Source: an uncultured Gemmatimonadaceae bacterium (GTDB taxonomy: Bacteria; Gemmatimonadota; Gemmatimonadetes; Gemmatimonadales; Gemmatimonadaceae). Taken from it: 64,000 nt of DNA. A program made the translations under genes and the position numbers. The stretch is taken from the NCBI GenBank assembly GCA_963822945.1, contig CAWGJO010000020.1, forward strand, positions 768,001 to 832,000, in the 5' to 3' direction. The notes under the pieces are model-generated. The model ran no database searches, was not told the origin of the DNA, and saw only the letters and a program-made list of their open reading frames with translations. Positions 1 through 64,000 of this stretch are shown here, in pieces. Positions within the stretch are counted from its first letter, which is position 1, and every line of letters begins with the position of its first letter.

Positions 1-725
1 CCAAGCAGGTATACATCGAAGCGATGCTGGCCAGCGCCCTCCGCTCCGCCGAGATGGCCGAAGACGTCGGGCAGGGCCACGACCGGATCATCATCTCGGC
101 CAAGGTTTCCGGCGTGCAGGACCTGGTTACGGTGTATCGCCTCCTGGCCGCCCGATGCGACTACCCACTCCACCTGGGCCTGACCGAAGCCGGCATGGGA
201 ACCAAGGGGATCGTCGCCAGTACCGCGGGGCTTTCCATTCTGCTGTCCGAGGGGATCGGCGACACGATCCGTGTTTCGCTGACCCCCAAGCCCAACGGCG
301 ATCGTACGGAGGAGGTGCTCGTCGCCCAGCAGATTCTGCAGTCGCTCGAGTTGCGGAGCTTCTCGCCCCAGGTGACGGCGTGCCCGGGCTGCGGGCGCAC
401 GACATCCACCTTCTTCCAGCACATGGCGGAAGACATCCAGACCTACCTTCGCGAGCAGATGCCGGCCTGGCGGACCAAGCATCCGGGCATCGAGGAGATG
501 AAGGTCGCCGTGATGGGCTGTGTGGTGAACGGCCCGGGGGAATCGAAGCATGCCAACATCGGCATCTCCCTGCCGGGCACCTTCGAGGATCCCAAGGCCC
601 CCGTCTACGTCGATGGTGAACTCGTCCGCACACTGCGGGGCGAACACATCGTTCAGGAGTTCCTCGTCATGTTGGACGACTACGTGAGGCGCACCTATCC
701 GGAGACGCCAGTCGGCGTCGGTTGA
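1..725 (+). CDS. ispG: (E)-4-hydroxy-3-methylbut-2-enyl-diphosphate synthase, C-terminal part (5' end outside window)
   Basis: Motifs [28 protein letters not shown] and [13 protein letters not shown] (Fe-S ligands). Confidence 0.97.
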
Positions 726-782
726 ACAGGGCCGAATGTCCGGGGCGCCATGGCGCGAGCCTGGGCGGCCCGCGCCGGAGGG

Positions 783-1412
783 TCAGACGCGAGTCGTCGA
801 GGGGTAGGGACGTTCGAGCTGCTCGAGGGCTTCCACCACCTGCGCGAACTCCTGCATGATGGGCGCCGCGAACCCGTGCTCGAGCAGCCGGTCATACAGC
901 CGACGATACCACCGGATGGTTCCGCTCTTCCCCCACTGGAACCGGCCCCAGATCGAATCGGGGTCGATCGTCCGCTTCAGGTCGGCGAGGATCGTGCTCG
1001 CTGTGTGGATCGCATCCGCCGCACAGACCCAGCGCGCGGGATCGGGCGCCTGCTTCAACCGATTGAGGAAATCGGCCTTTCGCTCGTCGAGCGAGAGTTC
1101 CACTCCATCGTCATCGGTGAGCCGGACCGTGACGGCAAGTGCCGTCTCCAACGCCGCGGTGCCGAACTTGTCGGCGATCCGTTGATCCAGCGTTTCCCGC
1201 GTCTGTCGATCGCGAATGGAGTCGGCCACCACGTCCTGAATGATGCCGGCAACGATCGTCTGTTCGTCCTGCCCGTACTTGGTCAGAATGATCGCGACAT
1301 TCGCCGCACGCGTGCCATACGGGAGCCGCATGTTCTTCCTGACTTCACGGTCGTTGTGCTTGGCCGCGAAGGCGAGCGCATGATTGATGCGGTCGGAATA
1401 CCCGTGGAGCAT
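783..1412 (-). CDS. HD-domain protein of the MESH1/SpoT-hydrolase (HD_4) type with degenerate catalytic motifs
   Basis: ALAFAAKH..Q/EVRK...PY, AGIIQDVVAD and ERKADFL..L....ARWVCAADAIH align with the HD_4 pattern; ATG at 1412 chosen as start. Confidence 0.8.
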   Translation of the reverse strand: MLHGYSDRINHALAFAAKHNDREVRKNMRLPYGTRAANVAIILTKYGQDEQTIVAGIIQDVVADSIRDRQTRETLDQRIADKFGTAALETALAVTVRLTDDDGVELSLDERKADFLNRLKQAPDPARWVCAADAIHTASTILADLKRTIDPDSIWGRFQWGKSGTIRWYRRLYDRLLEHGFAAPIMQEFAQVVEALEQLERPYPSTTRV

Positions 1413-1453
1413 CGTGAGAGCTTCGGTCGAGGGACACGTCGTCCAACTGGTTT

Positions 1454-1969
1454 CTAACCTAGCGCGGGGCGGGGCTCCGGGCGAGGCGTCCTGAACCACG
1501 CGACGATCCGGGTGAGTCCCGTCACGTCGGCCTCGTCGAACGCGTCCACGGCCGCCGCATCGACGTCGAGAACGGCGATCAGGACTCCGGCGTGGTCAAA
1601 CACCGGAATCACTACTTCCGACTTGGCCCGCGCGTCGCAGACGATGTGATCCGGAAAGTCGTCGACGTTCCGCACCAGCACCGGTTGGCCTGTGGCGGCC
1701 GCGGTTCCGCAAACTCCGCGGCCGAAGGCGATCTCGAGACAGCCCAGCGTTCCCTGGTAAGGCCCGACACGCAGCGTCCGGCCGGGCGCTGCCACTCGAT
1801 AGAACCCGGTCCACAGAAATCCGAACGCATGGTGGATCAGCGCGCTCAGGGTCGCCATGGCCGCGATCTCGTCGCTCACGCCTTCCAGCACGCTGTCGGC
1901 GTGCATTTGGAGCGTGGCATACGCCTCGGGCTTCGATACGCCGCGCAGATCGAGAGTCGTTTCCGCCAT
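1454..1969 (-). CDS. msrC: GAF-domain free methionine-(R)-sulfoxide reductase
   Basis: WTGFY, GPYQG..GC..I.FGRGVCGTAA, HIVCD..AKSEVVIP, VLDVD. Confidence 0.88.
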   Translation of the reverse strand: MAETTLDLRGVSKPEAYATLQMHADSVLEGVSDEIAAMATLSALIHHAFGFLWTGFYRVAAPGRTLRVGPYQGTLGCLEIAFGRGVCGTAAATGQPVLVRNVDDFPDHIVCDARAKSEVVIPVFDHAGVLIAVLDVDAAAVDAFDEADVTGLTRIVAWFRTPRPEPRPALG

Positions 1970-1970
1970 G

Positions 1971-2399
1971 CTACCGGGAGATGAGCGCCGCCAGCTGCGC
2001 GTTGATGAGAAACAGCGCCGCCGCCTGTACGATGACCCCGACCCCCGACCCTAGCAGCCCCAGGCGGCGACCATTGAGCCAACCGATCACCACGAGCGTT
2101 GTCCCAACGGCCACGGCACCCAGGTCCAGCCCCAGATTCAACCAGAGCAGCCGGTCCAGCCGCGTGGCGCCCGAGACGTCGCGGAGGCCCAGTCCCTGCC
2201 AGGCCACGGCCATGTAGGCGATCTCGAGCACGCCCCAGATGACCATCTGTGCCGCAAAGTGGCGCAGCATGGTGGTGGCGGGGCGGCGCCAGGCGACGAC
2301 CGCGAACACCAGGGTCCCGATGAGAACGCTGCCGCCTCCCCAGATCAGGAGGCGGAACAGGTGCATTTGCTCGGCGCGGAGCAGCGTGTCGGCGAACAT
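1971..2399 (-). CDS. Hypothetical four-helix membrane protein
   Basis: Hydrophobic C-terminal 142 aa of the 1971..3251 ORF; ATG at 2399; stop abuts the msrC start. Confidence 0.7.
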   Translation of the reverse strand: MFADTLLRAEQMHLFRLLIWGGGSVLIGTLVFAVVAWRRPATTMLRHFAAQMVIWGVLEIAYMAVAWQGLGLRDVSGATRLDRLLWLNLGLDLGAVAVGTTLVVIGWLNGRRLGLLGSGVGVIVQAAALFLINAQLAALISR

Positions 2400-2492
2400 G
2401 CGGCGGCTGGAGGTCAGGAAACGATGAACGCATCCTAGCGCATGGCGGCGCCCAAACGGAAGCATGTACCCTCGCCCGTCGGTCGCAACCAG

Positions 2493-2522
2493 TTGACGAG
2501 GCGCTCCGGGCCCCACTAGCTT
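2493..2522 (+). promoter_or_regulatory. Sigma70-type promoter of the his operon
   Basis: TTGACG-18 nt-TAGCTT, 9 nt before the leader-peptide ATG. Confidence 0.7.
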
Positions 2523-2531
2523 TGGCGCACC

Positions 2532-2612
2532 ATGACGACGTTCCGCATGCACCATCGCTCGCACCACCACCACGGCTCCACGGGCCGGGGCAGGGCACGC
2601 GTGCGCGGATAG
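2532..2612 (+). CDS. hisL: His operon leader peptide MTTFRMHHRSHHHHGSTGRGRARVRG (26 aa)
   Basis: Six His codons within 8 codons, upstream of a terminator and hisG; not in the ORF track. Confidence 0.9.
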   Translation: MTTFRMHHRSHHHHGSTGRGRARVRG

Positions 2613-2645
2613 GACGTTCGGATCATCCCTCGCTTGTTCTTGCTG

Positions 2646-2676
2646 GCCCGTCACCGACTGACGGGCTTTTTCTTTT
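2646..2676 (+). terminator. His attenuator intrinsic terminator
   Basis: GCCCGTCA-CCGAC-TGACGGGC stem followed by TTTTTCTTTT, 18 nt before hisG. Confidence 0.9.
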
Positions 2677-2694
2677 GCCACCACAGGTACCCGT

Positions 2695-3561
2695 ATGTTG
2701 AGAATTGCGCTCCCGAACAAAGGACGACTCGCCGACGACGCGCGGGATCTGTTTCGCGATGCCGGGCTGGAGATCCGGTCGCGAAGCGATCGCGCGCTCA
2801 CGGCATCGCTGGGCGGTGAATTCCAGGCGCTGTTCGTTCGGGCCCAGGACATTCCGGAGTTCGTGGCCGACGGTGCCGCGGACGTCGGCGTCACGGGATT
2901 GGACCTCGTGCGCGAATCCGAGCGTCCGGTGCGCATCGTGGCCGACCTCGAGTTCGGCTTCTGCCGGCTGGCCGTGGCGGCGCGTGAGGATAGCGGCATA
3001 CGAGGGATTAGCGACCTCCCCGCCGGAACGCGCGTCGCCACGACGTTTCCTCGCATCGCCGCGCGCTTCTTTGCCGACAAGGGGTGCCGGGTGGCAATCG
3101 TTCCGATTTCCGGTGCGGCCGAAATTGCGCCCCACATCGGAATCGCCGACGTCATCGTCGATCTCGTGTCGACCGGGTCCACGCTCCGGGTCAACGGCCT
3201 CCGGGAAGTGGAGACGGTGATGGAATCGACCGCCCGTCTGATCGTCGCCACGCAAACCGATCGTCTCGACCAGGCCCAGCAGGAAGCGGTCGGGGATCTC
3301 GCCGACGCGCTGCTCTCGGTGCTGCGCGCCCGCGGGCAGCGCTACCTGATGGCCAACATTCCGCGCGACCAGATGCCGCAGGTGCGTGACATCGTCCCCG
3401 GCCTCAACGGTCCGACCGTGATCGACATTCTGAACGGCGGGGCGATGGTGGCAGTCCACGCGGTGGTTCCGGCCGCCGGCGTCTTCCGCACCGTGGCTCG
3501 GCTCAAGGCACTGGGGGCGCAGGGGATTCTGATCACCCGCATCGAGAGGTTGATGGCATGA
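2695..3561 (+). CDS. hisG: ATP phosphoribosyltransferase, long form
   Basis: MLRIALPNKGRL, RAQDIP.FVADG.AD.G.TG.D, DLVSTGSTL; C-terminal regulatory domain present. Confidence 0.97.
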   Translation: MLRIALPNKGRLADDARDLFRDAGLEIRSRSDRALTASLGGEFQALFVRAQDIPEFVADGAADVGVTGLDLVRESERPVRIVADLEFGFCRLAVAAREDSGIRGISDLPAGTRVATTFPRIAARFFADKGCRVAIVPISGAAEIAPHIGIADVIVDLVSTGSTLRVNGLREVETVMESTARLIVATQTDRLDQAQQEAVGDLADALLSVLRARGQRYLMANIPRDQMPQVRDIVPGLNGPTVIDILNGGAMVAVHAVVPAAGVFRTVARLKALGAQGILITRIERLMA

Positions 3562-4865
3562 TGCCCGCAACAGCCCTCAGGTACTTCGGGGCTCTCGACG
3601 CGCTCGACTCGGCCACGCGAACCGCCCTGCTCGATCGCACGACCTCCATCGATCCCCGGATTCGTGAGACCACGGCCACGATTCTGGCCGACATTCGGGC
3701 GCGCGGCGATACGGCGCTGCGCGAACTGGCGACGCGGTTCGACCACGTACAACTCGAAAGTCTCGAGGTGCCCCGCGCGCAGTGGAAGGCGGCGCTCGCC
3801 GGCGTTCCCCGCGATTTGCGTCGCGCCATGGAGCGAACCGTCGAGAACGTGGCCTCGGTGCATCGCGCGTTCCTGCCCGCGGCGACGGAGACTTCCCCAG
3901 AGCCCGGCATCGTCGTGGGGCGTCGTCCGGATCCGCTGGGCCGGGTAGGCGTCTATGCGCCGGGCGGACGCGCAGCGTATCCGAGCAGCGTTCTCATGGG
4001 AGCGGTGCCCGCCCGGATTGCCGGCGTCCACGAGATCATGGTCTGCTCACCCCCCGGCCCGGACGGTCTGCCGAGCGCCGTGGTCCTCGCCGCCGCCGAA
4101 CTGGCCGAGGCCGATCGCGTGTTCGCGTTGGGCGGTGCCGGCGCTGTCGCTGCGCTCGCGTTCGGCACCGAGACGGTGCCGCGCGTCGACCGGATCGTGG
4201 GCCCGGGTAATGCGTTCGTGGCCGAGGCGAAATTGCAGGTGTCGGGCATGGTCAGCATCGATTCCCCGGCGGGACCGAGCGAGTTGCTGGTCATCGCCGA
4301 CGCCACCGCGTCACCGGAGGTGGTGGCCCGAGAACTGTTGGCCCAGGCCGAGCACGACCCGCGCGCGTGCGTCGTGGCCGTGGTGGAGGGTGCTTCGCTG
4401 GCGGCTCGGTTGCGCGACCAGATCGAGCGCTTGCTCCCGGCACACGAGCGGCGGACGATCATCGAGTCCGCGCTTGCCGGGCAGGGCGCCATTCTCTGGG
4501 TGGACACGGTGCGAGAGGCCGTGGAGTGGAACAACGCATACGCTCCCGAGCATCTCCTGGTCTGCGCCGCTGACCCCGATGCATGGCTTCCCGAACTGCG
4601 CAATGCCGGGACGGTGTTCCTTGGCGAACGCGCGTCGGTGTCCTTCGGTGACTACATGACGGGTGCGAACCACGTACTCCCAACCGGTGGGTTGGCGCGC
4701 TGTTATTCCGGGCTGTCGACCATCGATTTCTTCCGATGGACCACGTACCAGCGCGTCGATGCTGCTGCCGCCGAACGCCTCGCACTCGACGTGGATGCGT
4801 TTGCGCGCGCCGAGGGGCTTCCGGGGCATGCCGTCGCCGCGCGTGCCTGGGCCGGAGACCGCTGA
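3558..4865 (+). CDS. hisD: Histidinol dehydrogenase
   Basis: VGVYAPGGRAAYPSS, GPGNAFV, DSPAGPSE, LAQAEHD, GDYMTGANHVLPT. Confidence 0.97.
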   Translation: MMPATALRYFGALDALDSATRTALLDRTTSIDPRIRETTATILADIRARGDTALRELATRFDHVQLESLEVPRAQWKAALAGVPRDLRRAMERTVENVASVHRAFLPAATETSPEPGIVVGRRPDPLGRVGVYAPGGRAAYPSSVLMGAVPARIAGVHEIMVCSPPGPDGLPSAVVLAAAELAEADRVFALGGAGAVAALAFGTETVPRVDRIVGPGNAFVAEAKLQVSGMVSIDSPAGPSELLVIADATASPEVVARELLAQAEHDPRACVVAVVEGASLAARLRDQIERLLPAHERRTIIESALAGQGAILWVDTVREAVEWNNAYAPEHLLVCAADPDAWLPELRNAGTVFLGERASVSFGDYMTGANHVLPTGGLARCYSGLSTIDFFRWTTYQRVDAAAAERLALDVDAFARAEGLPGHAVAARAWAGDR

Positions 4866-5938
4866 TGTCGAATCTCGTTCGCGAACTGCTGCGCCACACG
4901 CGCCCCTACACCGCCACCGACGCCGGTGGCGCGGTGGATCTGAGCGACAACACAAGCCTGTGGGGGCCGCCGCCCGCGGCAGCCGAAGCGCTGCGTTCGC
5001 TGGATGCGGCCGCGCTGGCGCGCTACCCCGCGATTCCCCCCGCCGCGTTGAATCGCGCGCTCGCCTCGTACGCGGGCGTCAGCGACGACATGATCGTTGC
5101 CGGCTGCGGATCGGACGACCTCATTGACTGTGCCATGCGCACGTTCGCGCAACCGGGCGACACCATCGCATTTGCGGTGCCGACGTTCTCCATGGTGCCG
5201 ACGTTCGCCGCCATCAACGGCCTGCGGACACACGCGGTTCCCTTCTCGCCCGACCTCGATCTCGACGTCGATGCGCTGTTGGCCCCGAGCCCCCGCCTCG
5301 TATACCTCTGTTCTCCCAACAACCCCACCGGCGCCGCGCTTCCACGCACCACCATCGAGCGCGTACTTCGCGAAGCGCCCGGCGCCGTACTGCTCGACGA
5401 AGCATACGGCGAGTTCTGCGATGCGCCCGGATTCGCACTCGCCAGGGAGCACGAGCGACTGGTCGTCACCCGGACGCTGTCGAAGGCGTTCGGGCTCGCC
5501 GGACTTCGCATCGGCTATGCGGTGCTCGCTCCATCTCTGGCCCGCGCGTTGGAAACCGTTCGCGGACCGTACAAGTTGAACGCCGCCGCGGCGGCGTCCG
5601 CCACGGCATCGCTCACTGAAGGTCTGCCCTGGGTGCGAGCGCACGTGCAGGAAGCCGTTGACGTCCGCCAACGGCTCGGCGCCCGGTTGGCGGACATCGG
5701 GCTGTCACCCCTGCGCTCCGACGCCAACTTCTTCTGCATCCCCTGTCGCGACGCGGTGCGCGTCGCGGCGGCGTTGTTGGGACGGGGCATAGCCGTCCGA
5801 CTCCTGCGCGACCTTCCGCCCGTCACGCCGGCCCTCGCAGCGTCCGGCGGCGCCGCATTGCGGGTTGGCGTCGGGCCCTGGCCGGTCATGGAACGCCTGC
5901 TTTCGGCCATGCGTGAGGAGGCGGCGGCATGCGCGTGA
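4865..5938 (+). CDS. hisC: Histidinol-phosphate aminotransferase
   Basis: CSPNNPTG, DEAYGEF, RTLSKAFGLAGLRIGY; TGATG coupling to hisD. Confidence 0.95.
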   Translation: MSNLVRELLRHTRPYTATDAGGAVDLSDNTSLWGPPPAAAEALRSLDAAALARYPAIPPAALNRALASYAGVSDDMIVAGCGSDDLIDCAMRTFAQPGDTIAFAVPTFSMVPTFAAINGLRTHAVPFSPDLDLDVDALLAPSPRLVYLCSPNNPTGAALPRTTIERVLREAPGAVLLDEAYGEFCDAPGFALAREHERLVVTRTLSKAFGLAGLRIGYAVLAPSLARALETVRGPYKLNAAAAASATASLTEGLPWVRAHVQEAVDVRQRLGARLADIGLSPLRSDANFFCIPCRDAVRVAAALLGRGIAVRLLRDLPPVTPALAASGGAALRVGVGPWPVMERLLSAMREEAAACA

Positions 5939-6525
5939 GTGTGTTCGACTACGGCGCCGGCAATCTGCATTCGCTGGTCAAGGCGCTCGAGACGCCATCG
6001 TGGACCGTGGTGGTGGAAACGGACCCCGCCACGGCGGCGGAGACGGATGTCCTGGTCCTGCCCGGCGTCGGCGCGTTCGCCAGCGCGGTCGATCGCTTGA
6101 CGCCGGGTGCGGATGCTGTACGCCGCGCGCTCGACGCGGGGTTGCCGTGCATCGGCATCTGCCTGGGGATGCAGTTGCTCTTCGACGAGAGTGAGGAGGG
6201 TCCGGGTCGAGGACTGGGTGTGTTTCCGGGACGGGTCCGTCGGTTGCGGGCCGGACGCATTCCGCAGATCGGCTGGAACCAACTCGTCGACGTCTCCGAA
6301 GACGTCGTTCAGCGGAGTGGCCTCCGCGACGTCTACTACGCCAACAGCTTCGTGTGTGCCCCGGTGGACGAGCGCGTGGTCACCGCATGGAGCCGGCATG
6401 ACGACGATCGGTTTCCGGCCGCCGTTCGCGCCGGCGCCGTGCTCGGTGTTCAATTCCACCCCGAGAAGAGCTCACAACCGGGAGTCCGGATGCTGCACGA
6501 GTTTCTGCGGGAGGTCCGTGGATGA
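5929..6525 (+). CDS. hisH: Imidazole glycerol phosphate synthase, glutaminase subunit
   Basis: DYGAGNL, LPGVGAF, GICLGMQ, QFHPEKS. Confidence 0.97.
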   Translation: MRVSVFDYGAGNLHSLVKALETPSWTVVVETDPATAAETDVLVLPGVGAFASAVDRLTPGADAVRRALDAGLPCIGICLGMQLLFDESEEGPGRGLGVFPGRVRRLRAGRIPQIGWNQLVDVSEDVVQRSGLRDVYYANSFVCAPVDERVVTAWSRHDDDRFPAAVRAGAVLGVQFHPEKSSQPGVRMLHEFLREVRG

Positions 6526-7235
6526 TCGCCATTCCTGCCATTGATCTGCGCGATGGTGCCTGTGTTCAGCTCGTCGGCGGTTCGTATGCGAAAGAGCGTG
6601 TGCGCCTCGACAAGCCGGTTGCCGTCGCCCGCCGTTGGGCGGAGTGTGGATTCCAGCACCTGCACCTGGTGGATCTGGACGCCGCGACGGGCCGGGGGAA
6701 CAACGGGGCCGTCATCACGACCATTCTCGACGATACCGACGTCGACGTGCGTGTGGGCGGCGGCGTGCGCACGACTGAGCGCGTGGAGGAGTTGTTCGCC
6801 GCCGGCGCCCGATACGTCACCGTGGGTACCCGCGCCGTGGAGGATCCCGACTGGCTTGCCGACCTCTCCTCCGCGCATCCCGGCGCGGTGATCGTCGCGG
6901 CGGACGTTCGTGAGCGGCGGGTGGTCACCCATGGTTGGAGCCGCGCCCACGCACTGAACATCCTCGATTTTCTCGCGGATATCGAACACCTGCCCCTCGG
7001 AGGCCTGCTGGTGACCGCCGTGCATCGGGAAGGGCTGATGGCGGGACCGGACCTCGCCTTGATGGACGACCTCAGCGAAGCCTCCGCCCTCTCGATCATC
7101 GCCTCGGGAGGCATCGGCAGCCGCGAGGACCTCCAGGCCCTTGCCCATCGCGGCGTCTCGGCCGCCGTCATCGGCATGGCGCTCTACACCGGCGCGCTCG
7201 ATCCTTACGCCACTGCAGAGGAGTTCTCGGAATGA
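6522..7235 (+). CDS. hisA: ProFAR isomerase
   Basis: IPAIDLRDG.CVQL, HLVDLDAA, VGGGVR, ASGGI. Confidence 0.96.
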   Translation: MIAIPAIDLRDGACVQLVGGSYAKERVRLDKPVAVARRWAECGFQHLHLVDLDAATGRGNNGAVITTILDDTDVDVRVGGGVRTTERVEELFAAGARYVTVGTRAVEDPDWLADLSSAHPGAVIVAADVRERRVVTHGWSRAHALNILDFLADIEHLPLGGLLVTAVHREGLMAGPDLALMDDLSEASALSIIASGGIGSREDLQALAHRGVSAAVIGMALYTGALDPYATAEEFSE

Positions 7236-7774
7236 AGCCGCTGCGTCGAACGACCAGGGAAACCGATGTGGAAGTCCGCATGGCCGCCGATGGCGGCGAA
7301 GCGCGGATGGACACCACGATCCCGTTTCTCGATCACATGCTCACCACGCTCGCGCGCTATTCCGGTCTCGAACTCTCGGTATCGGCCCGCGGGGATCTCC
7401 CCCACCATCTCATCGAAGATGTCGCGATCACGGTGGGAACGTTTCTGGCGTCTTACGCGCCCGCGACCGCCGCGCGTTACGGCGACCGCACGATCCCCAT
7501 GGACGACGCGCTCGTGCAGTGCGTGATCGATCTCGGCGGACGGCCGTATTACCGCGGGCCCCTTCCGAGCAGCCTCTACGACCACTGGATGCGGTCGTTC
7601 AGCGACAATGCGCGCGCCACGCTCCACCTCCGCGTGATTCGGGGTACGGACCGTCACCATGTCGTGGAAGCCGCGTTCAAGGCGCTCGGGCTCGCGCTCC
7701 GGGACGCCCTGCGCGAGACCGGCGCCGTGTTCAGCACCAAGGGATCAGCGGTACTCGACACGGAGGGCGCGTGA
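7232..7774 (+). CDS. hisB: Imidazoleglycerol-phosphate dehydratase (monofunctional)
   Basis: RTTRETD, FLDHML, HHLIED, PMDDA, HHVVEAAFKA; ATGA overlap with hisA. Confidence 0.96.
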   Translation: MKPLRRTTRETDVEVRMAADGGEARMDTTIPFLDHMLTTLARYSGLELSVSARGDLPHHLIEDVAITVGTFLASYAPATAARYGDRTIPMDDALVQCVIDLGGRPYYRGPLPSSLYDHWMRSFSDNARATLHLRVIRGTDRHHVVEAAFKALGLALRDALRETGAVFSTKGSAVLDTEGA

Positions 7775-7811
7775 CATCCCCCGCTTCGTGCCGTCGCCCG
7801 GAGGCGTTGGC

Positions 7812-8570
7812 GTGTTGAGCCGCCGGGTGGTGGTCTGCCTCGACGTGCGCGGCGGACGGGTGGTCAAGGGCGTGGAGTTTCAGGCGCTGCGCGACATCGG
7901 AGATCCCGTGGAGCTGGCGCAACGCTATGAACACGCCGGCGCCGACGAGATTGTCTTCCTCGACATCTCGGCGAGTCAGGAAGCCCGGCGCACGCTGCTC
8001 GACGTCGTCCGCCGCACGGCGGAGGCACTCTTCATTCCACTCACGGTGGGTGGCGGAATCGGCAGCGTGGCCGACATCGCCGCGGCGCTGCGGGCGGGGG
8101 CCGACAAGGTCAGCATGAACAGCGCCGCGGTGGCGGATCCCCGGCTGCTTACCGAAGCAGCGGCCCGATTCGGCGCCCAGTGTGTGGTCGCCAGCATCGA
8201 CGCCAAGCGCGAAGGGGATTCCTGGCGCGTATACACGCACGGGGGATCGCGGCCCACGGGCCTCGACGCGCTCGAGTGGGCGGAGCACTGCGCTGACCGT
8301 GGCGCCGGCGAGATCCTGCTCACCAGCATCGACCGCGACGGATCGCGTGCTGGCTACGACATCGAGTTGACACAGCGCGTCGCCGCTCGCGTACCCGTGC
8401 CCGTTGTTGCCTCGGGCGGGGCAGGGAGTGCCGATGACGTCGTCCAGGTTCTGCGCGACGGAGCGGCCGACGCGGCGCTGGTTGCTGGAATCGTGCACGA
8501 CGGCCGCTGTACGGTGGCCGACATCAAGGCCGCGATGCTGAAGGCCGACCTGCCGGTACGGGCCGCATGA
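7812..8570 (+). CDS. hisF: Imidazole glycerol phosphate synthase, cyclase subunit
   Basis: CLDV.GGRVVKG, GADEIVFLDI, GAGEILLTSIDRDG; GGAGG before the GTG at 7812. Confidence 0.97.
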   Translation: MLSRRVVVCLDVRGGRVVKGVEFQALRDIGDPVELAQRYEHAGADEIVFLDISASQEARRTLLDVVRRTAEALFIPLTVGGGIGSVADIAAALRAGADKVSMNSAAVADPRLLTEAAARFGAQCVVASIDAKREGDSWRVYTHGGSRPTGLDALEWAEHCADRGAGEILLTSIDRDGSRAGYDIELTQRVAARVPVPVVASGGAGSADDVVQVLRDGAADAALVAGIVHDGRCTVADIKAAMLKADLPVRAA

Positions 8571-8586
8571 CGGACCCATCCCCCGG

Positions 8587-9363
8587 GTGCTTCTCGAAGC
8601 CGTGGCCGAGGTGGCCCGTCTCGCGGGCGCGACGGCGTTGCCGTTCTTCCGCACGGCGCTGGTGGCCGAGTCGAAGTCCGATGGCTCGCCGGTGACGATC
8701 GCCGACCGGAGCGCGGAACGCGTCGCGCGGGAGTGGATTGCTCGCCGCTTTCCCACCGACGGAATTCTCGGTGAGGAGTTCGGAGCAGAACGGCCGAACG
8801 CGACGCGGCAGTGGATCATCGATCCCATCGACGGCACCAAATCTTTCATTCGCGGCGTTCCCCTCTGGGGATCGCTGGTTGCCGTGACCGAAGGCGACCA
8901 CGTGATCGCAGGGGCCGCGTGCCTTCCGGCAGTCGGCGAGGTGATTGTCGCTGCGGACGGCGAGGGCGCCTGGTGGAACGACGTGCGTTGCCACGTCTCC
9001 GACGTACGCACACTCGCGGCGGCCACGATCACCACCACGGATGAGCGCTTTCTCGAACATTCGGCGCGTGGCGACCGCTGGCGCGAACTCGCGCCGCAGG
9101 TCGCGGTGGCCCGGAGTTGGGGCGACTGCTTCGGATACGTGATGGTCGCGACCGGTCGCGCCGAAGCGATGGTGGACCCCGTGCTCTCCGCCTGGGACGC
9201 CGCCCCCTTCCTGCCCATCGTCGCGGAAGCCGGGGGCGTGTTCACCGATTGGAGCGGACAGGCAACCGTCCGTGGCGGAAGCGCCATCGCAACCAATCGC
9301 GCGCTCGCGACGGAAATCCGTGCCGCGCTCGACTGTCCCCAAAATCCCGGTAGACCTTTATGA
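8587..9363 (+). CDS. hisN: Histidinol-phosphatase, inositol monophosphatase family
   Basis: SPVT.AD, GEE, WIIDPIDGTKSF, WD.A; position in the his operon. The true start may be ATG 8567 if a base is missing. Confidence 0.88.
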   Translation: MLLEAVAEVARLAGATALPFFRTALVAESKSDGSPVTIADRSAERVAREWIARRFPTDGILGEEFGAERPNATRQWIIDPIDGTKSFIRGVPLWGSLVAVTEGDHVIAGAACLPAVGEVIVAADGEGAWWNDVRCHVSDVRTLAAATITTTDERFLEHSARGDRWRELAPQVAVARSWGDCFGYVMVATGRAEAMVDPVLSAWDAAPFLPIVAEAGGVFTDWSGQATVRGGSAIATNRALATEIRAALDCPQNPGRPL

Positions 9364-9986
9364 GGGAGATGCATCTGATGCTGGATCTCGATCAGCTTGA
9401 TTTCGAGAAGGGCGGTGGCCTGGTGACGATCGTCACGCAGGATGCCGCCTCCGGATGCGTGCTGATGCTCGCCCACGCGGATCGGGAAGCACTGGAGCAC
9501 ACCATCCGAACCGGAGAGATGCACTACCGGTCGCGCACCCGCGGGTTGTGGCACAAGGGCGCGACCAGCGGCAATCGGCAGCGCGTGGTCTCGCTCACCG
9601 CGGACTGCGATGGCGACGCGGTGCTGGCACTGGTGGAACCTCTGGGGCCGGCCTGTCACACCGGCCGCCAGTCGTGTTTCGATGCCCCCTCGTTCTCGTC
9701 CGATGCGCTGGCGCAACTCGACCGCACCATCACGGCCCGTGTCGCCCAACCGGGCGCGTCGGGGAGTTATACCCGCCGGCTCCTCGACGACCGCAATCTG
9801 CGGCTCAAGAAGATCGGCGAGGAAGCCGCAGAGTTCGTGCTCGCGTGTGCCGACGATGATTCGGAACGCGCGGCCAACGAGGCCGCCGACCTCTGGTACC
9901 ACAGCCTCGTGGCTTTGCATGCAGCCGGCGGATCCCTGTCGGCCATTCTCGCCATCCTGGCCACTCGAGCCGCATCGCCGCGCTAG
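9360..9986 (+). CDS. hisIE: Bifunctional phosphoribosyl-AMP cyclohydrolase / phosphoribosyl-ATP pyrophosphatase
   Basis: SRTRGLWHKGATSGN, DCDGD, ACHTGR.SCF, KKIGEEA.E, EAADL.YH; start may be 9378. Confidence 0.96.
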   Translation: MREMHLMLDLDQLDFEKGGGLVTIVTQDAASGCVLMLAHADREALEHTIRTGEMHYRSRTRGLWHKGATSGNRQRVVSLTADCDGDAVLALVEPLGPACHTGRQSCFDAPSFSSDALAQLDRTITARVAQPGASGSYTRRLLDDRNLRLKKIGEEAAEFVLACADDDSERAANEAADLWYHSLVALHAAGGSLSAILAILATRAASPR

Positions 9987-11305
9987 AACCGCGTGCTCAA
10001 CCAGGCAGGTACCTGCGTGGTGTCTCCCACGAATCCAAACCGAACATCGTGCATGTACTCGGCCGCCACGCGTCGGATGTCTTCCGGTGTGACCGTTCGT
10101 AGCGATGTCACGAAGTTCGCCGCTCGCCGATAATCGCCATCGTAGAGTTCGGCACGAGCCAGAAACGAAGCCTGATCCCCATTGGTCTCATTCTTCAGGA
10201 AGTAGTCGGTGATGAACTGCCCGACGAGCGTCCCCAGCCCCTCGGGGTCTACCAGGGTGGTCTTCAGCCGCTGCACCTCGGACGCCATGGCGTCGAGCGC
10301 CGCCGCCGGATCGGTGGTCGTGACATACAACCCGCCCACCCCGATGGCCCGTTCGAGAAACGGAGCCTCCACGGCGTAGGCCAGATGCCGCCGCGAGCGT
10401 ACTTCGGCGAACATGCGGCCACTCAGCACGGCGGTTGCGATCCGGAGCGCGGCATAGTCTCGAGTGCCCGCCCGGGGCCCCGGGTAGTAACCCAGGATGT
10501 AGTTCGTAGCCAGCGCTCGTTGGAGTCGTGCCACGTGCGCCGGCGCCGGTGTCAGATCGGGCGGCGGTTGCCACGTGTACGAACCAACGGGTAGCGTGCT
10601 CAGCGTGGTCCGGATGGCGCGCTCCAGTTGTGGCCGGCCGATATTTCCGACCACGACGACCAGCAGCCGGGATTGCACGACCTGCTGGTCGTGATAGGCG
10701 CGCACCGCGGCGGCCGTCAGACCCGCCAGCGACGTCGGGGTCCCGTTCGGGTCCAGCCGGTACGGGTGGTTCGCGTAGAGCAGGCTGTCGGCGAGTCGTG
10801 CCACCGCGACGTCCGGATCGGCCGCCGATTGGCGTGCTTCGGTGATCATCTGACGGCGTGTGCGCTCGATGTCGGCGGAGTCCAATCGCGGCGCGACGAG
10901 ACGGTCGGCGAACACGGCCCAGCTGGAGTCGAACGTCTGGCGGAGGGTGCGGAGACCGAACGTCGTCCAGTCCAGCGACGGGCTGACCGCAATGGTGGCG
11001 CCGGTTCGCGCGGTGATCGCGCGCAGTGCGGCCCGGGGGAACCGGCGGGTTCCCCCATCCGACGCATCCAGCATCAGCACCTCGATCCCTGCAGTCTGCT
11101 CGGTGAGTTGACGGGTGCCACCGAGCAGATAGACGTTCGCCGCCACCACGTCGTTTGCGCCGTTGTGCCGCAGAATGACCCGTACGTGATTCACCGTGAA
11201 GCTGGTCGTACTCGTGTCTACGGGCCCCTGCTGCGCGGCGACCGGAACGACTGCCGCCAGGGCCGCCATGATCGCGCCGAGCGCTACTCGAATCCCGCGC
11301 CTCAC
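9983..11305 (-). CDS. M16 peptidase family non-catalytic subunit with signal peptide
   Basis: M16 fold, RMFAEVR...LAY motif, no HxxEH, N-terminal signal ..VPVAA-Q; GTGA coupling to the upstream gene. Confidence 0.85.
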   Translation of the reverse strand: MRRGIRVALGAIMAALAAVVPVAAQQGPVDTSTTSFTVNHVRVILRHNGANDVVAANVYLLGGTRQLTEQTAGIEVLMLDASDGGTRRFPRAALRAITARTGATIAVSPSLDWTTFGLRTLRQTFDSSWAVFADRLVAPRLDSADIERTRRQMITEARQSAADPDVAVARLADSLLYANHPYRLDPNGTPTSLAGLTAAAVRAYHDQQVVQSRLLVVVVGNIGRPQLERAIRTTLSTLPVGSYTWQPPPDLTPAPAHVARLQRALATNYILGYYPGPRAGTRDYAALRIATAVLSGRMFAEVRSRRHLAYAVEAPFLERAIGVGGLYVTTTDPAAALDAMASEVQRLKTTLVDPEGLGTLVGQFITDYFLKNETNGDQASFLARAELYDGDYRRAANFVTSLRTVTPEDIRRVAAEYMHDVRFGFVGDTTQVPAWLSTRF

Positions 11306-12681
11306 CGGGGGGCCCCCCAGTGAGTCAGCTCCTCGGCCGTCAGGCGAATCGTCCGGTTCGCGTCGCGGTCGATGAGGACACCGCGAACGTGCGGCTTGCC
11401 GACGATGTACTTGCGCGCGTACCGCTGCAGATCGGGCACCGTTTCGTGGGCCATCGCGTCCACGTAGCCGAGATAGTAGTCCAACCCCGTGACGGCCCAC
11501 CAGAAGCCCAGTTGGTGTGCGAAACCCGAAGCGCGCTCCAGACCGAACATCGTTCCCGCAATGCGTTGCCGCTTCACCGGCTCCAGCTCCGCCGCCGAGA
11601 AGTAGCCGGAGTCGGCAAAGGCACGGATCTCCGATTCCAGTGCGGTGATCGCTTGCCGTACATGGGCGGGTGACGTCTCGCCGCTGATCGTGATCGGACC
11701 GACGTGATTCTGCGTGTAGTAGTTCACACCCAACGATTCGAACAGGCCGCTGTCCACCAGTCGATGTTGCAGTCGCGAGCCGGGTTGGTTCAGAACGTCA
11801 GAGAACACGTCCGCAGCATATGTGGAAGCCGGATCTTTCGAGGCGCTGGGTCCCTGCCACTGGAACATCACCAGGGCCGTCGCAATCGGTTCTTCCACCA
11901 GGACGCCCGTGTCGTGCGGCAGGGGAGGCACGGGGGGAATGGGCCACGTCTTGAACGGATCCGGACCACGCGCCCAGGCGCCGAATATTCGGCGCGCTGC
12001 GTCGAAGACGTGTTCCGGATCGACGTCGCCCGTGACGATCAGCGCTGAATTGTTCGGCACGTAGTAGCGATGCTGGATCTCCCGCATCTGTGCCGGTGTC
12101 GTGCTGAGGATGGACGCACGCTCTCCCAACGGGTTCTTGCGCGGCCATGCCGTTCGCCAGAGCGCCCGCCCCATGGCCTGCTGAAACGCGAACCCCGGTT
12201 CGGATTGGTCACGGTCGTACTCGCCGATGACCACGGCGCGTTCGCGGTCCAGTTCGTCTTCGCGGAACAGTGGCTTCATGACCGCAGAAGCCATGAGTCG
12301 CATTCCCGCATCGAGGCTATCCGACGGAAGCGTGAGATAGTAATTCACCCGCTCTTCCTGCGTGGAACCGTTGAAGTCGGCGCCAAGGGACGAAGCGCGT
12401 TGGGGAAACGCGTCCGGCTCCGGATAGTCCGAATCCGCCCGGAAGAACATGTGTTCGTACAGGTGCGCCAGCCCCTCATAGCCGGAATCCTGGGTGAATG
12501 ACCCGTTGCGAACGTCGATCTCAACGGTGGCCAGAGGAACACCGTGATTCTCCACGACGATCACCTCGAGACCGTTCGGCAGCACGGTCCGGCGGATGCT
12601 ACGTTCCAGCTCTGTTCGCTGACCGCGGGCAATCCCCGCCCCGATCGTCACGAGAGCGATCGCCAGCCGCAGGATGCGCAC
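11302..12681 (-). CDS. M16 zinc peptidase catalytic subunit with signal peptide
   Basis: LPNGL.VIV, GLAHLYEHMFF (HxxEH), ER.VVIGE; GTG start inferred. Confidence 0.9.
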   Translation of the reverse strand: MRILRLAIALVTIGAGIARGQRTELERSIRRTVLPNGLEVIVVENHGVPLATVEIDVRNGSFTQDSGYEGLAHLYEHMFFRADSDYPEPDAFPQRASSLGADFNGSTQEERVNYYLTLPSDSLDAGMRLMASAVMKPLFREDELDRERAVVIGEYDRDQSEPGFAFQQAMGRALWRTAWPRKNPLGERASILSTTPAQMREIQHRYYVPNNSALIVTGDVDPEHVFDAARRIFGAWARGPDPFKTWPIPPVPPLPHDTGVLVEEPIATALVMFQWQGPSASKDPASTYAADVFSDVLNQPGSRLQHRLVDSGLFESLGVNYYTQNHVGPITISGETSPAHVRQAITALESEIRAFADSGYFSAAELEPVKRQRIAGTMFGLERASGFAHQLGFWWAVTGLDYYLGYVDAMAHETVPDLQRYARKYIVGKPHVRGVLIDRDANRTIRLTAEELTHWGAPR

Positions 12682-12727
12682 GGGCTGTAGCGGCTTGCGT
12701 CCGGTCGATGTTTCTTTTGTGTTCACC

Positions 12728-13672
12728 ATGACTCCCACGTCTGCAGCACTTGATGCCCTCGTCGATCGACTCGGGCACGACCGCGTCCGGCGAGATGTTG
12801 TACTCGCCCCATTCACGACGTTCAAGATCGGCGGTCCGGCCGATCTGTTTTTCGAGGCAACGACTGCCGACGAATTGGTTGCGGCCGTCGCGGCCGCTCG
12901 AGCGCTCGAGATTCCGATCTTCCTCCTCGGCCTCGGTGCGAATATCCTGGTCGGCGACCGCGGGTTTCGTGGCTTGGTCATTCGCAACGTCGCGAGCCAT
13001 TGGACCATTGCCGACAACGGGCTTCTCTGGTCCGAAACCGGAGCGGTGATCGCCACGCTCATTCGCGAGTCGATTGCCCGCGGGTGGAGTGGCCTCGAGC
13101 ACTTTGCGGGCATTCCCAGTACGGTCGGCGGTGCCATCTGGCAGAATCTCCATTTCCTGTCGCCCGCACCAGCCCGAGAGCGGACGGTATTCATCGCCGA
13201 GATCTTCCGCTCCGCCGAGGTCCTGGATCTCGCAGGCACCCGCCACACGCTTCTCCAGGAAGACATGCGATTCGGCTACGACACCAGTCGCCTGCACGAT
13301 GGGCGGGACATCGCACTCTCCGCCACCTTCCAGCTCTCGCGCGGCGACCCGGCGGAGATGCATCGCGTCATGCAGGAGAATCTGAGTTGGAGGGGAGCTC
13401 GCCATCCCTGGCTCGATTGGTACCCCAGCGCAGGCTCCATCTTCCAGAAGATCGAGGGTCAGGGAGCCGGCCGGCTGATCGACGGAGCAGGGCTCAAGGG
13501 ACACCGGCATGGTGGCGCACAGATCTCGCATCTCCATGCCAACATCATCGTGAATCTTGGTTCCGCCACGGCTCGAGATGTCCGAGAACTGATTTCAATT
13601 GCCCAGACCGCCGTAGAGGACCGCTTTGGGGCTCATCTGACGCCTGAAATCGGATTCATCGGCGAGTTCTAG
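12728..13672 (+). CDS. murB: UDP-N-acetylmuramate dehydrogenase
   Basis: TTFKIGGPAD, LG.GANILV.D.G, GIPSTVGGA, SAGSIF, HANIIVN. Confidence 0.95.
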   Translation: MTPTSAALDALVDRLGHDRVRRDVVLAPFTTFKIGGPADLFFEATTADELVAAVAAARALEIPIFLLGLGANILVGDRGFRGLVIRNVASHWTIADNGLLWSETGAVIATLIRESIARGWSGLEHFAGIPSTVGGAIWQNLHFLSPAPARERTVFIAEIFRSAEVLDLAGTRHTLLQEDMRFGYDTSRLHDGRDIALSATFQLSRGDPAEMHRVMQENLSWRGARHPWLDWYPSAGSIFQKIEGQGAGRLIDGAGLKGHRHGGAQISHLHANIIVNLGSATARDVRELISIAQTAVEDRFGAHLTPEIGFIGEF

Positions 13673-13776
13673 CCGTTGGGCTGACGCGAGTGCGAATTCC
13701 AGAATGATCCTTGATTGTTGGCATTACTGGCTTGTAACTCTGACGATAGTGGCCTAGCTGTGTCGCCAATTCTTGT

Positions 13777-14130
13777 CTATTTGGCTGATTTTAGCCAAGC
13801 AGTCCATTGCGCTTCCGCGAGTCCGATGGAGAGATCGTTCCCCTTCCTGACCAACGGCATTCGCAACAGCAGGGGCTCCTCCACCAACAAGTCCATCCAG
13901 CGCTGGTCTCCGAACACCGCATGCTTGAGTCCGAGTTCTCGGTGCCGGACAGATTCGTTATCCACGAGCGCCTTTACACCGAATTTCTGCGCAAAGCGCT
14001 TCAACTCACCGGGAGACGCCGGTCTCTCTTGGAGATCGACGAAGTGGGTCTTCACCCGGCGCTCGGAGAAGAAGCGGAGGGCCTTCCTCGTATCGGCGCT
14101 CTTCTTGATGCCAAAGATCTGCACGTCCAC
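13777..14130 (-). CDS. ArsC/Spx/YffB family thioredoxin-fold protein
   Basis: QIFG.KKSADTRKA.RFF.ER, P.LLRMPLVR; GGAGGG upstream of the GTG. Confidence 0.85.
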   Translation of the reverse strand: MDVQIFGIKKSADTRKALRFFSERRVKTHFVDLQERPASPGELKRFAQKFGVKALVDNESVRHRELGLKHAVFGDQRWMDLLVEEPLLLRMPLVRKGNDLSIGLAEAQWTAWLKSAK

Positions 14131-14184
14131 CCAGTCGCCCTCCAGGATCGACAGTTCCGTACGAGACACACGAGCCGGTACTGA

Positions 14185-15186
14185 ATGGTAATCGGCCCCC
14201 CACACGATCCCCCAGCGTTCACGCCGGCGTGGTGGGTGCCCGGCCCGCACGCACAAACGCTCTGGGGCAAGTTGGCCCGCCGTATTTCTCTTCCGCCAAC
14301 AGGCTATCTCGAGCGCTGGGATACTCCGGACGGAGATTTTCTCGACGTGTTTCGTGTTCCGGCTCCGCCCGGCGCTCCCAGGTTGCTGGTCCTCCATGGC
14401 CTGGAGGGCACGCTTCGGTCCCATTACGCCCGGGGGATCCTTCGACGCGCGGCGGCCGCGGGCTGGGCGGCTGATCTTCTGATCTTTCGGGGCTGTGGCG
14501 CCGAACTGAATCGAGCACCCCGATTCTATCACTCAGGCGAGACTGGCGATCCGGCATTCGTCGCGGCACGCATCACCCGGGAGCACCCGCGTGCTCCGCT
14601 CTTCGTGGTCGGCTACTCGCTCGGCGGCAATGTGCTTCTCAAGTGGCTGGGCGAACGAACCGTGTCTGTTCCGCCGCAGATCCGCGCAGCGGCAGCGGTT
14701 TCCGTTCCCTTCGATCTCGAGGCCGGCGCCGCGTACATCCACCAGGGGTTCTCGCGCGTCTATGAGCGACATTTCCTGCGCACGCTCAAGGCCAAGGCGG
14801 CGGCCAAGCTACGGCGATTCCCGGGATTACTGGACGTCGAGGCCCTCCAAGCCGCCCAGAGCATTATCGCGTTTGACGAGGTGGTGACGGCGCCCATTCA
14901 CGGCTTTGCGAGCGCACACGAGTACTACAGCCGCTCCAGTGCCGCTGGATTCCTCTCCGGCGTCGATACGCCGACCATGCTCATCGGCGCCTATGACGAT
15001 CCCTTCCTTCCGCCCGAAGTGTTGCGCCGGGTCAGCCTTGTTGCCGCTGAAAACCCGCGGCTGCATCCCTGTTTTTCGGCCGCGGGCGGACATGTAGGGT
15101 TCGTCGCCGGAAACGTGCCTGGCCAGACCGTCTACTTTTCCGAGGACAGGATCATGGCATTCTTCCGGGCACATTTGGAAGCCTAG
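14185..15186 (+). CDS. YheT-family alpha/beta hydrolase
   Basis: H.QTL, HGLEG, FRGC, YHSG.T.D, GYSLGGN nucleophile elbow, DDPF, GGHVGF. Confidence 0.92.
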   Translation: MVIGPPHDPPAFTPAWWVPGPHAQTLWGKLARRISLPPTGYLERWDTPDGDFLDVFRVPAPPGAPRLLVLHGLEGTLRSHYARGILRRAAAAGWAADLLIFRGCGAELNRAPRFYHSGETGDPAFVAARITREHPRAPLFVVGYSLGGNVLLKWLGERTVSVPPQIRAAAAVSVPFDLEAGAAYIHQGFSRVYERHFLRTLKAKAAAKLRRFPGLLDVEALQAAQSIIAFDEVVTAPIHGFASAHEYYSRSSAAGFLSGVDTPTMLIGAYDDPFLPPEVLRRVSLVAAENPRLHPCFSAAGGHVGFVAGNVPGQTVYFSEDRIMAFFRAHLEA

Positions 15187-15275
15187 CTCGGCAGGTGTTA
15201 CGATGCAGATTAGGTTCCCTGCCTCGCCTCTTCCCGTCCTCTGCCCCGCAACCGAGTGAGCAGGCATCGCCATCC

Positions 15276-15809
15276 ATGCTGATCCTCTGGTCCCTCGCCA
15301 TTACCGCAGGATTGCTGGTACTGGTCTATCTGATGGTCTTTGGCGTGCCACATTCCACGGTCACCGCCGAAGCTGGTTCCATCGGACGGCCCCGTACCGG
15401 CCTGCCGATGGTGGGGGCGTTTTCGACGGGAGCCGGACTTGCCGGCTACCTGACCATGAGCTTCTCGAGCATGGATCAAGGTGCCCGCTCGGCGCTCATC
15501 GTGGGCGTTGCATGTCTCTCGGCACTCGCCACTCGTTGGCTCGTCATCAAGGCATTCACGGAGCCGCCGCCGGATCCCGAGGACGATCCCCGCTATCGAT
15601 ATCAGGGACACGTCGCTCGCCTTACGCAGGCCATCACGCCAGATCATCCCGGGCGTTTGTTGTTCGAGGCCGACGGGCGCCGCTTTGAACTTGCGGCGCA
15701 GTCCATTGACGGCGCGCCCGTGCCCAGGGACACGGAAGTCGTGATCGAACGCATCGATGATGATCTCGCAACCGTCGAGTTGTGGACGACCGTGGAACAG
15801 CGCCTGTAG
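15276..15809 (+). CDS. NfeD-like membrane protein with C-terminal OB fold
   Basis: Three hydrophobic segments followed by G...I.....G......G......A.S.DG......EVVI..I. Confidence 0.75.
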   Translation: MLILWSLAITAGLLVLVYLMVFGVPHSTVTAEAGSIGRPRTGLPMVGAFSTGAGLAGYLTMSFSSMDQGARSALIVGVACLSALATRWLVIKAFTEPPPDPEDDPRYRYQGHVARLTQAITPDHPGRLLFEADGRRFELAAQSIDGAPVPRDTEVVIERIDDDLATVELWTTVEQRL

Positions 15810-15840
15810 GTCGGGAGTCTCTGCGTCGGGAGTTGTCGGG

Positions 15841-16116
15841 ATGCGTTATGCCATCTGGTTTGCGGTCGTGTTCGTCGGATTCTTCGTTCTGCGCGGCATC
15901 GCCGCAACGTGGCTCTTCCTCTTCCTGCTTCCCCGGGGCGATCGCTGCCCGAATTGCGATGAGGTGACTCTCCGGGTCCAGGCGCATGGCTGGAATCGAT
16001 TCCTGCCCTGGTTCCGTACAAGCTGGTGTTATCGGTGTGGATGGGAGGGGCTGTTGCGCGAGGATCCGACCGAGACGCGGCACGATGCCGTTTCGCCTCG
16101 CCACCAACAGCTATGA
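15841..16116 (+). CDS. Small membrane-anchored zinc-ribbon protein
   Basis: N-terminal TM segment, CPNC and CYRC pairs. Confidence 0.7.
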   Translation: MRYAIWFAVVFVGFFVLRGIAATWLFLFLLPRGDRCPNCDEVTLRVQAHGWNRFLPWFRTSWCYRCGWEGLLREDPTETRHDAVSPRHQQL

Positions 16117-16117
16117 G

Positions 16118-16399
16118 TCACACCGCCGAAGCGTATACCCGGAGCCAATCGGGCCAGTTACCGCTCAGCTCGAAATAGTCGTCAAAGTACCGGAGGCCCA
16201 CTGCATCAAGTTCATTGAAGAAGTCGTTGAGTCCTTCCCCGTAGATCGGTCCGATGACGACGAGGTTTCCCTCGACCCGGAATTCATCGGCGGTCAGCCC
16301 GAGTCGCTCATCGATCTGGGCGCGGGAGAGCCCGCTCTGTTCGTACGCGGCGCGGCGGATGCAGAGTGTTGGTGCATTGCTCGTAACGGGCAGTGGCAT
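16118..16399 (-). CDS. Hypothetical protein (93 aa)
   Basis: Clean ORF with GGAG RBS and globular composition, filling the gap between genes. Confidence 0.7.
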   Translation of the reverse strand: MPLPVTSNAPTLCIRRAAYEQSGLSRAQIDERLGLTADEFRVEGNLVVIGPIYGEGLNDFFNELDAVGLRYFDDYFELSGNWPDWLRVYASAV

Positions 16400-16475
16400 G
16401 GGGGCTCCATAGATTGATCATTCCCCGAAAGCTAGTGGGCATCCGGGGACGACCATACGTGATCCTGGCCGAGTC

Positions 16476-18398
16476 ATGAACACATTCGAAGCGGTTTTCG
16501 ACGTCGTGGTAATTGGGGGCGGGCATGCCGGCGCAGAAGCGGCGGTGGCCGCTGCCCGCACCGGTGCGCGAGTCTGTCTTGTTACCACAGCTATCGAGAC
16601 GATTGGTCAGATGTCCTGTAATCCCGCAATCGGGGGAGTGGCCAAGGGAACCGTCGTGCGTGAAGTGGATGCGTTGGGCGGGGTCATGGCCCGTGCGGCG
16701 GACTTGGCGTGTCTTCAATTCCGGATGCTGAACCGCAGCAAGGGGCCTGCGGTCTGGGCACCTCGCGCCCAGTGTGATCGCGGGCTGTATCGACGGGCGG
16801 TTCGTTCATTGCTCGAAGACCACGCGGGCCTGTCCATCGTTCAGGCAACAGTGGCTCGCCTGGTGCTCGATGATGCCGGGCAGACCGTGCTCGGGGTGGA
16901 GACGCTCGAAGGACGGCGGTTCGGTGCTGCTGCCGTCGTCATCACCACCGGCACGTTTCTGCGAGGCCGCATCCATATCGGCACGACGACTCACTTTGCG
17001 GGAGGTCGGGCCGGAGAGCGTGCGACCGTGTCGCTTGCCGAGCAGATCGAAGGCATGGGTCTCATGGTGGCCCGATTCAAGACCGGGACGCCACCACGCA
17101 TCGACGGCAGGACGGTGAACTACGGCGTCATGACGCGCCAGGATACGGAGATCGATGCGTTCGACTTTTCCTGGTCCCACTTCTGGGAGACTCCGCGAGC
17201 CTCCCTGGGCCGCACTCGGCATCCGTCGCAGTTGCCCTGCTGGATTGCCTACACGGGTCCCGACGCACACGCGATCATCCGGGAGAACATCGAGAAGTCC
17301 GCGATGTACGGCGGTGCTATTGGAAGCCGGGGCCCTCGCTACTGTCCCTCCGTCGAAGACAAGATCGTTCGGTTTCCCGATGCGTCGCGCCATCAACTAT
17401 TCCTGGAGCCGGAGGGCTTGGACACCGCGGAGCTGTACGTGAATGGGCTGTCCACGTCCCTTCCGCCGGACGTGCAGATCTTGCTGTTGCGTAGCATCCC
17501 GGGGTTGGAACACGTACAGATGACACGGCCGGGATATGCCATCGAGTACGACTACTGCATCCCGACACAATTGGAGCCGACCCTTCGTGTGCGGGCGGTG
17601 GCAGGCTTGTATCTGGCGGGCCAGATCAACGGAACCACGGGATACGAAGAGGCAGCCGGTCAGGGATTGGTGGCCGGCTTGAATGCGGGGCTCGCGGCAC
17701 AGAACCGTCCTCCGGTTATTCTCGGGCGTGAGACGTCGTACATCGGAGTGCTGATCGATGATCTCGTGACGCGAGGCGTCGACGAGCCGTATCGGTTGTT
17801 CACCTCGCGCTCCGAATTTCGGTTGACGGTTCGGCAGGACAATGCCGTCCGGCGCCTTGGCCCGCTTGCGCGAGATCTCGGTCTGTTGGGGCCATCGGAG
17901 ATGAGACTCCTCGCAACCCGTCTGGCATCGGAAGACCGTGTGCTCGACATTGCACGGAACACGAGTATCTCGCCCCAGCAGGCCATGCCGATTCTTGCCG
18001 CTGCGGGCAGTACATCGCTTCCCCATGCTCAGCGAATTGGTGAAGTCGTGAAGCGGCAGGGCGTCGCACTGGCGGACTTGCTGGCTGCTGCTGGCATTGC
18101 CAACGCCGCGGATCGGGAAGTGGTAACGGCCGTGGAATTGGAGCTCAAGTACTCGGGGTATTTCGAGCGTGAGCGGACGCAGGCCGACCAGCTACGTCGC
18201 ATGGGGGGGGTCGTTCTGGACGGAGGGCTTCCGTATCACGAGATGAGGTCGCTTTCCATTGAAGCCAGGCAGAAGCTTGCCGCCCAGCGGCCCGTGAGCG
18301 TCGCGCAGGCTTCTCGCATTCCCGGCATCAGCCCCACGGATTTGCAGAATCTCGTGATCGAGGCAACCCGACGACAACGTGCTTCTCATTCAGAATAG
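16476..18398 (+). CDS. mnmG: tRNA uridine-5-carboxymethylaminomethyl(34) synthesis enzyme
   Basis: GGGHAG.EAA, MSCNPAIGG, KTGTPPR, GPRYCPS.EDK, AGQINGTTGYEEAA. Confidence 0.98.
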   Translation: MNTFEAVFDVVVIGGGHAGAEAAVAAARTGARVCLVTTAIETIGQMSCNPAIGGVAKGTVVREVDALGGVMARAADLACLQFRMLNRSKGPAVWAPRAQCDRGLYRRAVRSLLEDHAGLSIVQATVARLVLDDAGQTVLGVETLEGRRFGAAAVVITTGTFLRGRIHIGTTTHFAGGRAGERATVSLAEQIEGMGLMVARFKTGTPPRIDGRTVNYGVMTRQDTEIDAFDFSWSHFWETPRASLGRTRHPSQLPCWIAYTGPDAHAIIRENIEKSAMYGGAIGSRGPRYCPSVEDKIVRFPDASRHQLFLEPEGLDTAELYVNGLSTSLPPDVQILLLRSIPGLEHVQMTRPGYAIEYDYCIPTQLEPTLRVRAVAGLYLAGQINGTTGYEEAAGQGLVAGLNAGLAAQNRPPVILGRETSYIGVLIDDLVTRGVDEPYRLFTSRSEFRLTVRQDNAVRRLGPLARDLGLLGPSEMRLLATRLASEDRVLDIARNTSISPQQAMPILAAAGSTSLPHAQRIGEVVKRQGVALADLLAAAGIANAADREVVTAVELELKYSGYFERERTQADQLRRMGGVVLDGGLPYHEMRSLSIEARQKLAAQRPVSVAQASRIPGISPTDLQNLVIEATRRQRASHSE

Positions 18399-18551
18399 TG
18401 TTCTGTCTGACGGCGCAACCGGAAGTAGACAGTTAGTAGCACTAGGATATTAAGTAAAGTAAAATAGTGATTATGCGGCACTAAATACGGTCGACGCTGG
18501 CGGCAAGCGCCCCTCCCTGCTCTTGACCGTTCCTATCGCGAAGGAGGACCA

Positions 18552-19274
18552 ATGAAACGTTCTGCCCGATGGATGATCGTCCCCTGCCTGTTGCTGGTGG
18601 GATCTTCCGTTGCCGCGCAACAGGCATCACATGAATCTCGGCCGTCTCTGATCACCGTTTCAGCTCGAGGCGAGGTTCAGGCAGTTCCGGACCGGGCGTA
18701 CGTCCTGTTGAGCGTGCAAACGCGCAGTGTTACGGCGGCAGGAGCAGCGGGGGAGAATGCATCGAAGCAGACCGCCGTTATTGCTGCATTGCGCTCGCTG
18801 GGTATCGCTGCGTCTCGGATATCGACTCAGAATTACACGGTGACCCCTGAAACTCGGAACGACACCGGAAATCACACCCCCAGAGTCGTGAGCTATCTCG
18901 TTTCCAACTCGATTCGGGTCGAGATTTCCGATCTTTCGCTCGTCGGAAAGGTCATCGACGCCTCGCTCTCACACGGGGCAAATCAAGTCGCTTCACTGAG
19001 CTTCTTCGAATCGGACGCCGATCGTCTTTACCGGGCCGCTCTGACATTGGCTGTTTCGAATGCCAAGGCCCAAGCCAACGTTATGGCAGTTGCCGCCGGG
19101 GGGCATTTGGGCGGCCTGGTTGAGCTGAACTCAGCCGGGTCTCAGTTTCCATCTCCAGTCATGGGCAACGTCCGAATGGCGACCTTTGCAGCTGCAGAGA
19201 CCCCAATTATGCCAGGACAGGACATGATTCAGGCTTCTGTCACGGGAAAGTGGGTCTTCGTGCCGAATCAGTAG
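18552..19274 (+). CDS. SIMPL (DUF541) periplasmic protein
   Basis: Signal peptide, ITVSARGEV...PD, A...AK.QA..MA.A.G..LG; AAGGAGG RBS. Confidence 0.9.
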   Translation: MKRSARWMIVPCLLLVGSSVAAQQASHESRPSLITVSARGEVQAVPDRAYVLLSVQTRSVTAAGAAGENASKQTAVIAALRSLGIAASRISTQNYTVTPETRNDTGNHTPRVVSYLVSNSIRVEISDLSLVGKVIDASLSHGANQVASLSFFESDADRLYRAALTLAVSNAKAQANVMAVAAGGHLGGLVELNSAGSQFPSPVMGNVRMATFAAAETPIMPGQDMIQASVTGKWVFVPNQ

Positions 19275-19294
19275 TCGGGTCCTCCATGGGGTCA

Positions 19295-19310
19295 TGTTCC
19301 ACGTGGAACA
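19295..19310. promoter_or_regulatory. parS: parS centromere site
   Basis: TGTTCCACGTGGAACA palindrome matching the parS consensus, about 85 bp before parA. Confidence 0.93.
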
Positions 19311-19393
19311 TGACCCCATGACGTCGATTGAGGGCGCTTGGCCGAAATGGCCCGGCGCCCTTTATATTGACTCTCTCTCCAACCCATGGCTCA

Positions 19394-20182
19394 GTGACCA
19401 GAATAATTGCAGTTGCTAACCAGAAAGGCGGCGTCGGCAAGACGACCACTGCCGTAAATCTGGCTGCGAGTTTGGCTGCAGCCGAGCAGAAGACACTCCT
19501 GGTTGACGGCGACCCTCAGGGGAATGCCACGAGCGGTATTGGAATCAACGGAAAGGACCTCCGTGCCTCCACCTACGACGTCTTGCTTGGTGACGCTTCC
19601 CCTGCAGAGGCAATTATCAAACGTGTGCAGTTTGATCGCCTCGACGTGCTTCCTGCAACACCGGATCTTGCCGCAGCCGAAGTTGAACTCACAACTCAAC
19701 CAGATCGTGAGCGCGTTATGCGTACGGCACTGCATCGTGTTCGCGACGACTACGACTTTATTCTCGTAGACTGCCCGCCATCACTGGGACTTATCACACT
19801 GAACATGCTGGTCGCTGCAGATTCCTTGCTGATACCCCTGCAGTGCGAGTACTTCGCTCTCGAGGGTATTTCCCAGCTTCTCAACACGTTTCATCTTGTC
19901 CAGCGCAATCTCAACGAGACCCTCGTCATTGATGGCGTTCTGTTGACCATGTATGACTCAAGAATCAACCTGTCTCGCCAAGTAGCTGCTGACGCTCGTG
20001 AATACTTTGGAGAGAAGGTGTTCGAGACAGTGGTTCCGAGAAACATTCGTTTAGCTGAAGCGCCGAGCTTTGGGCAGCCCATCATTCTCTACGACGTGTC
20101 ATCCGCTGGCGCCCAAGCCTACCTCAAGGTCGCAGCAGAGCTCATGCAACGCCTCAGCCCCAGTGCGGCCGCGGTAGCATAG
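19394..20182 (+). CDS. parA: Chromosome partition ATPase ParA/Soj
   Basis: NQKGGVGKTTT, D.DPQGNATSG, DCPPSLG, PRNIRLAEAPSFG. Confidence 0.97.
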   Translation: MTRIIAVANQKGGVGKTTTAVNLAASLAAAEQKTLLVDGDPQGNATSGIGINGKDLRASTYDVLLGDASPAEAIIKRVQFDRLDVLPATPDLAAAEVELTTQPDRERVMRTALHRVRDDYDFILVDCPPSLGLITLNMLVAADSLLIPLQCEYFALEGISQLLNTFHLVQRNLNETLVIDGVLLTMYDSRINLSRQVAADAREYFGEKVFETVVPRNIRLAEAPSFGQPIILYDVSSAGAQAYLKVAAELMQRLSPSAAAVA

Positions 20183-20217
20183 ACACGCTCGCTCATCCCT
20201 CTAACTCGGTATTCGCA

Positions 20218-21153
20218 ATGAGCCCCGAAAAGCCACGGAGACTCGGGCGAGGTCTCGAAGCGCTCATCGGTGGGAACGTCTCCACTCGTGCCGATCTGGT
20301 GGCCCCACTTCCCGCTCAACAGAACGAGCTCCACCGCCTCGCGCTCACACGCATCCGTCCGAATCCCTTCCAGCCCAGGCGGGACTTTCCCGAGGCAGAG
20401 CTCGCTGAATTGCGCGCATCCCTCCAAGCCTCCGGAATGCTTCAGCCTGTCGTCGTCCGTCCTGCTGGTGATGTCTTCGAGTTGATATCCGGTGAGCGCC
20501 GCTTTCGCGCCGCTTCACAGCTCGGCTGGGTCGAGATCCCCGCGCTCGTGCGCGAGGCCGACCAACGAACGATGCTCACCCTGGCGCTCATTGAGAACCT
20601 GCAGCGTACCGACCTGAATGCGGTCGAAGAAGCACGCGGCTACCAGCGACTCCAGGAAGAGTTCCAGCTCACGCACCAACAGATCTCCGAGGCCGTAGGC
20701 AAGGATCGTTCAACCGTCACCAACCTGCTTCGCCTACTCACCCTGCCAGACACCGTTCAGACCCTTCTCGAGCACGGACAGTTGAGTATCGGGCATGCCA
20801 AAGCGCTTCTTGCCCTGCCAACGCACCGCGCGATCAGCGAACTCGCCACCGAAGTGGTCGCTGAAGGGTTGAGCGTCCGAGAAACCGAGCGTCGAGTTCG
20901 TACCCTCTCCACACCTCCCCCGTCAACGACAGACGTGCCGGCGAAAAGCCGGGGCCCCAAGACACCCGCCCCAGGGGAGCCCAAGCCCGAGATACGACAC
21001 ATCCAGGACACGCTGCGCCGACGCCTCCAGACCGACGTCCACATCCAGATAGCCGCCGACAACAAAGGTGCGATCAAGATCTCCTTCTATTCCACAGACG
21101 ATCTGAACCGCCTGCTCGAGTTGCTGGCAGGCACGCCGCAAATCGGAGACTGA
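20218..21153 (+). CDS. parB: Chromosome partition protein ParB/Spo0J
   Basis: LGRGLEAL, PNPFQPR, GERRFRA, IENLQR.DL, HTH. Confidence 0.97.
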   Translation: MSPEKPRRLGRGLEALIGGNVSTRADLVAPLPAQQNELHRLALTRIRPNPFQPRRDFPEAELAELRASLQASGMLQPVVVRPAGDVFELISGERRFRAASQLGWVEIPALVREADQRTMLTLALIENLQRTDLNAVEEARGYQRLQEEFQLTHQQISEAVGKDRSTVTNLLRLLTLPDTVQTLLEHGQLSIGHAKALLALPTHRAISELATEVVAEGLSVRETERRVRTLSTPPPSTTDVPAKSRGPKTPAPGEPKPEIRHIQDTLRRRLQTDVHIQIAADNKGAIKISFYSTDDLNRLLELLAGTPQIGD

Positions 21154-21230
21154 GACGGTCCATATGTTTGCTAACTAATTGTGCACATCATTATCTACAG
21201 TCGTAACATTATCATTAACAATACTTTACA

Positions 21231-22250
21231 GTGATAACACGCTTGCGACTACAAAGGTTTGTCACAAATGTCAACATCGCGGTCACTCTCCTCTGTGCCG
21301 CCTGTGGGCCCGCTCGTTCAAATCATACAGATACCAGCCCGTCCGCCTTCAAAGTCGCCTTGCTCACGCCCGGCCCCGTCTCTGACCAGTCCTGGAACGC
21401 CGGCGCCTATGACGGCTTGCTGCGCATCCGTGACTCCCTCGGGGCAAGCATAAGCCACATCGAAACCAAGACCCCCGCTGATTTCGAAGAGAGCTTTCGG
21501 CAGTACGGAGCACAGCACTACGCACTGGTCATCGGACACGGATTCGAGTTCCAGGACGCGGCAAGACAAGTCGCGCCGGCGTACCCTGAGACGGTCTTCA
21601 TCACCACGTCCGGTAACACCAAAGGCCCGAATCTCGCCGGCCTGCAGTTCGACTTCGCCAATCCATCCTACCTCGCGGGCATTCTCGCTGGTGCCGTCAC
21701 GCACTCGAATGTCATCGGCGTCATCGGAGGCACTGAGCTTCCCCCTGTTCGTGAGAGTTTCGAGGCGTTCGCCCGCGGCGCCGCAAGTGTCAACCCGCGA
21801 GCCAAACTCGTGTCCTCGTACATCGGCAACTGGGACGATGTCAGCGCCGGACGCGAACAGGCGCTGGCCCAGATCGCTCAGGGAGTCGACGTCATCTTCC
21901 AGAATGCCGACGCCGCCGGGCTCGGCGTTATTCAGGCGGTGAAACAGAGCAAGGGTGTCTGGGTCCTCGGCTCCAATTCCAATCAGAATTCCGTCGCCCC
22001 CGCCGTTATGCTCGGAAGTGTGGTGATCGATCTCCCCCATGCTTTTCTCACGGTTGCGCGGGAGGTGAAGGCCGGGCGCTTTCGCGGCCGCATCATCTCG
22101 CTCGGAATGAAGGACGACGTCGTCCGCTTGGTGGTGAATCCCAGCGTACGCAACCGCATCCCAGTGTCGGCTATCGCTCGCGTCGATTCCGTGCGTGCCT
22201 TGATGCAGCGCGGGGCCTTTTCGGCACTCGACGCAACCGGGGGGCCTTGA
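21231..22250 (+). CDS. BMP-family ABC transporter substrate-binding lipoprotein (nucleoside-type)
   Basis: Lipobox-like LCAAC, D.SWN..AYDGL, IGHGFEF, YLAG.LAG, G.WDD..AG. Confidence 0.9.
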   Translation: MITRLRLQRFVTNVNIAVTLLCAACGPARSNHTDTSPSAFKVALLTPGPVSDQSWNAGAYDGLLRIRDSLGASISHIETKTPADFEESFRQYGAQHYALVIGHGFEFQDAARQVAPAYPETVFITTSGNTKGPNLAGLQFDFANPSYLAGILAGAVTHSNVIGVIGGTELPPVRESFEAFARGAASVNPRAKLVSSYIGNWDDVSAGREQALAQIAQGVDVIFQNADAAGLGVIQAVKQSKGVWVLGSNSNQNSVAPAVMLGSVVIDLPHAFLTVAREVKAGRFRGRIISLGMKDDVVRLVVNPSVRNRIPVSAIARVDSVRALMQRGAFSALDATGGP

Positions 22251-22252
22251 GC

Positions 22253-23026
22253 ATGACGTCGCTGAGCGACTGTGTTGCCTATCTCGACGATGTTCTCGCG
22301 ACGTCTGAAATCCCCGACTACGATCAGGCGCTCAACGGACTTCAACTGGCCAACGCGGGAACGGTCACACGCCTTGCCGTTGCGGTGGACTTCTCACATG
22401 GGTCGGTACAGCAGGCCGTCCTGGCCGGGGCAGACTTCCTGCTGGTGCACCACGGCATGTTCTGGGGTGCGCCTCAGCCATTCGTCGCTTCGCGTTATGA
22501 GCGCTTGCGTCTCGCCATCGCCAACAATCTTGCGGTGTATGCCTCGCACCTCCCCCTGGATCTTCATCCGCGATTCGGCAACAACGTTCGCCTCGCGAAC
22601 CGTCTGGAGTTGGAGCCGAATGGTCGTTTCGGCCGATTCCAATCGATCGAGATCGGTGTTTCCGGATCGGCCGACCTCGCAACCGACGACCTTCTGGCTC
22701 GGGTCCAGGCCTTTGCCCAGCCCCTGGGTACGCACGTGGTTTGCACGCCTCACTCCTCCCAGCGACGGACCAGACACTGGGCGATCGTCACCGGTGCTGG
22801 TGCTTCGAGCAGCACGCTCGCCGAGGCTGCCGATCGCGGCATCGACACTCTCATCGTGGGTGAAGGACCGCATCATACAGCGGTGGAGGCGCAGGATCGG
22901 GGCATAGTGATCATCTATGCCGGCCACTACGCAACGGAGACGCTCGGCGTCCAGGCCCTTGCCGACGAACTCCAGCGCATGTTCACACTCCCGTGGTCCT
23001 TCGTGCACTTGCCGACCGGGCTGTGA
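22253..23026 (+). CDS. Nif3-like (DUF34) dinuclear metal-centre protein
   Basis: NGLQ, LLVHHG.FW, HLPLD.HP..GNN, GE..HH, AGHYATE..GV. Confidence 0.93.
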   Translation: MTSLSDCVAYLDDVLATSEIPDYDQALNGLQLANAGTVTRLAVAVDFSHGSVQQAVLAGADFLLVHHGMFWGAPQPFVASRYERLRLAIANNLAVYASHLPLDLHPRFGNNVRLANRLELEPNGRFGRFQSIEIGVSGSADLATDDLLARVQAFAQPLGTHVVCTPHSSQRRTRHWAIVTGAGASSSTLAEAADRGIDTLIVGEGPHHTAVEAQDRGIVIIYAGHYATETLGVQALADELQRMFTLPWSFVHLPTGL

Positions 23027-24462
23027 CGCTGCATGCCGCCGAAGTCGCGGCCACCGGAATCACGAAGCGCTTCGGCTCCGTCACGGCCCTCGACGACGTC
23101 GCTCTTACCCTGAAGCCCGGCCGTGTACATGCGTTGCTCGGCGAGAACGGAGCGGGGAAGTCCACCCTGATGGGAGTGCTGTTCGGACTCGTGCGCCCAG
23201 ATCGCGGGACCGTGAGCGTCGGCGGCGTCAGGGTCGTCCTTCGTTCTCCAAGGGACGCGATTCGCCTCGGGATCGGTATGGTCCATCAACACTTCTCCCA
23301 CGTTCCAGCTCTGACTGTAGCCGAGAACGTGGCGCTCGGCGGCCGAGGCCGGTTCGATCAGGCAGCCGCTGCTCGGCATGTGGAGTCCGTAGCCCGGGCG
23401 GCGGGTCTCGCGCTCGACCCCCTTGCCCGTGTATGCGATCTATCGGTCGGCGCGCAACAGCGTCTGGAAATCGTTCGCGCGTTAGCCCATGACGCACGGG
23501 CACTCATTCTCGATGAGCCGACTGCAGTGCTCTCTCCCGACGAGTCCGCCGAACTGCTGCGGTGGCTACGCAGTTTCGCGAACGCCGGGGGCACCGTGGC
23601 GCTCGTTACGCACAAGGTGGTCGAGGCCCTGGCCGCGGCAGATGACGTGACGGTGCTCCGTTCCGGGCACTGCGTTGCGGTGGCGGAGGCAGCCTCCTTC
23701 ACCCCGACCTCCCTGGCGCGCACCATGTTTCCCGACGCGATGGTGGACCGGCCGAAAGTCAGGAAGGCCGCTTCGGTCGGCGAGATCGTCGCCAGGGCGA
23801 GCCATCTGGTGATCGAACCGCCGGCCGGTCGATCCGGAATTCGCGATGCCTCGTTCGAGTTGCTCGCCGGCCAGGTGGCCGGTATTGCGGCGGTCGAGGG
23901 GTCGGGGCATGAGTCGCTGCTCCGTGCCCTGGCTGGCTTGGAGGAGCCCTCCGCCGGCTCACTCCAGATCCCTGAGAACGTGTCCTTCATCCCCGCCGAT
24001 CGGCACAGGGATGGACTCGTCCTCGAGTTTCCGCTGTACGAAAACCTCGCCCTGCGACACGCGGGTAGCGCCCGGGGACGGATGCGCTGGCCCACAATTC
24101 GTGCGCGGACTCGGGCCGTCGTTCGGCAATTCGAGGTTCGTGCAGATTCCGAGGCGAGCTCCGCCCGCACGCTTTCCGGCGGCAATCAGCAGCGGTTCGT
24201 GCTGGGACGGGAACTCGAGTCGCATCCGCCGCTCGTAGTTGCAGAGAACCCGACTCGCGGGCTCGACCTCATGGCCACGGCCGCCGTTCATTCCCGCTTG
24301 CTTGGAGCAGCCGCCGAAGGCGCCGCCGTCGTCGTGTATTCCGGCGACCTCGACGAGGTCCTGGCACTCGCGGACCGCGTGTTGGTGGTGTACGACGGAA
24401 TCGTTCGGGAACTGCCCTTGGCTCGTGATCTCATCGCCCGCGGAATGGTAGGCGATTGGTAA
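23023..24462 (+). CDS. ABC transporter ATP-binding protein with two NBDs (CUT2 type)
   Basis: GENGAGKST, LILDEPT, LSGGNQQ, NPTRGLD. Confidence 0.93.
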   Translation: MTLHAAEVAATGITKRFGSVTALDDVALTLKPGRVHALLGENGAGKSTLMGVLFGLVRPDRGTVSVGGVRVVLRSPRDAIRLGIGMVHQHFSHVPALTVAENVALGGRGRFDQAAAARHVESVARAAGLALDPLARVCDLSVGAQQRLEIVRALAHDARALILDEPTAVLSPDESAELLRWLRSFANAGGTVALVTHKVVEALAAADDVTVLRSGHCVAVAEAASFTPTSLARTMFPDAMVDRPKVRKAASVGEIVARASHLVIEPPAGRSGIRDASFELLAGQVAGIAAVEGSGHESLLRALAGLEEPSAGSLQIPENVSFIPADRHRDGLVLEFPLYENLALRHAGSARGRMRWPTIRARTRAVVRQFEVRADSEASSARTLSGGNQQRFVLGRELESHPPLVVAENPTRGLDLMATAAVHSRLLGAAAEGAAVVVYSGDLDEVLALADRVLVVYDGIVRELPLARDLIARGMVGDW

Positions 24463-25529
24463 TGGCTGGATTCCACCGCCTCCGGCCCTGGTTGGCGCCC
24501 CACCGATGGCTGCGCTCCCCTGGAGCGTGGTTCCTGTGCGTCGTGGTCGTCTCGGTGGTCATTCTCGACCATCACTACGGCAACAACGTGCTCCGCGCGC
24601 TCTGGATGGGATCCTTCGGTTCATGGTACGCATTCACGTCGGGCACCCTGGTCCGCGCCGTCCCCCTCATTCTCACGGGCCTTGGCGTGGCAATTGCCTT
24701 CCGGTCGGGGGTGTTCAATATCGGAGCCGAGGGGCAGCTGCTCGCTGGAGCAGCGGCAGCGACCTTCGTCGGGCTTCGTTGGAGCGCCCCACTCGGTGCG
24801 GTCACCCTCCCCGTCATCCTGCTGACCGGGACCGTTGGCGGCGCGCTGTGGGCAGGAATTGCCGCGTTCATGCGCACCCGGTTCGGGGTCCTGGAGGTGA
24901 TCAGCACCCTGATGCTCAACTTCGTCGCGGCTGACGGCGTGTCGTACCTCGTGCGGGGGCCGCTGCAGGAACCCCTTCACATCTACCCACAGTCCGCAAC
25001 GCTGCCGCTCGTTGCCAGACTTCCCCACTTCGGACCGGCTACGCGCTTGCACTGGGGGTTGGTCCTCGCCGTTCTTCTTGTGGCTGTCGCAGCGTGGGGC
25101 GTGTCGCAGACGGCCGTAGGTTTCCGCTTGCGGGCCGTCGGTGCCAATCCCGCCGCTGCACGGGTCACGGGAAGGATTTCAGTGCCCCGCGCGACCACGG
25201 AAGCCTTCCTGGTGAGCGGCGCGCTTGCCGGATTGGCCGGGGCGATCGAGGTCACAGCGGTAACCCATGCGCTCTACGACAACCTGTCACCGGGCTACGG
25301 GTTCACGGCCATCGCGGTCGCGGTCTTGGCTGGCCTTCGCCCATTGGCGGTGCTGCCCAGCGCGCTGTTGTTCGCGGGCCTCGAAACGGGTGCCACCGCA
25401 TTGCAGCGCGACGCGGGTATTCCGGCTGCCTGGGCCTCCGTCCTCGAGGCCTGCCTGATACTCGTCGCGGTCGCTGCTGTCGCCCTCCGCCAACGGAAGA
25501 GCGCGGCGGTCTCGATCATGGACGCGTAA
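24462..25529 (+). CDS. ABC transporter permease
   Basis: FNIGAEGQ, EVISTLMLN, G.RLRAVG.NP.AA, YGFTAIAVA.L. Confidence 0.92.
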   Translation: MAGFHRLRPWLAPHRWLRSPGAWFLCVVVVSVVILDHHYGNNVLRALWMGSFGSWYAFTSGTLVRAVPLILTGLGVAIAFRSGVFNIGAEGQLLAGAAAATFVGLRWSAPLGAVTLPVILLTGTVGGALWAGIAAFMRTRFGVLEVISTLMLNFVAADGVSYLVRGPLQEPLHIYPQSATLPLVARLPHFGPATRLHWGLVLAVLLVAVAAWGVSQTAVGFRLRAVGANPAAARVTGRISVPRATTEAFLVSGALAGLAGAIEVTAVTHALYDNLSPGYGFTAIAVAVLAGLRPLAVLPSALLFAGLETGATALQRDAGIPAAWASVLEACLILVAVAAVALRQRKSAAVSIMDA

Positions 25530-25532
25530 GCG

Positions 25533-26435
25533 ATGACAGCAATCGAATCGGTCCTCGGCGCGACGGTTCGGACCACGACTCCGTTGCTGCTCGCGGCCCT
25601 CGGGGAACTCATCACCGAGCGCGCGGGCATCATCAACATTGCGCTCGAAGGCGCTGTCATCGCCGGAGCCTTTTCAGCAACGGTCGCGGCAACGACCGTG
25701 GGCGTGGTCAGCGGCTACGCATGGGGATCGATTGCCGGAACGGCGGTCGGTTTGCTGCTGGCCGCATTCGTCGTCGGGCTGCGTGCCGATCAGATCATCA
25801 CGGGCACTGCCCTCTCGCTGCTGGCGCTCGGTGCTACGGCAGCACTTTACCGCGCAGTGTTTGGTGCCGGCGGGGTAGCGCTCTCCATCCCCACATCTCC
25901 GGCGCTGCGTATTCCGGGACTCGTTGCGCTCCCGGTGGTTGGCCCTGCGCTGTTCGACCAGCCTGCGGTCACGTACGTGGCGATTCTGCTCGTGCCGTTC
26001 CTGTGGTGGTTTCTCTACCGCACCCAGTCAGGACTCGGTCTTCGAGCGGTCGGCGAGGCACCGCAGTCCGCTCGGGCAGCGGGCGTTCGGGTTCGTCGAG
26101 TTCGGGTTGGCGCCATCCTGTTCGGCTCTACCCTCGGCGGACTGGCGGGCGCGACACTCGTGCTGGCGCAAGCCGGTACGTTCGCCGAGGGTATGTCCGC
26201 CGGCCGGGGGTTCATTGCCATCGCGATCGTGGCTCTCGGGCGGTGGACGCCAGTCGGCGTCGCCATTGCGGCCGTTGTGTTCGGCCTGGCCACGGCCATG
26301 CAATATTTGGTTCAGGCGCTCGGTTGGCCGGTACGGTACGAGTTGGTCCTCATGTTGCCGTACGTGCTGACGTTGGTGGCGCTGATGGTGTCGCCGCGAA
26401 GCGCCGCTCCGGCCATGCTCGCCCGGTCGGACTAG
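25533..26435 (+). CDS. ABC transporter permease
   Basis: ERAGIINIALEG, GL.LRAVGE.P, GRGFIAIA. Confidence 0.93.
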   Translation: MTAIESVLGATVRTTTPLLLAALGELITERAGIINIALEGAVIAGAFSATVAATTVGVVSGYAWGSIAGTAVGLLLAAFVVGLRADQIITGTALSLLALGATAALYRAVFGAGGVALSIPTSPALRIPGLVALPVVGPALFDQPAVTYVAILLVPFLWWFLYRTQSGLGLRAVGEAPQSARAAGVRVRRVRVGAILFGSTLGGLAGATLVLAQAGTFAEGMSAGRGFIAIAIVALGRWTPVGVAIAAVVFGLATAMQYLVQALGWPVRYELVLMLPYVLTLVALMVSPRSAAPAMLARSD

Positions 26436-26740
26436 CCGCTGCCTGTTGGGGCTCGTGGGGGCAGGTAGGGGCCGCCCAGATCCCAGTGCCAGGCGTCACG
26501 CCGCTCCCCTGTCCGTGGGTCTCTCAGCGGCTTGAACTGCAACCGGCCCGGGGCCAGACCAACAGCGGCTCCGTATTCGAGAAGACGCTCCCGATCGGTC
26601 GAAACGAGGTGTGCCATGGGGCGGCCCTGCCACACATGACGATGCAGCCAGAGCCCGCCGTCCATCGCATGGATCATTCCTTCGCGTCGGGATATGAACT
26701 CCCGATAGGCTGCCGGATGACGAGTATCGTCTTCCGTCAC
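26432..26740 (-). CDS. Small hypothetical protein, DUF4031-like
   Basis: MAHLVS.D...L..Y...VGL...HWDL pattern; GTG start just after the pilin stop. Confidence 0.6.
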   Translation of the reverse strand: MTEDDTRHPAAYREFISRREGMIHAMDGGLWLHRHVWQGRPMAHLVSTDRERLLEYGAAVGLAPGRLQFKPLRDPRTGERRDAWHWDLGGPYLPPRAPTGSG

Positions 26741-26744
26741 GCCA

Positions 26745-27137
26745 CTACTGGCATGCGACCTGGCCTTCGGTTGTGGCGGGCGCAATCGGCGTCACGCCCC
26801 CATAGAAGATCGCGCACATATGCGGCCACGCTTCGGGGTGCGTAGAGGTAGCCGCCCATCCACTGGCATCGGCTTCCGATATCGTCAGGACCACACCGTG
26901 CGACGGTACGAACTGGAGCGAATCCAGCATCGTGGTATACGTCCGGTGCTCGTAGTAGTACCCCTCCTCCGCCACCGACAGGTTGCGGAGGTCGCTCTTC
27001 ATCGAAGCGACGTACGCCTTCCCTTTCGTGCTCTGGAACTTCGGCACCGCGATCGCGGCGAGAACGCCGATGATCACGACGACAATGAGCAACTCGATCA
27101 GGGTGAACCCACCGCGTCGGTAGCCCATAAGCCCCAC
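26745..27137 (-). CDS. Type IV pilin
   Basis: Class III signal G/FTLIELLIVVVIIGVLAAIAVP; C-terminal Cys pair. Confidence 0.93.
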   Translation of the reverse strand: MGLMGYRRGGFTLIELLIVVVIIGVLAAIAVPKFQSTKGKAYVASMKSDLRNLSVAEEGYYYEHRTYTTMLDSLQFVPSHGVVLTISEADASGWAATSTHPEAWPHMCAIFYGGVTPIAPATTEGQVACQ

Positions 27138-27194
27138 ATTGAAGAAGAAGTAGACGAGTGACCTGCTTTGCGAACCAACGCATCCATCACTCTG

Positions 27195-27210
27195 GCAAGG
27201 CCGATGCCGA
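27195..27210 (-). promoter_or_regulatory. Sigma54 (-24/-12) promoter of the pilin gene
   Basis: Minus strand reads TCGGCATCGGCCTTGC, an exact GG-N10-GC spacing. Confidence 0.72.
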
Positions 27211-27336
27211 TTCGGCCAACAACTGATAACGTGTTGCCGTGTATGATGTTACAGAAACGGCGCCTGGCTCGCTGCAATATACTTCACTCTACGAACTGCC
27301 CATTTTCTGGCAAAATGCGAGACTCGTAAGGATCTC

Positions 27337-30231
<2,895 letters not shown>

Positions 30232-30311
30232 CGTTGGATATCGACGTCGGCGTGGGCGCAAAAATACCCGGGTGGCTTGCCCAGGTCTTCCGCGACCATT
30301 AGGTTCGCCGC

Positions 30312-31226
30312 GTGCCCCGAGAATCTATGCTAGGGCGAACACTCGCCGGCTATGTCCTGGAAAGCGAAGTCGGTGAGGGGGGGACCTCTGCCGTCTTCCG
30401 CGCGCACCATCCTGACCATGGTTCCGTTGCCGTCAAGGTCCTGCGGGAGAAGCTGCGCAACGACAAGACGGCGGTTACCCGGTTCCTGCGAGAAGCACAT
30501 TACGGCGAGCGCGTCCAGCACCCCAATGTAGTCCGCACCATCGAAATCGGCGAAGCGGAGCCGGGCCTGCATTTCCTGGCCATCGAGTGGGCCAAGGGCG
30601 AGCTCCTGGAGAAGTATGCGCGGCGTAAGGGCCCGCTTCCTCCGGACGAAGTCGCCAACATCGTCTCCCAGATCGCCGAAGCGGTTCATGCCGCTCATCA
30701 AGTCGGGATCGTGCATCGCGACCTGAAGCCAGAAAACGTCATGTACGATCCCGATACCGGGTTGGTCAAGCTCCTCGATTTCGGAATTGCTACAGACGCG
30801 GACATCGCCCCAGAACAGCGCCTGACCCGAGCGGGCTTCTTCGTGGGTACGCTCATGTACGTCGCCCCGGAGGCGCTTTCGGGCGAGGTCGTCACGCCCG
30901 CGGCGGATCAGTTCAGCCTGGCCACCATCTCATACTTTCTCCTCTCCGGGTGCCTTCCGTACAGCGCCAAGTCTCCGCGGGAGATGTTCACTCAGTTGCT
31001 TACCCAACCCCCGCTCCCCCTGAATATGGCGCGCCAGGGACTCCGATTCTCTCCCGCAATCGAAGCGGTCGTGATGCGGGGCTTGGAGCGTGATCCAACG
31101 AAGCGGTTCCCCGATACGATCGCGTTTGCCGATGCCCTGCGCGAGGCAATTGCCCAACCCCTGCCTGCGGAACCGAGTGGCGGTCTGTTGCAGCGGCTCA
31201 AATCGGCTTTCAACAAGCGACCATAG
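30312..31226 (+). CDS. Hanks-type Ser/Thr protein kinase, kinase domain only
   Basis: GEGG, VAVK, HRDLKPEN, DFG, GT..YVAPE; no TM segment. Start is GTG 30312 or ATG 30327. Confidence 0.93.
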   Translation: MPRESMLGRTLAGYVLESEVGEGGTSAVFRAHHPDHGSVAVKVLREKLRNDKTAVTRFLREAHYGERVQHPNVVRTIEIGEAEPGLHFLAIEWAKGELLEKYARRKGPLPPDEVANIVSQIAEAVHAAHQVGIVHRDLKPENVMYDPDTGLVKLLDFGIATDADIAPEQRLTRAGFFVGTLMYVAPEALSGEVVTPAADQFSLATISYFLLSGCLPYSAKSPREMFTQLLTQPPLPLNMARQGLRFSPAIEAVVMRGLERDPTKRFPDTIAFADALREAIAQPLPAEPSGGLLQRLKSAFNKRP

Positions 31227-31240
31227 CTCCCACGCGCCTA

Positions 31241-32902
31241 CTAAGAATCACGCACTGGCAACCAGACGGTGAATGTAGATCCGGTACCCACTACACTCTC
31301 CACCGTTACCTCCCCTCCAAGCAACGCTGCCAGTCGCCGGGATATCGGAAGCCCAAGACCGGTGCCGTGATTCTGTCCGTCTCCTGACCTCTGTGAACGC
31401 ACCTGTTCGAACTCATCAAAAATGCGTTCCAGGTCGCCGGCGGCAATTCCAATACCAGCGTCCGCAACCTCGATAGCTATCCAACCCTCCGAGTCATCCG
31501 AACGCGGAACTGCGTGCTGGCCGGTCGCGGTGAGGCTGCGCGGCGGTGGTCCCGTTCGCTCGAACCGCGTGCGCAATTCGATTTCACCGCGGTCCGTGTA
31601 CTTCACGGCATTACCCAACAGATTGATTAGAATCTGGCGCAGATGTGTCGGGTCCGTTCGAACCCTCGGGATTTCCGCCGTCGTGAGGATCTTCACCGTG
31701 AGATGCTTCTCTGCAACGAGCGGCTCAATCTCGCTGACCACGTTCGTCAAGAACGCCCGTAATGCTACGGTTTCCACACGAACGTCGACTCGCCCAGCTG
31801 CGATCTTTGCGATATCCAATACCTGATCAACCAGTGTTCGCAATCTTGCCGCAGATGTGGCGATTCGTTCCACCGGTGAAATCTGCTTCGCAGAAAGTTC
31901 TCCGTACCCGCCGTCACGAAGGAGATCCACAAAGCCCACGATCGCGTTCAGCGGGGTCCGCAACTCGTGTGAGACGTTCGCCAGAAACTCGCTCTTCATT
32001 CGATTCGCTCTGAGCAACTCGGCCGACAGTCGCTCGAGTTCAATCGATCGCTCCGCAATTCTTGCCGTCTGCCGACGCTCCCGTACCAGCCCGAATAACA
32101 GCAGAACCAGCGCCATACTTCCAACGGTCCATATTGCGATACGGCTCGTATTCTGCCGGGCCGCCTGCCCTGAAATGACGAACCACGACGGCTCGCCCGG
32201 CAATGGAAGGCGAACCGGGGCGCTCTGTCGCCCTTCGCTCTTGTATGCCGGCGTCTTCGCAACCGTGTCCCCGTCTACCAAGAGAGCAAGAAACGATCGT
32301 CCTTGAACCGCCGCGCTTTCGGCCGGCGCCAGTAGTACCTGGTCGTCAATCAGTGCAACCGCAATTCCCGTGAACTCGCCGTTTTCCACCACCGGTTCAC
32401 CCAGCAAGGCTTCGCCAGACTCCGTGCGGTCGTTGCGCCATCCTTTACTGTTGCTCATTCCCCGCAACTGCAAATGACGACTGGCCGAGACGTGGCGTGC
32501 GAGCATGCGAATGGCCTGAGCGCCTACTTGAGATCCGGGTTCAGGTTCTCCCCACCAGGCCGAGTCGATCACGGCATTGCCGAGCGTATCCAAAACCCAT
32601 ACCGCCCGGATGCCGTGAAGCTGCTCTTTGGCCAGTATCCGGTGCTGAAGCGAGCCCCCGGTTCTTTCACGAGCGGATCGTGAGCCCAGTTCGTAAAGGT
32701 GTTCTGCCGCCAACTCCACTTCCTGCGCAATGATCTTCGCAGAGGTCGCAGCGTCCAGAGCCGACTGCTCATCCATGCTTTCCCGAAGTGAACGGTCAGC
32801 CAGCAGCAGTCCGACGAGCAGCAGCACCAGGAGAGCAACCAGCAGCAGCACGAAGAGACTGATCCGATCGCTGGTCTTCCACATCTCACCGACAGTTTTC
32901 AT
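31241..32902 (-). CDS. Membrane sensor histidine kinase
   Basis: Two TM segments, FLANVSHELRTPLNAI (H box), NL.GNAVKYT, D.GIGI, GTGLGL. Confidence 0.95.
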   Translation of the reverse strand: MKTVGEMWKTSDRISLFVLLLVALLVLLLVGLLLADRSLRESMDEQSALDAATSAKIIAQEVELAAEHLYELGSRSARERTGGSLQHRILAKEQLHGIRAVWVLDTLGNAVIDSAWWGEPEPGSQVGAQAIRMLARHVSASRHLQLRGMSNSKGWRNDRTESGEALLGEPVVENGEFTGIAVALIDDQVLLAPAESAAVQGRSFLALLVDGDTVAKTPAYKSEGRQSAPVRLPLPGEPSWFVISGQAARQNTSRIAIWTVGSMALVLLLFGLVRERRQTARIAERSIELERLSAELLRANRMKSEFLANVSHELRTPLNAIVGFVDLLRDGGYGELSAKQISPVERIATSAARLRTLVDQVLDIAKIAAGRVDVRVETVALRAFLTNVVSEIEPLVAEKHLTVKILTTAEIPRVRTDPTHLRQILINLLGNAVKYTDRGEIELRTRFERTGPPPRSLTATGQHAVPRSDDSEGWIAIEVADAGIGIAAGDLERIFDEFEQVRSQRSGDGQNHGTGLGLPISRRLAALLGGEVTVESVVGTGSTFTVWLPVRDS

Positions 32903-32911
32903 CGCGCACCG

Positions 32912-33799
32912 TCAGGGGGTTTGAGCAGGACCGGATCCCATCAGTGAACCACTTCTGCCTGAGAACGGTTCAAATTCGGACAGTATGCCTCGATACGGAA
33001 GTATGACCTCGTGTTCAAAGAATTCGACCATCTTCCGCCCTGTGAATTCCTTCCGAAACTCGAGCGCTGTCACTCCCATCACGCTCCGGACGTGCCGACC
33101 GAAGCTCTGCGGAGACGAGTAGTCCAGGTGATTCGCGACGTTGGCAATCGAGAAGCCGGAATTCTCAAAGAGATAGGCAGCACGAATCAACCTCACGAGC
33201 GATAGGTACTGCTTGGGCGTTGGAAGCCCGGCGCGATAGAACCGGCTCATGAGGGTACTCGGAAGTATCTGAAGTACTTCGGCAAGTTCCCGCACGGAAC
33301 CTATTCTGGGCGAGTGGCGCAATACCATTTCGAAGAATACCCAGGTGCCTTGTGTCACCTTCCCCAGGCATTGTTGCAGTCGTCGTTTCACCAGTTCCTG
33401 GATCCGGTCGGTGCGCTCATCAAGCAAGATGGTTCGCAATTGATTCCAACCCTGGCGCGACCGTACATCTACAATTCGTCTCACTCCCTCTTGGCCAAGT
33501 TGCAGAACCGTTTCCACTGTTCTCGCTGATTCCCCGCTCAGAATCGCCACGGTGGGAATGCGCGGAATTTCACGAATCATCTGCGATACCTTCTGCCATT
33601 GTCCCCTTTCGCAGTACTGAACAGACATCAGCACCACCGAACTCCCATGGTTCTTCACGTCAGCAAGCACTTCCCGTGGTTCCGTATGATGCGAGGCGAT
33701 GTACACACCAGTTCCAGCGGCGTCTACGCGAATCCGCTCGTCCAGGGTGAGAATCGTCGAAATTCTGGCAAGCTCCTCTCCATGATTCGTCACGGTCAT
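32912..33799 (-). CDS. AraC-family transcriptional regulator with receiver-like N-terminal domain
   Basis: C-terminal double HTH (SVRELA..L, SIANVANHLDYSSPQSFGRH.R...G.T). Confidence 0.85.
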   Translation of the reverse strand: MTVTNHGEELARISTILTLDERIRVDAAGTGVYIASHHTEPREVLADVKNHGSSVVLMSVQYCERGQWQKVSQMIREIPRIPTVAILSGESARTVETVLQLGQEGVRRIVDVRSRQGWNQLRTILLDERTDRIQELVKRRLQQCLGKVTQGTWVFFEMVLRHSPRIGSVRELAEVLQILPSTLMSRFYRAGLPTPKQYLSLVRLIRAAYLFENSGFSIANVANHLDYSSPQSFGRHVRSVMGVTALEFRKEFTGRKMVEFFEHEVILPYRGILSEFEPFSGRSGSLMGSGPAQTP

Positions 33800-33991
33800 G
33801 ATGGAATGCCTCGGGAAAATGGTGCAACGAGATGAACATCTGTCACCAAGGCATTATGGATCCTCGCGTCACATCAGCGTCACCTGCTTCTTCAACAGGG
33901 CATAAACCCATATTTCACAAGCACCTACGCCATGATTGCTGGCTAGATGCCCGAGGAGATCTGTGTTAGATTTCTCTTCGTACGTAATGCC

Positions 33992-34354
33992 GTTTCCAAT
34001 CAGACGATCGCGAAAGGAATCTTTCGAGGAAAGTCCGGACACCACTGAGCAAATCGCCAGGTAACGCCTGGGCGGAGGATTTTCATCCGACGGATAGCGC
34101 CACAGAAAATACACCGCCTGTGATCTTCCAAAGATCAAGGTAAGGGTGAAAAGGTGAGGTAAGAGCTCACCGCGAAATTGGCAACAATTTCGGCATGGCA
34201 AGCCCCGGTTGGTGCAAGGCCAAATAGGCAGTGAGAGTGCTCAGCTCGCCAAAGACACTGCGGGTAGGCTGCTAGAGAGCTCGAGCGATCGTGCTCCGAG
34301 AGAAATGATCGTCCGATGGCGACATCGACAGAATCCGGCTTATCGATTGGAAAC
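33992..34354 (+). ncRNA. rnpB: RNase P RNA, bacterial class A
   Basis: P1 helix GTTTCCAATC/GATTGGAAAC; conserved GAGGAAAGTCC (34026) and ACAGAATCCGGCTTA (34328); AGCGCCACAGAAA and AGGGTGAAA.GGT.AGGTAAGAG motifs. Confidence 0.97.
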
Positions 34355-34356
34355 TC

Positions 34357-34394
34357 AAAATGGGCACGCCGCAATTTTGCGACGTGCCCATTTT
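34357..34394. terminator. Bidirectional intrinsic terminator between rnpB and dnaN
   Basis: AAAATGGGCACG...CGTGCCCATTTT inverted repeat with A/T tails on both sides. Confidence 0.85.
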
Positions 34395-34425
34395 CTTCTG
34401 CCTCTGATCTACCCCACCTACCCCA

Positions 34426-35538
34426 CTAGTCAACCAGGCGCAGTGGCATCACGAGACACATATACTCTCCTTCGCCTGACCAATTTTCTGGTTCCATCGT
34501 AGCCGCACGCTCTGGTGCCTTGAATGTCATTTTCACTTCTTCGGTAGGCATATAGCGTAACATCTCGAGCAGGTAACTCGCGTTGAAGCCAATATCCAGC
34601 GGATCTCCAGTATACCGAACAGCCAATTCATCCTGCGCTTCACCCAGATCAGGTGTTTGAACGCTGAATCGAAGAATTCCAGCATTGAAGGTCATTCGAA
34701 TGCGGTGTGTTTGATCAGAAGCGATAACCGACATGCGCCGGAGAGCACTCGACAGAGCCACTTTATCAACAATAGCCCACTTATCATTATCCCGCGGAAT
34801 CACCTGATCATAGGGAGGATACGGACCTTCAATCAAACGTGTGTAGACAGTTGTGAACGGAGATCGAAATGCCACATGATTGTCTCCCTTCCCAACTTCT
34901 AGCTCCTCATCTGCTGGAAAAAGACGACGAATCTGTTCCAACGCCTTTGGCGGTAGAATCAAGTCTCCCACCATACCTTTCGGAACCTTCATTCCAGCTT
35001 CCATGCGAGCCAGACGATGTCCATTCGTTGCCACCATGGCCATGGAATTCGCTTTCGTCTCCCACAGAACTCCATTCAGAATTGGTCGACTTTCTTCCGT
35101 CGATACCGCAAATGCAGTATGACCGATGAGCTGCTGTAAAGTCGAAGACGGAATCCGCCAATTCTGCGTGAACTTGATTGCGGGATAAGAAGGAAACTCC
35201 TCCTTTGGAAGACCTAGAATCTTGAAATGAGCTCGCCCACAATCCAGGACTAAGCGTTGCTCACCCAATGAACTAATTCTCACAGGAGCGGGTGGTAGTT
35301 CTCGAGCGATATCAATCAATTTCTTCGCCGGCACCGTAATACCACCTTTTTCCTCAACGTCTGCTGAAACCTCCGTACTAACAGCAATATCGAGATCCGT
35401 CGCTGAGAATTGGGCCCCTTTTTCTCCACCTTCAATCAGCAGATTACTCAGAACGGGCAGGGTACTCTTTGGTGGAACCGTAGCTCCAACTGCAGCCAGG
35501 CCCTCCTGAAGCTTTTCCCGAGAGATCGTAAAACGCAT
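34426..35538 (-). CDS. dnaN: DNA polymerase III beta sliding clamp
   Basis: ATDLD, RPILNGV, ATNGHRLA, RLIEG.YP.Y..VIP, IGFNA.YL, VMPLR. Confidence 0.98.
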   Translation of the reverse strand: MRFTISREKLQEGLAAVGATVPPKSTLPVLSNLLIEGGEKGAQFSATDLDIAVSTEVSADVEEKGGITVPAKKLIDIARELPPAPVRISSLGEQRLVLDCGRAHFKILGLPKEEFPSYPAIKFTQNWRIPSSTLQQLIGHTAFAVSTEESRPILNGVLWETKANSMAMVATNGHRLARMEAGMKVPKGMVGDLILPPKALEQIRRLFPADEELEVGKGDNHVAFRSPFTTVYTRLIEGPYPPYDQVIPRDNDKWAIVDKVALSSALRRMSVIASDQTHRIRMTFNAGILRFSVQTPDLGEAQDELAVRYTGDPLDIGFNASYLLEMLRYMPTEEVKMTFKAPERAATMEPENWSGEGEYMCLVMPLRLVD

Positions 35539-35699
35539 CGATTAATGCCTAGTGAGTAAGGTGGTAGAGAAATTTGCGGCTACGTAATTGGCGTCAGCTC
35601 TTTAGTAGTGCTAGTAGGGAGTCAACACTTGGGGAAAATTGCTGGAAATAGTTCGTGCAGTTGGTCTTTGCAGTGTTGGATAGAGTGGAAAAGGTGTGG
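35539..35699. other. oriC: Replication origin unwinding region (oriC) between dnaA and dnaN
   Basis: DnaA-box-like TTTTCCCCA and TTTTCCACT on the minus strand; DnaA-trio array TAGTAGTGCTAGTAG at 35603-35617; plus strand changes from C-rich to G-rich across the region. Confidence 0.8.
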
Positions 35700-37115
35700 T
35701 CAGGATTCAATTGATGTTGAGATTGTACCTGGCGTGAGCTCGGAAAGACCCAGAAGCCGACGTGCTGTGTTGTACTTGGACAGAAGTTGCGAGGAGTTTT
35801 GTAGAAGATCTTGAGCTCTGGAGAGACTATGAATGACTGTGGAATGATCACGGCCACCAAAAGCTGCACCGATTTCAATGAGCTGTGTCCGGAGAGTGGT
35901 TCTTGCGAGAAGCATTGCAAGTTGGCGAGGAACCGTAAGCGTTTGAACTCTGGCTTTTGAGCACAAACCCTCAACCGTGACATTCCAAACCTGAGCTATG
36001 ATTTCCTGAATTCGGGAGATGGAGAGAGTTTGAGATTCTACTGCACCAATACTGGTTGATCTGTGCGTTGATCGGAGAGCTTCCTGGGCAAGTGAAACAT
36101 CTATCTGTCGATGCTTGAGTGATGCAAAAGCTAGGATCTTGATGATTGATCCCTCCAGTTCTCTGACACTGGAGTTGATCGTCTCAGCGATGTACTCGAT
36201 AACGTCATGTGGGAACGTAACTTCAAGGTGATCAAGTTCGGCTTTCTGCTGGAGAATTGCAATTCGGTGCTCCACATCGGGTGGCTCAATATCGGCGACC
36301 ATTCCCCATTGAAATCGACTAACGAGTCGGGCCTCGAGTCCTCCAATCTCTGCTGGTGGACGATCACTGGTTAGTACGATCTGGCGGCCGGCTTCATACA
36401 AGGCATTGAAGGTGTGGAAAAACTCGTCTTGTGTTGCTTCCTTCCCCTTCAGGAAGTGAATGTCATCGATCAGAAGAAGGTCTGTTTCTCGAAAGCGGCG
36501 TCGAAACTCAGCATTCTTGCGACTCTGAATCGATGCGACCATTTCATTCGTGAACTGCTCGGTACTGAGATAGGTCACTCGAATATCGGGATGACTGCTC
36601 AGCACCTCGTGTCCAATCGCCTGCATCAGGTGAGTCTTTCCAAGACCGGTGCGGCCGTAGATAAAGAACGGATTGTAGACGCGACCGGGCGCTTCTGCGA
36701 CGGCATGTGCTGCAGCCGCTGCAAGTTCGTTTGACTTGCCTATTACAAAGTGCTCGAAAGTATATCTGTCATGTAAGACTGGCGTATTAGTGACGTTATT
36801 GTGGTGCGCTTGTGTCGCCGGTTTCTCCAGCGTGAAGAAGTCCATCTGAGGGCGCTGCTGACGGTCTTGGTCAACGCTAAAGGCCAGACTGACGGGATGT
36901 CCGAGCGCGACTGGAGCAAATGAGGTAAGGAGCTCACCGTACTTGGACTCGGTCCAATCGCGGGAAAATTGGTCAGGAAGACTGAGCGTCAGGACTCGCT
37001 CATCCCACGAAACGGGTACGATAGGCTCGAGCCATGTGCGCATGACGTCGTCGCCCACAGTGGCCTTGGCTTGGGTGAGAAGCCTGGTCCAAATTTCTTG
37101 CGCTGGAGTGGGCAT
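35700..37115 (-). CDS. dnaA: Chromosomal replication initiator
   Basis: YTFE.FV.G.SN, YNP.FIYG..GLGKTHL, LLIDDI, RL.SRF, RELEG, GGRDHSTV.H. Confidence 0.98.
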   Translation of the reverse strand: MPTPAQEIWTRLLTQAKATVGDDVMRTWLEPIVPVSWDERVLTLSLPDQFSRDWTESKYGELLTSFAPVALGHPVSLAFSVDQDRQQRPQMDFFTLEKPATQAHHNNVTNTPVLHDRYTFEHFVIGKSNELAAAAAHAVAEAPGRVYNPFFIYGRTGLGKTHLMQAIGHEVLSSHPDIRVTYLSTEQFTNEMVASIQSRKNAEFRRRFRETDLLLIDDIHFLKGKEATQDEFFHTFNALYEAGRQIVLTSDRPPAEIGGLEARLVSRFQWGMVADIEPPDVEHRIAILQQKAELDHLEVTFPHDVIEYIAETINSSVRELEGSIIKILAFASLKHRQIDVSLAQEALRSTHRSTSIGAVESQTLSISRIQEIIAQVWNVTVEGLCSKARVQTLTVPRQLAMLLARTTLRTQLIEIGAAFGGRDHSTVIHSLSRAQDLLQNSSQLLSKYNTARRLLGLSELTPGTISTSIES

Positions 37116-37124
37116 AGTTAGTGA

Positions 37125-37133
37125 TGTGGATAA
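37125..37133 (-). promoter_or_regulatory. Perfect DnaA box just upstream of dnaA (autoregulation)
   Basis: TTATCCACA on the minus strand, 9 nt from the dnaA ATG. Confidence 0.85.
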
Positions 37134-37224
37134 CTAGTAAGGCTGGCCAAAGTACCGCGCATGAAGAAGGAAGGCAACTGCTGAATCGTGGCCGAATGGT
37201 GGGTAGAGGAAGCCCCGTCTTACC

Positions 37225-37253
37225 TTGACCTATGTGCAAGAGATGACTAGTCT
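37225..37253 (+). promoter_or_regulatory. Sigma70-type promoter for the rpmH operon
   Basis: TTGACC-17 nt-TAGTCT. Confidence 0.6.
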
Positions 37254-37301
37254 TACAGATCTCTGGCATACCGTATTGACTGGACCTATTTGGAGTGATA
37301 G

Positions 37302-37466
37302 ATGGGCAAGCCAACCTACCGTCCGCGAAACAAGCGACGGATTAAGAAGCATGGATTCCGTGCGCGCATGGAGACGAAGTGGGGACGGAAGGTATTGAGT
37401 GAACGCCGCAAGAAGGGGCGGAAGCGTCTTGCGGTTAAGCTTCCGAGCAAGTACGCTGGCGCGTAG
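37302..37466 (+). CDS. rpmH: 50S ribosomal protein L34 (54 aa; not in the ORF track)
   Basis: [54 protein letters not shown]; divergent from dnaA. Confidence 0.97.
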
Positions 37467-37832
37467 ATGAGTGAAGGGTATCCGCGCGTACGGCGGATTA
37501 CTCGAAGCTCAGAATTTGGTAGAATCTCGAAGCAGGGGAAGCGAGTCCGCGCGTTGGGCCTTGACGTGCGACTGCTCGCTTCCCCTTTGAACTATGTGCG
37601 GGTTGGAATCGTGGTTCCTCGCCATGGGCAGTCGGCCGTGCGGCGCAACTTGCTCAAACGCCGGCTTCGGGAACTTGCGCGCACCCTCTTGCTTCCGCTC
37701 GAGGCTTCGGGAGATGTGGTGATCCGCTGCAAACCGAGCGCCTACGGGCAGACGTTTGAAGAGCTGAAACAAGAGTTGGTTGGTGTGCGAAACGCTTTAC
37801 TGGAAGAGAAGAACACGCAGGGCGAACCGTGA
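37467..37832 (+). CDS. rnpA: Ribonuclease P protein component
   Basis: RVGIVV.R...SAVRRN.LKRRLRE (RNR motif); synteny. Confidence 0.95.
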
Positions 37833-38038
37833 AACGACTGCTTGTGTTACTGGTCCGGGCATACCAGCTGTGGATTGGCCCGTTGCTGCCTCCGTCTTGT
37901 CGGTACTACCCCACCTGTTCTACATACGCGGTCGAAGCTCTGGAGAAACACGGTGCGCTTCGAGGCGGGTGGATGGCCGTGCGAAGAATCCTTCGCTGTC
38001 ACCCGTTCCATAAGGGCGGGTACGATCCGGTTCCCTAA
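37829..38038 (+). CDS. yidD: Membrane protein insertion efficiency factor
   Basis: [24 protein letters not shown]. Confidence 0.96.
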
Positions 38039-38055
38039 CAGATATTCATTACGTC

Positions 38056-39777
38056 ATGGACCGACGCGTATTTCTTGCCGTGATTCTCACGGCGGTAGTG
38101 ATCGTGGTAACACCACTTCTGTTTCCGGGAGCAAACCGGCGAAATGTGGTGGACTCGCTTCAGGCCGACTCCACGGCACTGAACCAGGCGATGCTGAAGG
38201 GATCCGCTGACTCGACGACGGAGACAGCAGCACCCAACAAGCAGAGACAGCGGTCAAAATCGGACAGCGCAACACCGCAAGTCACGCTCTCTCATCCTAC
38301 GCTGGCCGTGTCGGACAGTCTGGCCGCCACGAGCCAGCATATGACGGTCTGGTATGCCGATGAAGGGGCGTCGCCACTGAGCGTGGTGCTGAAGGACTAC
38401 CAATCACGCGATACGATGCGTGCAAAAGGGCCGGTCGTTCTTCGTACTCCCCGAGGCCAGCCGCTGATAGAATACGCGTTGCAGATGGGCGATTCGTCGA
38501 TTCCGCTGACAGCGAACGCGCTTGCAGGCAAGACGCAGACGATAGATGGGCGGCAGGTCGTAGAGTACACGGGAACGGTAAGCGGCCATGCGGTAAAGGT
38601 CTCTTACTCCAGTCCACGGTCCGACTCTGGACGGTACCTGATCCACACAGACGTGAGCGTCGGGAGTGCGACTCCACACAGCGCGCTCTCCATCACGCTG
38701 CCGTCGACGCTTGCATCGATGGAAACGGACACCGCGGATGACATTCACCATTTGGCGTATGGATATCGAACGGCAAGCGGGGACGTGAAGAGCGTGGCAT
38801 TCTCGAAGCTCGACTCCGGCGTGAACAAGCCGGTCTCGGGACCGCTCGAATGGGTAGCGCTACGGAACAAGTACTTCCTGATTGCGTTGGTCGTGCCGGA
38901 TAGTGCGATTGCCGAGGCCACGTTCAGCGGAGCACCGCGGGTCCAGAAGCTGGCACCCGAAGCCCACGCCGCCCTGTCAATTCCGTTGCAGAACGGGCAT
39001 GCGAGCTTCGAGATCTACATGGGTCCGCAAGAGTTCGAACGCCTACGAGCCATGGGGCATGGGCTCGACCAGGTAAATCCATATGCCGGGTGGTTTCACA
39101 GTGTCGTGCAACCATTCGCCACCATCGTCACACGGGTCCTGTTGTGGATGAAGCGCTCGTCCGGGCTTGGCTACGGATGGGTGATCATCATCTTCGGCGT
39201 GGTGGTCCGGCTTCTGCTCTGGCCGCTCAACCAGAGCGCAATGCGCACCAGCATTCGGATGCAGCGAATCCAGCCGGAGTTGGCGGAAGTTCAGAAGAAG
39301 TACAAGAGCGACCCGAAAAAGCAGCAGGAAGCACTGGTGAAGTTGTACCAGGCCCATGGGATGACACCATTCAGCCCGATGATGGGGTGTCTCCCCATGA
39401 TGCTTCCGATGCCGATTCTATTCGCGTTGTATTTCGTGTTCCTGAACACCATTGAATTCCGTGGCGTGTCGTTTCTCTGGATGCACGACATCTCGGCGGC
39501 TGATCCGTACTACATCACCCCCCTGGTGATGGGACTGTCGATGTTCGCGCTCTCCTGGATCGGCATGCGGGGAACACCGCCCACCGCACAGACGCGCATG
39601 ATGAGCTACATGATGCCTGTCGTGCTGACGTTCATGTTCTTCCGATTCGCAGCCGGATTGAACCTGTACTACGCCGTGCAGAATCTCGCAGCGCTTCCAC
39701 AACAGTGGTTGCTTGCTCGTGAACGGGCCGGAGCCGCCGCGAGCACCACCGCAGCCACGCGGCGAGACAAGGGCTAA
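38056..39777 (+). CDS. yidC: Membrane protein insertase
   Basis: N-terminal TM, periplasmic domain, YG..II...VVR..LWPL, GCLP, F..I..DPYY. Confidence 0.96.
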
Positions 39778-39797
39778 CGCGAGCGGCACCCGTCCGT

Positions 39798-41147
39798 GTG
39801 AGGAACCCGATGCGCTCTGCCGACTCAATCGTGGCAACCGCTACGGCACCGGGAATCGGGGCGCTGTCGATCGTTCGCCTGTCCGGGCCGGGGTGTCGCC
39901 AGATACTCGCGGGCCTCACCGACGGGCGTCAGACCTCCGCCCGCGTAGCCACGCTACGCACGCTGCGGTCGAGCCGTGGAGATGTCCTCGATGAAGCGAT
40001 CGTCATCGAATACCAGGCGCCGCACTCCTATACGGGTGAGGACGCAGTGGAAATCATCTGCCATGGCGGGTGGGTAACCGCAACGCGAATTACCAGCGCG
40101 CTGATAGAAGCAGGAGCGCGGCCGGCGCACCCGGGAGAGTTTACGCGCCGCGCGGTTCTCAATGGGAAGCTGGATCTTCTGCAGGCGGAAGCGGTCAACG
40201 ATCTGATTCGAACCGAGTCGACCGCCGGTGCGGCGCTCGCCCTGCGGCAACTCGATGGTGGACTCTCGGAACGGATCGCGCAGCTGCGCGAAGAGATCCT
40301 GAGCATCGAGGCCCTGGTTGCCTACGAGATCGACTTTCCCGAAGAGGACGACGGTCCAGTCGAGGAGGAGAGAATCGTCGCGGCGACGGCGAACGTTCTC
40401 GATTCCATGCGTGGATTGATCGAAACCACACCGGGAGGCGAACTGGTGCGCCAGGGAGCGCTCGTTGCGATCGTCGGCAAGCCGAACGTGGGAAAGTCCT
40501 CGCTGTTCAACGCATTGCTTGGTCGAAAGCGCGCTCTGGTGACCGATATTCCGGGAACGACACGAGATGCGATCGAAGCCGTGCTGGACGTTGAACCGGT
40601 TCCCCTCCGTCTGGTGGATACGGCGGGACTCCGGGATTCGAGCGACGAGGTGGAACGGCTGGGTGTGAAGGTAAGTCGAGACTACCTGGAAGCGGCGACG
40701 GTGGTGCTGGTCTGCGGCGACTCAGCGCAGACACTGGCGGAAGCGATTGCCGATGCAGAGCAGAGCGCGACAGGCCTCGTCATACCGGTGCAAACGAAGT
40801 CGGACCTGCATCGGACGTCGTTGGCGGGGGCGGTTGGCGTAAGTGCCGTGACAGGGGAGGGATTGGACGCGCTCGTCGCGGACGTCTCAGGGCGGGTCGG
40901 ACGAGACGTCGGGCTCCCCAACCCGGAGTCGCCGGTGGTTACGCATGCCCGATACCGCCAAGTGCTGACCAGGGCAAGCGCTGAATTGGTGGCCTTTCAG
41001 GAGGCCCGCACGTCCGGCGCCGTGCCGGCGACCGTGAGCGCCGTTCATTTGCACGAGTGCGTCCGGATCCTGGAGGAATTGATCGGCGCCGTTGATGTGG
41101 AAGAGATACTCGGTCGCGTGTTCAGCTCATTCTGCGTGGGCAAGTAG
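39798..41147 (+). CDS. mnmE: tRNA modification GTPase
   Basis: [41 protein letters not shown]-terminus. Confidence 0.97.
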
Positions 41148-41195
41148 CGACGAGCCGAGAAAGCACCTGGCCCCGACCGACGAGGAAACGAGGCG

Positions 41196-42134
41196 TCAGG
41201 ATGCGGTGGCCGCCGCTCCAGTGGAGAGGGCCTGAATCTCCGCGGCCGACGCACGGAGTGCCCAGGGCAGACCGCGGCGCTCCACGGCTCCGGCAGCCAT
41301 GCGGGCGCCGACGTAGTACCCGCTGCGCTCGGGGAGTACGTGCCGGCCGGCCATGCGGGCATCATCGCTCATTCCGTCTGAGAGATAGCGGAGGCGGAGC
41401 CCCAGAGCCGCTCGATCGAGGTCGGACGCGATGGCTTGCTGAATGACGGGTTCCATCTCGCGAATGCGCGCGTACTGACGCCGGACGTACCCGAAGTATT
41501 CCCAGACGGCATGACCGGGGCTGACCAACTGGGAGGCGTGGACCGCCAGACCTTCGTTGATCAGGAGTTCACGAAGAGATACCGTCCGCCCGGTGTTCCA
41601 GTACGAGTAATAGCCGGACCGTTCGACCACCCCATGAACCTCCGATCGACTGGTGGGCGACGTGTAGCGGACTACGTGCGCCACTTCGTGGGCCAGCCAC
41701 AGGGGCATCAATTCCGGATCGAGACCGAGGCCGAAGGTGTCCGGGTTGGTGACCCCGGTGAAATGCTCGAGGCAGACGAAAGCCGTGCCCCGGTGATCCA
41801 CCACAAGTTCGCCCGCGTTTGCGCCGCCGACACCTACCATGAGGACGATATCGAAATCGACATCGACCTGAAACGCGCGCGCGCAACGTTCCTCCACCTG
41901 GCGCGCCAGGGTGACGACGTCGGTTCGCTCGAGCATCGACCGGAGATCGCTGCGGTCAGCCGCTACGACGCCACGAAGGATGTCGAGGAAATGTGGGCCG
42001 TCGGGGGGGATGACGTAGTTGTTCCAGTAGCCATCGAGGACCCGGCGGTGGGCTGAGAGATAGCGCTGATATGCGGCGAGAGGATCCGTGCTGTCGAGAA
42101 CTGCGAAAAAGTCTGGCAGCAGGTTGATGAGCAT
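41196..42134 (-). CDS. Putative zinc metallopeptidase (DUF2268-like, gluzincin type)
   Basis: HEVAH followed by NEGLA and a C-terminal GYYVG. Confidence 0.7.
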   Translation of the reverse strand: MLINLLPDFFAVLDSTDPLAAYQRYLSAHRRVLDGYWNNYVIPPDGPHFLDILRGVVAADRSDLRSMLERTDVVTLARQVEERCARAFQVDVDFDIVLMVGVGGANAGELVVDHRGTAFVCLEHFTGVTNPDTFGLGLDPELMPLWLAHEVAHVVRYTSPTSRSEVHGVVERSGYYSYWNTGRTVSLRELLINEGLAVHASQLVSPGHAVWEYFGYVRRQYARIREMEPVIQQAIASDLDRAALGLRLRYLSDGMSDDARMAGRHVLPERSGYYVGARMAAGAVERRGLPWALRASAAEIQALSTGAAATAS

Positions 42135-42241
42135 TCAGCCGGTCTGGAGAAGGCGTCGCGGGGACAGCGCGGACGCGGAATCATACAGAGCAGACCAGAG
42201 GTGAACAAGAGTGCAACAGGCGGGCGCGAAAAATGCGCGCA

Positions 42242-42889
42242 TCATTTCGTGCCGAAAAGCCGGTCACCGGCGTCACCGAGGCCGGGAAGGATGTAGCCGT
42301 GTTCGTTGAGCTGGCGATCGAGCGAGGCACAGAACACCAGGACGTCGGGATGAGACGCCGCCAGGCGGCGCACGCCTTCCGGCGCCGCGACGAGGCACAG
42401 GAACCGGATGCGCATAGCGCCCGCGCGCTTGAGTGACGCGACGGCAGCAACCGCACTGCCGCCGGTGGCGAGCATCGGGTCGAGCAGAAAGAAATCCCGC
42501 TCGGCAGCGTCGCTGGGAACCTTGAAGTAATAGTCCACCGGCTTCAGCGTGTCGTGATCGCGATAGAGGCCGATATGACCGACGCGCGCTGAAGGCACGA
42601 GGCGGCAGATACCCTCGACCATGCCGAGCCCGGCTCGAAGAATCGGGACGAGCGTCAGCTTCTTGCCCATGACGCGCTGACCGGTGGTGCTCTCCAATGG
42701 AGTCTCGACGGGGGCCGGTTCGAGCGGTAGGTCGGCCGTGGCTTCATAGGCCATCAAGGTTGCGATCTCGTCCACCAGCTCCTTGAAGATCTTGGTCGGA
42801 GTGGCGAGGTCGCGAAGCAGGGTCAACTTGTGCTGAACCAACGGGTGATCCACCACGCGCAACGTGGGGAAGTCGGGGGTGGTGTGCAT
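42242..42889 (-). CDS. upp: Uracil phosphoribosyltransferase
   Basis: [41 protein letters not shown]. Confidence 0.97.
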
Positions 42890-42916
42890 GGCGCGCAAGG
42901 TACTATCTTCGCCGGC

Positions 42917-43093
42917 ATGAAAGAATACCAGGCGGTCGTCGTGCGCCTGACGCGACACGTGCGGGATGACGAGGACACCTTGACCGACCTGCTGAACGAA
43001 CGCAGTCGGTCGGGATGGGAGCCGGCGATGATCTCGCAGGATGGTGAACGGCTGACCGTGGTGTTCCAACGACCGAGCGATCGGGAATCGTGA
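42917..43093 (+). CDS. Small protein (58 aa), DUF4177-like
   Basis: MKEYQAVVV...LLNE..RSGWE.......VFQRP pattern; ends immediately before the next gene. Confidence 0.7.
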
Positions 43094-43094
43094 C

Positions 43095-44477
43095 GTGAAG
43101 GTCACGGTCCGTGGCGCCGCTCGCGAAGTCACGGGGTCGTGCCACCTGCTGGAGGTCGGCAAACGCACTGTTGCTCTGGACTGCGGGCTCTTCCAGGGGC
43201 ATCGCGGCGAGAGCAATCGGAAGAACGTCGCACTGCCGCTTCCAGTTGAACAGATCGATGCAATCGTGCTGTCGCACGCGCACATCGACCATTCCGGCCG
43301 GCTGCCATATCTGGTTCGCAAAGGCTATTCAAAAGTGGTGTGGACAACGCCCGCCACCAGAGACCTGTGCTCCTTGATGCTCGCGGACTCCGCTCACATA
43401 CAGAAGAAGGACGCTGAGTTCCTCAAGCGTCACCATCGGAGCTATATAGAGCCACTATATGATCAGGACGATGTTTCCCGTCTACTGGAACTGATGCAGA
43501 CGGTGCCGTACGGGCGGTCGTTCGAGGTAATTCCAGGCGTCGAGGGGCGCTTTCTCGATGCCGGACACATTCTCGGGTCTGCCATCACGGTGCTGGATTG
43601 TCGAGAAAACCGGGTCCGCCGCCGCCTTGTGTATACCGGAGACCTGGGACGCACCGGGCAGCCCATCATCCGGGATCCGCAGATACCGGACCTGGTGGAT
43701 CATGTCCTTCTCGAATCCACATACGGCAACCGGATTCATCCGAAAACGGGAGACATGCGAAAGGAGTTGGGTGCAATCGTACGAGCAACGGCAAGCCGGG
43801 GTGGGCGGGTGCTCATTCCGGCATTTGCGGTGGGACGAACCCAGGAGATCATCTACGATCTCCACGTACTTCTGCAGGAAGGTGGGATACCGGAGATCCC
43901 GATCTACGTGGACAGCCCGCTCGCGATCGATGTCACCGGCGTATTCGCGATGCATCGCGAGGTCTTCGATCGCACGGAGGCATTGGTGAACGAGAGCCCC
44001 CGGTTGTTCAGCTTCCCGCTGGTCCGATACACCCGGGATGTCGAGGAATCGAAAGCGCTCAACGCCCTGAAGACACCGGCCGTGATCATTGCCGCATCAG
44101 GGATGGCGGAATCCGGACGCATCCTGCACCATCTGGCGCACGGAGCTCCGGATTCGCGCAATACCATTCTCATCGTCGGATTCCAGGCGGAGCATACCCT
44201 GGGGCGGCGGATCGTCGAACGTCGGCCCGAGCTGCGAATCCTGGGAGACGACGTACCCCTCCGCGCGGAAGTCCAGGTCCTGAACGGCTACAGCGCGCAC
44301 GCGGACCGCGACGAGATGGTTCGATGGCTGACGGCGACGACGAACGCTTCGCGCCACCGGCCGGCGGTGACGCTGGTGCATGGGGAACCGGAAGTGCAGG
44401 ACGACTTCGCCGCGACACTGCGGGGACTGGGGTACGAGACCACGGTACCGGCGTTCGGCGAAAGCGTAACGATCTAA
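43095..44477 (+). CDS. MBL-fold beta-CASP ribonuclease
   Basis: [50 protein letters not shown]. Confidence 0.95.
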
Positions 44478-44479
44478 TC

Positions 44480-45073
44480 GTGTCGCGATCGACGCAGGGA
44501 TCCGGCAATGCCGGCCAGGCCGGCGAGGCGCGCGAGCGGATTCTCGAGATCGCGCGCGAGGAAGTCAGCCGGGGGGGCTGGGCGGCCGCAACCTCGGGCC
44601 GGGTGGCGCAGCGGGCGGGAGTGAGCAAGGCGCTGATCCATTATCACTTTCAGGACAAGGAGTCGCTTCTGAGAGCCGTCGCCGTCCAATGCCGCGACGG
44701 AGTCGTCAAAAGAGGCTCACGGACCATGGCGCCGGTTCGGCATGCAAATCCGGTTGATGGATTCGCCGACTGGCTGGAGTCGGAACTGTCGGCGCGAGAC
44801 CTGCGCATCGCTCTCCAGTTGAAAGCATCCGGAATTCCCGGCGTGGCGCGTGCTGCCGATGAGGCAGTGGCCGCTGTCCGTGTGGAGCTGGCGCAACGGG
44901 TAGACACCGTGTTCAGGGTCCTGGGGGTGGCACCGACCATTCCGTCGGACTCAATAGGCGACTTGCTGATGGCGGTGGCTACAGGCCTTGCGCTGGTACC
45001 GACCGAACCCGTCGCGCGGCGGCGCCGAATGGTGGAGAGTGTGTGGTTGGGTTTGCTCTCGGCGAGCGATTAG
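44480..45073 (+). CDS. TetR-family transcriptional regulator
   Basis: RERILE.A......G...AT...VA.RAGVSKALIHYHF.DKE.L. Confidence 0.88.
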   Translation: MSRSTQGSGNAGQAGEARERILEIAREEVSRGGWAAATSGRVAQRAGVSKALIHYHFQDKESLLRAVAVQCRDGVVKRGSRTMAPVRHANPVDGFADWLESELSARDLRIALQLKASGIPGVARAADEAVAAVRVELAQRVDTVFRVLGVAPTIPSDSIGDLLMAVATGLALVPTEPVARRRRMVESVWLGLLSASD

Positions 45074-45122
45074 AGGTCCGGTCACTTCCCGGGGCCGGGA
45101 CGCTGCCACTAGCTTGTCGCAG

Positions 45123-45737
45123 ATGCAGCCGAGGCGCCCCTCTCCCTGGAAACGTGGTTCCGCTGTCCTAGTGACCGCCCTGGGGGTGGGATGGATCATC
45201 TCACTGGCTCTCGTGGTGGTCTGGGGGCGGCGCGACACCGCGCATCATGCGGGGGCAATCGTAGTACTCGGGGCAGCGCAATACGTGGGCCATCCGTCGC
45301 CGGTTCTGCGCGCACGCTTGGAGCACGCGGTTGCTCTATGGCGGCAGGGGCTGGCGCCGCGGATGGTGCTCACCGGCGGCACTGGAGAAGGTGATACCAC
45401 CAGCGAAGCAGCCGTGAGCCGGCATTTTGTGGTTGAGCAGGGCGTTCCGGACTCTGCGATCCTGCTGGAAGCCAAGGGACGCACGACGTCGGAGTCGCTC
45501 CGCGCAGTTGCCGCGATGATGAAGGCGCAGCGGTCAGATACGGTGATTCTGGTGAGCGACCCGTTCCATATGTTGCGTCTGACGATCCTGGCGCGGCGAT
45601 TCGGACTCGTGGCGTTGCTCTCGCCAACGGCCACGAGTCCGATATCAGATAGTTGGAAAGAACGGTGGGAATACCGGATGAGCGAATCGCTCAAGGTGCC
45701 ACTGGCATTCCTGACCACTCGCTCCGGTATCGATTAG
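45123..45737 (+). CDS. YdcF/DUF218 family membrane-anchored protein
   Basis: AIVVLGA, L..RL, TGG.G, SEA, E...RTT.ES, VSDPFHMLR. Confidence 0.9.
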   Translation: MQPRRPSPWKRGSAVLVTALGVGWIISLALVVVWGRRDTAHHAGAIVVLGAAQYVGHPSPVLRARLEHAVALWRQGLAPRMVLTGGTGEGDTTSEAAVSRHFVVEQGVPDSAILLEAKGRTTSESLRAVAAMMKAQRSDTVILVSDPFHMLRLTILARRFGLVALLSPTATSPISDSWKERWEYRMSESLKVPLAFLTTRSGID

Positions 45738-45832
45738 TAGCATATCGACACCAAATCCGATTCTGCAGCCCCCGGGGTCACGACGTGATGGCGGGGGTTC
45801 CTGTGGTGTAAACAGGGGGACAATTTCCACGA

Positions 45833-47146
45833 ATGCAAATCCCGATTGAGACATTCCGGCTTGCGAACGGGCTACTGGTGACGCTGTCCGAAGACCATAC
45901 GGCGCCGATCGTGGGTGTGAATCTCTGGTACCATGTGGGCTCCGCCAACGAACGGGCAGGACGTACGGGATTCGCCCATCTCTTCGAGCACATGTTGTTC
46001 CAGGGCTCGGCGGATGTGGGCGCCAATGAGCACTTCGAACTCATTCAGCGAGCGGGTGGGACGCTGAACGGCTCGACGTGGCTGGATCGGACGAACTACT
46101 TCGAGGTCGTGCCATCCAACCAGACGGAACTGGTGATGTGGCTGGAAGCGAATCGCATGGGGAAGCTGCTGCCCGCGATGACCCAGGAGAAGCTCGATAC
46201 CCAACGCGACGTCGTAAAGAACGAACGGCGTTGGTCAGTGGACAATCAACCCTACGGAACGTGGTGGGAACGGCTGCCGGCGCTGTGCTTTCCGGCGGGC
46301 CATCCGTTTCACCATTCTCTGATCGGATCGATGCAGGACCTGTCGCAGGCGAGTCTCGACGACATCGCGGAGTTCTTCCGGACCTACTATACGCCCGACA
46401 ATGCCGTGCTCTCGATTGCCGGCGATTTCGAACCGTCCATAGTGCGGGTGTGGGTGGAGAAGTACTTCGGCGAGATCCCTCGTGGGCCCGGAAACGCCAA
46501 CCGGCCCTCCATGGAAGTAGCGCCGATATTCGGCGGATGGCTCCGCGAAGAGGTACAGGACGACGTGGCACTGCCGCGGCTGTTCATGGCGTTCCGGTCG
46601 CCCGTGTTCGGCAGCGATGACTACTACCCGGCGAGCATCTGCGGAGCGGTGTTGGGCTTGCGCAACGGAAGCCGGCTGTACCGGCGTCTGGTGCGGGAGC
46701 AAGAAATTGCCGCCGAGGCGACCGCCTTCACGTTCGACCTGCCGAAGGGGAGCGATCTGCTCGTACTCGACGTGACTGCGCGTCCCGAGGTCTCCCCGGA
46801 CGCACTGCACGATGCGGTGGCGGCCGAGGTGGACACGCTGCGCCGTGAAGGGGTAACGGCAGCCGAAGTATCTCGCGCGGCAGCGTTGATCGAAACCGAA
46901 TTGGTAGGTGCTCTGCAGTCCGCCGGTGATCGCGCCGACCGCCTTTCGATGTTCGCCACGTACTTTGGGCGGCCGGAACTGCTGAACGAACAGATGTCGC
47001 GCTATCAGCAGGTCACGCCGGACACCGTGAACGCCTTCATTCAGGAACGGCTGGGTGAGGACAACCGGGCGAGTCTGCTGTACGTACCCCGCGGCGCGGA
47101 TGAAGCGGCCACCCCGGACGATGCTGAAGTGGAGGAACTCCGATGA
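45833..47146 (+). CDS. M16 zinc peptidase catalytic subunit, cytoplasmic
   Basis: GFAHLFEHMLFQGS, NGST..DRTNY, VVKNERR; no signal peptide. Confidence 0.93.
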   Translation: MQIPIETFRLANGLLVTLSEDHTAPIVGVNLWYHVGSANERAGRTGFAHLFEHMLFQGSADVGANEHFELIQRAGGTLNGSTWLDRTNYFEVVPSNQTELVMWLEANRMGKLLPAMTQEKLDTQRDVVKNERRWSVDNQPYGTWWERLPALCFPAGHPFHHSLIGSMQDLSQASLDDIAEFFRTYYTPDNAVLSIAGDFEPSIVRVWVEKYFGEIPRGPGNANRPSMEVAPIFGGWLREEVQDDVALPRLFMAFRSPVFGSDDYYPASICGAVLGLRNGSRLYRRLVREQEIAAEATAFTFDLPKGSDLLVLDVTARPEVSPDALHDAVAAEVDTLRREGVTAAEVSRAAALIETELVGALQSAGDRADRLSMFATYFGRPELLNEQMSRYQQVTPDTVNAFIQERLGEDNRASLLYVPRGADEAATPDDAEVEELR

Positions 47147-48519
47147 CTGCCGGTGCACCCGTTCGTCCCGCCGCCGGCACTGCCCGGCCCTACCACTTTC
47201 CTGCATTCGAGCGCCGGCGGCTCAAGAGTGGAGTGGAACTGATCACCGCTCCCGTCAGAAAGCTCCCGATGGTGTCGATCGTCGCCCAGCTGGATGCGGG
47301 TGCCACATGCGATCCGGCCGGTCGCGAGGGGTTGGCCATCCTGACCGCGAAGCTGCTGATGGAGGGAACTGCGACGTCCGACGGAGCAGCGCTCGTGGAC
47401 GCGTTCGAACAACTCGGCGCGACCGTGGACGTAAGTGCCGGATGGGACAGCGCTTCGGTACAGCTGTCCGTACTGCGCGGAAAGGCCGCCGCTGCGCTGC
47501 AATTGCTGAGCGACGTGCTGCGCACCCCAGCCTTCCGCGATCGTGACGTGGCGCGGCTCAAGGCGGAACGACAGGGAGAGCGCATGCAGATGCGGACCGA
47601 ACCACGGGAACTGGCGGACGAGTCGTTCGAGCACTTTCTGTACGCAGCACAGTCTCGATACTCACGCAGCGATGCGGGGAGCGCACGCTCGATCGGCAGC
47701 ATACAGCGCGACGACCTGCTGACGTTCTACCGCGCGCAGTACGTCCCGGCGAGAATGACGCTGATCATGGCGGGCGACATCGACCACGATGAAGCCGCGA
47801 CGATGGCGGAGAACGCCTTCGCGGGGTGGAGCGGTGACCCGACCGAAACCCCGACCATATCCGAGCAACCGGCAAGCCGCGCGTCGCGCATTCGGATCGT
47901 CGCCAAGTCGGACGCACCGCAGTCGGAACTGCGCATCGGGCACCTCGGCGTTCCGCGCCAGCATCCCGATTACTTCAAGCTGGTGGTGATGAACGCAGTA
48001 CTGGGCGGGCTGTTCTCGTCGCGCATCAACCTCAACCTCCGCGAGCGGCACGGATACGCCTACGGCGCCAGGTCGGCATTCGACTGGCGGCGGGGAACCG
48101 GCCCGTTCGTGGTTTCGACGGCGGTAGAGAGCCGAGTGAGCGCTGATGCGACGCGCGAAGTCGTGGCCGAGATCGAGGCGATTCGAAAGGCACCGATCAG
48201 CCCTGACGAGTTGAGCCTGGCGACGAGTTTTCTGGAAGGCGTCTTTCCCATTCGGTTCGAGACGACGATGGCGATCGCCAACGCACTTGCCAACCTCGTC
48301 ACCTACGAATATCCGGCGGATTACTTCGATACGTACCGACAGAACATCGGCGCCGTTACCACGGCAGACGTGCTCGAGGCAGCGCAGCGGCACCTGCATC
48401 CGGAGCAACTCCTGGTACTTGCCGTGGGTGATCCGGACGTCATCGAACGCCCACTCGAAGCGCTCGGGCTGGGACCGGTGGCCGTCGCGCAACCCGATGA
48501 CGTCGAGCCAGGCGCATGA
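47143..48519 (+). CDS. M16 peptidase non-catalytic subunit
   Basis: No HxxEH; LGG.FSSRINLNLRERHGYAYG; ATGA coupling. Confidence 0.9.
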   Translation: MTAGAPVRPAAGTARPYHFPAFERRRLKSGVELITAPVRKLPMVSIVAQLDAGATCDPAGREGLAILTAKLLMEGTATSDGAALVDAFEQLGATVDVSAGWDSASVQLSVLRGKAAAALQLLSDVLRTPAFRDRDVARLKAERQGERMQMRTEPRELADESFEHFLYAAQSRYSRSDAGSARSIGSIQRDDLLTFYRAQYVPARMTLIMAGDIDHDEAATMAENAFAGWSGDPTETPTISEQPASRASRIRIVAKSDAPQSELRIGHLGVPRQHPDYFKLVVMNAVLGGLFSSRINLNLRERHGYAYGARSAFDWRRGTGPFVVSTAVESRVSADATREVVAEIEAIRKAPISPDELSLATSFLEGVFPIRFETTMAIANALANLVTYEYPADYFDTYRQNIGAVTTADVLEAAQRHLHPEQLLVLAVGDPDVIERPLEALGLGPVAVAQPDDVEPGA

Positions 48520-49106
48520 GCAAGGCGCCCGGTGACAACACGCGCACGGGAAAGGCGGCAACGCGTCGCGTATACACAGGTCGTGTGATCAATCTGGACG
48601 TCGATACCGTACGCTTTCCCGACGGGAGCCTCGGGGAACTGGAAATGATCCGGCATCCCGGCGCGAGCGCCATCGTGCCGATTCTCGGAGAGCCGAACGC
48701 ACCGGATCCACAACTCGTCCTGATTCGCCAGTATCGATACGCCGCAGGCGGGTATCTGTACGAAATCCCGGCCGGCCGGCTGGATGCAGGAGAGTCCCCG
48801 GCCGACTGCGCAGCCCGCGAACTGACCGAAGAAACCGGATATCGAGCGGCGCAGATCGAGCACCTGTACACGATGTTCACAACCCCCGGCTTTACCGACG
48901 AGTGCATTCACGTCTTTCGGGCCACGCAATTGCGTGAGGGCGCGTCGGCGCGGGAGCCCGACGAATTCATGAGCATCGAACCCATGCCGTTGTCGCGAGC
49001 GATGGAACTGATCCGCACGGGTGAGATCAGCGACGCCAAGACCGCGCTGGCCATCCTGTATGCCGCGCAATTCGGCCTTTCGCCAAAGCAGACAACTGCC
49101 AACTAA
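48516..49106 (+). CDS. nudF: NUDIX hydrolase, ADP-ribose pyrophosphatase type
   Basis: IRQYRY, EIPAG.LD.GE....AARELTEETGY, TPGFTDE, DAKT. Confidence 0.85.
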   Translation: MSKAPGDNTRTGKAATRRVYTGRVINLDVDTVRFPDGSLGELEMIRHPGASAIVPILGEPNAPDPQLVLIRQYRYAAGGYLYEIPAGRLDAGESPADCAARELTEETGYRAAQIEHLYTMFTTPGFTDECIHVFRATQLREGASAREPDEFMSIEPMPLSRAMELIRTGEISDAKTALAILYAAQFGLSPKQTTAN

Positions 49107-49274
49107 CCATATTGAGGGTTAGCCAGAACGGTTCCTGAATTGTATACAGGAAGGGTCAGTTCTGGTGGTGTTGTCCATAATCGAGGACAAACAGACAGCC
49201 GCGCCGCAAGCGCGGCTTTTTTGTAACTCTATATATGGCAACGACATAAGAGAAGACAGGTGGAGTTCCATCGA

Positions 49275-49290
49275 CGGCATGCGACGTGCA
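49275..49290 (+). promoter_or_regulatory. Putative sigma54 promoter of the ECF sigma gene
   Basis: CGGCATGCGACGTGCA, GG-N10-GC spacing. Confidence 0.55.
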
Positions 49291-49376
49291 ATTCTCTCAT
49301 GTGCAATGCGGGAGGATCAGTGGAGCAGCGCTGGCTTCCCACGACACAGCGGTCACGTACGAAGAGGAGCACACCG

Positions 49377-50012
49377 ATGCCCGAACTCGCACTCAAGTAC
49401 CAAGCCCTCCGGAAGCCGTCGAGCCGAGAAGCGCTCCACGACGCCGACGATACGGTCGTAGTGCGAGCCTTCCTGGCGGGAGAGGAACGCGCCTTCCAGG
49501 AGCTGGTGGAGCGCTACCAGACCCGGTTGCTGAACTTCATCTATCGGACGATCGGGGATCGCGAACGCGCTGAGGACCTGGTGCAGGAAGTCTTCATTCG
49601 CGTCTATCGGCACATCCACCGGTTCGACACGTCCAAGAAGTTCTCGACGTGGATCTACACCATCGCCTCGAATCTGGCGAAGAACGAACTGCGGAATCGC
49701 TCACGCAATCCGTTGATTCTATTCCAGACGATCACGAACAATCGGGAAGAAGGGGAGCGTCCGCTTCAATTCGAGGACTTCACCAGCCGGCCGGACGATC
49801 TGTTCGAGAAGCGGCATCTCCGGCAGCTCGTCGAGGAGACAGTGGATCAGCTTCCCGAGCACCACCGGCAGGTGTTCGTGTTGCGCGAGATCGAGGGTAA
49901 GTCGTACGAAGAGATCGCGGAGATCACCGACTGCAATCTGGGAACGGTGAAATCACGGCTGAACCGGGCGCGCAATGCGTTCGCGGCGATCATCGAACCG
50001 ATGATTGGATAG
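49377..50012 (+). CDS. ECF RNA polymerase sigma factor
   Basis: AEDLVQEVF, FSTWIY.IA.N, SYEEIAEI....LGTVKSRLNRAR; GAGGAG RBS. Confidence 0.95.
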   Translation: MPELALKYQALRKPSSREALHDADDTVVVRAFLAGEERAFQELVERYQTRLLNFIYRTIGDRERAEDLVQEVFIRVYRHIHRFDTSKKFSTWIYTIASNLAKNELRNRSRNPLILFQTITNNREEGERPLQFEDFTSRPDDLFEKRHLRQLVEETVDQLPEHHRQVFVLREIEGKSYEEIAEITDCNLGTVKSRLNRARNAFAAIIEPMIG

Positions 50013-50193
50013 GCAATAACCGTCAATGCCGGCCACAGAGGTTATGCGGGCGGTCAGGTAACAAGGGAAATCGAGAATCGCGATGAGCGTCTCCGCAAAG
50101 GCGGAGGCGCTCATCGGCGCAGCGACGGGGTTGGGAACCGGCCTCGCGCTGCCGGGTATCCCGGGCAGAGTGTCCTCCGGCCCACCGGGATCC

Positions 50194-50745
50194 ATGAACT
50201 GTCGCACCTTCCGCAAATCGCACGTGGCTTTCGTAGACGGCCTGCTAGCCGAGAGGCGGTCCGCGAAGATGTACGCGCATCTGGACCGGTGCGACCGGTG
50301 TGCTCGGCTGGACACAGCGGTGCGACGGGGACTTCTGGTGGCTCGCAACCTGCCGCAGATCCAGCCTTCGGCCGACTTCATGTCCCGGCTGCAGATGCGA
50401 CTGCACACCCCGGATGCTCAATGGCCCGCGCGCCCGGCGGCAAAAGCGCCCCGCATCATGGTCAGGCTCGGTACGGCCGTCGCGGTAGCGGTCGGTGTGG
50501 TCTTCGTACTGTATTCGTGGAGCCAGCCGGCCCCGCTCCCTGTCGCGCCACACGACGCTGTAGTCGCGGAAGCACAGGCGGGACGCAATATTCCGCGCCG
50601 CGCCCAACCCGCGGCGAGCAGCTCGGGATTGGAGGGATCGCTCGCGACCACGGTGCCTGCGTTGTTTCCCGGTGTGGCGGCCGGTGAGTCTGGGGCGCCG
50701 CAGCTGATCGACGCCGCAGCGCACGTACCCAGCCTCTCTCCATAG
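50194..50745 (+). CDS. Zinc-binding (ZAS) anti-sigma factor
   Basis: MNC...H...DG, HLDRCDRC (HxxxCxxC), single TM segment; downstream of the ECF gene. Confidence 0.85.
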   Translation: MNCRTFRKSHVAFVDGLLAERRSAKMYAHLDRCDRCARLDTAVRRGLLVARNLPQIQPSADFMSRLQMRLHTPDAQWPARPAAKAPRIMVRLGTAVAVAVGVVFVLYSWSQPAPLPVAPHDAVVAEAQAGRNIPRRAQPAASSSGLEGSLATTVPALFPGVAAGESGAPQLIDAAAHVPSLSP

Positions 50746-50790
50746 CCACGGAGCCCGGCCGACCCGGCGTAGAGGCCGTATATTCCCGGC

Positions 50791-51846
50791 ATGGCGAAGG
50801 CTGCGGACCACCGGGCATTCAAAGCGGCACTCCAAGACCGCCGATTCGATCCCGCCTACTACCTGTACGGCGAGGACGAGTTTCTCAAGGAAACCGCCGT
50901 TCGCCAACTACTGGCGGTGGCCGTCGATCCGACCGTGCAGGCTTTCAATCTGGACCAGCGGAGGGGCGGCGAGCTTCAGGGCGAAGAGCTGGGCGTTCTC
51001 CTCGGAACACCACCAATGATGGCCGAGCGCCGAGTGGTGGTGATTCGTGATGTGGGAGCGCTGCGCAAGGATGCACGAAGCGCGCTCGACCGGTACCTCC
51101 AGGCGCCGTCCCCCGATGCGGTGTTGGTACTCGTGACGACCGGCGGGGAGAAACCGGATAAGAAGCTCACCGATCGGGCGACGGCGGTGGAATACGCCGC
51201 CCTGAGCGGTACGCAACTGCCGAAATGGATCGAGCGCCAAGTGGGAGAGAGCAGCGAAGGCGCCGCGATTACCAAAGAAGCCATCTCGCTGCTCCAGGAC
51301 GTGGCGGGCTCCGATCTGGCTCTGCTCGGCCTCGAAATCGAAAAGTTGCTGAGTTATACGAATGGTGGGACGATTACCGAGGAAGCCGTCACCGCGGTTG
51401 TGGGTGTACGGCGCGAGGAAACACTCGGGCATCTTCTGGACGCAATAGCCCAACGAGATGCATCCACGGCGCTCGCGGCGTTGCCCCTGGTGCTCCAGCA
51501 GCCGAAAACCTCTGCGGTCACGATCGTAATGGCGCTGACGGTGCAGATGCTGGCACTGGCCTGGGGGCAGGCACGGGGCCTTCATCCGGCACGCCTGTCC
51601 AAGGAATACTTCTCGCTGCTGAAGGAAGCCGGGGGGCTCTACACCGGGCGCGCGTGGGGAGAAGCGGTGTCTGCCTGGACGAAGTCGCTGGCACGCTGGA
51701 ACGAATCAGACCTCGACGACGCCCTGGCCGCACTGGTACGGGCCGACGAAGCACTCAAGGAATCACGATTGTCCACGGAGGAGCAACTGCTCTCCACTCT
51801 GATCCTGACACTATGTCGCAAACCGGCACGGCAGAAAGTCGCATGA
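50791..51846 (+). CDS. holA: DNA polymerase III delta subunit
   Basis: YYLYGEDEFL, PMMAERRVVV, G.DL..L..EIEKL..Y, D..LK. Confidence 0.92.
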   Translation: MAKAADHRAFKAALQDRRFDPAYYLYGEDEFLKETAVRQLLAVAVDPTVQAFNLDQRRGGELQGEELGVLLGTPPMMAERRVVVIRDVGALRKDARSALDRYLQAPSPDAVLVLVTTGGEKPDKKLTDRATAVEYAALSGTQLPKWIERQVGESSEGAAITKEAISLLQDVAGSDLALLGLEIEKLLSYTNGGTITEEAVTAVVGVRREETLGHLLDAIAQRDASTALAALPLVLQQPKTSAVTIVMALTVQMLALAWGQARGLHPARLSKEYFSLLKEAGGLYTGRAWGEAVSAWTKSLARWNESDLDDALAALVRADEALKESRLSTEEQLLSTLILTLCRKPARQKVA

Positions 51847-52817
51847 TGAACTCTGTAAAACCGATGATCTACGGGATCTGCGTCGCGGCACTACTCACGG
51901 GTAGCGCGTCTTCGGCTCGCGCCCAGGGGACCGATACGACGGGGGTACAGTCGGCATCGGCGATGGATTCCGCGTTCGCGCGCGCGCGGTCGCTCGTGAT
52001 TTCCGGGCAGATCGCCGCTGGGCGGACGATCGTGGATTCCATACTCGCGGCGACACCGGTGGGAACTGCGGCGTACGGCGACGCTCTGTACGGACGTGCT
52101 ACGGTGGCGCCGACGGCAGCCGATGCCGCACAGGACTACCGGCGAATCGTGGTGGAGTACCCGCTGTCGGTACATGCCGGAGATGCACTACTCCAACTGG
52201 CGCAGATCGAACGGTCACAAGGCGACCGCGCATCGGCTATCAATCATCTCGAGCGATTTCTCCGCCAGAACCCGGCCAGCACGAAGCGGGCGCGCACCGG
52301 GCTCTGGCTCGCCCAGCTGCTCTTCGAGCAGAACGACGACGTCCGAGCATGCGGAATTCTCGACCAGGCCCGCAGCGTGATTCCGGCCGGCGATGTGGAA
52401 CTTCAGAACCAGATGAACTTCTACACCCCGCGGTGCAATGCGGCGACGGCGCGTGCGCGAGCCGATTCGGTGGCTCGGGCCGACAGCCTGCACGCGGACT
52501 CCGTGCGCAAGGCCCAACAGCGGAGCCGAGCACGCGCGGAACGGACGCCGAAGCAGCCAACGAAAGCCGGCCAGAGCACAACGTCCGGCGCCGGCGGCTA
52601 CTCGGTACAGGTGGGAGCATTCGCGACATCGGCCGAAGCCGAGAAGCTGGCGACGCGTCTACGCGGGCGCGGCCTCGAGGCACGGGTGGACGGCACGCGC
52701 AAGCCATTCAGGGTTCGCGTGGGGCGATACAAGACACGTAGCGAAGCGACCAGCGCACTGGTGCGGCTCAAGAAGGCCGGGATCAACGGATTCGTCACCG
52801 TTCTCGACCAGCGCTGA
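51843..52817 (+). CDS. Secreted TPR and SPOR-domain protein
   Basis: Signal peptide, TPR-like EYP.S..A.DALLQLA, C-terminal YSVQVGAF...FRVRVG.Y. Confidence 0.87.
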   Translation: MMNSVKPMIYGICVAALLTGSASSARAQGTDTTGVQSASAMDSAFARARSLVISGQIAAGRTIVDSILAATPVGTAAYGDALYGRATVAPTAADAAQDYRRIVVEYPLSVHAGDALLQLAQIERSQGDRASAINHLERFLRQNPASTKRARTGLWLAQLLFEQNDDVRACGILDQARSVIPAGDVELQNQMNFYTPRCNAATARARADSVARADSLHADSVRKAQQRSRARAERTPKQPTKAGQSTTSGAGGYSVQVGAFATSAEAEKLATRLRGRGLEARVDGTRKPFRVRVGRYKTRSEATSALVRLKKAGINGFVTVLDQR

Positions 52818-52822
52818 CCGCC

Positions 52823-55420
52823 ATGGCGCCGACTCCGCTGATGCAGCAGTACCAGGAGATCAAAGCGCGCCATCAGAACGCGATCGTGTTCTTTCGCATG
52901 GGTGAGTTCTACGAGATGTTCTTCGACGACGCCGAACTGGCGGCGCGAATTCTCGGGCTGACACTCACGGCACGGAACAACGGCGGTGCTGCGGACGTAC
53001 CGCTGGCCGGCGTGCCCGTAAAGGCGGCCAGCGATTACATCCGACGTCTGGTCGAGCGCGGGCACCGCGTGGCGATCTGCGAACAGGTGGAAGACCCCAA
53101 ACTCGCCAAAGGGGTCGTGCGGCGTGAGGTGATCGAGACCATCTCGCCGGGCGCCGCGCTGGCGGACGATCTGCTGCAGGGCGGCCGGAACAACTTCATC
53201 TGCGCCGTTTACGCCGCGGGTGCCAGGGTCGGTGTAGCCGCGGCCGACATCTCAACGGGCGAGCTGCGCCTGATCATCAGCACGACTACGGATCTCGAGC
53301 CGCTACTCGCGCGGTTGGCGCCGCGGGAAATGCTGGTCGCGCGTGGCGATACGGACGTGCATGCCGCCCGGATTCCGGGTGTCGAGGGAGCGCTGGTCAC
53401 GGAGCGTGAGGGGTGGGAGTTCGACGCCGCCATGGCACGCGACGACCTGGCGAAGGAGTTCGGCGTCCTCTCGCTGGACGGTCTTGGCCTGGAGGCCGAG
53501 GACACCGCCGCGGTCAGCGCCGCCGGCGCGCTCCTCCGCTACCTGCGTGAGCTGCAACCGTCGGGCGTACGACTGGCGCGACCAAGCGTCGAACGGCCGG
53601 GCGGCGTGATGCCGCTGGACGAGATGACACGCCGCAACCTGGAACTCGTCGAGTCGCTGCGCGGCGGCGATGTCGAAGGCACGCTGGCAGGCGTGCTCGA
53701 CCAGACCAAGACCCCGATGGGGGCGCGGCTCCTCCGGCAGTGGATGCTGGCCCCGCTGACCGACCGCGTGCTCATCGAAGCACGCCTGGATGCCGTGGAG
53801 GCGCTCGTTACCGACGCACTGGCCCGCTCTGCTCTGGTCGGAGCGCTGGACGGTGTGCGCGATATGGAGCGGCTGGCGACGAAGGCGGCGCTGGGGCGAA
53901 GCACTCCCCGAGACCTGAAGGCGCTGGGGCTGTCGTTGTCACGTCTTCCGGATGTGCACGACGCCGTGAGCCGCGTGGGCGGCGCCGGAGCACTGGCCGA
54001 GGTGCTCGCGGATTGGGATCCGTGCAGCGAACTCGCCGCCGCAATCGATGGAACCCTCGTCGAGCGTCCTCCGGTGGCGATCGGCGAGGACGCCACGATC
54101 GCGCCGGGGGTGGATACCGAACTGGACGAACTACGCTCGCTGCGTGACGGCGGAAAGGAAGCGATCGCGCGCATTCAGACCGAGGAGCGGGATCGTACGG
54201 GGATCGGGTCGCTCAAGGTCGGCTACAATCGGGTGTTCGGGTACTTCATCGAAGTCACGAAATCCAACCTGCATCTCGTACCCGACGACTATCAACGGCG
54301 GCAGACGCTCACCGGCGCGGAACGATTCGTGACGCCGGCCCTCAAGGAGTATGAGGAGCGCGTCCTGTCAGCCGCCGAGCAGATCGAAGCCCGGGAACGC
54401 CGACTGTTCGAAGATCTCCGAAGCCGCGCGGGCGGCGAGATCACTCGGCTGCAACGGACGGCCCGGATCGTGGCGGTACTGGATGTCCTGTCGGGACTCG
54501 CCGAGACCGCGGCGCGCGAACATTACGTCCGGCCGACGCTGCACGATGGCTTCGACCTGACGATCACCAGAGGCCGGCATCCGGTAGTAGAGCGGATGAT
54601 GCCACGCGACAAGTTCATTCCGAACGACGTCGTGCTCTCCGAAGACGGGCGGGTGATCATCCTGACCGGTCCGAACATGGCCGGCAAGTCGACGATCCTG
54701 CGGCAGGTCGGGCTGATCGTGTTGATGGCCCAGATGGGGAGCTTCGTACCGGCCTCGCAGGCGGCGATCGGAGTGGTGGACCGCGTGTTCACCCGCGTGG
54801 GCGCGAGCGACAATCTGGTACGTGGTCAGTCGACCTTCATGGTGGAGATGGCCGAAACGAGCGCCATTCTGCACAACGCCACCGCGCGGAGCCTGGTACT
54901 CCTGGACGAAATCGGGCGCGGGACCTCCACCTACGACGGCGTGTCGATCGCCTGGGCGGTGAGCGAGCACCTGCACAACCAGACGGGGTGCAAGACGGTG
55001 TTCGCCACGCACTACCATGAGCTGACGCAACTGGCCGATGAATTAGTAGCAGTTCGGAACTATAACGTCGGTGTACGGGAGGTCGGGGATCAGGTGCTGT
55101 TTCTGCACCGCCTGCAGCCAGGGGGGGCCGATCGCAGCTACGGGATCGAAGTGGGACGCCTGGCCGGGCTCCCGGACACGGTGATCGGACGGGCCCGCGA
55201 GGTCCTCCGCTTGCTGGAGGGAGAGCAACTGGTACCGGCGCTCCAACGTCGTGGGCAAGGGGGGCGCGCTTCCGAAGCGCCGTCCACGCCACAACTCGGC
55301 CTGTTCGGCGCCGAGGAGCATCCGGCGGTGAAACAGCTACGGACGGTGGATGTCGACAACCTCACGCCGCTCGAGGCCCTGACGCTGCTGAACGGCCTGG
55401 TACGCCAGGCAAAGGGCTAA
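52823..55420 (+). CDS. mutS: DNA mismatch repair protein MutS
   Basis: TPLMQQY, FRMGEFYE.F, TGPNMAGKST, STFMVEM, DEIGRGT, C-terminal QLGLF clamp motif. Confidence 0.98.
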   Translation: MAPTPLMQQYQEIKARHQNAIVFFRMGEFYEMFFDDAELAARILGLTLTARNNGGAADVPLAGVPVKAASDYIRRLVERGHRVAICEQVEDPKLAKGVVRREVIETISPGAALADDLLQGGRNNFICAVYAAGARVGVAAADISTGELRLIISTTTDLEPLLARLAPREMLVARGDTDVHAARIPGVEGALVTEREGWEFDAAMARDDLAKEFGVLSLDGLGLEAEDTAAVSAAGALLRYLRELQPSGVRLARPSVERPGGVMPLDEMTRRNLELVESLRGGDVEGTLAGVLDQTKTPMGARLLRQWMLAPLTDRVLIEARLDAVEALVTDALARSALVGALDGVRDMERLATKAALGRSTPRDLKALGLSLSRLPDVHDAVSRVGGAGALAEVLADWDPCSELAAAIDGTLVERPPVAIGEDATIAPGVDTELDELRSLRDGGKEAIARIQTEERDRTGIGSLKVGYNRVFGYFIEVTKSNLHLVPDDYQRRQTLTGAERFVTPALKEYEERVLSAAEQIEARERRLFEDLRSRAGGEITRLQRTARIVAVLDVLSGLAETAAREHYVRPTLHDGFDLTITRGRHPVVERMMPRDKFIPNDVVLSEDGRVIILTGPNMAGKSTILRQVGLIVLMAQMGSFVPASQAAIGVVDRVFTRVGASDNLVRGQSTFMVEMAETSAILHNATARSLVLLDEIGRGTSTYDGVSIAWAVSEHLHNQTGCKTVFATHYHELTQLADELVAVRNYNVGVREVGDQVLFLHRLQPGGADRSYGIEVGRLAGLPDTVIGRAREVLRLLEGEQLVPALQRRGQGGRASEAPSTPQLGLFGAEEHPAVKQLRTVDVDNLTPLEALTLLNGLVRQAKG

Positions 55421-55535
55421 TGACGGAGAGCCCGTGGAGGGCGCTCGGACGCGACCTCGGCTCCCCGGGTCGAAACGCATGCAACGCGCTAACTTGGGAG
55501 CAACCTCAACCTTTCAACTGCGGCACCGACTCCCG

Positions 55536-56930
55536 ATGACGACGATTCGCAATCGCAAACCCTACGACAACGTCCTTCAAACCATCGGTTGGACTCCACT
55601 GATCCGATTGCACCGGGTCACACAGGGGGTTCGAACGCCGGTGTACGGCAAGGCCGAGTTCTTCAATCCGGGAGGGTCGGTAAAGGACCGGATCGGACTG
55701 CCGATCATCGAACGAGCAGAGCGCGAGGGAGGACTCAAGCCCGGCGGAACGATCGTCGAGGGAACGAGCGGCAACACGGGCGTCGGCCTCGCCATCGCCG
55801 CGGCGCTCAAGGGGTACCGGTGCATCTTCACGCTTCCCGACAAGATGTCGCAGGAGAAGGTGCGGCTGCTCAAGGCGTTCGGGGCCGAGGTGATCATCAC
55901 GCCGACCGCGGTGCCGCCCGATCATCCGGACAACTACGTGATGATGGCCAAGCGGATCGCCAAGGAGACCCCGAACGCGGTACTGGCCAACCAGTTCTAC
56001 AACGAAGCGAATCCCCAGGCGCATTACGACACCACGGGGCCCGAACTCTGGGAACAGAGCGAAGGCCGGATCACGCATTTCGTCGCCGCGGCCGGTACGG
56101 GCGGAACGCTGTCAGGCGTTGGGCGCTACCTGAAAGAGAAGAACCCGAAGATCCAGATCATTGCGGGCGATCCGGTGGGCTCGATTCTCGCCAATCTCTG
56201 GCGCAGCAAGGGCAAGAACGAGGGTGAAGGGGCACCGTACAAGGTGGAGGGCATCGGACAGGACAAGCTGCCCGGAACGCTCGACATGTCGGTGATCGAC
56301 GACTACGTCAGCGTCACCGACAAGGATGCCTTTGCGATGTCACGCCGGCTGACGCGTGAGGAGGGGCTGTTCGTGGGCGGGTCGGCCGGGCTGATCACGC
56401 ACGTGGCGCTGGAGGTGGCGAAGCGAATCGACGACCCCGGTGCGTTCGTGGTCACGTTCCTCTGCGACACGGGGGAGCGCTATCTGTCGAAGCTGTACAA
56501 CGACGAATGGATGCGTGAAAACCAATTGCTGGACGGCGACCACACGACGCTGGCGCAGGTCGTGGGGAGCAAGCCGACGACGGCTCAGCCCATCGTCAGT
56601 GTGGCTCCGGGCGCGAGTGTCCGGCAGGCGTTGCGGTTGATGTCGCTGCACGATGTCTCGCAACTCCCGGTGATGGACGGCGCGAATTGCGTGGGTTCGG
56701 TGAGCGAGTGGTCGCTCTCCGGGAAAGGGCTGGAGAACAGCAAGGTGCTCGACGCAGCAGTGGCCGAGGTCATGGACGCGCCCTTCCCCGTGGTGGATGC
56801 AGCGCAACCGGTGGACACGGTGGCGGCGCTGCTCTCCAAGGCCAATCCCGCGGTGCTCGTCCACGCCAATGGGGCTCCCACCGGCATCGTGACCCGTTCG
56901 GACATGCTGTCGTACCTGATGGCGAGATAG
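55536..56930 (+). CDS. Cystathionine beta-synthase (PLP enzyme with C-terminal CBS domain pair)
   Basis: NPGGSVKDR, TSGNTG, GTGGT, VEGIG, RYLSK; CBS repeats. Confidence 0.9.
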   Translation: MTTIRNRKPYDNVLQTIGWTPLIRLHRVTQGVRTPVYGKAEFFNPGGSVKDRIGLPIIERAEREGGLKPGGTIVEGTSGNTGVGLAIAAALKGYRCIFTLPDKMSQEKVRLLKAFGAEVIITPTAVPPDHPDNYVMMAKRIAKETPNAVLANQFYNEANPQAHYDTTGPELWEQSEGRITHFVAAAGTGGTLSGVGRYLKEKNPKIQIIAGDPVGSILANLWRSKGKNEGEGAPYKVEGIGQDKLPGTLDMSVIDDYVSVTDKDAFAMSRRLTREEGLFVGGSAGLITHVALEVAKRIDDPGAFVVTFLCDTGERYLSKLYNDEWMRENQLLDGDHTTLAQVVGSKPTTAQPIVSVAPGASVRQALRLMSLHDVSQLPVMDGANCVGSVSEWSLSGKGLENSKVLDAAVAEVMDAPFPVVDAAQPVDTVAALLSKANPAVLVHANGAPTGIVTRSDMLSYLMAR

Positions 56931-56966
56931 CGCTCGCCGACCCCCACCCCCACCGTACACACGCTC

Positions 56967-57984
56967 GTGCACATCACCGTTCTGCTGGGTGGCACCTCTT
57001 CGGAGCGCGATGTTTCCATCGCGTCGGGACTCCGCATCGCGGAAGCACTGCGGACCCGCGGACATCAGGTCGCCACCGTGGATACGGCGCACGGTCCGCT
57101 GAGCATGGACGAGGAACTTGCCCTCATCCGAGGAGCCGGTGATGAAGACGGCGCCCCCCTCCCGGGAGGCACTGGAGGAGATGGGGCGGAACGTACTGGG
57201 CCGGCTGGCGGAATTCCTGCCAAGCCCGGGCGACACGGACGTGGTGTTCGTGGCACTGCACGGCGGTACGGGCGAGGACGGCACCTTGCAGGCCCTGCTC
57301 GATCTGGTAGGGCTGCCCTATACGGGGAGTGGCCACCTGGCGAGCGCGTTGGCGATGGACAAGGATCTGTCGAAGCGGCTCTTCCGGGCGGCGGGGGTGC
57401 GCACGGCCGACTGGTTGATGGCACCCGCCGGCGTGGACGAGGTGGAAGCCAGTCTCGGGATGCCGGTCATCGTCAAGCCCTCGCGTGAGGGATCGACCGT
57501 GGGGCTGACGCTGGTGAAACGACCGGTCGAATTCGAAGCAGCGGTTTCGGAAGCGCAGCGCTACGACACCGAAGTGATGATCGAGCGATACATTCCGGGC
57601 CGAGAGCTGACGGTGGGAATTCTCGGCAACGACCCGCTCCCGGTTGGCGAGATCATTCCGAAGCACGAGATTTACGACTACGAGTGCAAGTACACGCCGG
57701 GCATGGCCGAAGAGCGGTTCCCGGCGGATATTTCTCCAGAGCAGGCGAAGGCGTTGCAGCGGCAGGCCCTGGATGCATTTCGGGCGTTGAAGCTGAGCGG
57801 TTACGCGCGCATCGACTTTCGACTGACCGAAGCCGGCGAGTCCTACTGTCTCGAAGCGAACACACTGCCGGGCATGACCGAGCTGAGTCTGATCCCACAG
57901 GGCGCGGCGGCGGCAGGAATCACGTTTCCCGAACTATGTGAGCGCATTGCCATGCTGGCACTGACCGGACGAGGGAGGGGTTGA
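56967..57984 (+). CDS. ddl: D-alanine--D-alanine ligase, split by one frameshift near 57130-57138
   Basis: First frame: LLGGTSSERDVSIASG. Second frame: LHGG.GEDG..Q, SALAMDK, VKP..EGST, YDYECKY, EANTLPGMT..S. Confidence 0.92.
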
Positions 57985-58634
57985 TGGCAGTCGTGCCTCC
58001 AACTGCGGCGCTGGCGGGGGTTCCCGCCGGCGTGCAGGCGAATGGGCTCTGGCTGGGACGGCGGCAGCTGTTCGTGCGATTCGCCGCGGAAGCCGAAACG
58101 GCCACGATGTACACGCCGGATGCCCTGAGCACCGAGCTCGAGAAGCTGACAGGGCGCTCGACCTACCACTCGATCAGCGTGAGCGGCCGGGATCCGATGG
58201 CCAATGCCGCGTTTCTGCAGACGGCCTTCGAGTCACGCGCGCCGCGACTGCCCGTCATGGTGGACTGCGACGGTCAGCGGCCGGAGGCCGTGCCGATGCT
58301 GGCGCGATTCCTGGGGTTGTACCAGGTGACCCTGGAAGGGAAGCCGGCAGACTCGGCGGTGGAGCGCGCCATCGCCTCACTGAAGGCCGCGGCGGCGGCG
58401 GCCAAACCGCATGCTCTGGTACTGGCGCCGGACGACCGTACAACGGACGGTCAGATTCTCCGGGTGTTGTCGCAGGCCCACCTGGCCAGCCCGCAGGTTG
58501 CGGTGGTGGTGCACCCCCCACTGGAAGGAACGGGGGAAAACCGGCGCTGGCTTACGTTTATGGAGCAGGCCTCGACGCTGCACGCTGACATCCGGCTGCT
58601 GCCACGTCTTTCGCGACCCACCGGAATGCGCTAG
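57984..58634 (+). CDS. QueE-like protein lacking the radical-SAM cysteine motif
   Basis: VQANGLWLGRRQLFVRFA, HSISVSGRDP and DIRLLPRL...GMR parallel QueE motifs; no CxxxCxxC; TGATG coupling to ddl. Confidence 0.75.
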   Translation: MAVVPPTAALAGVPAGVQANGLWLGRRQLFVRFAAEAETATMYTPDALSTELEKLTGRSTYHSISVSGRDPMANAAFLQTAFESRAPRLPVMVDCDGQRPEAVPMLARFLGLYQVTLEGKPADSAVERAIASLKAAAAAAKPHALVLAPDDRTTDGQILRVLSQAHLASPQVAVVVHPPLEGTGENRRWLTFMEQASTLHADIRLLPRLSRPTGMR

Positions 58635-58700
58635 GGTGAGCCAGGGGCTGGCGTAGCGGCGCCGGACCCGGCATGCTCTATAGTAGGGAGCCGTCCAACG

Positions 58701-59627
58701 ATGGGCGGCGAGCATCTCGGGGTTCCAATGGGATTTCCAAGCACAGACCAGACGGAGCTACACCACATCACGCCAGCCGTCCGATGGCTTGCCATCGCGT
58801 GGCTGGGGGTCGCGTTGTTGCAGGCGACCGTCGTGACGCCAGCCGACATGATGCATTGGCTGGCATTCCGGCCGTTGCTGGTGGAGCACGCGTGGTGGAC
58901 CCCGTTGAGCTATGCGTTCGTGCCGGACGGAATCGGCATGCTGGCGGTGGCGCTGTTCGCGTTGCTGCTGTTCGGGCCGCGCGTGGAACGCGTGTGGGGG
59001 ACGAAGGTCTTCAGCGCCTACTTTCTCTGGTGCGTGGCCGGCGGAGCCCTGGTGCACGGCATGTTCGTGCGCAGCGGAACACTGGCCGGGCCGAGCGCGG
59101 GCCTGTTCGGGGTGATGTTGGCGTACGCCTGGCTGTGGCCGAAGGAAGAGGTGTTCCTGTTCGGCGTGTTGCCGGTGCGGGTATGGACCATGGTCACCGC
59201 AGCGGCGGTGCTCCTCCTGTCGCTCGGTGTGACGGACGGTGGCGCGAGCGGATGGGGCTCTCTCGCGCATCTCGGCGGCTTCGTGTTCGCCGTGCTGTAC
59301 CTGAAGCGACCGAACCCGGCGAGCATCGACGAACTGCGACACCGGATGGCTCCGGCGCCGGATCCGACGGACGAAACCCCCCGTGCGATTCCCCGGACGC
59401 TTCCGCGGTCGCGGCGTGGCGACGAAGTGGACGAGATCGTGGCGCAGAGCAAGGCCGCGGTGGCAGAGCGGCCGGCACGCACGGCCCGAACCTCGACGAC
59501 GCGCGATGCGAAGCGCGAGGCGCTGAACCGCGTGTTGGACAAGATCTCGGAGCAGGGGCTGGACAGCCTGACCCCGCAGGACCGGACGCTGCTGGAAGAG
59601 ATGTCTCGGCGGCTCAGGGGCCGCTGA
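58701..59627 (+). CDS. Rhomboid-family intramembrane serine protease with C-terminal helical (DUF6576-like) domain
   Basis: WTP.SYAF, FG.RVE..WG, GPSAG (Ser), AHLGG (His), LNRVLDKISEQGLDSLT. Confidence 0.88.
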   Translation: MGGEHLGVPMGFPSTDQTELHHITPAVRWLAIAWLGVALLQATVVTPADMMHWLAFRPLLVEHAWWTPLSYAFVPDGIGMLAVALFALLLFGPRVERVWGTKVFSAYFLWCVAGGALVHGMFVRSGTLAGPSAGLFGVMLAYAWLWPKEEVFLFGVLPVRVWTMVTAAAVLLLSLGVTDGGASGWGSLAHLGGFVFAVLYLKRPNPASIDELRHRMAPAPDPTDETPRAIPRTLPRSRRGDEVDEIVAQSKAAVAERPARTARTSTTRDAKREALNRVLDKISEQGLDSLTPQDRTLLEEMSRRLRGR

Positions 59628-59758
59628 CGAGAAAGCCCCCCGGACTTGCCGGGGGGCGGGACCGCCACGCCGTTCTCGCGGCGGCGACGGCAGGTGAGAA
59701 GAGTCCACCTGCTCACGGCCAACGTACCACCTCATGGCGGAATGCGCCAGAACCAAAT

Positions 59759-60148
59759 ATGCCCAAGCCCGAACTGCTCGAAACCTTCCCCAATCCGTAC
59801 GCGGATCGTGACTACGAGATCCGGATGGAATGCAACGAATTCACATCGTTGTGCCCACTCGGCGGCGTGGAGAGCGATGCCGAGGAATTGAAGTTGCTGG
59901 AAGGCGGCGCTCCGGACTTCGGCACGATCACCATCGCCTATACACCCGACAAGCTCTGTCTGGAGCTCAAGAGTCTGAAGTTGTACCTGTGGAGCTTCCG
60001 CAACGACGGGATCTTCTACGAGCGCGCGGTGAACCGGATTCTGGACGATCTGTCGAGCACGTGTCGGCCGCGGTCGATGGAGGTGGTGGGGGACTTCAAT
60101 GTGCGCGGGGGGATCAAGTCGGTGATCAGGGCGCGAAAGGCGGTCTGA
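59759..60148 (+). CDS. queF: NADPH-dependent preQ0 reductase, unimodular type, with an insertion
   Basis: LETFPNP, EFTSLCP...PDFG, ELKSLKLYL.SFRN (QueF motif), F.VRGGI. Confidence 0.9.
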   Translation: MPKPELLETFPNPYADRDYEIRMECNEFTSLCPLGGVESDAEELKLLEGGAPDFGTITIAYTPDKLCLELKSLKLYLWSFRNDGIFYERAVNRILDDLSSTCRPRSMEVVGDFNVRGGIKSVIRARKAV

Positions 60149-60174
60149 CAGTCGGACAGTCGGACAGTCGGACA
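60143..60174 (+). repeat. Tandem 8-bp repeat (GTCGGACA x3 plus one variant copy)
   Basis: GTCTGACA GTCGGACA GTCGGACA GTCGGACA directly at the queF stop. Confidence 0.85.
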
Positions 60175-60178
60175 GGAA

Positions 60179-60214
60179 AACGGCGGTGAATCCAGTCATG
60201 GATCCACCGCCGTT
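60179..60214. terminator. Hairpin terminator between the convergent queF and TonB receptor genes
   Basis: AACGGCGGTG..TCCA-GTCA-TGGA..CACCGCCGTT. Confidence 0.75.
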
Positions 60215-60239
60215 GTCATTTCCGACCTACCGACAAGTA

Positions 60240-63200
60240 CTAGAACGCGTACTTCAACTGGAACTGCAACTGGTAGTTGGACGACAGGTTGTTGGGGTTC
60301 CAGGTCTTGAAACTCGGGTCGAAGGTATAAACCGGTGCACCGGTGGCCAGGTTGCCGCCGGCGAGACTCCGGTAGCCGAGCAGCGTCTGGGCGCCGCCGA
60401 AGGTGGTGTACTGCTGATGGCCCCAGTTGTTGTTGAGCAGGTTGAGGAAGTTGAACACCTGCAATTCAAGTGAGATGTTGTGGAGCCGGCCGGCGCCGAA
60501 GCTCTGACGCACGGCGAGGTTCACGAGGTTCGTCCACGGCGTCGTACAGCTGTTGCGGGCCATGATATGACCGCGCTGGCTGTTCAGGCAGGGGTTGGAC
60601 TTGATGAAGTTCTCGAATGCCTGTGCCTGCTGGGCGGCCGTGACGCTCTGGCCGTTGAAGGTCGCCGTTGCGAACTGCATCTGCGTCGGATCCGTCGCGT
60701 CGGTGGGTACGTAGATCGGGTCGTTCTGCGTGAACCCGTCACCGTTGATGTCACCGTTGACGACGTAGTCGATCGGCGAGCCGGAGCCACCCTGGTAGAT
60801 GGCGCTGAGATCGGTGCGGGTGGGGAAGCTGTAGGTGCCGGTGGCGACGATCCTGTGCTTCTGCTCGAAGAGCGAACGCGTGGCCGTGGCATCGGACTGA
60901 TCACCGGCCCAGTCGCGGCCGTAGCGGTACTGCGAATACGCGGTGCTGCTCGAGAGGCTCTGCGCGTCCCTGACGTGCGAGTAGGTGTAGAACACCGAGC
61001 CCTCGAACTGGTTGTAGAACCGCCGCTGCACGCCGGCGGTGAGGTTGTAGGCGTAGTCGTGCGACTGGTTGGAAACATCGAGCACGGTATTGCGGTCGGT
61101 GTGCTTGAGCACCGGGTTGAACGGCGTCAGACCGTACAGCACGCGACCGTGCGCGTCGGTCCCCTGCGGGCCGGCGAGGGCGATGTTCTGGTAGAATGGG
61201 TTGTTGATACCCTTGGTGTACATGGCCTCGAGCGTTCCGATCCAGTGGTCCGCAAGCTGGCGATCGTAGCCCAGCGTCAAGCGGGCGTTCTGGGGGAACT
61301 TGAGGTTCTTGCTGAGCAGGTCGATTTCACCACCGGCGGATGGCGTCAAGCCATTAGCGCAAGCCTGCGGCGGAGTGGTAACGGCTGCCGACGAGAACGC
61401 AGGTGCGTTCGCACCGTTACACGTGAGCACGCCGACGCCAACGCTGCCGGAGTTCTGGAAGGCGTTTCCGAGCCAGACGTAGGCCGGGCGACCGGTGAAG
61501 AGGCCGATGCCGCCGCGGAGTTGGTTCTTCTGATCGCCGGTCACGTCCCAGTTGAAGCCGACGCGCGGCGACCACTGGATGTTGCCCGACGGCACGTCCT
61601 GCGTATTGCGGCCGAGGGAATCGAACACGGACTGGTTGAACGGCGGCTTGGAGAAGAAGATCGGGTCGTCCATGCGCAAGTCCGTAGGTGACCGAAAGCT
61701 GGCTGGACACGGTCCACTCGTCCTCAACGTAGGCGGCGTAGTTGCCGGCGCGGAAACGCACGGCCCCGTCGCCCGACAGCGGAACGCCGACGACGTACTG
61801 GCGAGCGATGCCCTGGTTGAGGGAGTCGAGCGTGCCGAAGGTCCAGACACCGTAGGACGCCTGGGTGAACAGATTGCGAACCTTGTACCACTGGCCGGTG
61901 GCGCCGAAGGTGACACGGTGCGAGGCACCCACGGGGATGGTGTAGTTGTCGGTCAGTTCGATGAGGTCCTGATCGAGCTGGTTCCCCTGCGAGTACCGCT
62001 CGGCTCCGTCGACGATGCCGTAACCGCCGTTGTAGACGGTGACCTGAGGCGCGATCACGCCCGGGATTCCGGCGGTCGCGAATCGTCTCGTAGTTGACGA
62101 GCAATTCGTTGAAGCTGCCGTTGTCGAACAGGGTACGTAGCTGGGCGACGGCGGCATTCTTCTTGGACGAGAAGTGATAGCCGTTGTTGTCGAGCTGGAA
62201 GGTGGAGGCCGAGCGGCTAAAGATGTCCTGCACGGCACGGCCGTAGTTGTCGCGGATCACGAGCTGGGTGTTGCCCGGGAGATTGAAATCGAAGCGGGCG
62301 AACACGTTGGCGAGTGGGTTGCCGTTGTTGACGAGTGCGCCTGAGCCGGTGGGCATGCCATAGGCTGCCAGGGCCTGGTTGACCTGATCGACATTGGCCT
62401 GTGAGGGGCCGGGGAGGGAGCCGCCCACATACGGTCCGTTGGCGGGAGACGTACGGGCCTGCCACTCTGCGTCGACGAAGAACAGCGCCCTGTCCTTGAT
62501 GAGCGGGCCGCCGATGTTGAAACCGCCCTGCGACTGCTTGTAGTTGGTGATGTAGGGTTGGCTGCGCGTATAGCCCTGATTGCGCGTGGTGCCGTACATC
62601 GATCCGTGCCATTCGTTGGTACCGCTCTTGGTGACGGCGTTGACGAGAAGGCCGGAGAAGTTGCCCTGGCGGACATCGAAGGGCGAGAGCAGGACCTGGT
62701 ACTCCTTGACCGCGCCGAGCCCGATGGACTTCCCGTTGGCCTGTCCGCCCGGCTGACCGGTGGAACCGAGGCCGAACAGGTCGGCTTCGGTGGAACCGTC
62801 GATCTGGATGTTGTTGTACCGGTTGTTGGTGCCGCCGCCGGAGAGGCCAGGGCCGGCGGTGGAAACCTGGGGTGTGAGGACGACGAAGTCGGTGAAATTG
62901 CCGTTCAGCGTCGGCAGCCGGCGCAGCGCCGAGTCGGAGATCGTGGTCGTGACGCCGGTGTGCGACGACGACATCACGGGGTCCTGATTGGCGACGACGT
63001 TGACGGCCTGGAGTTGAGTGGCCTGCGTGACGAGCTCGAAATCGACGCGAGTCACCTGGCTGAGGACGACGACGATATTGTCGCGTGTCTGCGGCTGAAA
63101 GCCGATGCGGCGCACGGTCACCGAATAGCGGCTTCCGACTTCGAGGCCGGGTACCGTATAGCGTCCGTCGGTACGAGTCGTGACACGGCTCGTGAAACCG

Positions 63201-63373
63201 GTGGTCCGGTTGACGACCTGGATCTGGGCGCCTTCGACGCCCATGTGCTGGTCGCTCGTCACGGTGCCGGAGATGGCGCCGGTGGTGACACCCTGCGCGG
63301 CCAGCGCCGCAGGCGTCGCGATCGCGAAAGCGACGGCGACCAGCCCGCGGAGCGTCCAACGAGGAATCGACAT
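60240..63373 (-). CDS. TonB-dependent receptor (Oar/carboxypeptidase-regulatory-like N-terminus), split by two frameshifts near 62063 and 61680
   Basis: Signal peptide, G.ISGTV, NNIQIDG, NAVTKSGTNEWHG, SPRVGFNWD, C-terminal Y.F; three overlapping ORFs join into one protein. Confidence 0.9.
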
Positions 63374-63722
63374 ATGGTTTTCCTGAAATGAGGGGCGGTG
63401 CTTCGTGTGACGCCGCGACAGCCGCTGTGGCCATCACGCGCGACGGCGTCAGTGAAACCGGACATTCAACGGCGGCGGTCACGTTTTGGAGTAGAGCCGC
63501 TGTAACGAGGCCGTCACCGAAGAGCGTCCCGATGTCCGTCGCCGCTGCGAGAAGTGGCGATGAATGTAGAAGCGGGGTTCACGGAAGGCGAGGTGATTTC
63601 CGAGAACGCGAATGACACGGCATGTCATTCCCTGGGGGCGCATACATTGGGCTCCAACGTTCTTCTCGGCGCCCGGCGCGCGTGTTCCGGCACCCGCGGT
63701 CGTCCCGGCAGGGCCGGAAACA

Positions 63723-63752
63723 CGACGGGCCGCCCGTGTGGGCGGCCCGTCG
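63723..63752 (-). terminator. Intrinsic terminator of the upstream TonB receptor paralog
   Basis: CGACGGGCCGCCC-GTGT-GGGCGGCCCGTCG perfect 13-bp stem. Confidence 0.8.
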
Positions 63753-63775
63753 AGATGCTCAGCTTGTAGCTGTGA

Positions 63776-64000
63776 TCAGAACGCGTACTTCACGAAGAAC
63801 TGGAGCTGGTAATTGGACGCCAGATTGTTGGGGTTCCAGGTCTTGAAGTTCGGGTCGAAGGTGTAGATGGGCTGGCCGGTGAGCAGATCCGCGCCGGTGT
63901 GGCCCCGGTAGTTCAACAAGCCCTGGGCGCCGCCGAAGGTGGTGTACTGCTGATGGCCCCAGTTGTTGTTGAGCAGGTTGAGGAAGTTGAAGACCTGCAG
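63776..64000 (-). CDS. TonB-dependent receptor paralog, C-terminal end only
   Basis: LQVFNFLNLLNNNWGHQQYTTFGGAQ...NYQLQFFVKYAF*, near-identical to the C-terminus of the neighbouring gene. Confidence 0.9.
   Translation of the reverse strand: MQVFNFLNLLNNNWGHQQYTTFGGAQGLLNYRGHTGADLLTGQPIYTFDPNFKTWNPNNLASNYQLQFFVKYAF

Follow-up and report, generated by a model that had tools for sequence, protein, structure and literature searches.

A conserved clamp-binding-type motif in the DnaA linker of Gemmatimonadales and its putative role as a direct link to the sliding clamp

How do bacteria without Hda or YabA prevent re-initiation of replication during elongation? A clamp-binding motif within the initiator itself would be a concrete answer, and the dnaA-dnaN locus of an uncultured Gemmatimonadaceae bacterium offers a candidate. 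The window analysed here, a stretch of 64,000 nucleotides of contig CAWGJO010000020.1, encodes a chromosomal DnaA carrying the pentapeptide QMDFF, which an earlier note on this DNA had read as a possible motif for binding DnaN, encoded next door; dnaN does adjoin dnaA (Table 1). The motif is real and strongly conserved in the order Gemmatimonadales (named here from its homologues, whose names indicate Gemmatimonadaceae), a group that includes cultured genera such as Gemmatimonas. It is a known kind of motif at a place for which we found no description, and its function, judged from sequence comparison, is putative. A literature search of mainly open texts, judged by title and abstract, returned no report of a clamp motif inside a chromosomal DnaA, although a passing mention is possible. 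The accessible portions of PMC9690074 and PMC3762901 likewise contained none, and the related literature, as far as its accessible text goes, covers Hda, HdaA, YabA and plasmid or transposon proteins.

The open reading frame is identified as DnaA by profile search (TIGR00362, 498.8 bits against a cut-off of 343.9). It encodes a complete, full four-domain initiator of 471 residues in which domains I, III and IV are all matched (PF11638, PF00308 and PF08299) and the Walker A and B, sensor I, Box VII and sensor II motifs are intact. Translation of the minus strand together with domain mapping bears out the placement of QMDFF at residues 90-94, at the start of the domain II linker. An AlphaFold model of full-length DnaA (112 rows) ends domain I with the strand at residues 76-81, followed by a short helix at 83-86, and has pLDDT below 50 for residues 91-109. 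A second model, of residues 1-110 (44 rows), has no secondary structure past residue 87, with block means of 66 and 54. Given the low pLDDT and the lack of secondary structure in the linker, QMDFF is predicted to be exposed in a disordered stretch just after domain I. The possibility that the motif is a piece of the domain I fold, burial in which the earlier note had named as a refutation, is not supported by either model.

Table 1. Features of the dnaA-dnaN locus and a comparison motif (positions in the window; residues numbered in DnaA).
Feature	Position	Strand	Basis
dnaA, 471 aa	35700..37115	-	ORF, TIGR00362
DnaA domain I, residues 1-81	36873..37115	-	PF11638 match 6-65; last strand 76-81
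Conserved basic flank, residues 82-89, with short predicted helix 83-87	36849..36872	-	alignment, two AlphaFold models
QMDFF, clamp-binding-type short linear motif, residues 90-94	36834..36848	-	translation, conservation, published consensus
Variable domain II linker, residues 95-113	36777..36833	-	mean column conservation 0.36; pLDDT <50 for 91-109
AAA+ domain, ~residues 114-350	36066..36776	-	Walker A (154), Walker B (213), sensor I (249), Box VII (263), sensor II (317)
Domain IV helix-turn-helix, ~residues 366-440	35796..36020	-	PF08299
dnaN, beta sliding clamp, 370 aa, predicted partner	34426..35538	-	ORF, profile match; pocket residues conserved
Perfect DnaA box (TTATCCACA), ten bases upstream of the dnaA start; sole exact match in the window	37125..37133	-	consensus scan
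MutS QLGLF, ordinary clamp motif for comparison	55292..55306	+	translation

Whether Q-x-D-[LF]-F is conserved within an otherwise variable linker, as the earlier note had asked, can be answered in the affirmative for this order. A search with residues 1-140 found Q90, D92 and F94 kept in all of the best 120 of 2867 homologues. Because such a search favours the motif, in-order DnaAs were picked by their ATPase domain alone (PF00308 over 301 phylum genomes, a tally that includes four unpublished genomes; 110 of the best 150 matches were taken, plus 20 DnaAs from the Hda-search list; all sequences analysed come from published genomes). Selected in this way, 68 of 69 genomes of the order, the source genome included and all three families represented, carry Q-[MI]-D-[LF]-F: QMDFF in 45, QMDLF in 21 and QIDLF in 2. 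The reading frame of the single miss breaks right at the motif, and one of the 68 carriers is frameshifted downstream, its motif being read in the other frame. Among 47 aligned in-order DnaAs (pairwise identity 50-99%), the motif has a mean column conservation of 0.94; the AAA+ domain reaches 0.82, domain I 0.64 and linker residues 95-113 0.36. Q90 and F94 are invariant (47/47), as is R88 in the basic flank, where R85 is kept in 42/47. The motif Gln lies 18 residues past G72 of domain I in 45/47, and the spacer between the motif and the AAA+ domain varies from 19 to 34 residues. Synonymous codons are in use throughout (Q90, 11 CAA and 36 CAG; D92, 31 GAC and 16 GAT; F94, 10 TTT and 37 TTC; all six codons for the invariant R88), which indicates selection on the peptide rather than on the DNA and rules out a DNA-level element beneath the motif. 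QMD[LF]F occurs once in the 2.75 million residues of the long open reading frames of the source genome, and a relaxed pentamer arises in 1.2% of shuffled motif-bearing linkers, compared with 47/47 observed.

Bacterial clamp-binding motifs follow Q-phi-x-[LM]-[FL] or a hexameric form, with a slight preference for Asp at position 3. Natural motifs hold only Leu and Met at position 4, where Ile, Phe and Trp inhibited more weakly, and Trp at position 5 weakens clamp binding (PMC11139829). The DnaA motif matches this pattern at position 1 (Q90), at position 2 (M91, if Met is read as aliphatic-like) and at position 5 (F94, Phe or Leu being accepted). It departs from it at position 4, where Leu or Met is expected and Phe stands both here and in 45/68 in-order motifs, Leu being found in the other 23. 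The full consensus is thus matched by 23/68 in-order motifs if Met counts as aliphatic at position 2 (21 QMDLF and 2 QIDLF). QMDFF, and the QMDLW form found in another class, are each off by one position and, by analogy with the published series, would be weaker binders on the Escherichia coli clamp. As a correction to the earlier note, the Phe4 of QMDFF lies outside the published consensus. The invariant elements, namely Q1, a hydrophobic residue at 2, D3, a hydrophobic residue at 4 and F5, are the positions that matter in clamp motifs (PMC11139829). Like other bacterial clamp-binding motifs, the peptide combines these residues in a predicted disordered stretch; it differs from them in that the host protein is the chromosomal initiator and that the commonest form has the off-consensus Phe4. 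Ordinary clamp motifs occur elsewhere in the genome, in DnaE (QGSLF), a DinB-like protein (QLALF) and MutS (QLGLF, as the earlier note had it), and a further likely clamp partner, a DUF72 protein, has QMSLF at its C terminus.

The motif is neither phylum-wide nor universal, being present in 0/47 DnaAs from five families of sister orders and in 0/4 from two families of other classes; family f5 was left out of this sample. A further Gemmatimonadota class, represented by family f10, has Q-[MI]-[DNE]-L-W right after domain I in 11/11 DnaAs. In a quick tree built without the linker, from the AAA+ and domain IV parts of 82 of the DnaAs collected, the order groups with its motif-less sister orders and not with f10. 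On the same quick tree the approximately unbiased (AU) test rejects a single clade of the two Gemmatimonadota motif groups (p-AU 0.009), which implies separate gains or several losses. Motif-less lineages can carry other peptides at the corresponding spot: R-[LI]-[DE]-F-P-E is kept in at least six DnaAs of family f6, a P-x-[VL]-E-[LV]-like peptide is found in part of family f7, and [ED]-L-F-[TQ]-T-P stands at the start of domain II in ten DnaAs of further lineages. These hydrophobic peptides may represent decayed clamp motifs, or they may dock some other partner.

Further afield, 185,579 GTDB species were scanned for Q-L-x-[LF]-F lying 55-75 residues ahead of a Walker A of the form GKTH-[LIM]-M-[QH]. 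This pattern, which misses other variants, gave 61 matches, 12 in frame and 49 out of frame. The canonical motif is thus rare in DnaA, and, as the in-frame share (12/61) is no higher than other frames gave, single matches are often due to chance. Three in-frame lineages were examined further. In Marinamargulisbacteria (UBP8; 10.1101/521922, partial text), 27/31 DnaAs carry a motif just after domain I, 26 as a pentamer and one as the hexamer QISLPF, a pentamer-hexamer interchange that is typical of clamp motifs (PMC11139829). Twelve of these fit the strict consensus (QLSLF, QLDLF, QLELF, QMELF and others), and position 4 is Ile in 12 and Phe in 3. Outside the motif clade, 0/21 remaining DnaAs of the Margulisbacteria sample have it. 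In the family of the termite-gut Treponema match QLGLF is found in 2/30, and the only match among 28 Acidobacteriota DnaAs is a domain I strand. The same-place motifs in unrelated lineages suggest, at the level of sequence, a recurring solution and not a local oddity. Some additional occurrences were observed in passing. Seven DnaAs of a Treponema/Spirochaetaceae subclade have QLGLF late in a long proline-rich linker, and a DnaA in a record titled Alteromonas is nearly identical to one of the class Marinamargulisbacteria, probably through a binning or labelling error. A metagenome scan gave 4/17 matches in frame, two Gemmatimonadales-like and two with EQLSLL from another lineage; in the DnaA of these two contigs EQLSLL directly follows domain I, possibly a further separate case.

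The pocket formed by subsites I and II is intact in the cognate clamp. Its residues were located by motif and offset from the E. coli residues given in the accessible text of PMC11139829, and the 14 positions so placed (R151, L154, T171, G173, H174, R175, L176, P241, V246, N319, Y322, M364, P365 and L366) are invariant in 61/61 clamps of the phylum. Lineages that lack the motif conserve this pocket just as well, which is what one expects of a hub. Upstream of dnaA, the single perfect box (Table 1) was called with the DnaA box consensus, and the eight boxes counted in the window when one mismatch is allowed are within chance, so that no cluster of DnaA boxes marks an origin in it.

The check for hda and yabA that the earlier note had called for detected neither in the source genome, which is 88% complete. 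YabA has no match there, and the three TIGR03420 (Hda) matches all fall below the cut-off: one is DnaA, with 110.8 bits against 194.8, and the others are both domains of a tandem DnaA-like protein. Hda is above cut-off in 0/121 genomes of the order, including two unpublished ones, and in 0/5 genomes of family f10, with a cut-off that passes only E. coli among 14 controls, so that a divergent Hda could be missed. YabA is above cut-off in 0/121 phylum genomes searched and in 0/35 Marinamargulisbacteria genomes. It was likewise not found in the motif-less families, and many motif-less genomes have a single PF00308 match. Because motif-less relatives also appear to be without adaptors, the absence of Hda and YabA allows the idea of adaptor-free control and does not favour it. 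The tandem protein itself, 652 residues with two DnaA-type AAA+ domains, is encoded among chemotaxis- and mglAB-like genes by our reading of the open reading frames (contig C4; locus L031, 8682-10640). It was considered as a hidden Hda and rejected: 12/13 copies are without a clamp-type motif, the exception having a lone QVSLDL; its gene neighbourhood also speaks against such a role, as do several motif-bearing genomes with only one PF00308 match. The protein seems to be widespread in the order, and its copies have the motif EK-[VIMT]-x-W in common at the C terminus.

We propose that QMDFF in the domain II linker would dock into the peptide pocket of DnaN, the beta sliding clamp. We put the probability that DnaA binds DnaN directly through this motif at roughly 0.75, judging from which positions are invariant, from the predicted exposure of the motif and from textbook versions found at the corresponding spot in an unrelated phylum. 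Binding would probably be weak owing to Phe4, as would be appropriate for a regulator that has to leave the polymerase in place. Clamps build up behind forks (PMC4284645, partial text), and those left on newly copied DNA could capture DnaA and so hold it back from firing the origin again, with no need for an adaptor like Hda or YabA. YabA links DnaA to DnaN and stimulates DnaA release from oriC in Bacillus subtilis (PMC13220808, partial text), and thereby provides a negative-control precedent for a DnaA-clamp link. The proposed contact, like YabA, would connect DnaA with DnaN and the replisome; YabA is a separate bridge, whereas here no such protein was detected and DnaA would contact the clamp itself, in effect a YabA-like brake minus the adaptor. 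Such negative feedback at the replisome is the least sure step, and we tentatively favour clamp capture behind the forks, argued by analogy, as the most likely outcome of motif binding, at somewhat less than even odds. The retention of the motif in a freely varying linker, together with similar peptides at the same spot in unrelated groups, leads us to infer that the initiator likely senses ongoing replication directly and not via a helper protein.

A different mechanism, adaptor-free RIDA in the sense of the self-inactivation raised in the earlier note, would have a clamp-tethered DnaA lend its arginine finger to another DnaA-ATP, trigger hydrolysis and so replace Hda. In keeping with it, the AAA+ domain of this DnaA has an intact Box VII and is preceded by a clamp-type motif, and Hda was not found; the RIDA proteins Hda and HdaA of E. 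coli and Caulobacter likewise pair an AAA+ domain of DnaA type with a clamp motif in front of it. They are, however, separate proteins with an N-terminal motif and a second clamp interface, whereas here the motif sits inside a full DnaA after domain I, domain IV is present and the spacer is longer and variable. The Hda motif (residues 6-11) precedes Walker A by 38 residues, and Hda depends on another clamp contact, made via Box VI/VII (PMC5397184, partial text), and also on two clamp loops (PMC13147524, partial text); the corresponding gap in this DnaA amounts to 59 residues and differs by up to 15 from genome to genome. The 'Hda-like architecture' of the earlier note was therefore overstated for a four-domain DnaA whose motif is fixed to domain I and not to the ATPase. 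Its interpretation is upheld as regards conservation, predicted exposure, the intact pocket and the lack of detectable Hda or YabA. Sequestration fits at least as well as self-inactivation, and we consider adaptor-free RIDA improbable. Equally improbable is the broader claim that at least three lineages (Gemmatimonadales, the second Gemmatimonadota class and Marinamargulisbacteria) separately built the replisome sensor into DnaA itself, with clamp-tethered DnaA turning off other DnaA-ATP molecules as a third route beside Hda and YabA.

Clamp binding could also serve a positive role, with origin-bound DnaA recruiting or positioning the clamp for replisome assembly. DnaA domain I handles helicase loading, and the motif keeps its fixed distance from that domain. 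There is a precedent in TrfA of plasmid RK2, which binds the clamp via such a motif and forms with it a complex that has a key part in building the replisome at oriV in vitro (PMC4980987, partial text). TrfA and other plasmid Rep initiators resemble this DnaA in carrying their own clamp motif; they differ in their unrelated fold, their plasmid origin and their positive role, the role here being putative and the protein a chromosomal initiator. All 47 sister-order DnaAs do without the motif despite equally conserved clamp pockets, so that it is not needed for loading in general, and we regard the positive role as unlikely. A contender that is also unlikely, if a little less so, is that the clamp likeness is incidental and the peptide docks another partner: helicase or loader, a protease adaptor, its own domain I or a neighbouring DnaA. 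The off-consensus Phe4 of the order and Trp5 of f10 are compatible with this, as are R88, which is invariant, and R85, which is nearly so, both at a constant distance from domain I; the different conserved hydrophobic peptides of motif-less sister lineages mean that the spot may dock something else. The invariant Gln is hard to account for on such terms, the Marinamargulisbacteria versions include the exact clamp consensus, and neither AlphaFold model has a fold-back. Chance likeness without function, for which the in-frame yield of the GTDB scan could be cited, is very improbable, being already contradicted by conservation in 68/69 genomes at such divergence with synonymous drift. Direct docking of DnaA on DnaN remains the reading that we prefer.

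Two other proteins of the genome were seen to carry peptides of this type. A plasmid-type replication initiator gene (PF10134; large contig C20, 712050-712988, outside the window) encodes QLALF and would be a second initiator-like protein with a clamp motif; its homologues have QLHLF or QLALF in 3/3 genomes tested within the family, and 2/2 genomes outside it gave no match. DNA polymerase I (27337-30261, minus strand) has QGALEL before an apparent low-complexity insert, which could be a hexamer-type clamp motif.
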